Assembly (NCBI GenBank): GCA_030390025.1
Contig: CM059432.1
Coordinates: forward strand, 88,228,001-88,292,000
DNA: 64,000 nt
Source: Squalus acanthias
Lineage: Eukaryota
Reading direction: 5' to 3'
Shown here: positions 1-64,000 of the stretch, piece after piece
Layout of the letters: every line of letters begins with the position of its first letter
Numbering within the stretch: the stretch's first letter is position 1
Translations under genes and position numbers: made by a program
Notes under the pieces: generated by a model
What the model saw: the letters and a program-made list of their open reading frames with translations, nothing else
Database searches by the model: none
What the model was told of the DNA's origin: nothing

Positions 1-1803
1 CTCGAGGCCTTGGTCGTGGCCATTCAAAGAAGGCAGGCTGTACTTTTCCCGTAGGGTGGCAGGAAGCCATCCAAGGCTACTTGCAGAAGGCTCTGGGAGG
101 AGATAGCTAACTCCGTCACGGCCACCAGTGTGGTCCCAAAGGCGTGGATCCAATGCTGAAAGAAGTTTAATGACCTCACACGGCAGGTCAAGGTGAGTGA
201 AGGCTTCAGCAAATGCCATATCCCACCATCTGCACCACAAGCCTCACACACTGCTCAATGCACCGCATCCCCATCACTCACCTACCAACAATCTCTATCA
301 CCACCCCTACCTCATAATCATTGCTTCACTTCACCCTCAAAACCTTACCACTGCTACAACACTCACACCCACATCTCACACCTTGCACACACTGACAGCT
401 ATTCAACTATGGCAGGCACATCACCCAAACACATTGAACTACACTCACTGACACACTTCCCTTTCTCTTTCAAGCCAAGCTGGCACACAACCGGAGAGAG
501 CAGCAGCTGATGGGAGGCGGCCAAGCCGCTATACAGAACCTCAGCCACCTGGTGGAAACCTTGCTCGACATCATTGGAGGGGCAGTGAGTGACCAAGGCC
601 GTGGCACAGGAGAAGTTGAAACCGTTGCTGATGTTGACGGTATTCTCATACCTAATCCTTCTTCTCACATCCACTTCCTCCTCATCCCACAATCTCTTCT
701 CACTGACAAGCTGCTGATGGTGTATGCATGGATATCTTGCTTTCCCCCCTCCCCTCACCACAACCCGACCCTTGTGCCTTGTGCCTTTCTGCTTTCAGAT
801 ACCCAAGAAGTGCCACCAGCACAGCCTGTCGCTGATGTTGTGGAGGAGAGTGATGCAGGAGAAGAATGCATCTCACTCTTGCAGACACCAGCTCAGAAAA
901 TGGCACTGCGCAGAATGTAGCGGGTAGTATAGAGGTGGGATCTGCACATGATGAGGCACCGGGCACAAGTGGGCTGCAGCAAGGCCAGGGGGAAAGTGTA
1001 GCTCGGGGACCAGCTCCCCAGAGGGCGAGTTCGCGCATGAGTTCTGCTGCACAGGACTCAGATGATGACCTTGATGGAGTGGCCTACAGATGAAGTTGTG
1101 ATGCGCATTCACAGGGAACTGTTAGGTGCAATGCCAAGTCTGCCAGACAGCCACTAGCAAGGAGCATAGAGGAGTCCGGCTCCAACATTGCACGGGCTTT
1201 GCGCAGAGCTTGGAGCCCATGATTTCCAGGATGGAAATGATGGACAACTCCAGGAGAGACCTTGTGGACCCAGCCATGATGCTGGGTGTGATGGGCGATG
1301 TCACGGCTTCTATTGCAGCACAAGCGGAAGCGACCCAATGTCTCAGTGCTGCAGTGGAAGCTCACACTGCTCTCATGCTAGCTCAGCTTGCTGCCACTCA
1401 AGCTCAGACTGCAGCCATCGTGGGTGGGATTGCGAGTGTCGAAAGGGGCTTGCAGGGTGTCACAGAAGTCCAGCAATCTGTTCTCCAACAGATTTCAAGA
1501 AATGCTGAGACGCCAACCCGGGGGAGTGGCAGTGGGTTTGTAGAGCAAGAACCTGCTGTCCTCTCTCAGGATGACAGCATTCCTACTCCCACCACTGTCA
1601 CTGCGGCATTGCCATTGCCGCTGCCTATCAGCCAGCCAGCCCAGACTGCTGCTGCCAATGCCGAGGTGGTGCAGTCTACAGCCGGGCCCTTCTAGGTCTA
1701 CAGCTGGTCGAGGCTGCAGCCACTGGGGGAGCACTGCATAGGAGCACTAGAGTAAGAAAAGGCACACGAATGACACGCACGAAGGGATTACACAAGAGTG
1801 ATT
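1..1803 (+). pseudogene. Myb/SANT-like (MSANTD/NAIF1-type) Harbinger ORF, 3 exons, decayed
   Basis: Frame 1 reads LEALVVAIQRRQAVLFP*GGRKP..LWEEIA..WIQC*KKFNDLTRQVK then gtgagt at 193; exon 2 474-639 (AKLAHNRREQQLMGGG, acceptor mutated to caa); exon 3 from 799; contains stops and frameshifts. Confidence 0.85.
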
Positions 1804-1974
1804 ATTTGATTCGTTGAAATTGTAATGTTGATTGGATTCTGATAAATTTATGAATTTTGTTTGGAATGTGTGTTTGTGGTGGCTCTCATTTCAGCTTTGT
1901 GCCCAGGAGGACGCTGTGATGTTCCGTAACAGAGGGATGGTATGATGGGGAAGTGGTGAGCAATGAGGATCTGG

Positions 1975-2484
1975 GGTTTCATTCCCTGGAATTGGAGTCT
2001 GATGAGGCCTTCACGGACAGCCCGTCCAGAATGGAGATCTGCTGCCTGCCTGCTCCCTTCCTCCTCCTCCTCCTCGTCCTCATCCTCTTCCTCTTTCTCC
2101 TCCTCCTCTCCCTCCTTCTCCTCCTGAGGTGATACCGCAATCCATGGTGGCTAGGACTGTGCCCTCATGATGGCCAATTTGTGAAGCAGACCACCATGAA
2201 ATGGGATACGCGCTCCGGCAAGTACTGGAGGCAGCGGAACCATTGCTAGAGCACCCCAATGGTCTGCTCGATGATGTTCCTAGTGGCAGCATGGCTCTCA
2301 CTATATGAGTGCTCTGCAGGAGTGGTGGGGTTGCGGAGGGGAGTCATCAGCCAGGTGCAGAGCAGATAGCCCTTGTCTCCCACCAGCCACCCTCAAGTTT
2401 GACGTGGTGGCTGGAAGATTGCTGCCTCCGTTCCCTCGCCCGAAGATACTCGAGCATGCAGAGGACTGCAAGAAGGGGCCCCAT
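1975..2484 (-). pseudogene. HARBI1-like Harbinger DDE transposase remnant (N-terminus fused to the C-terminal part)
   Basis: MGPLLAVL.. joined to [64 protein letters not shown], then an acidic tract and AVREGLIRLQF. Confidence 0.85.
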
Positions 2485-3182
2485 GACTGTGAGCAAATGT
2501 TGTGAGCTGAAGCATTTAAATAAGAATGAAGGCGTTCTCCACTTGCAGCAACGCTCCCTGTCACCTCCGGAACTTGAAACAAGTTTAGAAAGCTGCAAGA
2601 GTTGCAGAAAGTTACACAGAGCCAGTCAAACTGAGAAACCATGTTAGCTGCAAGTTGTTGTTGATGATCCCTTTAAATAGCACTGCTGGAGTCTCCTTCC
2701 TGCTGCTGAACGCTTGGTCATCTGGTTGTGATTAAGAGAAGGCGGTAAGTGGAGCGTCGACGGCAAAAATGGCAGTTCGTGCCTCAAGTGAGTGTTGTAC
2801 ACTCATTGGCGTTACAATCTGCCTAATCTAAATATCTGCAGTGAACGCAGGCAACCACTGGCAACCTCCCTAAAATGGCACCTGCTGCGGGACGCGCCGG
2901 AAGCGGGCAGAAGTGAGGCGGCCGCCATTTTTCCTTCAAAACGGGCCTTAATGGCCAATGCTAAACCCCCGATTTCTAGGCCTTGGATCATTGAGGAAGC
3001 TTGTATTGACAATCTGTCCATGAATACAATTCTTTTAACTGCCTCTCAAAAGGAAAATCACACATGGCATTTATTATGACAAGACACTGGCATAATTACT
3101 TCATTAGCTACTTTCTTTTAATTTGAGTTATCCCACCTTGAATCACTAGCAGCACATTTGATCAGGCTATTGAAATACTAAA

Positions 3183-3273
3183 TAAAAACAGAAAATTCTG
3201 GAAATGCTCAGCCGGTTAGGCAGCATTTGTGGAGAGAGAAACAGAGTTAACATTTCAGGTCGATGACCTTTCA
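3183..3273 (-). mobile_element. Penelope terminal-repeat (pLTR) fragment
   Basis: Near-identical to the terminus of the Penelope element at 52020-52120. Confidence 0.75.
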
Positions 3274-6200
3274 TTGTATTGAAATATTAAACTGAGTGCT
3301 TAGTAATTTATCATCTGAAGAACCACAATGAATGTTAGTCAATACGAACAGAAACAGAAGTCAACTGAAGACTTTATAAAACCCATGTGCATGCATTATA
3401 GCCAAGTTGTTGAATGATATATATTTAGCTCATAAATTGCCAACAGATAAATGTATCTCAGTATTCTTTTGTTAAAGATGTCTCAGATTATGATATACAA
3501 TTATTTCAATCATTTAAACATTGAAAAATACCTGAGGCTAGAAAGGATGTTAGTGATAATAGTGGCCGAAAGCTCCATGGGTTTAGCTGATGTTTCTCTG
3601 TCCACTATTTTAGCAGAGTTTCTAATCTATTTAAATTAAACAGGTAACTGCCTCTGTGCTTTGCGCCAGCAGACCTGAGTCTCTGTCCCTCTGCCGCCCT
3701 TGAGGGCAGATCCAGTGTATCTTTCCAAATGAGCACAACCATATTACTGAGGCAGGAGGGTACTTCTCCAGACATCCTGTTACAGATTTCCCTTGGGTTG
3801 GCCGCAGAAATCCTATTTTGAGGGGTTCTCAGAAGAACTGGGCCTTAGGTCCTACAAGCAGCTACTCGGAAAAGGCAGGCACTAAAAACACTGTCATGGA
3901 ATAGCCATATTTCAGAAAAATACACCATCCTATGAACAGAATTCTGATTTTATTAAAACATGACAAACTGGGTTTAAAAATCTAAAAGCCTCAACGACAC
4001 AAGCCGTAAACAGAAATATAGGCTTCTGAGATAAGATGAAGTGTTAACACAAAAGTTGTAAACACCATACAAGCTTTTGAAATGGGAAATGGTTATTGAC
4101 ACTGAGACAATGGCCTCATTGAAACAGTGGGTTGTAGGTTCCAAGGAGTCTGTAGTTTGGAACCAACACAATAGCAATGCCCAAGTAAAGTATTAAAAAA
4201 TAACACTTCGAACAGAAACACAGAACATTAAAAAACCATATGCCTTTGTAAAAGTAACATCAAATGAAACAGGAAACACAATTATATATACAACCAATTG
4301 AAGTAGCTAAGAAATGCATGGAACACCCTGGTTGAAGTGGTTTTGATTTACATATTGTAAATATGATACCTACAGAAGACTTTGAAAATATTACATCAAT
4401 AGATTTACCAAGCAATCACATTGTTTATGTGTTAAACTTGGAACACAAAGGGATGAGAAGTCTGTAATACAAGCAGTTAAGCTAATATTAAGAATTGAAT
4501 TGAAGACCTTCGAAAGAATGGCATCAAAGAGATAAATCTGTAATAACTATTTTATATGATAAGTTTTTGAAACACCTATACAGCAGACAGAATTCTGCAA
4601 GCTAACAGCTGAATTAACAGTATGAATAGAAAGAAGTCAACAGAGGTATGGCTAGAGATAATTAGCTTACATCAGCAGAAAACTTCAAAGGATAAACCAC
4701 CAAAAAAAGGTATAAAAATAGAGCTTTTCAGATAGAAAGTCAGAAGTCGCTGGAAGGGGCAGAGTGATTCTCACCTTCAGAACCACTCTGTAGGTCTACA
4801 ATTCCTTGAGTCTCGGGAATCAAATGGTACTTTTATTTGATTTTGGTGGATATTCTGGATTAAGAATAAGACTTAGAAATGTAAAAATGTAACGAAGTTA
4901 AGATTTGAGAATAAGGATCTCTGAGAATAGACTTGTAAGCTATTTGTATTTTGAACTGTTAAAGTTGCGATTGACTCACCAACTGTTAACTAAATGTCGG
5001 TTCCTTAATAAATCTATATATTTTTAGAATTGTCTCACAGAGTATTTCTGTATCAACCTCGCGAACTCAAATCTCTGAACACTCTTTTGTGAGGAGTTGC
5101 AGAATTCTGGGGGGTTTTCCGGACCCTCATAATATCCGGAAGGTTACAGTCTAGTTAAACTTATTAAAAGTGCTATCTGGAGGACGGTAATATCTTCAAG
5201 TCATTTCTTTCCTTTAGGGAGAGATAGTCTGGACCTTTAGACCCAATTAAGCATCTTATAGGATTTGGCTATCTCTAACTTTAGTTGAAGGGGAATGTCT
5301 GGGGAATACGCCTGATCCGGGGTGGCCCGAAAAGGGCTAGGACTTGTAATTATCCCTTCAATACGATAGCCAAGGTAAGACCCTCTCTCTTTCCAGGTGC
5401 AGAGATCAGTGATTTTGCAGCTGGGAGGGTCCAGACAGCTGCAGCCATCCTCTGTTATGGGCCTGTTAAGCCTGCAGTAGTGGCTGAATATTCTTCACCA
5501 TTTCCAAGCTGAGGCCCTTCCAGAGGGTGGGCCTGCACCAGGGCCTGACTGGCCCGTGTACATGTCCTGAGCTGGGAAACAGACTGGTTCAATCATTGCC
5601 AATGGAGTGCACTTCAAGTGACCTCCACCTACCTGCCGCCCAGGCGCAGGAGACACAGGTAAATCAGCCCTTAAGTAATTTCTAGCCTTTGATATTAAAG
5701 CAGAATGTAGCTCTATCCCTTCCACCATTATAGTTGAAAAGCCTAAACACCATATATTACCCCCAATTTTCTCCCCTGCTCTCTTGAAGACATTCATTTA
5801 TTCTTCCATGGAACTTTATGAAACAGCTTATGAAAATGTATGTATACAACATTCGTTACATTCTCTTTATCTACGCACTCTGAATTAAATTGTTAAGCAT
5901 GACATGCAAATCCATGCTGACAGTCCCGGATTAGGCCAAGCCTTTTTAAATTGTTCACTAATTGAACTCCATGGCCTAGAAATTCAAGTAGGCCGAAAAC
6001 CTGCCGGAGCCACCGCGGGCTGAAGTTAATGGCCGCTCGCAATAAGAGTACAGGCAGCACCAGCATTTTGGTGCTGTCTACTGATTTAAATTAGCACAGC
6101 GCTAAGCCTGCAGCTTCTGTTTCGGGTGGTAGTCTCAGAAGGAGGCACATTGTAGTGTGGCCATAGCGTCCCTGAAGTGTCTCTTAAAGCTAGCCTGTCA

Positions 6201-6945
6201 TTTTAGAAAGCAGTGTCGATCCCTAAAAGGGGAACTGCCTTCTAAAATGAAAAAATAAAAATCATTTAAAACTAGGCAGTCTTTAGCCCTTAGAGCTCGA
6301 CTGCCTACTGAAAATAAATAAACATTAAAAATAATTCCAAAAAGGTAGTCTTCAGCTCTTAAAGCTGAACTGCCTTCCGCATGTAAAAAAATGGCAAAAG
6401 TACTTCAGCACTAACACAAATGGCTCATCAAGCTAGGGAAGGGGGAGGCAGGGTCTCGCACACAGCACGCCAGATTTGTGCAGAGGATCAACACTGTAAG
6501 AGAGGTCCTGTACCCACAGGGGCCTGGAGGCACTCGAGAAAAAACGATGTGGGACCAGATCACCGAGGCTGTCACTGCCAGCAGTGTCACCCCCACAACC
6601 TGGCTCCAGTGCCCAAAGAAGCTTCATGACCTCAGACCTCTGGTCAAGGTCAGTGAATGTATCTTCAAAAGCCATCTCCTACCAACTGCACCACTAGCCT
6701 CACACACTGCTTATTGCACAACCCCCCTCCCCCCAATAACTCATCTACCAACAATCTGTACCAAACATGAGACACACCTCACATTCCTAGCTTCACCTCA
6801 CCCCCTTGGAGGAGATGGTGCTGAACATTCTTGGCAGGGACATGGCTGAGCCCTTGGCCAGCGGCAGGGCTGAAAGGATACAAGATGCTGGTATCCTCAT
6901 ACGTTATCCTCCTTCTCACATCCCACTTCCCCCTCATCCCACAAT

Positions 6946-7707
6946 GGCCCAGAAATTCGCCTCTCCGGCTTGCCGCGGGGGTAAGGATCGCGCGCGCTCT
7001 TACCTACCGCGCCTGCCGTTGTGTTTTGGGCCCACGGGAACTTCGGGTCCTGGGCCTCTCCCAACTGCCGGCGCGCAGTGCGTGTGTGTTCCAGGGGCGC
7101 AGTTAGTGCGATGCATCCCCTGGGATCACGTGGGCCATGGAGAGCCAATGGCAGCAGACCATCTTTCATTCATAGATTTGACAGGAGACCTGTCAAATCT
7201 GTGAATTGAAATCGGCCCCAAAAGAACAGCTAAACTTAAAATAAATAAAAAAAAACCATCACATTTATAAAATAACTATAGTTAAATAAATTAACCACTT
7301 TAAACAAAAATTTAAATTTTTGCAAAAATTAAAATACTTTTTAAAAGTGATAAAAATAAACTTACCTTTCTTTAAAGTATCTAAAAAAGATAAACCTGTT
7401 GAAAAAAAATTTAAATTATACTTAATTAACCACTTACCTTGTTCAAAACGGGTCTTGCGCCTCCTTTTCATTAGCGTAGTATCTTCAATACTTACCCTCG
7501 CGTAGAAACCTGAAAAAAAATCTAAGTGTGCTGCATGCGCGCAGCCTCTAGCGCGCACGCGGTTCACCTAGGAACTGCCCCCTTCGCCATACCGGAAGTT
7601 CCGGTTTCCCGTGCATGCGCAGTGCATGCAGGAAACCGGCACTTCGGGAAGCAATACGGGTGAGTACAGAGCGCGTACTCACCCGGGAAGGGCCGAATTT
7701 TTGGCCC
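6946..7707. mobile_element. Non-coding Harbinger-like MITE (family M1)
   Basis: TIRs GGCCCAGAAATTCG and CGAATTTTTGGCCC; flanks AAT/ATT; interrupts an intron that is continuous in element A; homologous to 52374-53123. Confidence 0.85.
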
Positions 7708-7857
7708 ATTATCTTCTGACTTACAAGGTGCGCATGCAGCTTTGCTTTCCCACCCTCCCCTCACAATAACTCTACCCTTGTACTTTCCTCATTTCAGACA
7801 CCCAAGAAAAATATATCCTGCCCACCCAGTGGTTGACCAAGAAGAGGGAGAGGAGAG

Positions 7858-7930
7858 TGAAGAAGAAGAAGATGAAGAAGGAGAAGAAGAAGAAGAAGAA
7901 GAAGAAGAAGAAGAAGAAGAAGAAGAAGAA
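7858..7930 (+). repeat. (GAA)n microsatellite expanded from the acidic tract of Myb exon 3
   Basis: Direct inspection; poly-E in the Myb frame. Confidence 0.95.
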
Positions 7931-8449
7931 ACACCGTCACTTGATTTCACATTCCCAGCCACCATCTCCTCAAGGTTGTCCTGCAAGACCATTTGCAGTG
8001 TCCCCCATTGAAAATCAGCAGCCTTCCACCAGCCATGCTGCAACCACTGGGGTAGCACTGCGTGATATCAGTAAGATAGGCAAAGGCAGACACAAGACAG
8101 ATACTAAGGGAATGCAGAAGGGTGAGTCATTAATTTTTTGATGTTATATTGGATGAATAAATATATAAATTTGGATTGGAAAGTTTGCTTTGTGGTGGCT
8201 TTTATTTCAGCATTGTGGCCAAGAGGATGCTGTGATGGTGAGTAACAGAGGGAAGGTAAGGTGTGGGACTAATGTTGAAAGGGGAATTGGGGTTGTGGTC
8301 GCTGGGACCACAGGTGGATGATTCCATCCCGGATATCCTGGCCAGAAAGGGGCTGTCTGGGTTGCATCCATCCTTCCGCATCCTCCTATTCTGCATCTTC
8401 CTCTTCTGCATCTTCCTCCTCTGCTACTTCCTCTTCCCTCTGCGAGCGG

Positions 8450-8590
8450 GTGCTGGAAATCTGAAATAAAAGCAGAAAATGCTGAAAATACTCAGCAGGT
8501 CAGGCAGCATCTCAACCTGAGACATTAACTCTGTTTCTCTCTCCACGAATGCTGCCTGTCCTGCTGAGTATTTCCAGCATTTTCTGTCTT
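8450..8590. mobile_element. Inverted pair of Penelope pLTR fragments
   Basis: cagaaaatgctg..cagcaggtcaggcagcat and its reverse complement; same family as 24255-24495 and 52020. Confidence 0.75.
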
Positions 8591-9767
8591 CTCAGAGGCC
8601 TTCCTTTACCATCCGAAGTCTTGCAAGCATCCGGCAGCACTCCCTGCACTCCCTGCAAACTTTAAAAACTTTTAAAATCTATTGCACTAAACCACTACTT
8701 CAATAAAATATTTTTTTTAAGTCCAAAAGCTTAAATGCAAACTAACCTGAAAGATGTGTGTGTCCCTTTAAGAAGCGCTGGCAGCATCTCTGCAGGGCTG
8801 CTTCACGCATGCTTTTCTGTGCACGGTTAGGACCAGCATAATGATGAGTGAAAACGTCCAAGTTTGCAGCCGTGGCGTCAAGTCGGGCGTTGCACGCCGA
8901 TTAACGTCACGATCTGCTAATTTACATATCGGGGTCAACGACAGCCTATTGCCCTTACCAAAATGGCAGCTGCCGTGTCCCGTGCCGAAGGCGGCTGGAA
9001 GCGAGGCGGCTGCCATTTTTTTCCAGAAAACCAGTGTTAACGGCCAGCGCTAAGGTAAGCAATTCCTAGGCCCATATTGTTAATTCTAAAGTGGTAATTC
9101 TAGGGTTTCCACTACCAGCAAGAGCGTGTATTGGAAATTTGAGTGCACATTCTCCATAATATTCTGACCATTCATTTTAATGATTGGAAAATCGTGGGGA
9201 TTTTCTTTTGGTCTTTTTCAGTTCCACTTACTGTTTAATTTTTACCTGGCCCCTGACACCACCTACAGTTCGGGGTGTTTCACTTTAAAGTACAGCACCT
9301 GGCGCTGGAAACCTCGTCTTTCCTTTATAATTCCTCTTGCTGCCTGGGAGCTGAAGACGAAGGAGGATTTACACAGGGTTCATCACAGGGATGTCTGATG
9401 TCCGCCTGTACCTGTGGCGGATGGCACCGGCCATTGTTACTGAATTGGGGTACTTCACACATCCCGCTGGACCTTCCTGAGCATGTCAGAGGACAGTACT
9501 GGTGTTTATACTGGTGGCATCTGGTTGTCTCAGCAGAAAACTCATCCCAAGGGATTTGAAATTGAAGGAGTACGTACACAGTGACAGGTATGGGCAAAAC
9601 TTGCAGCTACTCTTTGTTCCAGTAAGTCCTTGTGCATCATTTATCTAGATTGATCTAGGTGAGGAACTCTGAGTGTGTGCCTGATTTATTTGTTAGATTC
9701 CTTCAAGTAGTGTACACAAGGTTGAGCCTCCTTACCACCTGCAGCCATGAATCATGATCTGGTGTCC

Positions 9768-9941
9768 TCTTCCACAAATGGCAAGTGATGCTTGGTCAAT
9801 TATTAATTTTAAATCTGAGATTGATCGATTTTTGTTAACCAAGTGTAGTAAGGGGTATGGGGGCAAAGGCGGGTATATGGAGTTCGGTCACAGAATGGCG
9901 GAACAGGCTCAAGGGGCTAAATGGCCTACTCCTGTTCCTAT
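9768..9941 (+). mobile_element. CR1 LINE 3' end fragment
   Basis: Encodes FKSEIDRFLLTK..KGYG; 3' UTR aatggcctactcctgttcctatg. Confidence 0.85.
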
Positions 9942-10104
9942 GCATATTGGGAGACCTTCCTTGCACCCACCTCATGCCATTTAGCCATCTCTGAAACAAG
10001 CAATGCTGAGGATTAGAATAGTTTTTCACTGCCGAATACTGGCTATGAAATACAAATTCCCAGTAAGAGTAATTCCAGAGAGATCAACTTTTTTTTTTAT
10101 TCAT

Positions 10105-10869
10105 TAAGGACGGCAGATTCCCTTCCCTGAAGGACATTAGTGAACCAGATGGGTTTTTATGACAATCCGATAGTTTCATGGTCACCATTACTCATACAGG
10201 AAACTCTTTATTAACCGGCACCCAAATATCCGGAAATCTCTCTTAACCGGCAAAATTCTTGAGTAGGTAACCAGGGTTTTCCTTCATCTCTCGTTTAAAA
10301 TTAACTTAAAAAAAAACCCCGAGGCGTTTGCCTTGTATCGGAGCGTGTAGATTGGGAGGGGAATGTGCAGCCCGGGTAGGCAGCGGACACGACAGATGGT
10401 CAGCTGGCGGTCCCCGGGGAGACGGAGCTCCAAATGCAGGCGCATGTCAGTGTGTGTGAGGAGGAGTGTGGCAGGGGTGATTTCCGTCGGTTCGGAGGGA
10501 GGATGAGGTGGCTGTGAAAGTGGGAACTGGAACTGGTTGCAGTCTTTGGCAGCACGGAGGTATTCGTCAGTTCTACTCTGGCAGTAGTTTTTTGTGATCG
10601 ATGATTAACAGGGAGGGATAAACAGGGGCTCTCGTACGTTGGGAGATATAACTCTCCGTTATCCGGACTTTTGGATTAACCGGCACCACGCCGGTCCCGT
10701 CGGTGCCGGTTAATAAAGAGTTTCATGTACTAGCTTTTTATTCCAGATTTATTTAATTAACTGAATTTAAATTCCCCAGCTGCTGTGGTGGGATTTGAAC
10801 TCTTGTCTCCGGATCATTAGTCCAGGTCTCTGGATCAAAAGTCCAGTAACGTTACCACTGTGCTACCGT
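10105..10869 (-). mobile_element. tRNA-derived SINE, split by a Tigger-like MITE
   Basis: Minus-strand head with A-box-like and B-box-like (GTTCAAATCC) motifs at about 10790-10869; body continues on the far side of the TA insertion site. Confidence 0.7.
10197..10727. mobile_element. Tc1/mariner (Tigger/pogo-like) MITE
   Basis: 26-bp TIRs CAGGAAACTCTTTATTAACCGGCACC with 1 mismatch; TA target duplication; subterminal TTAACCGGCA and TATCCGGA repeats. Confidence 0.92.
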
Positions 10870-11563
10870 TCCCACCATATTTAGTGTTTTACGTGAACTT
10901 TGATCTGTATGTTTTCACAGAGTTTCTCCATGTTTTTGCAGTTTGAAACTCTGTGCATGTTTGGGAAGAGACTTGAAGTGCATGACATCCCGCCTGCCTC
11001 AGGAATCTCCTGGCACAACTCTGGACAGCAAAATTCCATCAGACAAACTGGGAGCTCTCCTGCCCACACACATGGAGCACGACTGCTGGCTTCTCTCCCC
11101 CTCCCCCAACAGACTTTAAGAATCCGTCTTTTCAGTGCTGCTCCATGCTCTTCCACCCCTCAGCTAGTTCCCAACTCCTGCTGCTATTCCAAGTGATTGA
11201 ATGCCACTGCACACTCTGGGTGGGAAAGTCTCATAATATCAGAAATTTTGGCCTAAAGTGTGCAACAGCTTTCCACCGCTTTGATCAACAGCAGAAGGTA
11301 GGGGCCAGTTTTGGTGATAAGGCAAGAGAGTTCCAGTGTGGAAACAGAGAGAGGGAGAATGACGGGGTGAGGGGAGGGGGGTGGGAGGCGGGGTGAGGGG
11401 AGGGGGGCGGGGTGAGGGGAGGGGGGCAGCGGGGGGGGGGGGTTTGCGTGGAGGGGCAGGGGATGGTGGGAGAAAAATGTCAAATCAGCAACAATAAAAA
11501 AATCTCAGCCATCCTCAACAGTTTCCCAATAATGGAAGATATATTATAATATGGAGACTCGAA

Positions 11564-12190
11564 GGCCCCGAAATTCTGGGCCCCATCTCTGTTAATGGAA
11601 GTGCAGCAATAAGACTCCTGCATGCCCACAGGTAAGGATGCAGACCCGTCCCAAATTGCAGGGATGAGGTCATTTAAATATTCGAGGCGGGTGGCCCACG
11701 CATGTAAGAGCGGATCAGAGACACTTGCCCTGTTCTCCCGGTAGAAGTTGGGCTGGCCCATAGCTGCTCCACTTTGGCCTCCCCCGGCCAAAGCAAAAGG
11801 TGTGGTATTCTTCCTTCAACTCCAAAGGAGTTAAAAGGTATTTTTATAAAGGTAATCGATTCCCTTTGAGATCAATTATCTTTGTCCTTGTGACATTAGT
11901 GGCCTTTACTAGCCCCCTGAACTGAACTCACAGCAGATCTCAGCTGTTGAGGTCTTATGAAGGTTTAATGGGAGTAATTCTAAGGATATCCAGGGAACAC
12001 CCCCAGATATGCCCCCTTGAAAAGGGGAGGGGGAGAATAGGGCAAGCACAAGACTTGCCCACTTACCCTACCCAGTCCAGAATTTTGCACACTTTATGGT
12101 GGAAAACCAATGGATCTAGGTTCTAGATTCTGACCCTTTGGCAGACAATCTGCCATCCGTACGCGTCTCAATCCCAGGAATTTCATGTCC
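11564..12190. mobile_element. Probable Harbinger-like MITE
   Basis: Imperfect TIRs GGCCCCGAAATTCTGGG and CCCAGGAATTTCATGTCC. Confidence 0.45.
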
Positions 12191-12227
12191 CAAGTTTTAA
12201 ATTGAAGTTGGGAATCTCTGAACAGAA

Positions 12228-12730
12228 CCATAGAATTTTACAGTACAGAAAGAGGCTATTCGCCCATCACGCCTTTGTCAGCTCTTTGAAAGTCCCATTC
12301 CTCTGCCCTTTGTCCTTACACTTTGAAATGTTACCTTTCAAATATTTATCGACTTCCCTTTTAAAAGATATTATGGATTCTGCTTCCACTATTGTTTCTG
12401 GTAGGGCATCTATATTCTAACAACCTTCAGTGAAAAAAATTCTCCTGCCCTCTCCCTTTATAGTTCTTTTGGTGATAATCTTAAAATTATGCCTTCTAGT
12501 TAGGAATTCAGTGACTAGCAGAAATAGTTGTTACCTATTTATCATATCAAACCCCTCATAATTTCAAACACTTATATCAGATCACCTTAACTTTCTTTGT
12601 TAGAATGAAAAGAGTCCAGTTCCTCATAACTAAAGCCTCTCATCCCGTTATCATCTTAGTGAATCTCTTCTGTACCCTCTCCATGGCCTTAACATCCTTC
12701 CTAAAGTAAGGTGCCCAGAACTGGACCAAT
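12228..12730 (-). mobile_element. CR1 LINE 3' fragment, decayed
   Basis: Reverse complement of the CR1 ORF2 C-terminus (QFWAPYFRKD..) and 3' UTR. Confidence 0.8.
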
Positions 12731-13866
12731 TTTTCTTGCTCTTAACCCTGGGGACTATGTTCCCCAGTTGCCAAGTTCAGAAAAAAGGGGCGAAGAGACA
12801 AAAGGGGTAGAGATTCGTCAGCGCCCGGATATGGACACGGAGGTGGCAATGCAGCTGCAACACTCACCTGAACCGGGAAGCCCAAAGCTGGCTCACAATT
12901 TGCACTCGGACCTCATATAAATAATCTGACAAGCTGCCGCAGGAGTGTGTGGGGGGGGGGGGGGTGGCGGGGTGTGGGGGCGAGGGCGATCGTGGTCGAC
13001 AGGAGTGCTATGGAGCTGGGTTGAGCACATGAATTTTTAAAAAGTTACTATTTGCTGGCGGCTGGTTCATAGGCCGCATGCACGTCATGTGAAGGTGAAC
13101 AGAGCAGGCCCGCTGCCTACTCCACTCCTCGGGACACTAGTTTCCCGAGCGGTCCTAAAATAGGTATTAGGTCCCTCAATTAGATATGTAAGGTGCCTAA
13201 CGTTGTTTTAGGTGGCCCCCAGGGATGCCTGAAAAATTGTCCAACCGAATTTCCGACAGGATGTCTTTCAGGCATTCTTGGGGTGCAGAACGCGAGCTCT
13301 GAAATTGTGTCTCACTGCAGTCATTCTACTCCTGTTCCAATTTCTACCCCAAACTTACTCTTTCTTTTTATCATGTTGTCTGACCGATGGTGTAGGGAAA
13401 CTGCTAATAATGGCACAAACAAGGCTTGAATCAGATCTTCAACAGAAACACAGAAAAAATAGCTAAGTCAATAGAGAGCTTTTTACATTATTGGATCATT
13501 TGCCAAAGAACTGCAAATGTTTACTGAGTACTTTAGAAATCATTGCTTTTTAGTCTTGAATATTTAGACAAATTTGCTTAGTACCACAGATTATGCAGTC
13601 TACACTGCATAGTATTCAGTCTACAGAGTTGTCAATATTGGGCAAGTCCTAGCAATCTTCAATTGTGACCTCATCTCGTGCCAAAAACAGCAACATGGTT
13701 AAAAGTGGTAAGCTGTGTCTGTCACATAGGTCGTAGACATTGACCTGTTCATGGTTTTATCAGAGTTTGCTGTCCTATTACCTATTACTGATGTGGCTAA
13801 TCCAATTCACTGATTTTCTTTGGTGATCAGTCGAGCGACCCAGTCATCTCTTCATTAAGAAATAAA

Positions 13867-14247
13867 GAATTTGCATTTATATAGCATGTTTCCTGACCTC
13901 AGGACATCCCAAGGTTCTTTACAGCCACTGAAGTATTTTTGAAGTGTAGTCACTGTTGTCATGTAGGAAAACGCAGCAGCCATTTTGCACACAGCAAGGT
14001 CCCACAAACAGCAATGAGATAAATGACCAGATGGTCTGTTTTAGTGATATTGGTTGAGGGATAAATGTTGGCGGGACTCCCCTGCTCAACGTCAAATATG
14101 CCGTGGGATCTTTTACGTCAACCTGAGGGGGAAGACAGGGCCTCTGTTTAACGTCTCATCTGAAAGACAGCACTTCCGACAGTGCAGAACAGCCTTCAGC
14201 ACCGCACTGGAGTATCAGCCTAGATTATGTGCTCAAATCTCTGGAGT
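13867..14247 (-). mobile_element. Deu-domain SINE (SacSINE1/AmnSINE1-like) with L2-type tail
   Basis: Deu-like core (gagacgttaaac..aggccc..gacgtaaaagatccc) and tail tatataaatgcaa on the minus strand; homologous to 33626-34020. Confidence 0.75.
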
Positions 14248-14805
14248 AAAATACAGGAAGAATTATTTTTTCATCATTCACCTATAAAAAGTCATCTGAC
14301 AGAGGTGGAGACACACTGGAAAGGATGGGCATTGGCTGTAATTTAAGGGCAGATGGTGCAAAGTGCTGCCAAAAAAGATAGGCCATGAAATTCTCTGGGG
14401 TTCCACCGGTCTCCAGCCATATCTCCAGCTGAATACATTTATACAAAATTCCTTTGTCCTCTATTTTAATGGCAGCATTAATCCATTTGTATGCTACATA
14501 TGAAAATGATGGGCAGGGAAAGACCAACTGGTACATCAAGCCTGCCCCACTGTACTGACATCGCAAACAGGGTAATTTCAAGGCCTCGGTTTTGTCAAGG
14601 TGAAGCACTCCTCTCTATATTAGACAAACTTCATAGGTGCACCTAATATAACTTGAAATATCAAAAATGGACAATATCTATGAGATTCATTAGGTAATCA
14701 TTTTAGTAAGGAATGATAGTAAAAAAACAAAGATGATGATCACACTCAGCCAAATAAAGATGCTGCAATCGGAGGCTGACAGCATTATGGAGCAAAGTGT
14801 TATGA

Positions 14806-15425
14806 TTACATAGTCTTACATAGCATTTATAGCACAGAAACAGGCCATTCGGTCCAACAGATCCATGCCTGTGTTTATGCTCCACACGAACCTCCTCCCA
14901 CCCTTCTTCATCTTACCTCATCAACATATCCTTCTATTCCTTTCTCCCTCATGTGTTTATCCAGCTTCCCCTTAAATGCATCCATGCTATTCGCCTCAAC
15001 CACTCCCTGTGGTAGCGAGTTCCACATTCTAACCACTCTCTGGGTAAAGAAGTTTTTCCTGGATTCCCTATTAGATTTATTAGTGACTATCTTATATTTT
15101 TGGCCCCTAGTTCTGGTCTTGCCCGCAAGTGGAAACTTCTGCTCTACGTCTCCCCTATCAAACTCTTTCATAATCTTAAAAACCTCTATTAAGTACCCCT
15201 CAGTCTTCTCTTTTCGAAAGAAAAGAGCCCCAGCCTGTTCAGTCTTTCCTGATAGATATAACCTCTCAGTTCTGGTATCATTTTAGTAAATCTTTTTTGC
15301 ACCTTCTCCAGTGCATCTATATTCTTTTTTATAATATGGAGACCAGAACAGTTCACAATTCTCCAAGTGTGGTCTAACCACAAGTTTAACATAACTTCTC
15401 TGCTTTTCAATTCTATCCCTCTAAA
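14806..15425 (-). mobile_element. CR1 LINE 3' fragment
   Basis: RGIELKSREVML..LEKVQKRFTKMIP..FFTQRVVRMWNSLPQGVVEA. Confidence 0.92.
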
Positions 15426-16694
15426 TCTGATTAAATATGTTGTTGCTATGTGTTTTTTTTTGTTTTGACATAGTTCTCTGATTTTAGGTATTTTCAGGTA
15501 AAACTGCATTCACAATCTTATTAAACATCATGAGAACACCATCACTTCCAAGTTCCACTCTAAGTCACACATTAACCTAGCTTGGATTCATATCACCATT
15601 CCTTCATCATCGCTGAGTCAATGCCTAACATGGAAATAATACACTAACACAGTAATGATTTATTGGCTGCTTAGGCCTGAAGAGGCCCCAGGTGAAAAGC
15701 AGAACCAGGAGGTGAGCTCCAGAGAGAGTGATGTTGGAAGTGGATGGAATGGTCTACAATGTCAAAGGCAGTAGAGAGGTTGAGAATAAGCAAAGACAAC
15801 AAGCCAATCAGAGCATGTCATTTGTGACTTTGTTATTTGTCTCAGTGTTTTGGGAGGGTTAGAAGTTGGATTGAAACATGGAGCAGAGAGAGAGATGGGA
15901 GTATAGCTGTACTAGACTTTTAAACTTAACGGTAAGTGTTCTTAATGTTAAAGCTCCCAAGGACACTCTCCTAACATTAACATTTAAACGGCGCTTGCAT
16001 GCAGATTTCCTTTGTTCCTGTGCCGTGTGCAATGCTCAACCAGAAATGCAACTTAGGTCTCTCGGACTTGCACAGTATTCCACTGGTATAGGTCTGAGAC
16101 TGGGACAATACTTTACTTCTTCATTAATTTCTGAGTTTTTCCTTCTAATGTAAAATTCTGCACTGTTAGCTTCTTTTATCAGGACAATGTTGGTATAGTA
16201 CATAAAGAGCTCTTCATTACTCTATGACAGTAAGAAAGCACCTGGATAAATAGGGATTGACATGAGATCAAAAAGAGAGCATTCAATCTAATTATCTCTT
16301 GATTGGTAAGATCCTGTGACATAAAATAGAAGCGTATCATGCTTGACTAGGTTTCTAAGGCATCATTTCATGCCTCAGTGAAAAGTATCTGTGCTCATTT
16401 TTTTTTAATCTTGTGACTTAGTTCATCAGCTAAAAAGGGTTATTTTTCTTCCAAAGATTAGGTTATGGCTTAGTAGCCTGAGAAAAATGCAAACAATTTT
16501 TACTGCAGCAATGATGGTGAGGAGGAATCTCTTTCTGATTCAGCACTAAAATGAACCTTCAATACATGAATTGGCCTGCTTCTCTTTTGATAAAAATACA
16601 AAATAAATCATGGATTCACTCTGTAGTCTCCAGTCTTTGTATTTCAAAATCTATTTTTAAAACATAAAATGAATGAAAGCATCCTTCATTGTCA

Positions 16695-17652
16695 CACAAT
16701 GTCAGTTTCCACATGTACGCTGACGACACCCAGCTCTACCTCACTACTTCTTCTCTCGACCCCTCCACAGTCTCTAAATTGTCAGACTGCTTGTCCGACA
16801 GAGTAGAAATTTTCTCCAATGAAGACCGAAGCCATTGTTTTCGGTCCCTGCCACAAACTCCGTTCCCTAGCCACTGACTCCATCCCTCTGCCTAATATCT
16901 GTCTGAGGCTGAACCACACAGTTTGCAACCTTGGTGTCATATTTGACCTTGAAATGAGCTTCCAACTACATATTCGCAGCGTAACTAAGAATGCCTATTT
17001 CCACCTCCGTAACATCGCCCGTCTCTGTCCTTGCCTCAGCTCATCCGCTGCTGAAACCCTCATCCATTTGTTACCTCTAGACTTGACTATTCCAAGGCAC
17101 TCCTGGCTGGCCTCCCACATTCTACCCTACGTAAACTTGAGGTCATCCAAAACTCGGCTGCCCATGTCCTAACCCGCACCAAGTCCCGTTCATCCATCAC
17201 CCCTGTACTCGCTGATCTACATTGGCTCCCGGTTAAGCAACACCTCGATTTCAAAATTCTCATCCTTGTTTTCAAATCCCTCCATGGCCTCACCCCTTCC
17301 TATCTCTGTAATCTCCTTCAGCCCCACAACCCCCCGAGATATCTGCGCTCCTCTAATTCTGCCCTCTTGAGCATCCCTGATTATAATTGCTCAACCATTG
17401 GTGGCCGTGCCTTCTGTTGCCTAGGCCCTAAGCTCTGGAATTCCCTGCCTAAACCTCTCTGCCTCAGTACCTCTCTTTCCTCCTTTAAGACGCTCCTTAA
17501 CATCTACCTCTTTGACCAAGCTTTTGGTCACCTGCCCTAATTTCTCCTTATGTGGCTCGGTGTCAAATTTTTTGTCTTCTAATACTCCTTTGAAGTGCCT
17601 TGGGACGTATTACTATGTTAAAGGCACTATATAAATACAAGTTGTTGTTGTT
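16695..17652 (+). mobile_element. L2 LINE 3' portion (RT remnant)
   Basis: HMYADDTQLYL RT motif; KTEAIVFG..; tail aaaggcactatataaatacaa(gtt)n. Confidence 0.92.
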
Positions 17653-17810
17653 ATCTATTAACTATTTTCAACACTATAATTGTTCTGGTCATTTTACGTG
17701 CCTTGAATTACAATAATAACAATGTAGCACCTCATTAACTATTTAAATTCATAATGAATAGTCATTTGGTTCAGCATAACCCTTTTTTATAGAAAACATT
17801 GGTCGTTACC

Positions 17811-18240
17811 AACAACAACTTGCATTTATATAGCACCTTTAATGTAGGACAATATCCTAAGGTGCTTCAAAGAAGTGTAATCAGACAAAAATTGACACAG
17901 AGCTAAAAAAGGAGATATTAGGAGGGGTGACTAAAAGCTTGGTCAAAGTGGTGGGTTTTAGGGAAGGTCTTAAAGGAGGAGAAGGAGGTGGCGAGACGAA
18001 GAGGTTTAGGGAGGGAATTTCAGAGTTTAGGGCCTAGATGACTAAAAGCATGGCCGTCAAAGGTGGGGGATACACAAGAGGTCAGAATTGGTGGAAAGCT
18101 GAGTTCTCTGAAGGCTGTCGGGCTGGAGGAGGTTACAAAGATAGGGAGGCCATGGTGGAACAAGGATCAGAATTTTATATTTGAGGTGTTGATGGACCAT
18201 GAGCCAATGTAGGTCAGCAAGCACAGGGGTGGATGGGAGA
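17811..18240 (-). mobile_element. L2 LINE 3' fragment
   Basis: (aac)n-ttgcatttatatagc tail; reverse complement of the same family as 16695-17652. Confidence 0.82.
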
Positions 18241-19124
18241 GTGGACCAAATTTTAATGCATTTTTAAAAATTAGATTTAATGTGAGGTTTGAATTATCTG
18301 TGACAAATTTAGCCATAAATTATCACTTATTCTTTATTAATTAGCCACCACATTTGAGGTGAACCATATGTTCTGCTAAGTATATGGAAACAGTTTTAAG
18401 AATACACTATGCTTATAACTCTTGTAGCTTGACCAATTTCAAAGCGACTTAGTAGCAAGCTGTATGTACTGAGTGTGGTGCAGCTGCATTAGATTCCATC
18501 TAAATTACAGCTTGTCTAGAAAATTATTCCCATGTGTTTATAAAGGCCAGGAATCAGCCTTGTCCTCAGTCATGCAAGGCAAACATGAGATCAGTCAAAG
18601 GGTCATTTATATACCACAGGGCTCACTTTAGTTTTTATGGTTTTATGGTTTAAGCAGGGCAAAGTAAAGTTCAAATTAGGGTGATTAGGCACTGCGTAAC
18701 TAAGATGAACTTTTCAATGGAAGATGTGTAACATTGCACACGCTCAAATGGTTAAAGTTACACAGCAGTGGAATAATGCAATGTTGAATCGCAGATGCAT
18801 AGTTTTTGGCTCAAACAATTTCAATTCCATTTTTACCAATACAGTTTAATCTTCCTTCTAATTTGTACTAGTGTGATGATAGCCTACTAATATCAACCCT
18901 GTGTAGCTATCAACTCCAGCTAGAGATTTTTAATGATCTTAAATATCATCTGGTAATATCTGAAATAGAGTTGATATTCTGCGAGGAAGAGATCAAGTGG
19001 GTTCAAGCGATTTCTTCATCTGAAGCTGTCTTGTGAGAAATGTTGATCTTAATCTAAAAAGTGATCGTTCACATCCTTCAGCTCCTATGGATTATGAGGT
19101 TAGATGACAGCCTATTTACTATTT

Positions 19125-19736
19125 AAAGTTTTGATGCAACTTTACAGGGCATTGGTGAGACCGTACCTGGAGTACTGCTTACAGTTTTGGTCTCCATATT
19201 TAAGGAAGGATATACTTGCATTGGAGGCTATTCACAGAAGGTTCACTGGGTTGATTCCTGGGATGGAAGGGTTGTCTTATGGAGAAAGGTTGAGCAGGTT
19301 GTGCCTATACTCATTGGAGGTTAGAAGAATGAGACGGGATCTTATTGAAACATATAAGATTCTGAGGGGGATTGACAGGGTGGATGCTGAGAGGTTGTTT
19401 CCCCTAGTGGGGTTATCTAGAACTAGGGGGCATAGTTTCAGAATAAGGGGTCGCCCATTTAAGATGGAAATGAGGAGGAATTTCTTCTCTCAGAGGGTCG
19501 TGAATCTTTGGAATTCTCTACCCCAGAGAGCTGTGGAGGCGGAGTCATTGAATATGTTCAAGGCGGAGATTGACAGACATTTGAACTACAAGGGAGTCAA
19601 GGGGTATGGGGAGAGAGCGGGAAAGTGGTGTTGAGGCCAAGATTGGATCAGCCATGATCTTATTGAATGGCGGAGCAGGCTCGAGGGGCCGATTGGCCTA
19701 GTCCTGCTCCTGTTTCTTATGTTCTTATGTTCTTAT
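19125..19736 (+). mobile_element. CR1 LINE 3' fragment
   Basis: QLYRALVRPYLEYC..FFSQRVVNLWNSLPQRAVEA; (TTCTTATG)n tail. Confidence 0.95.
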
Positions 19737-19784
19737 TTCTCTAATACTTTAATTCCCTGTCACAATGTTTATTATTTTAATATA

Positions 19785-20346
19785 GGCACACATTTTGCTG
19801 TCCTGATAATGGCTGTCGTCATTATTTACACGCAAGTGGTACAGCAATTTCAGGTATGGGGCAGATGCGCATTTATACTCAAACATCCAAAAGTTGCTGG
19901 CCGAGGTGTGCTGCTCTGCCGTTGGCTTTGTGAAAGCTGAATCTTGCTGTCTGCTTCACCATTGAAATGCATTGAATGGCATGAAGTTGCTGTATTTGCA
20001 CGGTAGATACGAACTAAACGCGGGTGGGTGGGACCCGGGAAAATCCAGCCCTTTATTTCTCTTTCTGTACCTGATTTGACATTGAATTCACTCTCTCTAA
20101 TTTACACATCCTTCTCCGTTGTTCCTCTCTTTATTTCTCAATTCTTCAATCTGATTGGTTAAGGAGATATACAGTTGCTTGCCCTGTTCACTCAGGTCCT
20201 CGATGCCCAGTTTCCCTCACTGCGATGTTGTCAGCTCGCACTTTCAGCAACTTGCCAAGCAAAAAATTAAAAAACCTAATCATGTAAGGGCAGGTATAAC
20301 TAACAGCAGACGCCATTAGAGGCCCTATTACTGCAAAATCTGGTCC
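19785..20346. mobile_element. Probable MITE
   Basis: Imperfect TIRs GGCACACATTTTGCTGT and ACTGCAAAATCTGGTCC. Confidence 0.5.
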
Positions 20347-20479
20347 AAAGTGATGACTACTGTCGTGACACATCTCAGAATCAGGAAGTTCTGTAACACA
20401 TTCACACTTTCAGAATATCGACCTGACTTCCATAATCTAACAGATTACATATGTTGTTGCATAAGAACTCAAACATTTT

Positions 20480-20957
20480 GGCCCCAATTTTAACTCCCCC
20501 CGCCTGGTGGAAACCAACTGGGGGGGTAGTTAAAATGAGGGCTACGACTTTACCCCTTTCCACCCCGCTGTCTTCCCTGCCGTGTCCCAGTGGTAACCTA
20601 CTCTTTTGAGCAGGTGAGCAGGACACCCAACCCAAGCTTGAAGGAATCTTGTTAAAATACGCAGATTGGGGCCTGATGATGACATTGGGACCCGATTTGT
20701 TATTTTAGTTGGAGGCCTGAGCAGGGGAGCAGTGACAACTTTCTCGTCAGGCCAACGCTGTTGGGAGCTGGATCGTGGGCTAGAACAGGCCCAGGTGGGT
20801 AAGTTATTACATTTTATCTCAGGTGTCCTTGTGGGCCAGGAGGAGCAGGAGTGCTGGAGTTAAGATTGGCCGGGCTTCCACATCCCCGGATCTCCCAGGT
20901 ATGCCGCCCGCTTTGGGGTTTTCATTCACCGTACCTGCGCCCATTAAAATCAGGGCC
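20480..20957. mobile_element. Harbinger-like MITE
   Basis: TIRs GGCCCCAATTTTAA and TTAAAATCAGGGCC; TTT on both flanks. Confidence 0.7.
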
Positions 20958-21458
20958 TTTGTCTCTGCAACTTTGGATCCAAAATAGCTGTTGTTATGTG
21001 CCAGGCTCCTAGTGAGCATGGAGACAGTTACAAAGTCAAAAAAAATACTATTTCAGTGGGCTAGCTATACAGTTTACTATTCTTAATTTGAAGTTATCTG
21101 TTAATTCAAATTGAATAGGTGACAAAAATGCCTCCTTGTGCTGTGTTAGTTAGATTGTTTCATTCATCTACTACATAATTTGAATGTTCAAGCAAAAAGA
21201 GCTTTGAATTAACAGGAGTAGACTTTAGAAACATATGTTGAAGGGAATTCTTTTAGTTTTCAGAACATAAACTAGAAATTACAGTTGGTGATGTTATCGT
21301 CCAAGCACAACGTGCTTGTATCAAATTCTGCTCGCTACTATTTTAATGGTGTTAACCTGTTTCAGATCACTGCCTCTGTTAAAATAGCAGAAAAAGGAAT
21401 TTGATAGAAGTGTGTTAACTGTAGGCGTGATATCCTCAACAGTAACTTCCAGACTATA

Positions 21459-22610
21459 GGGGGAGAAATTCATTAGAGCTCAGGAATGGGCGGTAACTTT
21501 TGAAAAGTTTGAGAATTAGCGTCAGGCGCTAATGCTTCAGACTGTATGCAAAATTCAGTCTCATTGCACAAACAAAGGATTGGAGCGAGCGCTAAATCAA
21601 GCATTAATGGCCTAGCTCAGTGGCGTTAAACTTGAAGCGCTGACCAACATCAGGTGCAGTCTAATCACAAGTCATCATTGCCACAGGCTCTTTCCAGTTC
21701 TTAAAGGGGAGGTTCATTGATGCTGCAGAACCTCATTTGCATAATTGCTGGCTGTGCAGTCGTCTCAGCCAGCAGCAGCAAGTCAAGGAGAAGCAGCCGG
21801 ATGGCTCAAGCAGCCGTAATGATGGCAGATCATCGCCCCAGGGAGAGAGCCCGCAGATTTTGCGATCAAGCATTGGAGGCGTTGGTGTTCGCTGTGGAGA
21901 GATGGAAGGCGGTGCTCTACCCGGCAAGTGGCAGGAGGCCCTCGCCGCAAGTCTTCCGTACCATGTGGAGGGAGGTAGCTCAGCATGTCTTGAGCAGCAC
22001 TGTGGTCCCCAGGATCCACACACAGTGCAGGAAGAAGTTTAACGACATCACTCGGGTGGTCAGGGTGAGTCAATGCTTCAACAAATACTACATACTACTA
22101 TCTGAACCACAGTTTGCACACACTGCCCAAAGCACCACACCCCCAGCACTCACCCACCAACAATCTCTACCTACCAACACTCACACCCACATCTTACACC
22201 TTGCACACAATGACAGCTATTCAACTATGGCAGGCACATCACCCAAACACATTGCTCCAGACTCACTCACACACGTTCCTTTCTCTTGCAGGCCAAGGTG
22301 GCTCACAACAGGAGGGAGCAGGAGCACTCAACCACTGTTTGAGCTAAAGACTCAAGTGCTGCAGATTACTGGGCCCCAGGTGGTGGGCGCCGTGGCCATT
22401 GGTGACATTGACCCCCTTGAGGACAACAACGGTATGTTCATCCCTACTCCTTCTTCTCACATTGAGTGGCTGCCTCCCCCCTCGCTCCTGCTCCTCCTCA
22501 TCTTCCTCTTCCTCCTTGTCCTCCTCCTCCTCCTCCTCTCCCTCCTCCTGAGGTGGTCCCACAATCCCTGGTGGCAAGGGCTGGGCCCTCATGATGGCCA
22601 AGTTGAGTGT
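21459..22610 (+). mobile_element. Harbinger-type element C (truncated): Myb exons 1-2 fused to the transposase tail
   Basis: GGGGGAGAAATTC terminus; minus-strand TLNLAIMRAQPLPPGI-acidic tail at about 22465-22606. Confidence 0.82.
21801..22431 (+). pseudogene. Myb/SANT-like ORF, exon 1 intact, exon 3 deleted
   Basis: 21801-22064 open: RERARRFCDQALEALV..VLYPASGRRP..MWREVA..QCRKKFNDITRVVR, then gtgagt; exon 2 22292-22431. Confidence 0.85.
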
Positions 22611-23140
22611 GTGTGTACATGTATGTCTGTGTTGTAATGGGGAAATGCATGCTATAAAATTCATAATATTGGTGTAAGTGATTTAAAAAAAAATTCTCTC
22701 TTCCTATTGTGTCTTGCCATCTAGAAATAGACATAAAGCAGAAGGTTAAATTATGTCATTCAGTAAAAGGCATTGAAACATTAAAATATTGACCGCAGTG
22801 CCAACAAAGAACTTTACAGCAGAAATTGTTTAGTCAAATCTATTTTCTCAGCATCTGAACAACAAAAAAATCTTGTTAAAGTTTTATTATAGTTATAAAC
22901 TTCAATATTACACAGCAGACAAGTTTGTCTTACAGAAGCAGAGCATATTGGGAACATTAAATCTGCTCTTTTCTATTAGTATTAACCAGTAATTGTCAAA
23001 TTGAACTTGCTTCGCTCGAAGCAGAGAATTCATATGTGCGCCACATGTAAAAGTCCTTAAAATAAACAATGGTTGGAGTCAGCAGTCAGAGCCTGAAATA
23101 CAATACATGCCTTGAAAACAACGATAGACACATTAAACGT

Positions 23141-23173
23141 CTTACCAGGAAGTAAGACCGTAGCCATGGCAAC
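23141..23173. promoter_or_regulatory. RFX X-box-like palindrome with an adjacent ETS core
   Basis: GTAGCCATGGCAAC (23160-23173) and CAGGAAGT about 8 bp away, in apparently non-repetitive DNA; motif match only. Confidence 0.35.
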
Positions 23174-23689
23174 AGAAACACAGGACAACAATATAGGAAC
23201 TCATTACTTTATCTGCTCAGCTGAAAATAAAGTTTGGAAGCAGTTTCAACCCTGCACATAATGGGGCTGATTTCCATCTTGCTACCATCTCATTTTTTGG
23301 TATAAACAGGATGATAGCAGGACAGCTTTTCTTTTTAAATTGCTGACATGCTGCTGCAGATCCGCCCGTTCTGGAGGGAGGGCTTGTCTGCAGCCAGAGC
23401 TCTTTGGCAGCAGCTCATTGAAGAGCACTTCAGCTGGACAATTCTTACTATCCTGCATGAGTAATCAAGTCCAACATTTCTCCCAGTTGTTCCATCGTCA
23501 AATAAACTACATCCACCTAAAAACCAAAGTTGTTACTCATGTCAATTAATAATGCAATGTCACTAACTACTTCAGAAACACTCTCTAATTATAACCCTGA
23601 TGATAGTCCTTAATCTTAAGTGTTCTCTTATCTACAGTAGTGTTTCTAGGAGGTAATCCCACAGTGGCTGCCTCATGGGAGATAAAAAG

Positions 23690-25385
23690 GCTGCTTTGGC
23701 TCAGTCAAGGGCTCTTGAGAAGCTTGTGGTCAGTTACTTCTATGCATTCGACCTCTAACTGACTGCAGCAACTCGGTGGCAGCCGGGTTAGTCTAACCCA
23801 GCCAGCTTTCTGGCACCAGCATGGGCATTGGTAGAGAAGGTGGTGAAGGTCCAGGCATGCTATCATTCTAAGAGATGGCAACACATTTTCTATCCACTGC
23901 TCTTGCCGTCAGGCTGTGGGTCACTCCCATTGGTGTGTGGGAGATCACACTATAGGAGATCCATGATCAAAGTGAAGCCCCGATCCATTTGGTCTCCCAA
24001 GGAGATAGTGGAGCTGAGAGCCTGAATGGCCCCAGTGTGAGCATCTCTGAGAGATGCCACCACTGGTGCCAGAGACTCCTGCATGGAGGCCCCAGCTGCA
24101 GCATCCATTGAGATGCTCCATGGTTGAATGCAGAGTGCCAAAGCATGTGCCAGAATCCCACACAAGTTGATAGCGGACACCTCCACACTCTCTGACACAC
24201 TGTGGAAGCTCCTTGGCTGGCAATCCAATACATTGAGCAATAGCTGGTACACAGAAAGTATTTTGCTTTTAAATTACAAACAGAAAATGCTGGCAATACT
24301 CAGCAGGTCAGGCAGCATCTGTGGAGAGAGAAACAGAGTTAACGTTTCAGAAGCCCTTTCATCAGAACAGGAGGGTCATCGACCTGAAACATTAACTCTG
24401 TTTCTCTCTCCACAGATGCTGCCTGACCTGCTGGGTATCTCCAGCATTTTCTGTTTTTATTTCAGATTTCCAGCATCCGCAGTATTTTGCTTTTGTTTTT
24501 CTTTAAAAGGCTGGGCCCCTAAAGTCTGCATCTCTTTCCTCTTCAGCAGAGCTAGGACACGGGCTTGCTGTCTGGTGAGCTGTTTCCCGGGCACCCTTTC
24601 CACCTGCACTTTATCCTGCTTACTTGTGCTCAGTGAATCACCCAGTGCAGACTCCTCTAAATCACTATCTATACCACACGGGGTGCTGATTTCTGTTTTG
24701 GTGCTTGGAAGGGTAAGAGTGCGTGATGGTACATCTTCGGGAGGGTTCTCCGCCTCAGCTTGAGCTGCAGCCAGGCCCAAGATGTAAAAGACTCAGCTTT
24801 AGCTTCATGTGGTGCATCTAGAGAAAGAGAAGAGAATATTACAATGGTGACTTTAGGACAACTCTGTACTATAGGACTGTGTGAGGGAGAGATAACTCTA
24901 GGCACATACATACTTTGTACACAGCATTAATATAAGGTTATAGTGGAGTTTCCTACTTTGGTGGACCTAGTGAGGCCATTAAACTTCTTAAGCTAGGTAC
25001 ACTGAATAGCGTGATGGACATTGACATTTGTGGCAAACTCCTACAGGGGATCCTGAGCTGCTCCACTATTGCCTTATCGTAAAATCAGGACGAGTGTTGC
25101 TAAAACGTCTAAATAAAGCCATCCCTATAACTTTCTATACGTTAATAATTCTCCATCTAGCAAGAGATGCTGTGCCCCTTTAAATTGCTGCGGCACACGA
25201 TATATGCCCATTAATGAGCAAGCTTCTAACGAGAGGTGTTATTAATGCTGGGAGTTCACCTACACAGTGCAATTAGGCTGACTCCAGAAACTGAAGCAGG
25301 GTCAGCATATTAATGGTTGGGTGGATACTAATGATACACCACCCGATTTACTCCTAACCGAAGGCCTCAGCTGAAAATCAGGGTT
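23690..25385 (-). mobile_element. Harbinger-type element D, old Myb gene relic
   Basis: KKFNGLTRSTK then gt at about 24955-24990; exon-3-like LPSTKTEISTP..LEESALGDSLSTS at 24500-24815. Confidence 0.6.
24255..24495. mobile_element. Fold-back pair of Penelope pLTRs containing a hammerhead core
   Basis: About 70-bp inverted arms; minus strand 24368-24337 reads gtt-CTGATGA-aagggcttct-GAAAC-GTT-aact. Confidence 0.8.
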
Positions 25386-26464
25386 TATATTTTTATCCAT
25401 TTTCATTTAATAAAAATAAGAAACAGTGAAATGCTGATTAAATATAGAGACAATTTCCAAGGAATTATGCTTGGTTAAGAAGTTTTATGAACTACAAGAT
25501 AGGCAGTTTGTAAATCTTTGCATTCCAGCAATATAATGGCCCCGAAAAAAACCAACTGCACAAAACACTGAAAACAAATCAGACATACAAATATACTGGT
25601 GCCCAGGCAACATTTCTCAACAGACTGGTGACATTCAGCAGACTCAGAGTTAGCTAGCTGATAATTGGTGAGCATTTTATGCCTACTTCAAGATTTTGAA
25701 TTTAAATGTTACACAAAAATCAAATTAAATTCTACAGTAGGTGTCAGTTGGATATGTTGGGCTTGTATGCGCAGATCAGATTATCCTTGGATAATTTATG
25801 TGCTTATCTGGAATTGACAGTACCTAGATATTTGAAATCTTGAAAAAGAGGGACCATATTTTTTTGGTGTGATTTAAACGAAACTTCAGCTTTTGCTGCT
25901 GCCTGGAAGACATTAGCAACAGTGGATCACTGTAAGGCAAAATGAGAGCACTTAGAAAGGAACCTTTAAGAACACAGCCAAGTGTGTGGCCACCCTTTTT
26001 TTGAAATGAGAAAGGGAGCTCAAATATATTGTGGGGACCCACATTTTAATGGAAGGAATGCAAACGAAAGCCACTTGTAGCATATTCGTTCCAAGTCAAA
26101 CCCAAAGTAGCACGGACACCTCTGGTGCCAAGACTAGTAAAGCCCTTCGTGTTTTACTGTCAGCCTCCTACTGCATGGATGGTTGTCTGGACTATTGCAG
26201 CCCAATAACTAGCTTCATTTGTAGCTCTTAATATTTTTCTAAAGTACCTAACAGAGATTCAAAGAATTGAATGTATTAAACCCCAAATTGCAAGGTAATA
26301 AGTAGGTGTTGCTCAATGTTCTCTCATTTCTTTTTCCTGCGTGGGCCCTTTAAATTTGCTGTGCAGCTGCGCATGTGCACTATCTCTTCCAGCAGCAGCG
26401 TTGGTGAGCAGCCTGCACAGGACCTCGCGATTGGTGTGTGGCCGCATGGCGGGAACACCTTAGA

Positions 26465-26640
26465 GGGAACATTGGTGTTGCTTGATGGGACTATTGATGA
26501 CTCCTTCCATTACTTTGCTGGTGATTGGGAGGAGGCTGATTGGGTGGTAATTGGCCAGTTTAGATTTGTCCTGCTTTAGGTGGATAGGGCATACCTAGGA
26601 AACTTCCCAAATTATCAGATAGCTGCATTGGAATAGCTTG
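26465..26640 (-). mobile_element. CR1-group RT fragment
   Basis: KQDKSKLANYHPISLLPITSKVMEGVI-like motif. Confidence 0.65.
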
Positions 26641-28364
26641 GTGTCAATAGAAGTCCACAAAGATCTCTCACTCTCTCTCTCTCACTCACTGCTGCTATTG
26701 TAACAGAAGCACTCACAGTGGAATGTCACCATGTGCCAAGAGTAAAGTTTATTTCCCAGTTGCTTTGCCCAGGTATTTACATCGTAGATAGTTGTGGATG
26801 CAATATCAGAGCTGTGATTTGTTATCAAAGTGGGGTAAAAACCCTTGTGTATATACTCACTCAAATGTTAACTTTCAGGCCTCGAAATCAGATAGCGCTT
26901 AAAAACGGGCTCTTACGTGGCCCAATTTCTAGGCCAAGATTTTATTATGATGTTGTTGGGTAGCTCTGTTAACTCCATTTGATAGCATTTAGCTTTGTGG
27001 TTAAAGATTCAAACAGTTCTAAAGAAATGTAAAAAGTCGTTGATACTTGCAGAATTAGAACAGAATCTGAGGGGATTATTAAATGGGAAGCCGTGTGTGT
27101 TGGCATAGTAACGCAGAGAATATGTGCACATCTCCACTGTTATCTAACGTGTTGCTCTGCAGAACAATTAAAATGATAAAATATACCTCTGCATTTTTAT
27201 CTTCAATCACAGACAAATGGCAGACTAAACAACAAAACCCATAGCCACCGTCACTGACATTGTAGATCACAGGGTGTTGGCTAAGCAACCACCTGAAGTG
27301 TTAACTCCTCTGTCCACATATATTGCCTAACCTGCCGAGTATTTCCAGCATTTTCTGTATTTTGTTGTAGATCACAGAAGGCCTATTTTCCTTAAAATAT
27401 GAATAAAAGTTCAAGAACTGCTGCGGGGTGGGCCCCACCTGTGCAAGAAGTGCCAGGACCAGGCCCCTGGAGACTTTCTTCACTTCGCCTCATGTTGATA
27501 TCTGAGATCTGTTTAAAGCTGAAAAGTCCATCGTGCTCATGGAAAATGTGTAGAAAAGAAGGACTGTTCTGTGTCCTATGGTACATGGCGATATGCCACA
27601 ACCACCCATGAATTTGTGAAGTAATCTATATATTAAACCCAGACATAACATAATATTTATACTAATAGTGTTTAGGTACCTTTATCTCTGCAAAAAATAA
27701 ATGAGAGAGATAGCTTTCTTTGCACATAGTTTTTTTCCTACCTCTTTTTTTAAATGGCATCAAATGCACTACGGAGAAACCACATAAGCCTTTCTTTGGA
27801 GGACTTTATATTTCCATTTGCAATTACCACCAAATAACACACAGTACCTTTCTCTTTATTGGTGACAATTACAAATCTTATTTTAAACACTTCACACTGA
27901 GGACGACTGATGTCATGTGAAATATTCCAAATCTTGGCAGGAGCCGCGTTTTTTTTTCCGAATACTAAGCAAATATTCTTCAGTGCAGTGAACCTTACCA
28001 ACAGGACTGAAAGATTTTTGTCTGCAGACACTCTAAGCAGCCTTTTGCCAGCAGTTCCCTTAGGGTGACCAAGAGTGCAGACTACACTACAAATCACTTC
28101 ATTACACTTAATTAGACTGTTCACAACACAGTATCATTCCTGTACAGTATATTTGATTTAATTATTTAAATGTATGTATTTCAGTCATATGTTAAGGACA
28201 ATAACTGCTGGTTAAGAGTTATGTGTTTCAACAGGCATGATTTTAGCTGTATGTTAGTGATTTATTTTTACAGTTTTACAGATACAAAAGGGTGAGGTCA
28301 TCTGGAAATTATGAAATGCTAAGTATCAGATAATGGGAGAAGAAAAGGAATGTGGGAAAGCATA

Positions 28365-28950
28365 ACCTAGAAATTGCTGTAGGCCTAAACCTTTATGGCA
28401 TCAACAAATGTGCAGTAGTGGTCTGCACTGTGGGGAACGAGGTAAACTTCGCACTTTCCAGCTAGTCAGAAATTGTTGTGGAGACGTTGAGGGTTTCAGG
28501 TCCTATTGTGGTTAATCAGTGCATTAGCCTTGTTGTGGTTGTTGCTGGCATAATTACTCATATACAAGGGGCCATCGCCCATATGAAAGGCATTATCACT
28601 GAGTCAGATTCTTGTCTGTCAGAATTCTGAAGGGAAATACTTTCACTGAGTTTATCTGGACAGAAAGTTTACTACAATGGGGAATGCTTTCAGTACTCTC
28701 CTGGCACTTGACTTAGAGGAGGAGGAGCAGCAGCAAAGATCTGTTAGAGATGTCTGTGTGCTATCTGGGCCTATCAGCCATTGCAGATACAGGACCGGCA
28801 CAGATACCTGGCAATAACTGAAGAGCACTACCTCCGGAGACCGTGGCTTAACAGTGAGGCAGTGACAGAGCTGTGCCACCTCCAAAATGAAGACAGAAAG
28901 ACAAGTTCAAACTTCCAGTGTCTGTCCAGGTGACCATGCTCTCAATCTTT
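28365..28950 (+). mobile_element. Harbinger transposase 5' relic with terminus
   Basis: CCTAGAAATT terminus-like sequence; MGNAFSTLLALDLEEEEQQQR..YLAITEEHYLRR..EAVTELCHL from 28677. Confidence 0.6.
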
Positions 28951-30295
28951 GGGCTGAATTTTTACCTTTGAGTCTCGATGGCAGCGGGGGTGGGGGGAAG
29001 GGCTCCGTGGATCGCGCAGGAACCCGGAAGTTGGAGAGGCGCATTTTGCTGTGGCTTTTTAAAGAAGCCACTGCAATTGAATCAGACTTCTGCGTTTCCC
29101 GACCAATTAGCTGCAGCGGGTCCGATGACATCACGGATGACTCTACTTCCGCTAAGCTATTTAAAGGAGCAATGCACAGATGTCACTTGAATTTTGGTGG
29201 AGGAGGAAGCCAGGTTGTGGGACTAGTGAGTTGGTTCTGTTGTAAAAATTTGATAAGGCTCTAACCCGAAACATGCAGGCTCAAAGACATAAAGCAGCCC
29301 CAAGATTTAGTGATGCCTCCTTGGAGATATTAGTCCAAGGAGTCAGGGCCTACAGGGACATCCTCTTCCCTGATGATGGGGGGAAGAGGCCAGCTGGCTA
29401 GACTAAGAATGCATGGCTGGAGATCGCTGAAGAAGTGAGCAGCAGGAGTGTTGTTGGCAGGACCTGGATACAGTGTCAAAAACGCTTTAACGACCTCATG
29501 AAGTCATGAAAGGTGAGTACAATGCCACATTGCCCTACATCCTGATGTGCGTGCCACCCAACCCCCTCACTCTGCCTTTCCAAGCCTACTCCTGCACATC
29601 ACTCCTCACACTAATGTACCTTGCAGATGCACCCATCCCTCACTGTCAATGCACTTACTCACATCCCAATCTGACCATCCACCACTGACACTCACCCTCA
29701 TATTAATGCAGTGTAATGCCTCTCCCTCATAGTTGCTCTCAACAGATGTTGCCCAACCATCCCTTCCATTTATTCCATGAATCTCACTCAAAGGTCTCTC
29801 GTTTCCTTCCTTGCAGGAGAAGAGAGCACAGAACACCCAGGAGAGGCAGCAAACTGGTGGTGGCCCCCCAGTCATGACACCGTTCACTTCATCAGAGGAG
29901 GAGGCACTGGAGCTGAGCCGCGTTGCGGAGCTATTGGTGGTCAGAGATGGAGAGAGGGGGACCTCCCAGCTACCTGGTTACAAAATTAAATATCATATAG
30001 CCACATGGCACACAAATCACTCATGTTGACTTGATGTCAGCAGCCAGTGAAATATGATCATGTGCATAATGGTAACTTAAAACATTCTTATCATAACAGT
30101 TCTAATTCATGTCTTTACTCTCCACAGGCCCATCAAGTGTCCCCCCCACCGTCCAGCCAGAGGAGGAAGACGACTCCTCAGAGGAGGTCACGGACTCTGA
30201 GGGTGCACCATCACACGGTCCATGCACACCAAGCACCAGCACAGATACACACATGTCGGTGGGTCCACTAAGTGAGAAAGTAGTGTTGTCACCTG

Positions 30296-33200
30296 GGGCA
30301 GAATTTTCATTGACCCGTGGAGGCAGGATTGGAGGCGTGTGGGGGATTAAAATTGCGAAAACTGGTGGGCGGGCACAAGCCCGCCTCCATCCCGCCTCCA
30401 CGCAATTTTCATTAAATCGTGTCTGCTGGTCCCGACTCCGTCCCGCCTCCAAGAGGCAGGATAGGCCGTTAAGGCCCTTAACAAGCACTAAATTGCCTCT
30501 ATAATGCCATTTTGAAAGGCCTTTGTGAATTTAACCCTTTTTCCACGTGAAGCACGCCTGTTCTGAACCACGAATGTGAAACCTGGCGGTAGCACATTTG
30601 GATTGCTGACTATCAGCTGCAGCTCAACCATGAAATAGGAGATGTGATCAGCCATCATTTGCAGTTGGCAGGACTTTGTTGTCTGAGGTCTGGGGGATCT
30701 TTTATATGGCATAACCATAGCTGTGGAAGTTTGGAGCCTGACACCCATCTCCAGTGTGACCTCCTAGGAAACCCCTCTCGCCACCTTGACTGAGCACTTC
30801 CTCAACTGAGGCATATACCAGAAGCATGGGAACTATTTATTTCCTTTCCTCCTGAACATCAGATTCAGACGAGGACCAGCCGTGGCAGCAGCAGAACCAT
30901 GAACAACAGCACCACCAGCAGCAGCAGCATCAACAGGAGTGCCAAGCTGCTCCTCACCCACCTGAAGCTGCACAGGCCAGAAGGCGCCAGCGCGCGACCA
31001 CATTGCTGCCCGAGATGCAAGGGACGCACTTGACCAGATTTGCTTAGCCTGCACAATCAAACACTTTTGCCTCGCACCTTCTTATCGGACCATCGACAAT
31101 GTCCAGGAACCTGCGGATTCCTATCACTCTGACCACCATACTGACAATTGCAAGTCATCCTAAGCCCTCAATGTGGAAGTCCCATTTGCGAAATGACAGA
31201 CACCACAACTTCAGCAGTTTGCCAGCAGAATTTTTAATCATACCAAGCAAGTGCTGGCATTTCAAGATTAAACACAACATTACACCCAAGTGACTACCCT
31301 TGTGACTACTTGTGCATTATTTTTCTTTTACGCATGCTCCTACGTGGTGCTTCCCCTGTGGCTTCAGCAGATGTGGAGGCCCCTTGCTCACTTTCTTGCT
31401 GCTCCTGCCTCGACACCTTTGGCAGGCGTCCTCTGGGGTTGCGAGCCTGTGAGGACTCGGCAACAGTCTGCTGCTCCTGCGGCTGTGCAGGGACTGAGAC
31501 GCCCATCTCAGTTGGGTGAGGACTCTGGTGGGGCTCTGACTGAGGGCTTTGCAGTGGCTTGGTCGTGTGAGCGCTTGGAGAGGAGCCCCCACTTCCTTGT
31601 TGTCTGCCACCAACATCCCTCTCATGGGTCAGCCCCACCTCAGCGCTTGCAAGTGGATTGAGAGCACCTTGCTGAACATCAGGGGGGCCATGGGGACCCG
31701 TATCTGCACTGGAAGTCCTACTCAGAAGGACTTCCATGAAGGTCTGGTTTCTGTGTTCAATAGATGACCATCGCTACTCCAGAGATGCCAGTCTATTCTG
31801 AACAATGACCATGTTTTCTACACTCTGGCGACTTATCTCCTCCATAGCCGTAGCCATCCTCTCCTCTACTGTAGCCATCCTTTCCACGGAGGTTGCCATC
31901 CTTTCCGTGGTGATGCATTCATGCGCCAATGACTCCACAAAGGTTCTGCTCATGTTTGCTATGGACTCCTCCATTCGCTCCACACTCGCAGCGACCCTGG
32001 AGACAAAACCTGCCAGAGACTCCTGCATCTGTTCCTGGCGTTCCAGCACCGCTGATCTTATGGATGGACCCAGAGGCAGAGGGTCGACATGCAGCTGAGC
32101 CGAGCTAGGAGAGTCCTGCGCCCTCCGACTAGGACTCTCCACTGCTGTCCCTGTCTCCACTATCTGCTGATGCTCACTTGTGAGCTGTGATACACCAGGT
32201 GACAACACTACTCTATCTCTCGATGTTCCCGCCGAGGTGTGAGTGTCTGCGCTGGTGCTGGGTGTGCTGAATTCTGCTGACGCGGCGCCCTCAGAGGTTG
32301 CAGCTTCCTCTGAGGAGTGGTGAGGCTCATGCTCTTCCTCCTGGACGGTGGGGACGGCTGCTCGCGATGGTCCTGGGGGGGAGTAAAGGAAAGAGTCAGA
32401 GATGTGAGTCCAAGGTTACATGCACATTGCATATTGCAGATGATCATAAGTCAGTCTGCTGGAGCATCAGAATCATTATCAGTGACTCATGCAATGTCAA
32501 TGAGAGAGATGATAAACTATTCTGTCACCAGCTTGCTCTGATGAACCCGTCTGTCCGTCCCCCACTTGCGCATCCTCCTCCACTCGCATGATCTCCAGGA
32601 CCACCTCCTCCCAGGTGGTGAGCTGGGCTACTGAGGGTGGCCCTCCTCCTGTCCTTGCTCTTTCCCTCTTATTGTGAGCTCTCTTTTCCTGCAATGAGGG
32701 AGACAAGTGGAGTTTGAGTGAGAATGAAGGAGTGAGTGTAGAGAATCTATATCATTGATGGTTAGAAGGAGACAAATTTGGAGTGAAGTGGCAAGACCAT
32801 GGGCCCTCCCTGTGTGTTGTAAGTTGTTTTCATAGCATCACAGCGATAGGGAGTGTGAGGGCTGCATAGTCGAATAGTTAGGTGAATGTGACCACACAGA
32901 GAGAGGGAATGGGTAAGGGTGCAGGGATGTCAGTGTCAAGTGGGATGTGGAGGAAGAGGTTGTCAAAGCTGAGTGCTGGTGAGGAGAGGCAATGGGGATC
33001 AGAATGAGGGTGATGGGAAATTCATACTCACTTTTCCAGTGCGCAGCAGGTCATGAAACCTCTTCCTGCACTGAAGCCAGGTTCTGCGGGTTATGGACAA
33101 CGAGTTGACCTCCTCTGCCACCTGGATCCACACAGCCTTGGTTTGATGGGAAGGCTTCTTCCTCCCTGAAGAAGGGAAGAGCACCTCCTTATTAGCTCTG

Positions 33201-33549
33201 GCTCCCTCAATTAAAGCTTGCAGGGCGACGTCATTAAATCGAGGTGCAGACCTAGGTCTCTGGCTGGCCATTCTTCCTGCAGGTGCCTCTAACATGCAAA
33301 GACAGAAGCTTGGCAGTCTGCAGAGGAAGCAAGGCTTGTTGCAGACCTTAAATGCTGCAGCAATGATGACGTCATCGGAAGCGACTTTCAGACTGGAAAA
33401 ACTCACTGGCCGTGGGTTCCCACGCGTTGGAACTCAATTGGCCAATTATGTTAAAATCGCATCAATCTCCCACATCGATTTAGATTCGGGTGGCTAACAC
33501 GAAATGCGATTACATGACCCCAACCCATCCCTGAATCAAAATCCAGCCC
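30296..33549 (-). mobile_element. Harbinger-type element F, complete, Myb-only
   Basis: TIRs GGGCAGAATTTTCATT and AATCAAAATCCAGCCC; short target duplication around CTGG; transposase reduced to about 30826-31050. Confidence 0.9.
31306..33271 (-). pseudogene. Near-intact 3-exon Myb/SANT-like (MSANTD/NAIF1-type) gene, about 488 codons with one TAG (332 aa if terminated there)
   Basis: Exons 33271-33032, 32688-32529 and 32372-31306; all GT-AG and in phase; the only lesion is TAG at 31776-31774; heptad repeat (ERMAT..)x3; basic C-terminus RRSMRKRK. Confidence 0.9.
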
Positions 33550-33625
33550 TGGTGTCTCACACATCACATGTGAGCAAGAGCAGAGGGTGGAGACAGGGAC
33601 AGCAGTGGAGGATCCTCGTCGGAGG

Positions 33626-34020
33626 GCATAATCTAGGCTGACACTTCAGTGCAGTACTGAAGTTATTTACAGGTCTTCCTGAAGCAGATAGCACAACACT
33701 GTCACTGTTGGAGGTGTTGACTTTTGGAGGAGAGATTAAACTGAGGCCCCATCAGGTGGGCATAAAAGAAACCATAGAACTATTCAAGAAGAGCAGGGAG
33801 CTCCTCTGGGTCAAGGCCATCATTTCTCTCTCAACCAACACCACGAAAATCAGATATTGGTCATTCATTTGCTGTTTGTGGAACCTTGCTGTCCAGAAAT
33901 TGGTTGCCATATTTGTCTACATAGCAGTGACTGCACCTCAGAAGTAATTCAGTGATTGCAAAGAGGTTTAGGTTGTCCTGAGAATTTGCTAAGGTTCTAT
34001 ATAAATACAAGTTCCTTTCT
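33626..34020 (+). mobile_element. Deu-domain SINE (SacSINE1-like)
   Basis: ctaggctgacacttcagtgcagtactga..ttaaactgaggcccc; tail tatataaatacaagtt. Confidence 0.75.
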
Positions 34021-34710
34021 TCATTCTTAAAGGCAGACTAGAAGAACGGACCTGACAGACCAAGGCCAACCTCTTCAGCATTAGCTAATCATTGAATGAT
34101 ACAACACAGAAGGAGGCCATTCGGGCCATCCTGCCTGTGTCGACTCTTTGGAAGAACTATCCAATTTGTCCCACTCCCTTGCTCTTTCCCCATAGCCCTG
34201 CAAATGTTTCCTCTTTAAGTATTTATCCAATTCCCTTTTAAAAGTTACTATTGAATTTGCTTCCACCACCCTTTCAAGCAGTGCATTCCAGATCATAACA
34301 ACTCCCTGTGTAAATTTTTCTTCCTCATGTCACCTCTGATTCTTTTGCCAATTACCTTATATTTGTGTCCTCTGGTTACCGACTCTTCTGCCACTGGAAA
34401 CAGTTCCTCCTTATTTATTCTAAATAATCAAAACCGTTCATGATTTTGAACACCTCTATCGAATCTCCCCTTAACCTTCTCCGCTCCAAGGAGAATAATT
34501 CCAGGTTCTCTACTCTCTCCACATAACTGAAGTCCCGCATCCCTGGCACCATTCTAGTAAATCTCCTCTGCACGCTCTCCGTAGCCTTGACATTCTTTTT
34601 GAAGTGTGGGGCCCAGAACTGGCCACAATATTCCAGCTGGGGCATAACCAGTGTTTTATAAAGGCTCAGCATACCTTCCTTGCTTTTGGACTCGATGCCT
34701 CTATTAATAA

Positions 34711-35779
34711 ACATGATGCGGAGATGCCGGTGTTGGACTGGGGTGGACAAAATTGAGAGGTCGCACAACACCAGGTTATAGTCCAACAGTTTTATTTGAA
34801 ATCACAAGCTTTCGGAGCTATCGATTGCCCCTTCCTCAGGTGAAGTAAATAGATACAGAATCGCCAAAGCATATATAGATAGAGAACAAAGCATGTGTAC
34901 CTTACAATTGCAGACCACTAAATTAAATCATCCTGACTATCTGCCGAGGTGTGATAAAGTTAATCAGGTCAGCCAGGAAGTTACCACATCAAAGACATAG
35001 CAAGATACAACTGAGACAATGAGGTGTAGTCGCAGGGGTTCTAACGTGTCAAAAGCTGCCGTCTGTATGTAAAACGAAAAGCTTTAAAATTTTTACTTTT
35101 TTACTGGGAAAATTTTTACTTTTTTACTGGGAATTACATCTGTGAACAAGCCAACGACGACTCGAGTCCGGATCACGTCATGTATCGTGACATAAACCCA
35201 AGATCCCGGTTGAGACCGTCTTCATGAGTGCGGAACTTGGCTATCAGTTTCTGCTCGATGATTTTGCGTTGTCGTGTGTTTCTAAGGTTGCCTTGGAGAA
35301 CGCTTACCCGCAGATCCGAGGCTGAATGTCCTTGACTGCTGAAGTGTTCCCCGACTGAGAGGTAACAATCCTGCCTGGCGATTGTTGCGTGGTGCTCGTT
35401 CATACGTTGTCTCAGTGTCTGCATGGTCTCGCCGATGTACCATGCCGCGGTGCATTCTTTCCTGCAACGTATGAGGTAGACAACGTTGGCCGAGTCACAT
35501 GAGTATGTACCATGTACCTGGTGGTTAGTGTCCTCACGTGTGATGGTGGTATCTGTGTTGATGATCTGGCATGTCTTGCAGAGTTTGCCGTGGCAGGGTT
35601 GTGTGGTGTCGTGGTCGCTGTTATCCTGAAAGCTGGGTAATTTGCTGCGAACGATGGTACTTCTGAGGTTAGGCGGCTGTTTGAAGGCAAGTAGTGGAGG
35701 CGTGGGAATGGCCTTAGCGAGGTGTTTGTCGTCATCGATGACATGTTGAAGGTAACTTCCTGGCTGACCTGATTAACTT
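34711..35779 (-). mobile_element. Penelope-like element, 5'-truncated, intact GIY-YIG C-terminus
   Basis: Open frame 35750-35173: CHGKLCKTC..NVVYLIRC..WYIGETMQTLRQRMNEH..GLN; 29-bp inverted copy (35751-35779 versus 34957-34985). Confidence 0.93.
34803..34842 (-). ncRNA. Minimal type I hammerhead ribozyme motif in a Penelope pLTR
   Basis: cac-CTGAGGA-a-ggggc(aatcgata)gctcc-GAAAG-CTT-gtg; palindromic AAGCTT helix III. Confidence 0.75.
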
Positions 35780-37673
35780 AAGCCAGGGATCCCATATGCC
35801 TTTTTAATAGCCATCTCAACTTGTCCTGCCACCTTCAAAGATTTGTGCACATACACCCCCAGGTCTCTCTGTTCCTGCACCCCCTTTAAAGTTGTACCAT
35901 TTACTTTATATTGCCTCTCCTCATTTTTCTTACCAAAGTGAATCAATTCACACTTCTCTGCATTATGCTTCATCTGCCACGTGTCTGCCCATTTCACCAG
36001 TCTATCTCTGTCCTCCTGAAGTCTGTTACTATTCGCTTCACTGTTTACTACATTTCCAAGTTTTAAGTCATCTGCAAACTTCAAAATCTTGCCCTGTGTA
36101 CCCAAGTCCAGGTCATTAATATATATCAAAAAGAAAATGAGTCCTAATAACAACTCCTGGGGGACACCACTGCACACTTCCCTCTAGTCTGAAAAACAAT
36201 CGTTCACCACTACTCTCTGCTTTCTGCCCCACAGATGATTTTGTATCCATGTAGCCACTGCCCCTTTTAATCCCATGGGCTTCAATTTTACTAACAAACA
36301 CCTTTTGAAAATCCATATACGCAACATCAACCGCACTACTTTCATCAACTGTCTCCGTTACTTCATCAATTTAGTCAAACACGATTTGCCTTTAACAAAT
36401 TAGTGCTGGCTGTCATTTATTAACCCATATTTTTCCAAGTTTTTGTCCCAGATTATTGTCTCCTCACCACTACTCTCAAGCTGACTGGCCTGTAGTTGCC
36501 GGGTTTATCCTTCTCCCCTTTTTTGAACAGTGCTGTAACATTTGCGATCCTCCAGTCCTATGGCACTACTCCCATATCGAAGGAGAATTGGAAGATTGTG
36601 GCCAGAGCCTCCGCAATTTCCATCCTTGCTTCCCTCAGCAAACTAAGATGCATCTCATCCGGACCAGCTTTCTTTCCTACTTTGAGCGCTGCCAGCCTTA
36701 TAAGTGCCTCCCCTTTATCTATATTTATCCTATCCAATTTCTCTGCCACCTCATACTTTTCTGTGACAGATACAAAGTACTCATTTAGTCCCTCAGCCAT
36801 GCCCTCTGCCTCCACAAGAAGACCTCCTTTTTGCTCCCTAATCTGCCCCACCCTTCCTTTGACTTCACTTTTACTATTTATATGTTTAAAAAAGCCTTTT
36901 GGGTTCTCTTTTATGTTACCTGCTAATCCATTCTTGTATGCTCTCTTTGCTCCTCCACTGTATAATAAAGCCCTTGAGGCATCCACAGACAGAACTTGAG
37001 CATTCATTCAACAAGGTCTATGCAACCACCAGGATCATCAGTGAGTATGGCATTGACATCTTAAAGCAGGGATGCGGTATGTTTCAGATTTGGTGTTGTC
37101 ATGAGAGACACCAGCCTCATCATGCTTAGCCTAGGTATGCCTTGGCTGCTGGCATTCCCTCATCAAGTCCACTGACCTGTGTGATTTGAACGGTGCACAG
37201 CAATGAGGTCTGTGAGGTCTCAATCTGATCACCCAGCATATTGAAGTCAGACAAGAGTGCTTCATTGACCCTCTGTAGCAGAAGTCTGAGTATTCCTGAG
37301 AGATACTTCCATTGTGTTTAGGAATTACGCAACTGATGACTGGTGCAGATGCCCCATGGTATAATGCTGGGCAGACAATAGTTTTCTGTGATTACATAGA
37401 TCCAGCTAGTGGATTTCAAACTCCTTACAAGACCCTGCAGGGTACTTTGCACGGACACAAGTGGCCAGTGTTGATGATTCAGCTCAGACAGCAGTCTCCT
37501 TTTATAAGCGAACCCTATGAGGTTAGAATCCTTAATTGCTACAGAAGAGGTAGAAAACTTTCCAACCCTCACCCCCCCCCCCCCCCCCCCCCCGCCCCCA
37601 GCTCCCCCACCCCAAGCAACAGGCACCCGCTCTTCAGCTTCAACCATCGCTGTCTGCTCCTCAGATACTGTCA

Positions 37674-37864
37674 GGGAATAATTTTAACCTAACCCGCCCA
37701 TTGGGAAACTGATGGGATCGGGTGGAATGCCGGTTTTACACCCTGCCCAATATTACCACCCATTGTTTTCAATAGAGATTTCAAAAATCAGGTGGGGTGT
37801 AAAACCGATGTTGCATCCGATCCCGTCAGTTTCCCAATGAGTGGGTTCAGTTAAAATCGCCTCC
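37674..37864. mobile_element. Fully palindromic MITE
   Basis: About 67-bp imperfect inverted arms (attttaacc..ttttacaccc and its reverse complement). Confidence 0.85.
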
Positions 37865-38734
37865 AGTGTGACTTACGCATTGCTACTTTCTCAAGCTAAT
37901 TATCTAAATCTTCTGTGGGGGTTGTAGCTGTGTTTATTTTTGACAGAGGAGGTGAGCTTGAAGCAAGGTGCTATGAGCTGCTTGCTTGTTCAGGATCACT
38001 GACAGTTATAACACTCTGCTCTTCCAGGTCTATGAAAACCAAAGACAAATATATGGCAAAATACTACTTCAAACAAATACCTTCAAGTAGTCCTAGCATT
38101 GCAGTATAGAGTATGATACTTTTGAAGGTGAATGCATGCCTGTGTGTCAATGAATGAGTTGGGGACAAGACATGATGGTACTAGCCCATAACTTGTATAA
38201 AGCCTATTGCTTCACTCTCCCCTACTTCTTCCAGGTTCTCATGCCATAAACATTCTGGTCTCTTTGATTGTATGCCAAGCACAAAAAATAGACTTGAGAG
38301 TTTGCAAATTTAGGTAGCACAGACAGTGACAGCCTGTTCCCCAGCCCATCCTTTCTGATACTAAGAGAACATGCCTCATGAAGCTAGGTTATCTTATAAG
38401 GATTTTCTGTATTAAGCCCTATCAAGATTATTAGCCACCCACAGTTTGAGTAATACAGGTCCTATTTGTATGTTTGCCAGTATTATTTTGCACGATAAAC
38501 ATTCAGTGCCCTATTTCTCTCATGACAGGACTGACAGGATAAGCTTTGAATAATGGTTATGCTGGTTCAGTACAAAATGCCAGAGAGGTTATAAGCGTAC
38601 ATGTTCTGGCATGAGACGGGTACTTGACATTCCCAATTGGACTTTTCCTGCTCTCCTCCTTCTCACATCTTTACAGGTCTGTAAGCCAACCTATCTGCAT
38701 AAGGCATGTTCATTTCATATCAGACAGGAGAGGG

Positions 38735-39330
38735 CAAAGAGTGGGGCGGGGTTACAAACTTGATGGCTGCAGACGTGACGAGACATCTGCTTGTGGAGCA
38801 TCAGAAGAGCATGAGGACTCCGGGCTCCATCAGCAATAACATGGAGCTCCTCGCAGGTATGGCCTCAGAGTCTGGGGAATGCTCAACACCAATGTCACAC
38901 AGGCGATGTTAGGGCATTGGGGCATGGAGCAGGTCACCTGGCAGGTGATGGTAAGGAAGCATTCAGGGCTTCCACTTTCATGGAAGAGTTGTGGCTTCCA
39001 GTCTCTTGCTGAGGCCTTGCGGGACCTGATGGCTGCCATCATTCCACCTACCAGGCTGATGACTAGGGCTGCAGATTAAGACTGCAGTGGCTGATGCAGT
39101 CCAAGTCTCTGCTGCTGCCATCTCTCTGGGTGGCAACACCAGCCTGGGCTCTGACCTTCCTACAGCAGGCACAGTGCCACCTGTACATGGCAGGCAGTAC
39201 AAGGCAGCTCTGGATCTCCCTCCCTGGGATGTAGACAGCACCGGCCCTGGTCCAGGAGCACACAGGCATCAGCATAAACCGAGCACAGGTCAACGACTCA
39301 TTAGCCCAGCATCTTAGCACCATGGTCCAC
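38735..39330 (+). pseudogene. Possible very old Myb exon-3 relic
   Basis: Weak similarity (atggaagag..cagtcttgctgagg.., A/Q-rich stretch) to exon 3 of elements A and G. Confidence 0.3.
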
Positions 39331-39534
39331 TTCTCCAGTCCTGGGTTTACTGGGGAATGGTGCAAGGGATTAGCTGGCCAAAGGGCTCGTCTAGGTGCTG
39401 GGGCCAAGTGGGCTGTCTCAAGGGAGATGGCGGATTGTCAATCCTGTCTCTACGACCTCCTCTTTGTCAAGGAGTGGGGAGGCTGTCTGACTGGAATGTT
39501 GTGACCCTCAATGTCATGTCCCGCTTGTTGCTGT

Positions 39535-39710
39535 TTACATAGAATTACATAGAATGTACAGCACATAAACAGGCCATTCGGCCCAACTAGTCTTTGCCGC
39601 CATTTATGCTCCACAAGAGCATCCACCCACCGCTCTGCATCTAACCCAATCTGTATATCCTTCTATTCCTTGCTCCCTCATGTGGTATCTAGCTTCCTTT
39701 TAAATTCCCC
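39535..39710 (-). mobile_element. CR1 3' end
   Basis: ttacatagaa repeat and acaggccattcggcccaac; same family as 14806. Confidence 0.8.
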
Positions 39711-39919
39711 TTTTATTTGTTAATACTGCTAATTACACACTTCTTGAGGTAAATATTTATTTATCTTTCTCAAAGTTTGTAAAAGTTGCGCAAAATTTTT
39801 GAAAGTTTACATTGTTTGAACTCAGGTTTCCAACAGTTTGTAACATTTATGGTTGTTTATTATTGTAAATTGTTCTTCATATTCCTAAACAGATTTTAAC
39901 ATTGCAGTAAAACACTTGA

Positions 39920-42900
39920 GGGCTAAAAACTCGATTAGGCACAAAAACCGACGCGGGGATCGCGATGCATGATCGGCCCGTGCTCATTCAAAGTAATGCA
40001 GGCAGCACGCGACCTTCGTGCTGTCTGCTAATTACCATGATTGCTGCGTTCAGCCCAGTGCTGAGCACGCTGCTGACTGGCTGAGCGCTCAACAGGGGGC
40101 CAAAGAGGTGCGAGGCGAGCTCTATTTAAAGCTAGCCTCCACTTCTTAAAGACAGTCTGCACCTCTTAAAGGTGAAGTGCTTTCTGCATTCAGCAGCTGC
40201 TGGAACTGCTTGTGAAGGCCACTGTGATGAATTAATGTATCAACAGGGCAGAGAAAGGGCACCAAGGTTCTGGGACGTTCTAGAGGCCTTAGTGCAGAGG
40301 GTCGAAAGAAGAAGACAGATTCTCTACCCATAGGGGTCCAGGAGGCCCTCTAGACACACAGTGAGAAGGCAGTAGGAGCAGATACCCGAAGCTGTCAATG
40401 CCAGCTGTCTTGCCCCTAGGACCTGGATCCAGTGTCGAAAGAAGTTCAATGACCTCATACGAGTGGTCAAGGTCAGCGAATGCATCTTCAAAAGCCGTCT
40501 CCCACCAACTGCACCACTAGCCTCACACACTGCTCAATGCACCTCACCCCCATCACTCACCTACCAACAATCTCTATCAATCCCAACTCATACCTCACAT
40601 TCATAGCTTCACCTCACCCTCACACACTTACCACTGCTGCAAGACTCACACCCACATCTCACACCTTGCACACACTGCCAGCTATTCAACAATGACAGGC
40701 ACATCACTCAAACACACTGTACTCACTGACACACTCCCTCTCTCTGCAGGGCAAGGTGGCTCATAACCGCAGGCAGCAGCAGCTAACTGGCGGGGGATGG
40801 GCAAGCCTGCATATCGTTACCCAGCTGGAAGAGACAGTGCTCAACATTATTGGAAGGGCCGTCACGGAGGCCATTGCGAGCAGCGAGGGAAAAACCATTG
40901 AAGATGATGGTATGCTTAAACCTAATCCTCCTTCTCACATCCCACTTCCCCCTCATCCCACAAGCTGCTGATGGTGTAAGCATGCACATCTTGCTTCCCT
41001 CATCCCCTCACCACAACCCTAACCTTGTGACATTCTCCTTTCAGACACCCAAGAGATCCAACCTGGTCAGCCATTGAAGGAAGAGCAAGAGGAGAGTGAT
41101 GGAGAAGAAGAGACACTATCACTCGCTCTCACACTCGCAGGCGCCAGCTCAGATACTGGCGCTGCGCGGTCTTTAGAGGGTAGTATAGAGGCGGGATCTG
41201 TACATGGTGCGTCACCGGGCAAGAGTGGCCTGCAGCCAGGGCAGGAGGAAAGGGTATCGCAGGTGCCAGCTCCCTGGAGGGCCAGGTCGCACACGCGTTC
41301 TGCTGCCGAGAACACATATGAGGACTTCGATGGGACGGCCTACAGAAGAAGGCTGATGGGTATGCACAAAGAAATGCTTGGTGCATTGGCAGGCCTGGCA
41401 GAGAGCCTGTTGTCACTGTCAAGGAGCATGGAGGAGTCCGGCACCAAATTTGCACAGGGCTTTGCGCAGAGCTTGGAGCCCATCCTTTCCAGCATGGATG
41501 TGATGGGCATCTCCATTCGTGCATTTGTGGACCCAACCATGATGCAGTGTCTGATGGCCGATGTCTTATTGCAGCACAAGTGGAAGCAACCCAACGTCTA
41601 AGTGCTGCAGTGGAAGCTCAGACTGTTCTCATGCAGGCTCAGCTTGCTGCCATGTAAGCTCAGACTGCTGCCATCGTGGCTGGGTTTACCAGTGTTGAAA
41701 GGGGCTTGCAGTGTCTCGCAGCAGTCCAGCAATCTGCACTCCAACAGATGGTTAGGATTGGTGAGATGCCGCCCCGGTGGAGTGGCAGTGGCTCCGTGGA
41801 GCACGAACCTACTGTCCTCTATCAGGATGACAACATTCCTGCTCCCACCCCTGCCACTCCACCAGTGCCCTTGCTGCTGCCTGTCAGCCAGTCAGCCCAG
41901 ACTGCTGCAGCCCTTGCCGAGGTGGAGCAGTCCACAGCTGGGCCTTCTAGGCCCAGAGCTGCTCGAGGTCATCCTGCAAGGCCATCTGCAGTGTCCCCCA
42001 TGGAAAGTCAGCAGCCTTCCACCAGCCATGCTGCAGTCACTGGGGTAGCACTTCGTAGGAGCACTAGGACAGGCAAAGGCACACGGAAGACAGGCACTAA
42101 GGGAATGCACAAGGGTGATTAGTTGACTTTGTTATGTAATATTGGATTGATTAATTTATAAATTTGGTTTGGAATGTTTGTTTTGTGGTGGCTTTCATTT
42201 CAGCATTGTGACCAAGAGGATGCTGTGATGTTCCGTGACAGAGGGATGGTAAGGTGGGGAAGTGTTGAGCAACTGGGATCTTGGGTTTCATTCAGGGGAA
42301 CTGGGGTCTGATGATGTGCTCACGGACAGCCCATCCGGAATGTGGATGTGCAGGCTGCATCCTCCTTTCCTCCTCCTCCTCATCTTCCTCTTCCTCTTTC
42401 TCCTCCTCCTCCTCCCTCTGCGAGCAGCTTGTCTTCTTTGCTGCCTCTGCTCCATCTCCCTGTCATGCTGCAACGCAAGGGGGACTGCAACTAGAGTGCC
42501 CATGACGGGGAGCAAGTGGTGTACTCAGTGACCTTCCATTAGTAGCCAACACCTTCCCAACGTCCAGCAGTACTCCCTGGACACTTTTAACAATTTTTGA
42601 AATCTCTTACAGCAACCCTGTTCTCCTACGAACTCTGGAAGAGCCAGTACAAAAGCAATAAGCAACTTACCTGCAAGTTGGATGTATCCCTTTAAGTAGC
42701 GCTGGTGGGGGCTCCCTCGTGCAGCTGAATGCACGTTCAGCTGTGCATGTTTAGGAGAGAGTGTTAAATGGAGCTGCGACATCGAAAATGGCAGGTCGTG
42801 CGTCAAATCAGCGTCACACATTGACTGACGTCACGATCTGCCTATTCTGCATACTGCCGGCGCACACACGTACCGTCCACACTATCACCCTCACCAAAGT

Positions 42901-42992
42901 GGCAAACAGCGTGGGCTGCGCTGGAAGTGGCCGGACGCCATTTAAAAAAAATGGACCAAAAGTGCCAGCGCTACGGAGGTGAATTTCGCGGG
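39920..42992 (+). mobile_element. Harbinger-type element G, Myb-only
   Basis: Collinear with A and B; transposase reduced to 42503-42290 (MGTLVAVPL.. fused to the acidic tail); termini degenerate. Confidence 0.87.
40235..42122 (+). pseudogene. Full-length 3-exon Myb/SANT-like ORF with several stops and a frameshift
   Basis: Exons 40235-40471, 40750-40909 and 41045-42122; RERAPRF..LEALV..TWIQCRKKFNDLIRVVK / GKVAHNRRQQQLTGGG. Confidence 0.88.
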
Positions 42993-43159
42993 TATATTTA
43001 TGCAAAATTCTTTGTATCATTTAACTTTTTCAGTCAGCATTTGTATTTATTTGTAACAATTTGCACTTGAAGTTATGAAACATTTTTCAAATAAAGCAGG
43101 TTTAAGAAAGATGAGTCTGAATCTTTTTCTGCTTGCCTGGCCCTCTTGAAGAGACGCTT

Positions 43160-43735
43160 CCTGTGGACGCTCCATGTCTGAAGGGGAGCCTTTAGCGTCA
43201 TGTGCATTCTGTCAGTCACTCCCAGCACTCTTGGGAAGCCAGCAATGCTGTAGAAGGTTTGTGCCCTCAGCCTTTGCTCCATCGCAGATATTGCAAATTT
43301 AATAAACTACCCAGCCCTAGGGAACAGGGCATCAGTCACCTGCTGAATGCAGGCCCTCACTGCCCCTTGACTAGTCCGGCACAGGTCCCATTGGATGTCT
43401 GGAATGGTCTAGACCTGTAGAAGTTGAGGGCAGGAGCACCTTCATTTCCACAGGTAAGGCTCTGATACATGTAGACCTTGACTTTAAATCACCATTAGCA
43501 AGTCGCACAGTTAGCTGATGGAATGCTTTGTAAATCACAGCCATTGTTCCTCAGACATCTCCTGGAATCTCAGTTGATGCCTGTATACTGTCTGGGTCAG
43601 GTACTTGTGAATGGGCTGCCATCTCCACTTGTGGGGCTTCACTTTTCTCCTCCTGTCTCTGGTTCTTTTCCTCCTGTTCCTCCTTCTCAATAATAATATA
43701 AAGCAGGGGTTGAGCTAAATGGCTGTCCAGAGTTA
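43160..43735 (-). pseudogene. HARBI1-like transposase N-terminal half relic
   Basis: LPVEMKVLLALNFY..FQ and FYSIAGFPRVLGVTDRMHMTLKAP. Confidence 0.75.
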
Positions 43736-44810
43736 CAAAGGACGATAATACCTTCAGTGCCTCCTGGGTCAGCTGATTTGAGTCTACTTCAGGTAATTAC
43801 AGGTGCCTGTGCGCCTGACAATCTGATTGCAATTTGTAGAGACCCTCCAAACATTCACAATTTGAAATTTGGGGTCGAGGCCAGTTTTATGGGTGGAAGG
43901 GGCGATAGACGGATGAAAAAGATCAAGGAGATTTGGGCGTATTATAATTACGTGTGTAAGTCACTTACTCCCAAAATTCCTTGATCTTTTAGGCTGCGTA
44001 ATTGATTAGCGCCCCAGTTATGCGTATCTCCGGGTGCAAATATGTAGGACATTCGAGGCTACAACATAATTACAAAGTGCAGCAGTGACATGTAGTGGCA
44101 GAAAGTAGGTTCTGCAATTTTTTTCTTCAATTTCATTATTCTACCAAAACTCTAAGATGATCTACTAAAATCATCCTTTTCTTTCACAAATAACAATTGA
44201 TCTTCAAAGGTCATGGTGGAGCAATAGCAGGAATAAAGGTGGTGTTAATATTGGAGTTAGCTATGGTCGAAGGTGTGCTGATGGTAGCTTTTGTAGTTAG
44301 GACAGTACTTGAAACAGTGCTATTGTAAAATGTTGCATTACAGTAGTTAGGTTTACAAAACCTTGATGTTTGACCACGGATTACAAAGAGTGATTAACAC
44401 TTGGAATGGTGGCAAAAATCTTAAATTCATTCAAGTTACAATTAGGCAGTGTAGATGAAAGCATAAAATTATAAAGGGATATTGATAGATTAAGTGAATG
44501 GATTTCAATGTAGGCAAATGTAAGTTCATCCACTTTGGACCTAAAAAGGATAGAACAGGGTACCTCCTAAATGGCGAAAAGCTAAAAACAGTGGAGGTCC
44601 AAAGAGACTTGGGGGTCCAGGTACAAAGATCATTAAAATGTTATGAACAGGTACAGAAAATAATCAAAAAGGCTAATGGAATGCTGACCTTTATATCTAG
44701 AGGACTAGGGTACAAGGGGGTAGAAGTTATGCTGCAGCTGTACAAAGCCCTAGTTGGACCACACCTGGAGTACTGTGAGCAGTTCTGGGCACCACACCTA
44801 GGAAGGATAC

Positions 44811-47520
44811 CTTATAGTTATGCCCCCTTGTAACAGCTACCTCCACCCGAGGAAATAGTCTCTGAACATCCACTCTATCTATCCCCCTCATCATCTTATA
44901 AACCTCTATTAAGTCGCCTCTCATCCTCCTCCGCTCTAAAGAGAAAAGCCCTAACTCCCTCAATCTTTCCTCATAAGACCTCCCCCCCAAACCAGGCAGC
45001 ATCCTGGTAAATCTCCTTTGCACTCTTTCCAATGTTTCCATGTCCTTCCTATAGTGAGGTGACCAGAACTGCACACAATATTCCAAATGTGGTCTCACCA
45101 AGGTCCTGTACAGTTGTAGCATAACCTCACGGTTCTTAAACTCAAACCCCTTAATAAACGCTAACACACTATAGGCCTTCTTTACTGCTCTATCCACTTG
45201 AGTGGCAACCTTCAGAGATCTGTGGATATGAACCCCCAGATCCCTCAGTTCCTCCACGTTCCTCAGAACCCTGCCGTTGACCCTGTAATCCTTATTCAAG
45301 TTTGCCCTACCAAAATGAATCACCTCGCACTTATCAGGGTTAAATTCCATCTGCCATTTTTCGGCCCAGCTCTGCATCCTATCAATGTCTCTTTGCAGCT
45401 TACAACAGCCCTCCACCTCATCCACTACTCCACCAATCTTGGTTTCATCAGCAAATTTACTGATCCACCCTTCAGTCCCCTCCTCCAAGTCATTGATAAA
45501 AATCACAAACAGCAGAGGACCCAGCACTGACCCCTGTGGCACACCGCTGGCAACTGGTCTCCAGTCCGAAAATTTTCCATCCACCACCACCCTCTGCCTT
45601 CTATGAGATAGCCAGTTACTTATCCAATCGGCCAAATTTCCCTCTATCCCACAACTCCTTACTTTCTTCATGAGCCGACCATGGGGAACCTTATCAAACG
45701 CCTTACTAAAATCCATGTATACGACATCAACTGCTCTACCTTCATCTACACACTTAGTTACCTCCTCAAAGAATTCAATCAAATTTGTTAGGCAAGACCT
45801 ACCCTTCACGAATCCGTGTTGACTATCCCTGATTAAGTTGCCTCTTTCCAAATGGTCATAAATCCTATCCCTCAGGACCTTTTCCATTATCTTACCAACC
45901 ACCGAAGTGAGACTAACCGGCCTATAATTACCAGGGTCATTCCTATTTCCTTTCTTGAAGAGAGGAACAACATTCGCCACTCTCCAGTCCTCTGGCACCA
46001 TCCCCGTGGACAGTGAGGACCCAAAGATCAAAGCCAAAGGCTCTGCAATCTCCTCCCTTGCCTCCCAAAGAATCCTAGGATATATCCCATCTGGCCCAGG
46101 GGACTTATCGACCCTCAGGTTCTTCAAAATTGCTAAAACATCTTCCGTCAGAACATCTACCTTCTCCAGCCTATCCACCTTTATCACACTCTCATCCTCA
46201 AAAACATGGCCCCTCTCCTCGGTGAACACTGACGAAAAGTATTCATTCATCACCTCTCCTATCTCTTCTGACTCCATGCACAAGTTCCCACTACTGTCCT
46301 TGACCGGCCCTACCCTCACCCTGGTCATTCTTTTATTTCTCACATAAGAGTAAAAAGCCTTGGGGTTTTTCTTGATCCGACCCGCCAAGGACTTCTCATG
46401 CCCCCTCCTAGCTCTCCTAAGCTCTTTTTTTAGCTCATTCCTTGCTACCTTGTACCCCTCAATCGACCCAACTGAACCTTGTTTTCTCATCCTTACATAT
46501 GCTTCCTTTTTCCTCTTGACTAGACATTCAACCTCTTTTGTGAACCATGGTTCTCTCACTCGGCCATTTCCTCCCTGCCTGACAGGGACATACCTATCAA
46601 GGACACGCAGTAATTGCTCCATGAAAAAGCTCCACTTTTCGTTTGTGCCTTTCCCTGATAGTTTCTGTTCCCATCTTATGCTCCCTAATTCTTGCCTAAT
46701 CGCATCATAATTACCCCTCCTCCAATTATAAACCCTGCCCTGCCGTATGGCCCTATCCCTCTCCATTGCAATAGTGAAAGTCACCGAATTGTGGTCGCTA
46801 TCTCCAAAGTGCTCTCCCATATACAAATCAAACACTTGGCCCGGTTCATTACCCAGTACCAAATCCAATGTGGCCCCACCTCTTGTTGGCCTATCCACAT
46901 ATTGTGTCAGGAAACCCTCCTGCACACACTGTGCAAAAACTATCCCATCTGAACTGTTTGACCTATAAAGGTTCCAATCAATATTTGGAAAGTTGAAGTC
47001 ACCCATGACAACTACTCTGTGACCTCCACACCTATTCATAATCTGCTTTGCAATTTCTTCCTCCACATCTCTATTACTATTTGGGGGCCTGTAGAAAACT
47101 CCTAACAACGTGACCGCTCCTTTCCTATTTCTAACTTCAGCCCATATTACCTCAGACGGCAGATCCCCCTCGAACTGCCTTTCTGCCGCTGTTAAACTAT
47201 CCTTGATTAACAATGCTACTCCTCCACCTTTCTTACCACCTTCCCTACTCTTACTGAAACATCGATACCCCGGAACTTCCAACAACCATTCCTGTCCCTG
47301 TTCTAACCATGTCTCCGTAATGGCCACCACATCGTAGTCCCAAGTATCAATCCACGCTCCAAGTTCTCCTACCTTATTCCGGATGCTCCTTGCATTAAAG
47401 TAGACACACTTCAAGCCACCTTCCTGTCTGCCGGTACATTCCTGCGACCTTGATACCCTCCTCAGTACCTCCCTACACTCACCACTGGCTCCTGGACTAC
47501 AGCCCTTTTTCACATCCCGC
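44811..47520 (-). CDS. CR1 ORF2: AP endonuclease plus reverse transcriptase (C-terminally truncated, FADD changed to FADE)
   Basis: YFNARSI, ITETWL, GDFNFP, SDH; NYRPVSL, DFSKAFD, GVPQGSVLGP, KFADETK; true start uncertain. Confidence 0.9.
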
Positions 47521-47527
47521 TGACAAA

Positions 47528-47923
47528 TTAGTTTAAAACCCCCCGAAGAGCCGTAGCAAATTTCCCTCCCAGGATATTGGTGCCCCTCTGGTTCAGGTGC
47601 AAACCATCCTGTTTGTACAGGTCCCACCTTCCCCAGAATGCGCTCCAATTATCCACATAACTGAAACCCTCCCCCCTACACCATCCCTGCAGCCACGTGT
47701 TTATCTGCACTCTCTCCCTGTTCCTCAACTCGCTGGCACGTGGCACCGGCAACAAACCAGAAATTACAACATGGCTTATACTGGCTCTCAGCTTCCAACC
47801 TAGCTCCCTAAATTCCTGTTTTAAATCCCCGTCCCTTCTCCTACCTATGTCGTTGGTACCGACGTGTACCACGACTTGTGATTGTTCCCCCTCCCCCTTG
47901 AGGATTCTGAAAACACGGTCCGA
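47528..47923 (-). CDS. CR1 ORF1 SGNH/GDSL esterase domain (partial)
   Basis: VHVGTND..DGLHLN motifs. Confidence 0.88.
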   Translation of the reverse strand, partial: SDRVFRILKGEGEQSQVVVHVGTNDIGRRRDGDLKQEFRELGWKLRASISHVVISGLLPVPRASELRNRERVQINTWLQGWCRGEGFSYVDNWSAFWGRWDLYKQDGLHLNQRGTNILGGKFATALRGVLN

Positions 47924-48934
47924 GAATATATTGGCCTTGGAGGGAGTGCAGCATAGGTTTACCAGAATGATACCCGGACTTCAATGGTTAAATTACGAGG
48001 AGAGATTACACAAATTAGAGTTGCATTCCCTAGAATTTAGAAGGTTAAGGGGTGATTTGATCAAAGTTTTCAAGATATTAAGGGGAACAAATAGGGTAGA
48101 TAGAGAGAAACTATTTCTGCTGGTTGGGGATTCTAGGACTAGGGGGCATAGTCTAAAAATTAGAGCCAGACCATTCAGGAGTGAATTTAGAAAACACTTT
48201 TACGCACAAAGGGTGGTAGAAGTTTGGAACTCTCTTCTGCTAATGATAATTGATGCTAGATCAATTGTTAATTTTAAATCTGAGATTGATAGCTTTTTGT
48301 TAACCAAAGGTATTAAGGGATATGGGCCAAAGGCGGGTATATGGAGTTAGGTCGCAGATTAATTATGATCTCATTGAATGGCGGAACAGGCTCGAGGGGC
48401 TAAATGGCCTACTCCTGTTCCTATGTTCCTATGTTCCTAGATGACATTCTGACTGGATAAACTAAGGTGAGCCCCCCCACCCCCCCACTGGCTTCCCTCA
48501 TTCATATTTATTTTGTGATTACTATAAAGCAATAACTTAGTTGAGTGGTTCTTGTAATATGAAGCTTGGTTGACAAAACCGTGAGATTAAATTCATGAAT
48601 TCTCTTTGCCTGAAGACAACCTATCTGAGATGACAAGCTCACCATGGGAATCATGTAGGTAAACCCATAAACCCATATCCTATTCCACAACACAGCATAT
48701 TGGTGATTCCATTCCTTTTTTTTGTCTTATAATACTCTTGTGAAGAGCCTTGGGTCATTTTATTATGTTAAAGGCGCTATATAAATACAAGTTGTTGTTG
48801 TTGTAAGGTGGGGTCTTTTAATTGTGGCACAGGGAGAGCAATCATTGTTACTTGTGCCTTAGTTTCAGTTTCTGAGCCAATCAATTTAGGTGTCTTTGAA
48901 CCTGGAGATCTGGTCTTGGCAACTGGTATGTTGC

Positions 48935-49800
48935 AGTTACCGAGCTGTGCCATCTGCTTCAAGAAGACTAATAGCCAGACTCCACCAGGACTTCTGACTC
49001 TTTTGAGGCTATCGGAGGGGTCAACTGCATTATTCGCCAATTTGCTGTTCACTGCTGTATCAAACATGATGCGGAGATGCCGGTGTTGGACTGGGGTGGA
49101 CTGCATCAAACAGGCGACTGATGCATAGTTTAGCTTTCCAACTGAGGAACAACAGCAACATAGCAGGAGTGCCCAATATCACCACATTGCAGGGTTTACT
49201 AAAGTGCACTCAATTATAATCATTGACGGCATTTATTTAGCCAGCAGGGCCCTGTGGCACAATATTAGCACCTGCAGGAACAGAAAAGTGTTTATTACTG
49301 CATAAATGTGCATCCGGTCATTCACCACCAACAACATGTCATGCACGTAATGCCTGCTTGCCAAAGAGCAGTCATAATGCTTTCATCTTAATATAACCAT
49401 CTGTGCTAGGCTTATTTGAAGGTGATGGCAGACTGGTAGGATGGCCTTAGGAGACCAAGACTACCCTCTTCAGTGCTGGTTAATGGTAGCCACAGAAAGA
49501 AGCACAGCGCAGATACAATCGAGCCAAGGATCATTATAGACTATACCACTGGCACCTTAAAACTGTGCTTCAGTTGACTTGACAGATCAGGGTGTCTTCC
49601 TGTACTGCCATTCCAGAGGCTCCAAGATCATCGTTGTTTTCTGCATGCTCCACAGCTTTCAATATGTAGAGGCCTAACCACGGAGGAGGCCAATCTGCAA
49701 ATAAAGCCACATCAGGATACATATTCAGACCGAGAGGATGTCACTGCATAAGCACCAATACAGTCAGGAAGATATCTGCACCAGGTGCTCATCCAAGAAA
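48935..49800 (+). pseudogene. HARBI1-like transposase relic (DDE region)
   Basis: ELCHLLQ..HCCIKQATDA..IAGFTKV..IDG..RNRK..GDQDYPLQCWLM..RRYNRA..LDRSG..KIIVVFCMLH. Confidence 0.78.
49067..49100 (-). mobile_element. 34-bp Penelope terminus with a 12-bp target duplication
   Basis: Identical to the terminus of the element at 34711; flanked by CTGTATCAAACA and CTGCATCAAACA. Confidence 0.85.
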
Positions 49801-49857
49801 CATTGCCTGAGATACCCCTTTAACAAACCCTGCTGTGCAAATGCCAACAGAAACTAT

Positions 49858-51644
49858 GGGGGGGTATTTTTCAGGGGGTCAGCGGGCACATTTGGTGGCG
49901 GGTCAGCTGGCAAAATTTATTTTTTGACAATGGCTAGGGAACCCACTGTCAAGCCGCCTCCACGCTAGTTTCCCAGATGTCAGGTCTGTTATCGCTGAAT
50001 AGGCCTGACAGCAAGCGGCGGGGAAGCAATTTAGATCATTAGATAGATTGTTAAGAGGCAATTATATAGTATTTTAAGCTTACCTTTAGATTTTTAGAGT
50101 TCGCCAACGGCTTCCCCGCTGTTTGGGGATCACGTCAGGTAAGGAGGTCGGGTGTTGTGTCAGCATGGGATGATTTCTTTACTTGACAGCTGCAAATGGT
50201 CTATTAAAGTTTCCATTTCAAAGGTGTTCACTTTCCAAGGTTAGAAGCTGTTGCTTACTGCATTTGGAAGACAGATTGAGCTTTATGCAGCTTGCAAGTG
50301 TTTGGACCTAACTCTCTATCCAGTGTCACCTCATTGGAACATCCTCTCTCACCATTGACAGATCGCTTCTGTCATCTCAACCTCACTTGCCATCTATTCC
50401 ATCAGCATCGGTGCCCTTGAAAAAATCTCACCTTGCTCCTCTGAATCCCAACATGATCAGCCCCAACACCAGCAGCACCAGGCACACCAGCAGCACCAAC
50501 AACAACACCAACATTCTCCACAATCAGCTGGTGCTGCACAGGACACAGGGCATCAGCACCCAACCACATTGCTGCCCGGGACGCCAAGGATGGCTTCACC
50601 ATGGCCAGATTTACTTCACCTGATGCTGTACACCCTGGCTGCCACATGACGTGCAGGTTGGCACCACCGCACAGCAACACCATAAAGCATCCCTACAATG
50701 TCCAAGCCATTCCTTTCACACTTATTGCCATTGTGGGGGGGGGGTACCGTTATGTCTCACCATTCACTGTAACTCACTAAGCCACTTCCAAAGGTGCACA
50801 CAAATCTGTCCAAGAAAGCAAAGTGTTGAAAATAAAGATTTCAATGTTTGACAGCACATTAACAGAAACTTCACATGAAGATTGGCTAAAACACCCAAGT
50901 GCCTACCCTTGTGTCTTGTTAGTTGGTATGATTGGACTAGGATGAGGGTGAGTGTCAGGGGTGGCTAGTGAGATGGGGAAGTGATAATATAGATAGAGAG
51001 GGATGGGCGGAGGTGTAAGGTAAGTTGGTGTGAGTAAGGATGTGCAGGAGTAAGGTATGGAAGGCAGAGTGATGGGGATGTGATGAGTGGCACAGCAGGA
51101 TGAGGTTGAATGTGGTTTTGCAGGAATGTTTTGTGATCTACTGAGATCATTGAAAGGTTTGCACCACTGCGGTCCTCCTAATGACATCCCTGCTTGTGTC
51201 CTCCTGTGCAATGTGCAACTAGGCTGTGTTGATCTTCTGGGGAGGTCTCTTCTGCCCATGGGAAGGGAAGAGAACCTCCCTGCGTGCTGTGACTCCCTCC
51301 ATAAGCATATGGAGGGAGTCATGGGAGAGCCTGGGTACAGCCGTGCACCTCTGTGCAGTGCTTGTTAGTGTTTGCAGCACCTCAATGCTGTAGAACACTG
51401 ACAGCACAACTGTCAAAAAATCTATTTGCGCATGGTCCCTTTAAGGAAACCGGCTGATGACGCGTCATCAAATGACATCATCAGACCCGCTTCCTTCAAT
51501 TGGCCGGGAAATGTGCTGGGCGGGCTTAACAAGCGCAATCAACATAAAATCTTTTCACAGAGCAGGATGGAGCCAGCAGTGGAGTCACACTCCGCCGCTG
51601 ACCCCAGCTGTCTCGGACCTGCCTCCGTAGGCGAAATTGCGGCC
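49858..51644 (-). mobile_element. Harbinger-type element H (Myb exon 1 relic on -, transposase stub on +)
   Basis: AVPRLSHDSLHMLMEGVTARREVLFP..FNDLSRS at 51350-51135; stub ccacattgctgccc shared with element F; end GAAATTGCGGCC. Confidence 0.78.
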
Positions 51645-52083
51645 TACATCCAAGTACCTTTTACAACACTTCCTTTTGCAATTACTCAACTAACATTAAT
51701 ACCCATCCTTTGTTGTGCTGCTACTTTATTCTGCACAATCAGAAAGAAACCCTCTGCATAAAGATCAAATGCAGTGCAACCAATTTATTCACCTACTTTG
51801 TATCATGTGTCAGTGAGACTAATTTCTTATCCCATAGTTCTTTCCCTTAGTGCTGGTGTATTATGTGTGACTTCTAACTCCAAACCTGTGACTTTTCTAA
51901 GTGATTCACCAATGGAAGGAGTAAGTGTGCGTGCTGGCTGGCTGGTGGGTTTCAGTGAAAACCACTTGGGATTCTGTTGGCCCTATAACTCCTTGTGCTG
52001 GTTCCTGCGCTGCTACTGTAATAAAAACAGAAAATGCTGGAAATACTCAGCAGGTCAGGCAGCATCTGTGGAGAGAGAAACAG

Positions 52084-52120
52084 AGTTAATGTTTCAGGTC
52101 GATGACCCTTCGTCAGAACT
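52084..52120 (-). ncRNA. Hammerhead ribozyme motif (helix III likely CpG-decayed)
   Basis: agtt-CTGACGA-agggtcatcgacct-GAAAC-ATT-aact. Confidence 0.6.
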
Positions 52121-52373
52121 GGAAAAAGTTGGAGATGGAACAGATTTTTAAGCAAGTGCAGGGGCAGGGAAAGGGGGGAGGGGAGGAAAGAACAAAAGGG
52201 AAGGTCTGTGATAGGATGGAAGGCAGGAGAGATTAAGAGACATTAAGAGATGGTGCAAGGCAAAAGGAGATGGTAATGGGACAAGTTAAGAAACAAAAGA
52301 TGGCTCTAGATGAAGTGTAAATGGCAGAATGAAAGACAGCTGCCATGTGGGAGAGAGAAAAAAATATATTAAT

Positions 52374-53123
52374 GGCCCAGAAATTCCGATCGCAGGCCTC
52401 CCGCGGGCGGAGGGCTGTGATCTGGAAAAATCTGCGCCAAGACCGGAGGGCTCCCGGGAGGCGCAGAGTTCCATTGCTGGGCCTCTCCAAACTGCCGGTG
52501 CGCAGGGCCCACGTATCCCAGAGGTGCAGGCGGTTTGCAGCGTCCCTGGGATCACGTGGGCCATGGGGAGCCAATCAGAGAAGGGAATCTCCCTTCATAC
52601 ATTTGACAGATATATGTCAAATATATGAATAGATCACCCCCAAAACATAGTAAAACTTTAAATAATTTTTTTTTTAAATCACATTTTTAAAATGACTTTA
52701 AATTACAATAAATTAAGTATTTTAAACAAAATTTTATTTTTTGAAAAAGTACTTAAAGTTTTTAACAGGGCTAAAAATAAACTTACCTTTCTTTAAAGTC
52801 TTTTTAAATGATAAATCAGTGGAAATTAAAAAAAAAACTTTTTTCAACTCTTATCCTGGTAAAAGCAGGCCTTACACCTGTTTTTACCAGGCGTAAGAAT
52901 TGTAAGTGTTTTCTGCAGGCAGAGGGTCTCCCAAAAGCGGAACTCTCCGCCCGCAGAGGCCCTTCTCCAGGGCAGCTGGAGGATCTGTCAAGAGCTTTCT
53001 TGACAGATCGGAAATGCCGGTTTCCAGTGCATACGCAGTGCATGCCTGAAACCGGCATTTCCGATGTCCCTACGGTTGAGTACACAGCGCGTACCCACCT
53101 GTAGGGATCGGAATTTCTGCACC
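52374..53123. mobile_element. MITE family M1, second copy
   Basis: 18-bp TIRs GGCCCAGAAATTCCGATC and GATCGGAATTTCTGCACC; collinear with 6946-7707. Confidence 0.87.
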
Positions 53124-54484
53124 ATAATAAATAAAATAAATGGGAAAAAAAAGAATAGGGGCAGAGGTTATGGCCTGAAATTGTTGAACTCTATGTTGAG
53201 TCCAGAAGGCTGTAAAGTGCCTAATCGAAAGATGAGGTGCTGTTCCTCGAGCTTACATTGAGCTTCATTGGAACAGTGTAAGAGGCCGAGGACGGTGAGG
53301 TCTGAGTGGGAGTGGAGCAGAGAATTAAAGTGACAGGCGACCGGAAGCTCGGGGTCACCCTTACGGACTGAATGGAGGTGTTCCGCAAAGCGGTCACCCA
53401 ATCTGCATTTGGGCTCCCCAATGTAGAGGAGACCGCATCGTGAGCGGAGAATACAGTATACTAAATTGCAAGAAGTACAAGTAAATTGCTGTTTCACCTG
53501 GAAGGAGTGTTTGGGGCCCTGGACAGTGGGAAGGGTGGAGGTAAAAGGGCATGTGTTGCATCTCCTGCGCTTGCACGGGAAGGTGCCGGGCGAAAGGGAA
53601 GGGGTGTTGGGGGTGCTAGAGGAGTGGACCAGGGTGTCACAGAGGGAGTGGTCCCTTTAGAATGCTAAAAGGGGAGGTGAGGGGAAGATGTGATTGGTGG
53701 TGGGATCACGCTGGAGGTGGCGGAAATGGCGGAGGATGATCCGTTGAATATGGAGGCTGGTGGGGTGAAAGGTGAGGACAAGGGGAACCCTATCGTGGTT
53801 CCGGGAGGGAGGGGAAGGGGTGAGAGCAGAATTGCGGGAAATTGAATGGACACGGTCAAGGGCCGTGTCAACCACAGTAGAGGGGAATCCTCGGTTGAGG
53901 AAAAAGGAAGACATGTCGGAAGCACTGGTATGGAAGGTGGCATCGTCAGAGCAGATGCGGCGGAGACGGAGAAACTGGGAGAATGGAATAGAGTCCTTAC
54001 AGTGAGAGGAAGTGTAGTCCAGGTAGCTGTGGGAGTCAGTGGGCTTATAGTGAATGTTTGTCAATAGCCTATCCCCAGAGATGGAGACAGAGAAGTCGAG
54101 GAAGGGAAGGGAAGAGTCGGAGATGGACCATGTGAAGGTGAGGGAAGGGTGGAAATTGGAAGCAAAGTGAATGAAATTTTCTAGTTCAGGTCGAGAGCAG
54201 GAAACGGCACCGATACAGTCATCATGCGCTGCTACTGTGGCTCGCTGTCTACCTGCTTTCCCCAGCATGCCTATTGTCACTTATGCAGAGGTCAGATGTG
54301 GCATCAGCTTGAGAGACAGTTCCTTGATGAAGAGTTAAGATAAAGGGCTTAGGATTCATCTGGCGTCCTGGATGAATATTCTTGTCAGGGTATTAATCCC
54401 AGTGTTTGTACAATATATAAAATCATCTTAGTAAGGCTATTAAAAAATCAGGAAAATAGCTAAATAAGATTGGGAAATTTCATG

Positions 54485-54746
54485 GTAAAGAAATTTCTTC
54501 ACACAGAGGGTGGTGAATCTTTGGAATTCTCTACCCCAGAGGGCTGTGGAAGCTCAGTCATTGGGTATATTCAAAACAGAAGTCGATAGATTTCTGACTA
54601 GTAAGGGCATCAAGGGATATGGCGATAGGGCCGGTGAATAGAGTTGAGGCAAAAGATCAGCCATGATCTCATTGAATGGCAGAGCAGGCTCGAAGGGCCG
54701 AATGGCCTACTCCTGCTCCTATTTCTTATGTTCTTATGTTCTTATG
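54485..54746 (+). mobile_element. CR1 3' end
   Basis: FFTQRVVNLWNSLPQ; (TTCTTATG)n tail. Confidence 0.9.
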
Positions 54747-54941
54747 ATACACACACAAAAATTGCAAATGCAGGAAATATGAAATGCAGCCAGTTCCAAC
54801 AAAGGGTCTATGCTTTAAATGTTAACCTCTTCTTACAAACGTGATCCAATCTGTTGTCTATTTCTGGCCTTTTCTACTTTTATTTCATTATAAAAATTGA
54901 GATTTTTTCTTCCTTTCTGATTTTTTTCAATCAGGTTAATA

Positions 54942-55129
54942 ATCCTGAAGTTCCAGGGGAGGTTTTCCCGATCTCCCATCATAACTTTGCGGAGAGATTG
55001 GTGGAATCCTTTGAGAAATGACGCAAATGGTTGATAACGGCCATTTACGCTATTTCTCCAGGGGTTCCGCCGATCTCCCGCTGAAGTTAAGGCTGAAGAT
55101 TGAAAGAAGCCCTGTGGAATTTCGAGCCC
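54942..55129. mobile_element. Palindromic MITE
   Basis: Imperfect inverted arms around a centre at about 55030. Confidence 0.65.
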
Positions 55130-55844
55130 AATGTCCATTCAACTACTCTTGGATTTTACATGCAAATACCAATGAAACACCTTCAAACTTGAGGCAGTAA
55201 ATAGTGCAAAATGATACCATTTATGATGGCACTCTATGAAAATATGTTCAAAGTTTTTTTAAATGTGCTTATTATATGCACATGATTGGGTGCTATTAAA
55301 TCTTATTACAATTAAAGCCAAAATAATATTAAATTACTAAATCCCACAAAATGATTTCTAATATATTGTATGCCAGTACCAAAAATAGAAATAGTAGAAA
55401 AATGTCAAATTGCAATCAAAACTGTTAAGCCTTGTCCGCTGTGATTTTGTGACGAAGTGTTGAACAAAGATGCCAAGCAGAGGCCAGGGCACTTTCATGT
55501 CGGAAGGAAAAGAGATCGAAGTACTTGTCATCCTGGTTTTCTCTTCCTTATAGAATGATATACTTGATTGGGAGTTGGTCTCCAAGCTCTTGTCTCCATG
55601 TAGATGATGCTTGGATAGGCTTCAAAGAATAAGGGAACTCATTTTTTTTAACTTACAAGAAATAAAAATGATTAAACAAATTAAACATTTGGCTTCCATT
55701 TGGAGGAAATTGACTTCAATTGAAGGTTTGCAGACAGAGAACACTGCACAGAAAGCCTCACAGCAGTGATTTGCTGCATCCTGGGTGGACATAACAATAA
55801 AGAGTTGGTTCCAAAACACCTTCTGTCATCTGATACAAAACAAC

Positions 55845-56596
55845 AGGGGAGACGGGTCAGGTGAGGGGAAATTTAGAAATCTAAAGAGAAAAGTCAAGGC
55901 AATAGAACAGTGTAGCAATTTGGGTAAAGATAAGTAGAGTGTGATAGGAAGGGACAGAGAGTTTAATGTTAATAGTGCACCAGCGAATAAGGTGAAAGCA
56001 GGGAATAATGGTAAAAAGTTTAAATTAAAGACTCTTTATCTGAATGCACAAAGCATTCATAACAAGATAGATGAATTAATAGCACAAATAGAGATAAATG
56101 GGCTTGATCTAATAGCCATTACAGAGACGTGGTTGCAAGGGAACCAAGGTTGGGAACTAAATATTCCAGGGTACTTGACGTTTCAAAAAGACAGGCAGAA
56201 TGGAAAAGGAGGGGGGGTGGGACAGCCCAGATAATAAAGGATGACATAAAGACAGATGCAGAAGTTAAGGATAGTATTAGATTAAGAGAAGAGGCTTAAA
56301 ATGTTGCGAAGAATAATAGTAAGCCTGAGGATTGGGAGAGCTTTAGAAACCAGCAAAGGATGACCAAAAACATTGATAAAAAGGAAGAAAATGAGAGTAA
56401 ACTAGCATGAAATATAAAAACAGATTGTAAGAGCTTCTACAAGTATGTAAAAAGGAAGAGAGTAGCAAAAGTAGGCGTTCTAAAAGAGGTGGTTGCAGAG
56501 ATAGTGGATGCATTGGTTGTGATCTTCCAAAATTCCCTGGATTCTAGAACAGTCTCAGCGGATTGGAAGGTAGCAAATGTAACACCGCTATTCAAA
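55845..56596 (+). mobile_element. CR1 ORF2 fragments with multiple internal deletions
   Basis: LYLNAQSI..AITETWLQG..GGGV; IFQNSLD..DWKVANVTPLFK. Confidence 0.88.
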
Positions 56597-57354
56597 ATTT
56601 CTGTTAATTCAGTGGTAGCTATGTTCGTAGATCAAATTATAGAACTGCTCCAAATAGCCCATTTTTATTGATTGTTGCAATCAAAAATAGCAACAAACAT
56701 TAAACATAGATCTACAATGCACAACACTGTCTTCAAACAGTATTTTTACTATCTTGTTAGCATGCTTTTTAGTATCAGCATGAATTCCAATAGCTTCGAT
56801 AGGGAGCATTTTTTTCATAATTTTAAAGATGTTGGTGATTGTATGGAAATCTCTGTAAGGCATCAGAATCCCTGTGTAGATGAGATCTTAACGAGGCTGC
56901 AGTTTCCTCCACCCACTAGAAATGTGACAGGGCAAGACTTCCACCCACCCATGTGACACCACTGGAAACCCGTCTTAATTTCCTGATGGGTCACATTTTA
57001 TACACAGGATGGATTTTCAGCAGTCCTCCCATTTCTGATTTCTTATCGCCATTGAGAGAGGGGAAATACAGTGCAGCCGAAATGTTTTAAAGGCTGCAGC
57101 CTATGACCAAGGCCATTACTTCAAAGTGATCGAATAAGTTAAAATCCTTTTTATTATATTGGATTTCAGGGTTTGTATTAGTATTTTTGATCACATTTTG
57201 CAATTCAGGTTTTTTTTCTGTGAAATGTTGCTTTTCATTCAACCCTACCCCAAACTATTTCTCACTCTCTCCATCATTATTCAGTAAATCCTCCACATAA
57301 TTTAAAGCTGGAACATCAGTCTGACCAGTCAGAGAATATGAGGAGGTGTACATC

Positions 57355-58097
57355 GATAATGTTGGTGTTTAGAGAGATTTGGGTGTCCTTGTGCAAGAAA
57401 CACAGAAAGCGAGCATGCAGGTACAGCAAGCAATAAGGAAGGCAAATGGCATGTTGGCCTTTATTGCAAGGGGATTGGAGTATAAGAGTAAGGAGGTCTT
57501 GCTACAATTGTACAGGGCCTTGGTGAGACCACACCTGGAGTACTGTGCACAGTTCTGGTCTCCTTATCTAAGGAAGGATATACTTGCCTTGGAGATGGTG
57601 CAACGAAGATTCACTAGATTGATTCCTGGGATGAGAGTGCTGTCCTATGATGAGAGATTGTGTAGAATGGGCCTATACTCTCTGGAGTTTAGGAGAATGA
57701 GAGGTGATCTCATTGAAACATGCAAGATTCTGAAGGGGATTGACAGGGTAAATGCTGAGAGGTTGTTTACCCTGGCTGGAGTGTCTAGAAATAGGGGGCA
57801 TAGTCTCAGGATAAGGGGTAGGCCATTTAAGACTGAGATGAGGAGGAATTTCTTCACTCAGAGGGTTGTGAATCTTTGGAATTCTCTGCCCCAGAGGGCT
57901 GTGAATGCTGAGTCTTTGAGTATATTCAAGGCTGAGATAGATAGATTTTTGGACTCATGGGAAATCAAGGGATATGGAGATCGGGCGGGAAAGTGGAGTT
58001 GAGGTCAATGATCAGCCATGATCTTATTGAATGACGGAGCAGGCTCGAGGGGCTGTATGGCTTAATCCTGCTCCTATTTCTTATGTTCTTATGTTCT
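57355..58097 (+). mobile_element. CR1 3' fragment
   Basis: 207-aa open ORF2 C-terminus plus tail. Confidence 0.95.
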
Positions 58098-58242
58098 AGG
58101 AGAGGAAAGTGAGTTAGGAAGCCAAATTATCAATTAAATTCAGGATTTCAAGGCAAGTTATTGGGAAGATTGCAAAAGGCACAAAAGAATCAGTAAGCCA
58201 GCAAAAGTAATCACCATGAACTGAAGTCAGACCAACATTATA

Positions 58243-58642
58243 GGGTTGATTTTAACCCTGTCTGCCCAGCGGGAAGAGATGCTGGGGCCAGAAGAGCCCC
58301 AAAACGATAGGCGGTTTTCCTTTAGTACTTTTAGTAAACCCTCTCCCTCCATCCTGCTACCCCAAGGACTACTGTCTGGCTTCACCTGGTAATCCTGGGG
58401 ATTGGTGGTAAGAGGGGCAGGCAGAAGGAAAATGGGCCACGAACCTGGGCTTGGCTCCCTGCTGACATTTCCAATTCTGCGGGCAGGGATGTGATGGCCA
58501 GTAGTGGATCCGACAGAGGCAAGAGGAGAAAAATTAAAGTTGGAGCGGGGAGGTGGCTGTAGGCCTCGACACCTGATTTTCCTGCTGCTTTTGCCGCTAT
58601 TCTGGCCAATTTTAAGTGGGACAGCAGAGGTAAATTCAGCCT
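58243..58642. mobile_element. Probable Harbinger-like MITE
   Basis: GGGTTGATTTTAACC and GGTAAATTCAGCC termini. Confidence 0.5.
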
Positions 58643-59081
58643 TTAGTATACCATGTTACCAAACAGTGGAAGTGGGCCCTAACTTTGGGTCCAGGCCGGG
58701 ATCGTGGGCTGGGTCTCTGAAGGCAAAGAGAGCTGCTGGGGGCACATGTAAGTTCTTTCTATGGAGGGAACACAGCATCTCCTCCCAGAACCACTGTTAT
58801 GCCAGACTTTCTGGCATGTTGGGACAGGTCATAGAAGCACCCCTAGACGCTAGGATGTCCACCATGCACATGCAAAACGGAGGATCTCTCCCTGATGTGG
58901 GCAACATTGGTGTGGTCAATGGTGGAGGTCACCCGGGCTAAGTGTCAGAATGTGCCATTGTCTCACAGATGTTTCATCGCACTCTGCACATAGACCACTT
59001 TGCCTTTAGATCAGTCTATTTCTGTTTGGACCTTATAGGTATAGTTGTTAGATTGGGACAGGACTCATAAACTCTCACATA

Positions 59082-59646
59082 GCAACATAGGAACAGGAGT
59101 AGGTCATTCAGCCCCTCAAGCCTGTTCCTCCATTCAATGAGATCATGGCTGATCTGCGATCTAACTCCATTTAACCACCTTTGGCCCATATCCCTTAATA
59201 CCTTTGGTTAACAAAAAGCTATCAATCTCTGATTTAAAATTAACAATTGATCTAGCATCAAATTGCCATTTGCGGAAGAGAGTTCCAAACTTCTACCACC
59301 CTTTGTGTGTAGAAGTGTTTCCTAATTTCACTCCTGAAAGGTCTGGTTCTAATTTTTAGACTGTGCCCCCTAGTCCTGGACTCCCCAACCAGTGGAAATA
59401 GTTTCTCTCTATCTACCCTATCTGTTCCCCTTAATAGCCTGAAAACTTTGATCAGATCACCCCTTAACCATCTAAATTCTATGGAACACAACCCTAATTT
59501 GTGTAATCTCTCCTCGTAACTTAACCCTTGAAGTCCGGATATCATTTTGGTAAACCTACACTGCACTCCCTCCAAGGCCAATATATCCTTCCTAAGGTGT
59601 GGTGCTCAGAACTGCTCACAGTACTCCAGGTGTAATCTAACCAGGA
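59082..59646 (-). mobile_element. CR1 3' fragment
   Basis: ALEGVQCRFTKMI..FYTQRVVEVWNSLPQ; same subfamily as 47924-48438. Confidence 0.92.
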
Positions 59647-60337
59647 TTAAGATTTATATTTGTTATTGTTATTCTCGATCACTGAGGATGTGTTCCCCGT
59701 GCTGAGGCTTGCTAGATGGGAGCACAGGTCGGAGACAAGGTTACAAGATTGTAGCACCAATTCTCCAACGTGCGCTCCTGCCTCATGAAGTTTACAGGTG
59801 CTTGTGCAGCCTCAGTGAATTGACCCTTGTATTTGAATATATAAAACCTGTTTATAATAATTATGTAAGCAGGGTCCTTTTTGGGGTCGAGGTAGCTTCA
59901 AGCTGATACAACTGCTGATGGAAGTTCTGAATCAAGTTAGGCATCTTGATTACAGTCTCGTGATACCTGAGACAGGCAGGTCCACAGTACTCCAGTGTAC
60001 TTTTGATGATTGACCAGCCAGGCTAACACACTGAACCTGAAGATGTAGACTTATCACTGTAGGCTAGCTTCCTTCCCACTCAGCTCCAGATAATCCTGCT
60101 GATCAATGCTCCTGAACAAGCAGCTGGAAGCTTATCAGTGATCTGTGCTGATGAGCTATGCAGTTTTAGCTGGTTAAGCTCCAGTAATACTCTTGTGCAT
60201 ACTTCCGGTCTCTAAGCTTTGACTCTGGCAATCTGTGCCTGAGGCCTCTGGACTTTGGTCAGTGGGGCTTGTCCCTACAGGGAGCGAGTTTGGGGTTTAT
60301 GAGATTTTGAGATTTTTATTCCATTCTGGGCAAACAG

Positions 60338-60511
60338 AAGGTAATTTTGACTTTTGGCAATAGTGTAAAAGGGGTGATATCGAATCAACCGTCCAGTATA
60401 CATCCCTCCCGATTTTCATTTTCAGTGAATGGAAATCGGAAGAGATGTATAGCGGGTGGCTTATCCGATATTGTCCATTTTACAATATCGGCCAAAATCA
60501 AAATTACCCCC
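60338..60511. mobile_element. Fully palindromic MITE
   Basis: ggtaattttga..tcaaaattacc with about 75-bp imperfect arms. Confidence 0.82.
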
Positions 60512-63209
60512 CTACCTGTGTGGATTTCTGAATAGCTTGGATCGGAGTCTCTTAAGCACGGTGATGGATTTTTGTTTGTATCAGGTACCTGGCTGACCAT
60601 TAAAAAAAATACTGATTATCGAGAATGAGTGCCCGTTCTTGAGTGTCTCTACCTTTGAGTCATTTTATAAATGTTTAATAATCAAATAACTCACAAAGAC
60701 ATTCCATTGTGCATTGTGCACAGTCCGTAGAGATCAACAATGATCCTCTGTTCACATTTTGGTTGCAGCAGGCATCAAAACCGGTGTGATTTTACTACTC
60801 ATGGTGGCAACAAGGGCAGCTCAGTGGAAAGCTTAGATTTTTCATGGAAAACTTTCACAGGGTAACTACTTTAAAAAACATTTTTTTTCTTAATTATCTA
60901 TAGGGAACTGCAGCCTTCCAAGTCAGAAAACATGGACTGAAAAGATGCTGTGTCGATGTGCTTTGATAGTAATTCAATAAAATCAAGGTGCTGTGGGGGA
61001 TATTGACTCTTTAAGCTGGTTGTTTTTAATGGCTGAGAGCTGAAAAGTCCCTTCTCCCACTGGCCCTGGCGCTTACTCAACCAGATCTTTGCAAACAGTT
61101 AGATCAGGCACAGTTACCACTCCATTTCTCTGCAGTCAAAACTTATCATCAAAAAGGAGCCCTTTCTTTGGAGCATAAGGTAAAATCAGAACCATTAGCT
61201 ACCAAAGCCAAACTTTTCAGGGTCATAATATATTTTCACATGAATTTCATAATGTATAAAGAAAAGGTAAGCTCAGCAAAATATAGGTTGTATGCCCAGG
61301 GGATCATTTTAGATTTCAGTATACTTCCAAAAATAAACAGTGTGGGTTTATGTATGTTCTCAGCTTCTGTCAGAGTTGCTAAAATCTTGGCATGAAATGT
61401 TTGAGACTGAGCTGTTTTTCTTAACTGATCTGGACAAAGTAGAATGGTAATAAATCTTGCTTAAAAACATTGGATTCAAAACTTGTGTTTGTTTTTCTTC
61501 CAACTCCAAGCAGGTTGATCAATTTAAGCTGTGATTTCAATGGAATCGGACATCATTTTCTGAGAATCAGCTTGTTTCTACCAGCTGATCCAACAAGTAG
61601 AAAATTGCTGAAAATTCATTTATTAGGGACACCAAAGGTGCAATACTTGACCTGGTCCATATCATACAAGCAACAGCTTATACTCACAATGGGTCCCTCA
61701 GACATCACCTAGCTATGAGGAAGGAATGGGAATGTTAATTTACTATAGTCTCTTCAGAGAGGTTTCAGACTGTTGGGAGTGACCCACCACTGGAGTGCTC
61801 CCTTAGTTTCTCTCCTGCTGCAGCAAACCCATAATCGAGTGCTGTGAAAAAAAAGGAGATATGGAAGAATGGAGACAGAAAGAGAAAAAGAAAAAGGCAA
61901 TGATAGAAAAAGAGAGAAAGACAGGGAAAAGAGGAGAATCGCTGGGGCCTAAATTCAACATTATTACGCCTATTTCACAGACATAGAATGGGTGCAATGA
62001 TGAAAATTTAGCAGAGCGACGACCCCTGCCGAATGTGCACATGTGTCCGCGCCACCGCAAATTTGTCCAGGCCTTTTATTAGGCAGCCCTGGTGTCCACC
62101 TGAAATGACCACAGTATGCATTTCATTATCGAAGTTAGGGTCCAACGCCCATTTTCATGAAATTTGTTCAACCTAGCCGGAGTTTGCGCCTAACCAACAG
62201 TTCTTTTTAACTTACCTTAATGTGGAGCCAGGAAGAGCAGAACTGTTTCTCTTGCCTCCACAATAATACTAGGGGCTGCTGCTGTCCACAACTGAGAAAA
62301 ATCTGCTCCTGTATTTCAGTCAAATACATCAGATGTTAATTACATATGATGTTTGAGTAAAATGGAATGGTTTGACTCATTGATCTGTATGAAATAATTT
62401 GAATGACCTGTTCGACAGGTCCCCATCCAAACAGAATGGCAGCAATCAAACTAGTCAGATGGTGGCATTCCTGAGCGATGCATGTTTCTGCCTTGTCCTG
62501 AGGTGTGAAAACTAGCTCAGCTGTTAATTATTTCTGTGCAACTTGCAGAAACCACTAGCAGTGTCTTAACCCTGTACATGCTGTAACCAGCAAGAAAGGC
62601 ACCAAGAATTTATGTAACATAGACAAATATGCTACATTTTTGTCACAGTGGAATACACTGCCCAGACTCACACATGAGCCATGGTCATTTAGGTGAGGGG
62701 TCAGAGAGCACCCATCAAACTGTATGACTCATCAGCCTAGATTTCCTCAGTAAAACTGCCCATTTTCGAGCAGTTTAATGGTGGTAAACTAAGAAACATG
62801 AGGCGGGGAGGCATTCCGCTGAAACGATCCCCCAAAAACAGCCTGTCAAAATTTTCCACAAGTGAATTCACCAGTCATTGAGGCCACCTGCACTGCATGT
62901 CAGGTCAGTGTGATTTACTTGACCCCGTGATTTTCCTTGCTTTCTACCCCTATACTGCCCTCAGGAAATGCCACTACAAAGGTGGCATTGTGAAGCCCAA
63001 CACAGTGTCCCAGAGGCAGGAGAGCAGAGCAGAGGCCATAGCTTCACACCGTACTTTAAACCTGCAGGTTTTTAACAGACTGAGAGACTGTGATTTTTGG
63101 AGCCATTTTACATCTTAGTAATACAGAAGTTTAGAGCGAATGCTAAAAGAAATGAAAACTTTTTAGGGAAATATTGGTTTTCCCTATAGAAACACCCTTG
63201 TACATGTGT

Positions 63210-64000
63210 TATGAGGAGAAAGATGAGGAGGACATGGAGGTGGACAGGATGTTAACGAGGGGAGTGCGGCATCTTAGAAGGTGTCAACATCTGACCCATT
63301 GATACTCCCTCCACAGGATACACTGACCTCAGAGGTCACACCTTAACTTTTCCCAGCGGCAGTGTGTTGGAAAGCTGTGCTTCCCCCTTGGAGGCTACTG
63401 GGCAGCTATGACAGCTGCCGGCTGCAAACTTGCAGCCCACGTCACCAAGGAGCACAGCCTTGTCAGTGACTGTTAAAGTGACCACAGAGCTGAATGTCAA
63501 TGTCTCTCAGTCCTTCTCGGCAATCTCTGGTGACCTTAGCCAGATCAATCAATCCTCTGTGCAGCGCTGTATTAAGAAGGTCACAGATGTAGGGGTATCA
63601 ATTTATCACCTTCACTATTGATCCTGCCAAGCAAGGAGAGCAAGCCGTCAACTTTAGTAGACTATAAATAATCCTGCAGGTACAGGGTGTTGTTGAGGGT
63701 ACTCATGTAGCATTGAAGACACTGTAAGAGAGCCCTCAGTTTTATCAACAAGCAGGGATTTCATTCTACTAAGCTAGCCTACGATGCCAATCACATGATT
63801 TTGTATGTGAATGTGTGTGACGCAGAAAGCTGCCCTGATTCATTTGTACTTTGGAAATCAACAATACCTGCATTGTTGAGCCATCACACTGTGTGGGGTT
63901 GGTTGATTAAGGATATCTTCTGCAGGCCTGGCTGACGACATTTCTTTGACAGCAGACAATATGCTTCTCACCATCACTAGGAGTCAGCTCCGAGTGCCTG
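63210..64000 (+). pseudogene. HARBI1-like transposase relic
   Basis: LQPTSPRSTALSVTVKVTT..SGDLSQINQSSVQRCIKKVTD..QVQGVVEGTHVALK..FINKQGFHS. Confidence 0.8.

Follow-up and report, generated by a model that had tools for sequence, protein, structure and literature searches.

Does the nearly intact, spliced Myb/SANT gene on the reverse strand of a 64,000-nucleotide stretch of the Squalus acanthias genome (hereafter the window) represent a host gene in the making, or is it carried by a transposon copy that is simply young? The initial annotation had described three exons with canonical GT-AG splice sites, a combined length of about 488 codons and one TAG, and this gene model was borne out by our analysis:

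33032–33271, minus strand: exon 1 (240 nt), encoding the Myb domain (Pfam PF13873, E 1.6e-9)
32689–33031, minus strand: intron 1, GT..AG, phase 0, at a position common to the paralog in element A (see below) and ungapped in the alignment with the Heptranchias perlo protein P0011
32529–32688, minus strand: exon 2 (160 nt), covered by the P0011 alignment
32373–32528, minus strand: intron 2, GT..AG, phase 1, placed by its splice sites, the element A paralog and the P0011 alignment
31306–32372, minus strand: exon 3 (1067 nt), with an acidic/Ser-rich linker, a long helix, an AT-hook-like PRGRLPK (31437–31417) and a basic C-terminus
31774–31776, minus strand: premature TAG, codon 333, which is GAG in other family copies

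When joined, the exons comprise 1467 nt, corresponding to 488 codons plus a stop, with the TAG (31776–31774) as the single internal stop codon; the truncated form would have 332 amino acids, and the frame continues for 155 codons beyond the TAG to RRSMRKRKIMHK and the terminal stop. In its coding frame, exon 3 contains only these two stops, whereas the two alternative frames contain 11 and 18, and its open frame is thus beyond chance. The intron positions are shared by this gene and the paralog at 29273–30295, despite the fact that the synonymous sites of the two are saturated.

The Pfam search for Myb_DNA-bind_5 that the initial annotation had proposed was positive for exon 1 (38 bits; cut-off 21.7), and the ESM Atlas likewise placed exon 1 with Myb_DNA-bind_5 clusters at values of 0.90–0.91. 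A phmmer search with exon 1 recovered 53 proteins, and all 10 that were looked up by name originate from sharks and rays. No match to exon 1 was found in the PDB, and no longer protein came up when exon 1 was used in a word-index protein search; the same type of search with exon 3 recovered two partial Heptranchias proteins, while the ESM Atlas gave weak, low-recognition leads only for this exon. Pfam matches to DASH_Dad4, POM121 and TPR_TmcB stayed under the cut-off and were discarded as composition effects.

P0011 (XP_067827223.1; 465 amino acids), the best match over the full length and automatically annotated as 'myb-related transcription factor, partner of profilin-like', aligns to the product of the dogfish gene with 40% identity over residues 1–484 (E 4.7e-84). 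The alignment has no gap at either splice junction and extends beyond the TAG, and the domain order is common to both proteins through to the basic C-terminus. Unlike the dogfish copy, the frame of the Heptranchias gene is open and its PRGRPPK motif, which we take to be an AT-hook core, is intact; the corresponding PRGRLPK of the dogfish copy is probably a second lesion, a decayed AT-hook. The 108-residue segment preceding the TAG contains ERMATxx heptads and was modeled, in a single-sequence structure prediction, as one 96-residue helix (mean pLDDT 93), a prediction that fits a coiled coil. Both Myb_DNA-bind_5 and the predicted helix, a putative coiled coil, precede the TAG and would be kept in the truncated 332-residue form. 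The TAG is the sole frame-breaking lesion but not, as had been thought, the only one: nine more of the listed sites change an amino acid in comparison with other copies, and the PRGRLPK motif departs from PRGRPPK.

Two clusters (at 90%) among the Myb/SANT proteins, P0009 (Hypanus, Mobula and Hemitrygon) and P0021 (Rhincodon and Stegostoma), look like a domesticated shark-and-ray gene. The protein studied here is only 31–33% identical to either cluster and is therefore not their orthologue.

The surroundings of the gene were assessed with the help of assembled sequencing runs. Twenty of the 24 runs listed share part of 31200–33350, under eight organism codes (one row carries no code). Four of them were aligned, X3 and X6 (DNA) and X16 and X17 (guessed to be RNA); their species may differ from that of the window, the best word share being 0.69. 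Five of the runs were guessed to be RNA, and none is on record as such. Together with the sequence of the window, these runs delimit the element that carries the gene and the older element into which it is inserted:

30296–33549: element B, 3,254 bp, very probably a non-autonomous Harbinger-type DNA transposon carrying the Myb gene (inverted repeats, empty-site joint, step in depth)
30296–30311, plus strand: left terminal inverted repeat (TIR), starting with GGGC, 13 of 16 bases as in the right end
33534–33549, minus strand: right TIR, starting with GGGC, 13 of 16 bases as in the left end
30292–30296, plus strand: left copy of the target repeat, CCTGG, overlapping the ends, placed by sequence and by the five bases shared at the empty-site joint
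28951–30295, plus strand: element A, the older host of B, with its TIR at 28951, exons at 29273–29512 and 29817–29976 and exon 3 from 30129, and with stops and a frameshift
33550–33627, plus strand: exon 3 of element A continuing after B (GVSHITCEQEQRVETGTAVEDPRRRA), by sequence, and then cut by another repeat
32190–32204, minus strand: target-like motif with a CACCTGGTG core in exon 3 of B itself, 10 of 15 letters as in AAACACCWGGTCTTT

Element B sits in reverse orientation inside exon 3 of the paralogous Myb gene of element A, whose ATG is located at 29273; this exon halts at ...VVLSPG (30295) and picks up at 33550 as (G)VSHITCEQEQRVETG. A joint that bypasses the insertion (30291 to 33548, five shared bases) was present in three contigs of X3 and six of X6; this empty form is real sequence, with the contigs probably stemming from other copies of the A family. 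Loose contig ends with varied flanks accumulate before 30296, and the summed depth in X3 climbs from 22,740 to 587,273 between the bin before 30236 and the one after it. Upstream of element A, the 5' relic of another HARBI1-like transposase (28678–28950) is cut by the A TIR at 28951, from which a triple nest follows, with B in A and A in a third element.

Within the PIF/Harbinger superfamily, elements usually duplicate 3 bp of their target. The exact duplication outside the symmetric TIRs of B is the 2-bp TG (30294–30295 and 33550–33551); the target appears to be centred on CTG, and a CTG duplication would fit only with one C lost from a run. The remaining GGGC-type ends of the window (28951, 20051 and 7690) have no CWG in front of them. 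Vertebrate Harbinger elements favour a 15-bp target (PMC9392472, PMC2836001), given as AAACACCWGGTCTTT for the zebrafish element Harbinger3_DR in the available text of PMC3016246. The empty site of B, with its CACCTGGTG core, agrees with this target in 10 of 15 letters, a level of agreement that 218 of the 127,972 15-mers of the window also reach. The motif at 32190–32204 in exon 3 of B is homologous to the very site in element A that received B.

If B is a Harbinger derivative, what became of its transposase? No Pfam match to DDE_Tnp_4 was found in the three plus-strand frames of 30296–31308, and tblastn searches with the shark HARBI1-like proteins P0004 and P0005 gave no significant match to this 1 kb of B on either strand; matches to HARBI1-like proteins in the protein search came from Pristiophorus. 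Two short segments were nevertheless recognized:

30826–30993, plus strand: likely transposase N-terminal relic with an ATG, a Ser/Asp-rich and then Gln-rich stretch, RRRQR and one stop, by motif-level resemblance and extension through loose contig ends
30994–31047, plus strand: likely transposase C-terminal relic, HIAARDARDAL..TRFA followed by a stop, resembling the RAARQRLIAHRFQ end of P0005

Related contigs depart from B at exactly position 30993 (23 in X3, 39 in X6) and continue in frame as MEARRRRRYP, an extension similar to RRALNRRPYLPRV, which lies close to the P0004 start. We infer that the 30993/30994 junction marks an internal deletion of nearly the whole transposase. An open reading frame for a DDE transposase, as an autonomous Harbinger would possess, is absent from the element, and since the transposase core is missing, B is not self-active. 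Joints in related contigs that skip 30659–33339, 31607–33117, 30987–31641 and 30817–31151 suggest that the B family includes several forms shortened by deletion. Elsewhere in the window, DDE_Tnp_4 was detected in one of 18 frames scanned, a relic beside a Myb gene at about 1–2900 (E 1.3e-10). There, the Myb gene lies tail-to-tail with a transposase relic that lacks residues 22–242 of P0004; this gap reads as an internal deletion different from that of B. A further paralog at 40280–42415 is 75% identical to the 1–2900 element.

The number of contigs that match 28900–33900 at an identity of at least 85% is very large (34,930 in X3 and 94,687 in X6), and the summed depth in X3 over the bins of element B, which is not a copy number, lies between 58,233 and 854,371, as opposed to 14–56 for the single contigs listed. 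These contig numbers and the varied flanks before 30296 characterize B as a member of a dispersed multi-copy family, in which we infer thousands of copies. At position 31776 nearly all of the family reads C, which gives GAG (Glu): 120,559 of 121,639 in depth in X3 and 378,072 of 380,384 in X6. With about 99% of the family DNA depth reading GAG, the TAG is particular to the B copy or to a small subset. The same C was found in the runs guessed to be RNA (554.6 of 554.6 in X17; 272.2 of 272.2 in X16), and since all their contigs over the TAG site read GAG, they derive from other copies. Contigs of these two runs cover the exons and introns of B alike, and one of them (X17 record 15, 32227–32613) crosses intron 2 unspliced. 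The splice joints 33032/32688 and 32529/32372 were not among the 15 of 342 joints listed, although contigs of this kind cannot prove their absence.

The differences between B and its family were also analyzed. Thirteen coding sites are found among the 40 difference rows listed (1,145 more are unlisted), and 10 of the 13 are non-synonymous, compared with a neutral expectation of 72%; this test is small and draws on the best-supported rows, and at four of its sites (32028, 32161, 32319, 32347) the family itself is mixed. Seen in this way, the coding differences of the B copy look neutral. Word shares of 0.69 to 0.5 correspond to a divergence of about 1.2–2.2%, a lower bound, at which one would roughly expect 0.7–1.2 stops and, under an assumed indel rate, a probability of about 0.1–0.3 that no frameshift occurs. 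Thus, one stop and no frameshift are ordinary in a large young family.

Taken together, these data make us highly confident that B is a young, dead, Myb-only copy of a transposase-less Harbinger (NuwaI-like) element nested in exon 3 of an older paralog. Its internal deletion at 30993/30994 would have removed the transposase core, and B would have been moved by transposase supplied in trans, landing in exon 3 of element A thanks to a Harbinger3_DR-like target in the homologous stretch of its Myb exon 3. A copy-specific nonsense change after the insertion would then have left a copy that is likely dead, and the near-intact reading frame would be explained by the youth of this copy, whose divergence from its family is about 1% or more. 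The initial annotation had offered a recently active element, a possibly expressed copy or a domestication candidate, on the grounds that NAIF1/MSANTD genes arose from such reading frames. A Harbinger-type Myb/SANT frame of the kind from which those genes came, and a young copy, were indeed found; self-activity does not hold up without the transposase core, and domestication has to be given up in view of the two inverted repeats that are still in place, the very high-copy family and the absence of the TAG from about 99% of the family depth. Many dispersed copies of a young dead transposon, the outcome named beforehand as speaking against domestication, are largely what the contig numbers reveal.

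Could the B copy nevertheless have become, or be becoming, a host gene of the MSANTD/NAIF1 type with a 332-residue Myb-plus-helix product? Its canonical splice sites, the Myb domain and long helix ahead of the TAG, and the existence of the domesticated-looking relatives P0009 and P0021 in sharks and rays would be in keeping with this notion. By the exon-junction rule, a stop codon in the last exon would not trigger decay, and the TAG lies in the last exon. We consider such a fate very improbable. A domesticated gene would be present as a single copy outside a mobile element and keep an open frame under purifying selection, and B does neither: it has kept both of its TIRs and its insertion junction, its family is very large, its coding differences look neutral, and with its low identity to the conserved P0009 and P0021 clusters it is not their orthologue. 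The X16 and X17 contigs over 31776, which come from other copies, and the unspliced record also count against the idea. On balance, B is likely a dead transposon copy, young and ordinary, rather than a new host gene.

The TAG itself invites a different thought, as it differs by a single base from the GAG of the family, and contigs in X16 and X17 (records 7, 8 and 16) match exon 1 and the region upstream of it at 98–99% identity: it might stem from a sequencing error or be an allele that segregates at low frequency, in which case B would be an intact Myb donor of a Myb-only lineage that is still active. At least nine further amino acid differences and the probably decayed AT-hook fit a true nonsense change instead, and about one stop is expected at the divergence of B, so that we rate this explanation as improbable. 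That B is not a Harbinger at all, and is instead a TIR transposon of a different kind or a mosaic arisen by chance, with a captured Myb gene, we find hardly credible. The lack of a DDE domain and the 2-bp exact duplication could be quoted in its favour; however, TIRs that start with GGG, a target centred on CWG and a Myb/SANT reading frame agree with the available description of NuwaI and Harbinger elements (PMC4482050), and in paralogous elements of the window the same Myb gene lies tail-to-tail with relics of a HARBI1-like transposase.

Comparison with known systems places the young, transposase-less copy that we favour in context. In Harbinger elements, the TIRs are bound by the Myb-like protein, through which the transposase reaches the nucleus, and both proteins are required (Sinzelle et al. 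2008, as cited in PMC9392472 and PMC2836001). With Harbinger3_DR, B shares a Myb-like second gene and a target in which the CACCWGGT core is intact; it differs in its missing transposase core and the stop in its Myb gene, the likeness being one of gene content and target. NuwaI elements of the PHIS superfamily are portrayed as having TIRs of at least 12 bp starting with GGG, a CWG in the middle of the target and a Myb/SANT reading frame (PMC4482050); B resembles them in its GGG-starting TIRs, its CTG-centred target and its Myb/SANT frame, and departs from them in the TG duplication, unless one C was lost, and in the lack of a transposase by which it could be placed in a tree. No cartilaginous fish appears among the NuwaI hosts in the available portion of that report (PMC4482050).

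Harbinger-1M_cIno of Caenorhabditis inopinata, in the account accessible to us, has kept a Myb/MADF gene, lost its DDE transposase, been amplified in dependence on a transposase acting in trans, and been pseudogenised in some copies (PMC13668399). Element B is also a TIR-bounded Harbinger derivative with a Myb gene and no DDE transposase, but its host is a shark, its best family is Myb_DNA-bind_5 and not MADF_DNA_bdg, its target is CWG-centred and not TTA, it has far more related sequence, and the B copy gives no sign of present mobility. NAIF1 and MSANTD1-4 are described in the text at hand as fixed genes that occupy one syntenic position across jawed vertebrates (PMC9392472); B has in common with them a Myb/SANT domain of Harbinger origin and three exons, and is, in contrast, one copy, with a stop of its own, of an element that is bounded by TIRs and present in very many copies. 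No description of the shark family of B was found in the literature searched; it may well be catalogued in Repbase or Dfam.

A paralog at 49859–51660 raises the question of how old the loss of the transposase might be. It has about 60% nucleotide identity to B, and in exon 1 the two differ by a dS of 1.29 and a dN of 0.53 over 61 codons (dN/dS about 0.4). Its junction between the N- and C-terminal parts of the transposase (at about 50559) is the same as that of B within a few bases, and a second deletion between short repeats has removed its Myb exons 2 and 3. These features could be read as an ancient shark lineage of Myb-only Harbingers, founded by one old transposase deletion, with a Myb gene long under selection, a borrowed transposase, and copies nesting in each other's target-bearing exon 3. 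If the deletion were single and old, the Myb frame of the B lineage would have stayed open for much longer than neutral decay allows, and selection would have to have acted on the Myb gene. Each element would supply its own end-binding adaptor while borrowing the transposase, and as exon 3 of the Myb gene encodes the family target motif, copies would nest in and knock out helper genes. For B and A, pS amounts to 0.79–0.80 and pN to 0.30–0.32; dN/dS is not computable, since the synonymous sites are saturated, and the pattern would show selection in the transposon lineages and not in the B copy. Against a single old deletion stand transposase-bearing relatives whose sequence immediately ahead of the junction agrees with B at 85% or more, the many different deletion forms in the B family, and the second deletion in the paralog itself. 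Recurrent deletion or mosaic exchange could have produced the shared junction as well, and we regard the ancient lineage as an unlikely, though serious, possibility. If true, it would be a long-lived vertebrate case in which the two proteins of a transposon are distributed over separate elements, with a built-in self-targeting site.

On its own, the B copy, read as a young dead transposon, matters little: it exemplifies the kind of transposon reading frame that is mislabelled 'NAIF1-like' or 'MSANTD-like' in gene annotation. A 2022 survey reports, in its available text, no Harbingers in the elephant shark and urges checks of other cartilaginous fish (PMC9179366), and B adds one case of Harbinger abundance in a shark genome. 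Myb/MADF-only Harbingers as such have already been published (PMC13668399).

The remainder of the window is rich in related and unrelated repeats. At least seven Myb exon-1 relics lie within the 64 kb (at 1, 6475, 21822, 29273, 33271, 40259 and 51356), and transposase relics occur near 36962, at 43588–43184, 48936–49773 and 63258–63914. Short hairpin elements at 37674–37864 and 60337–60511 carry GG(G)..AATTTT ends and resemble MITEs. Frames at 35173–35772 and 53168–54280 contain GIY-YIG-like and reverse-transcriptase-like motifs and are presumably Penelope-type retroelement relics. An open frame of 973 codons (44727–47648) with endonuclease and reverse-transcriptase-like motifs is, we assume, the ORF2 of a CR1/L2-type LINE, a young retrotransposon copy.
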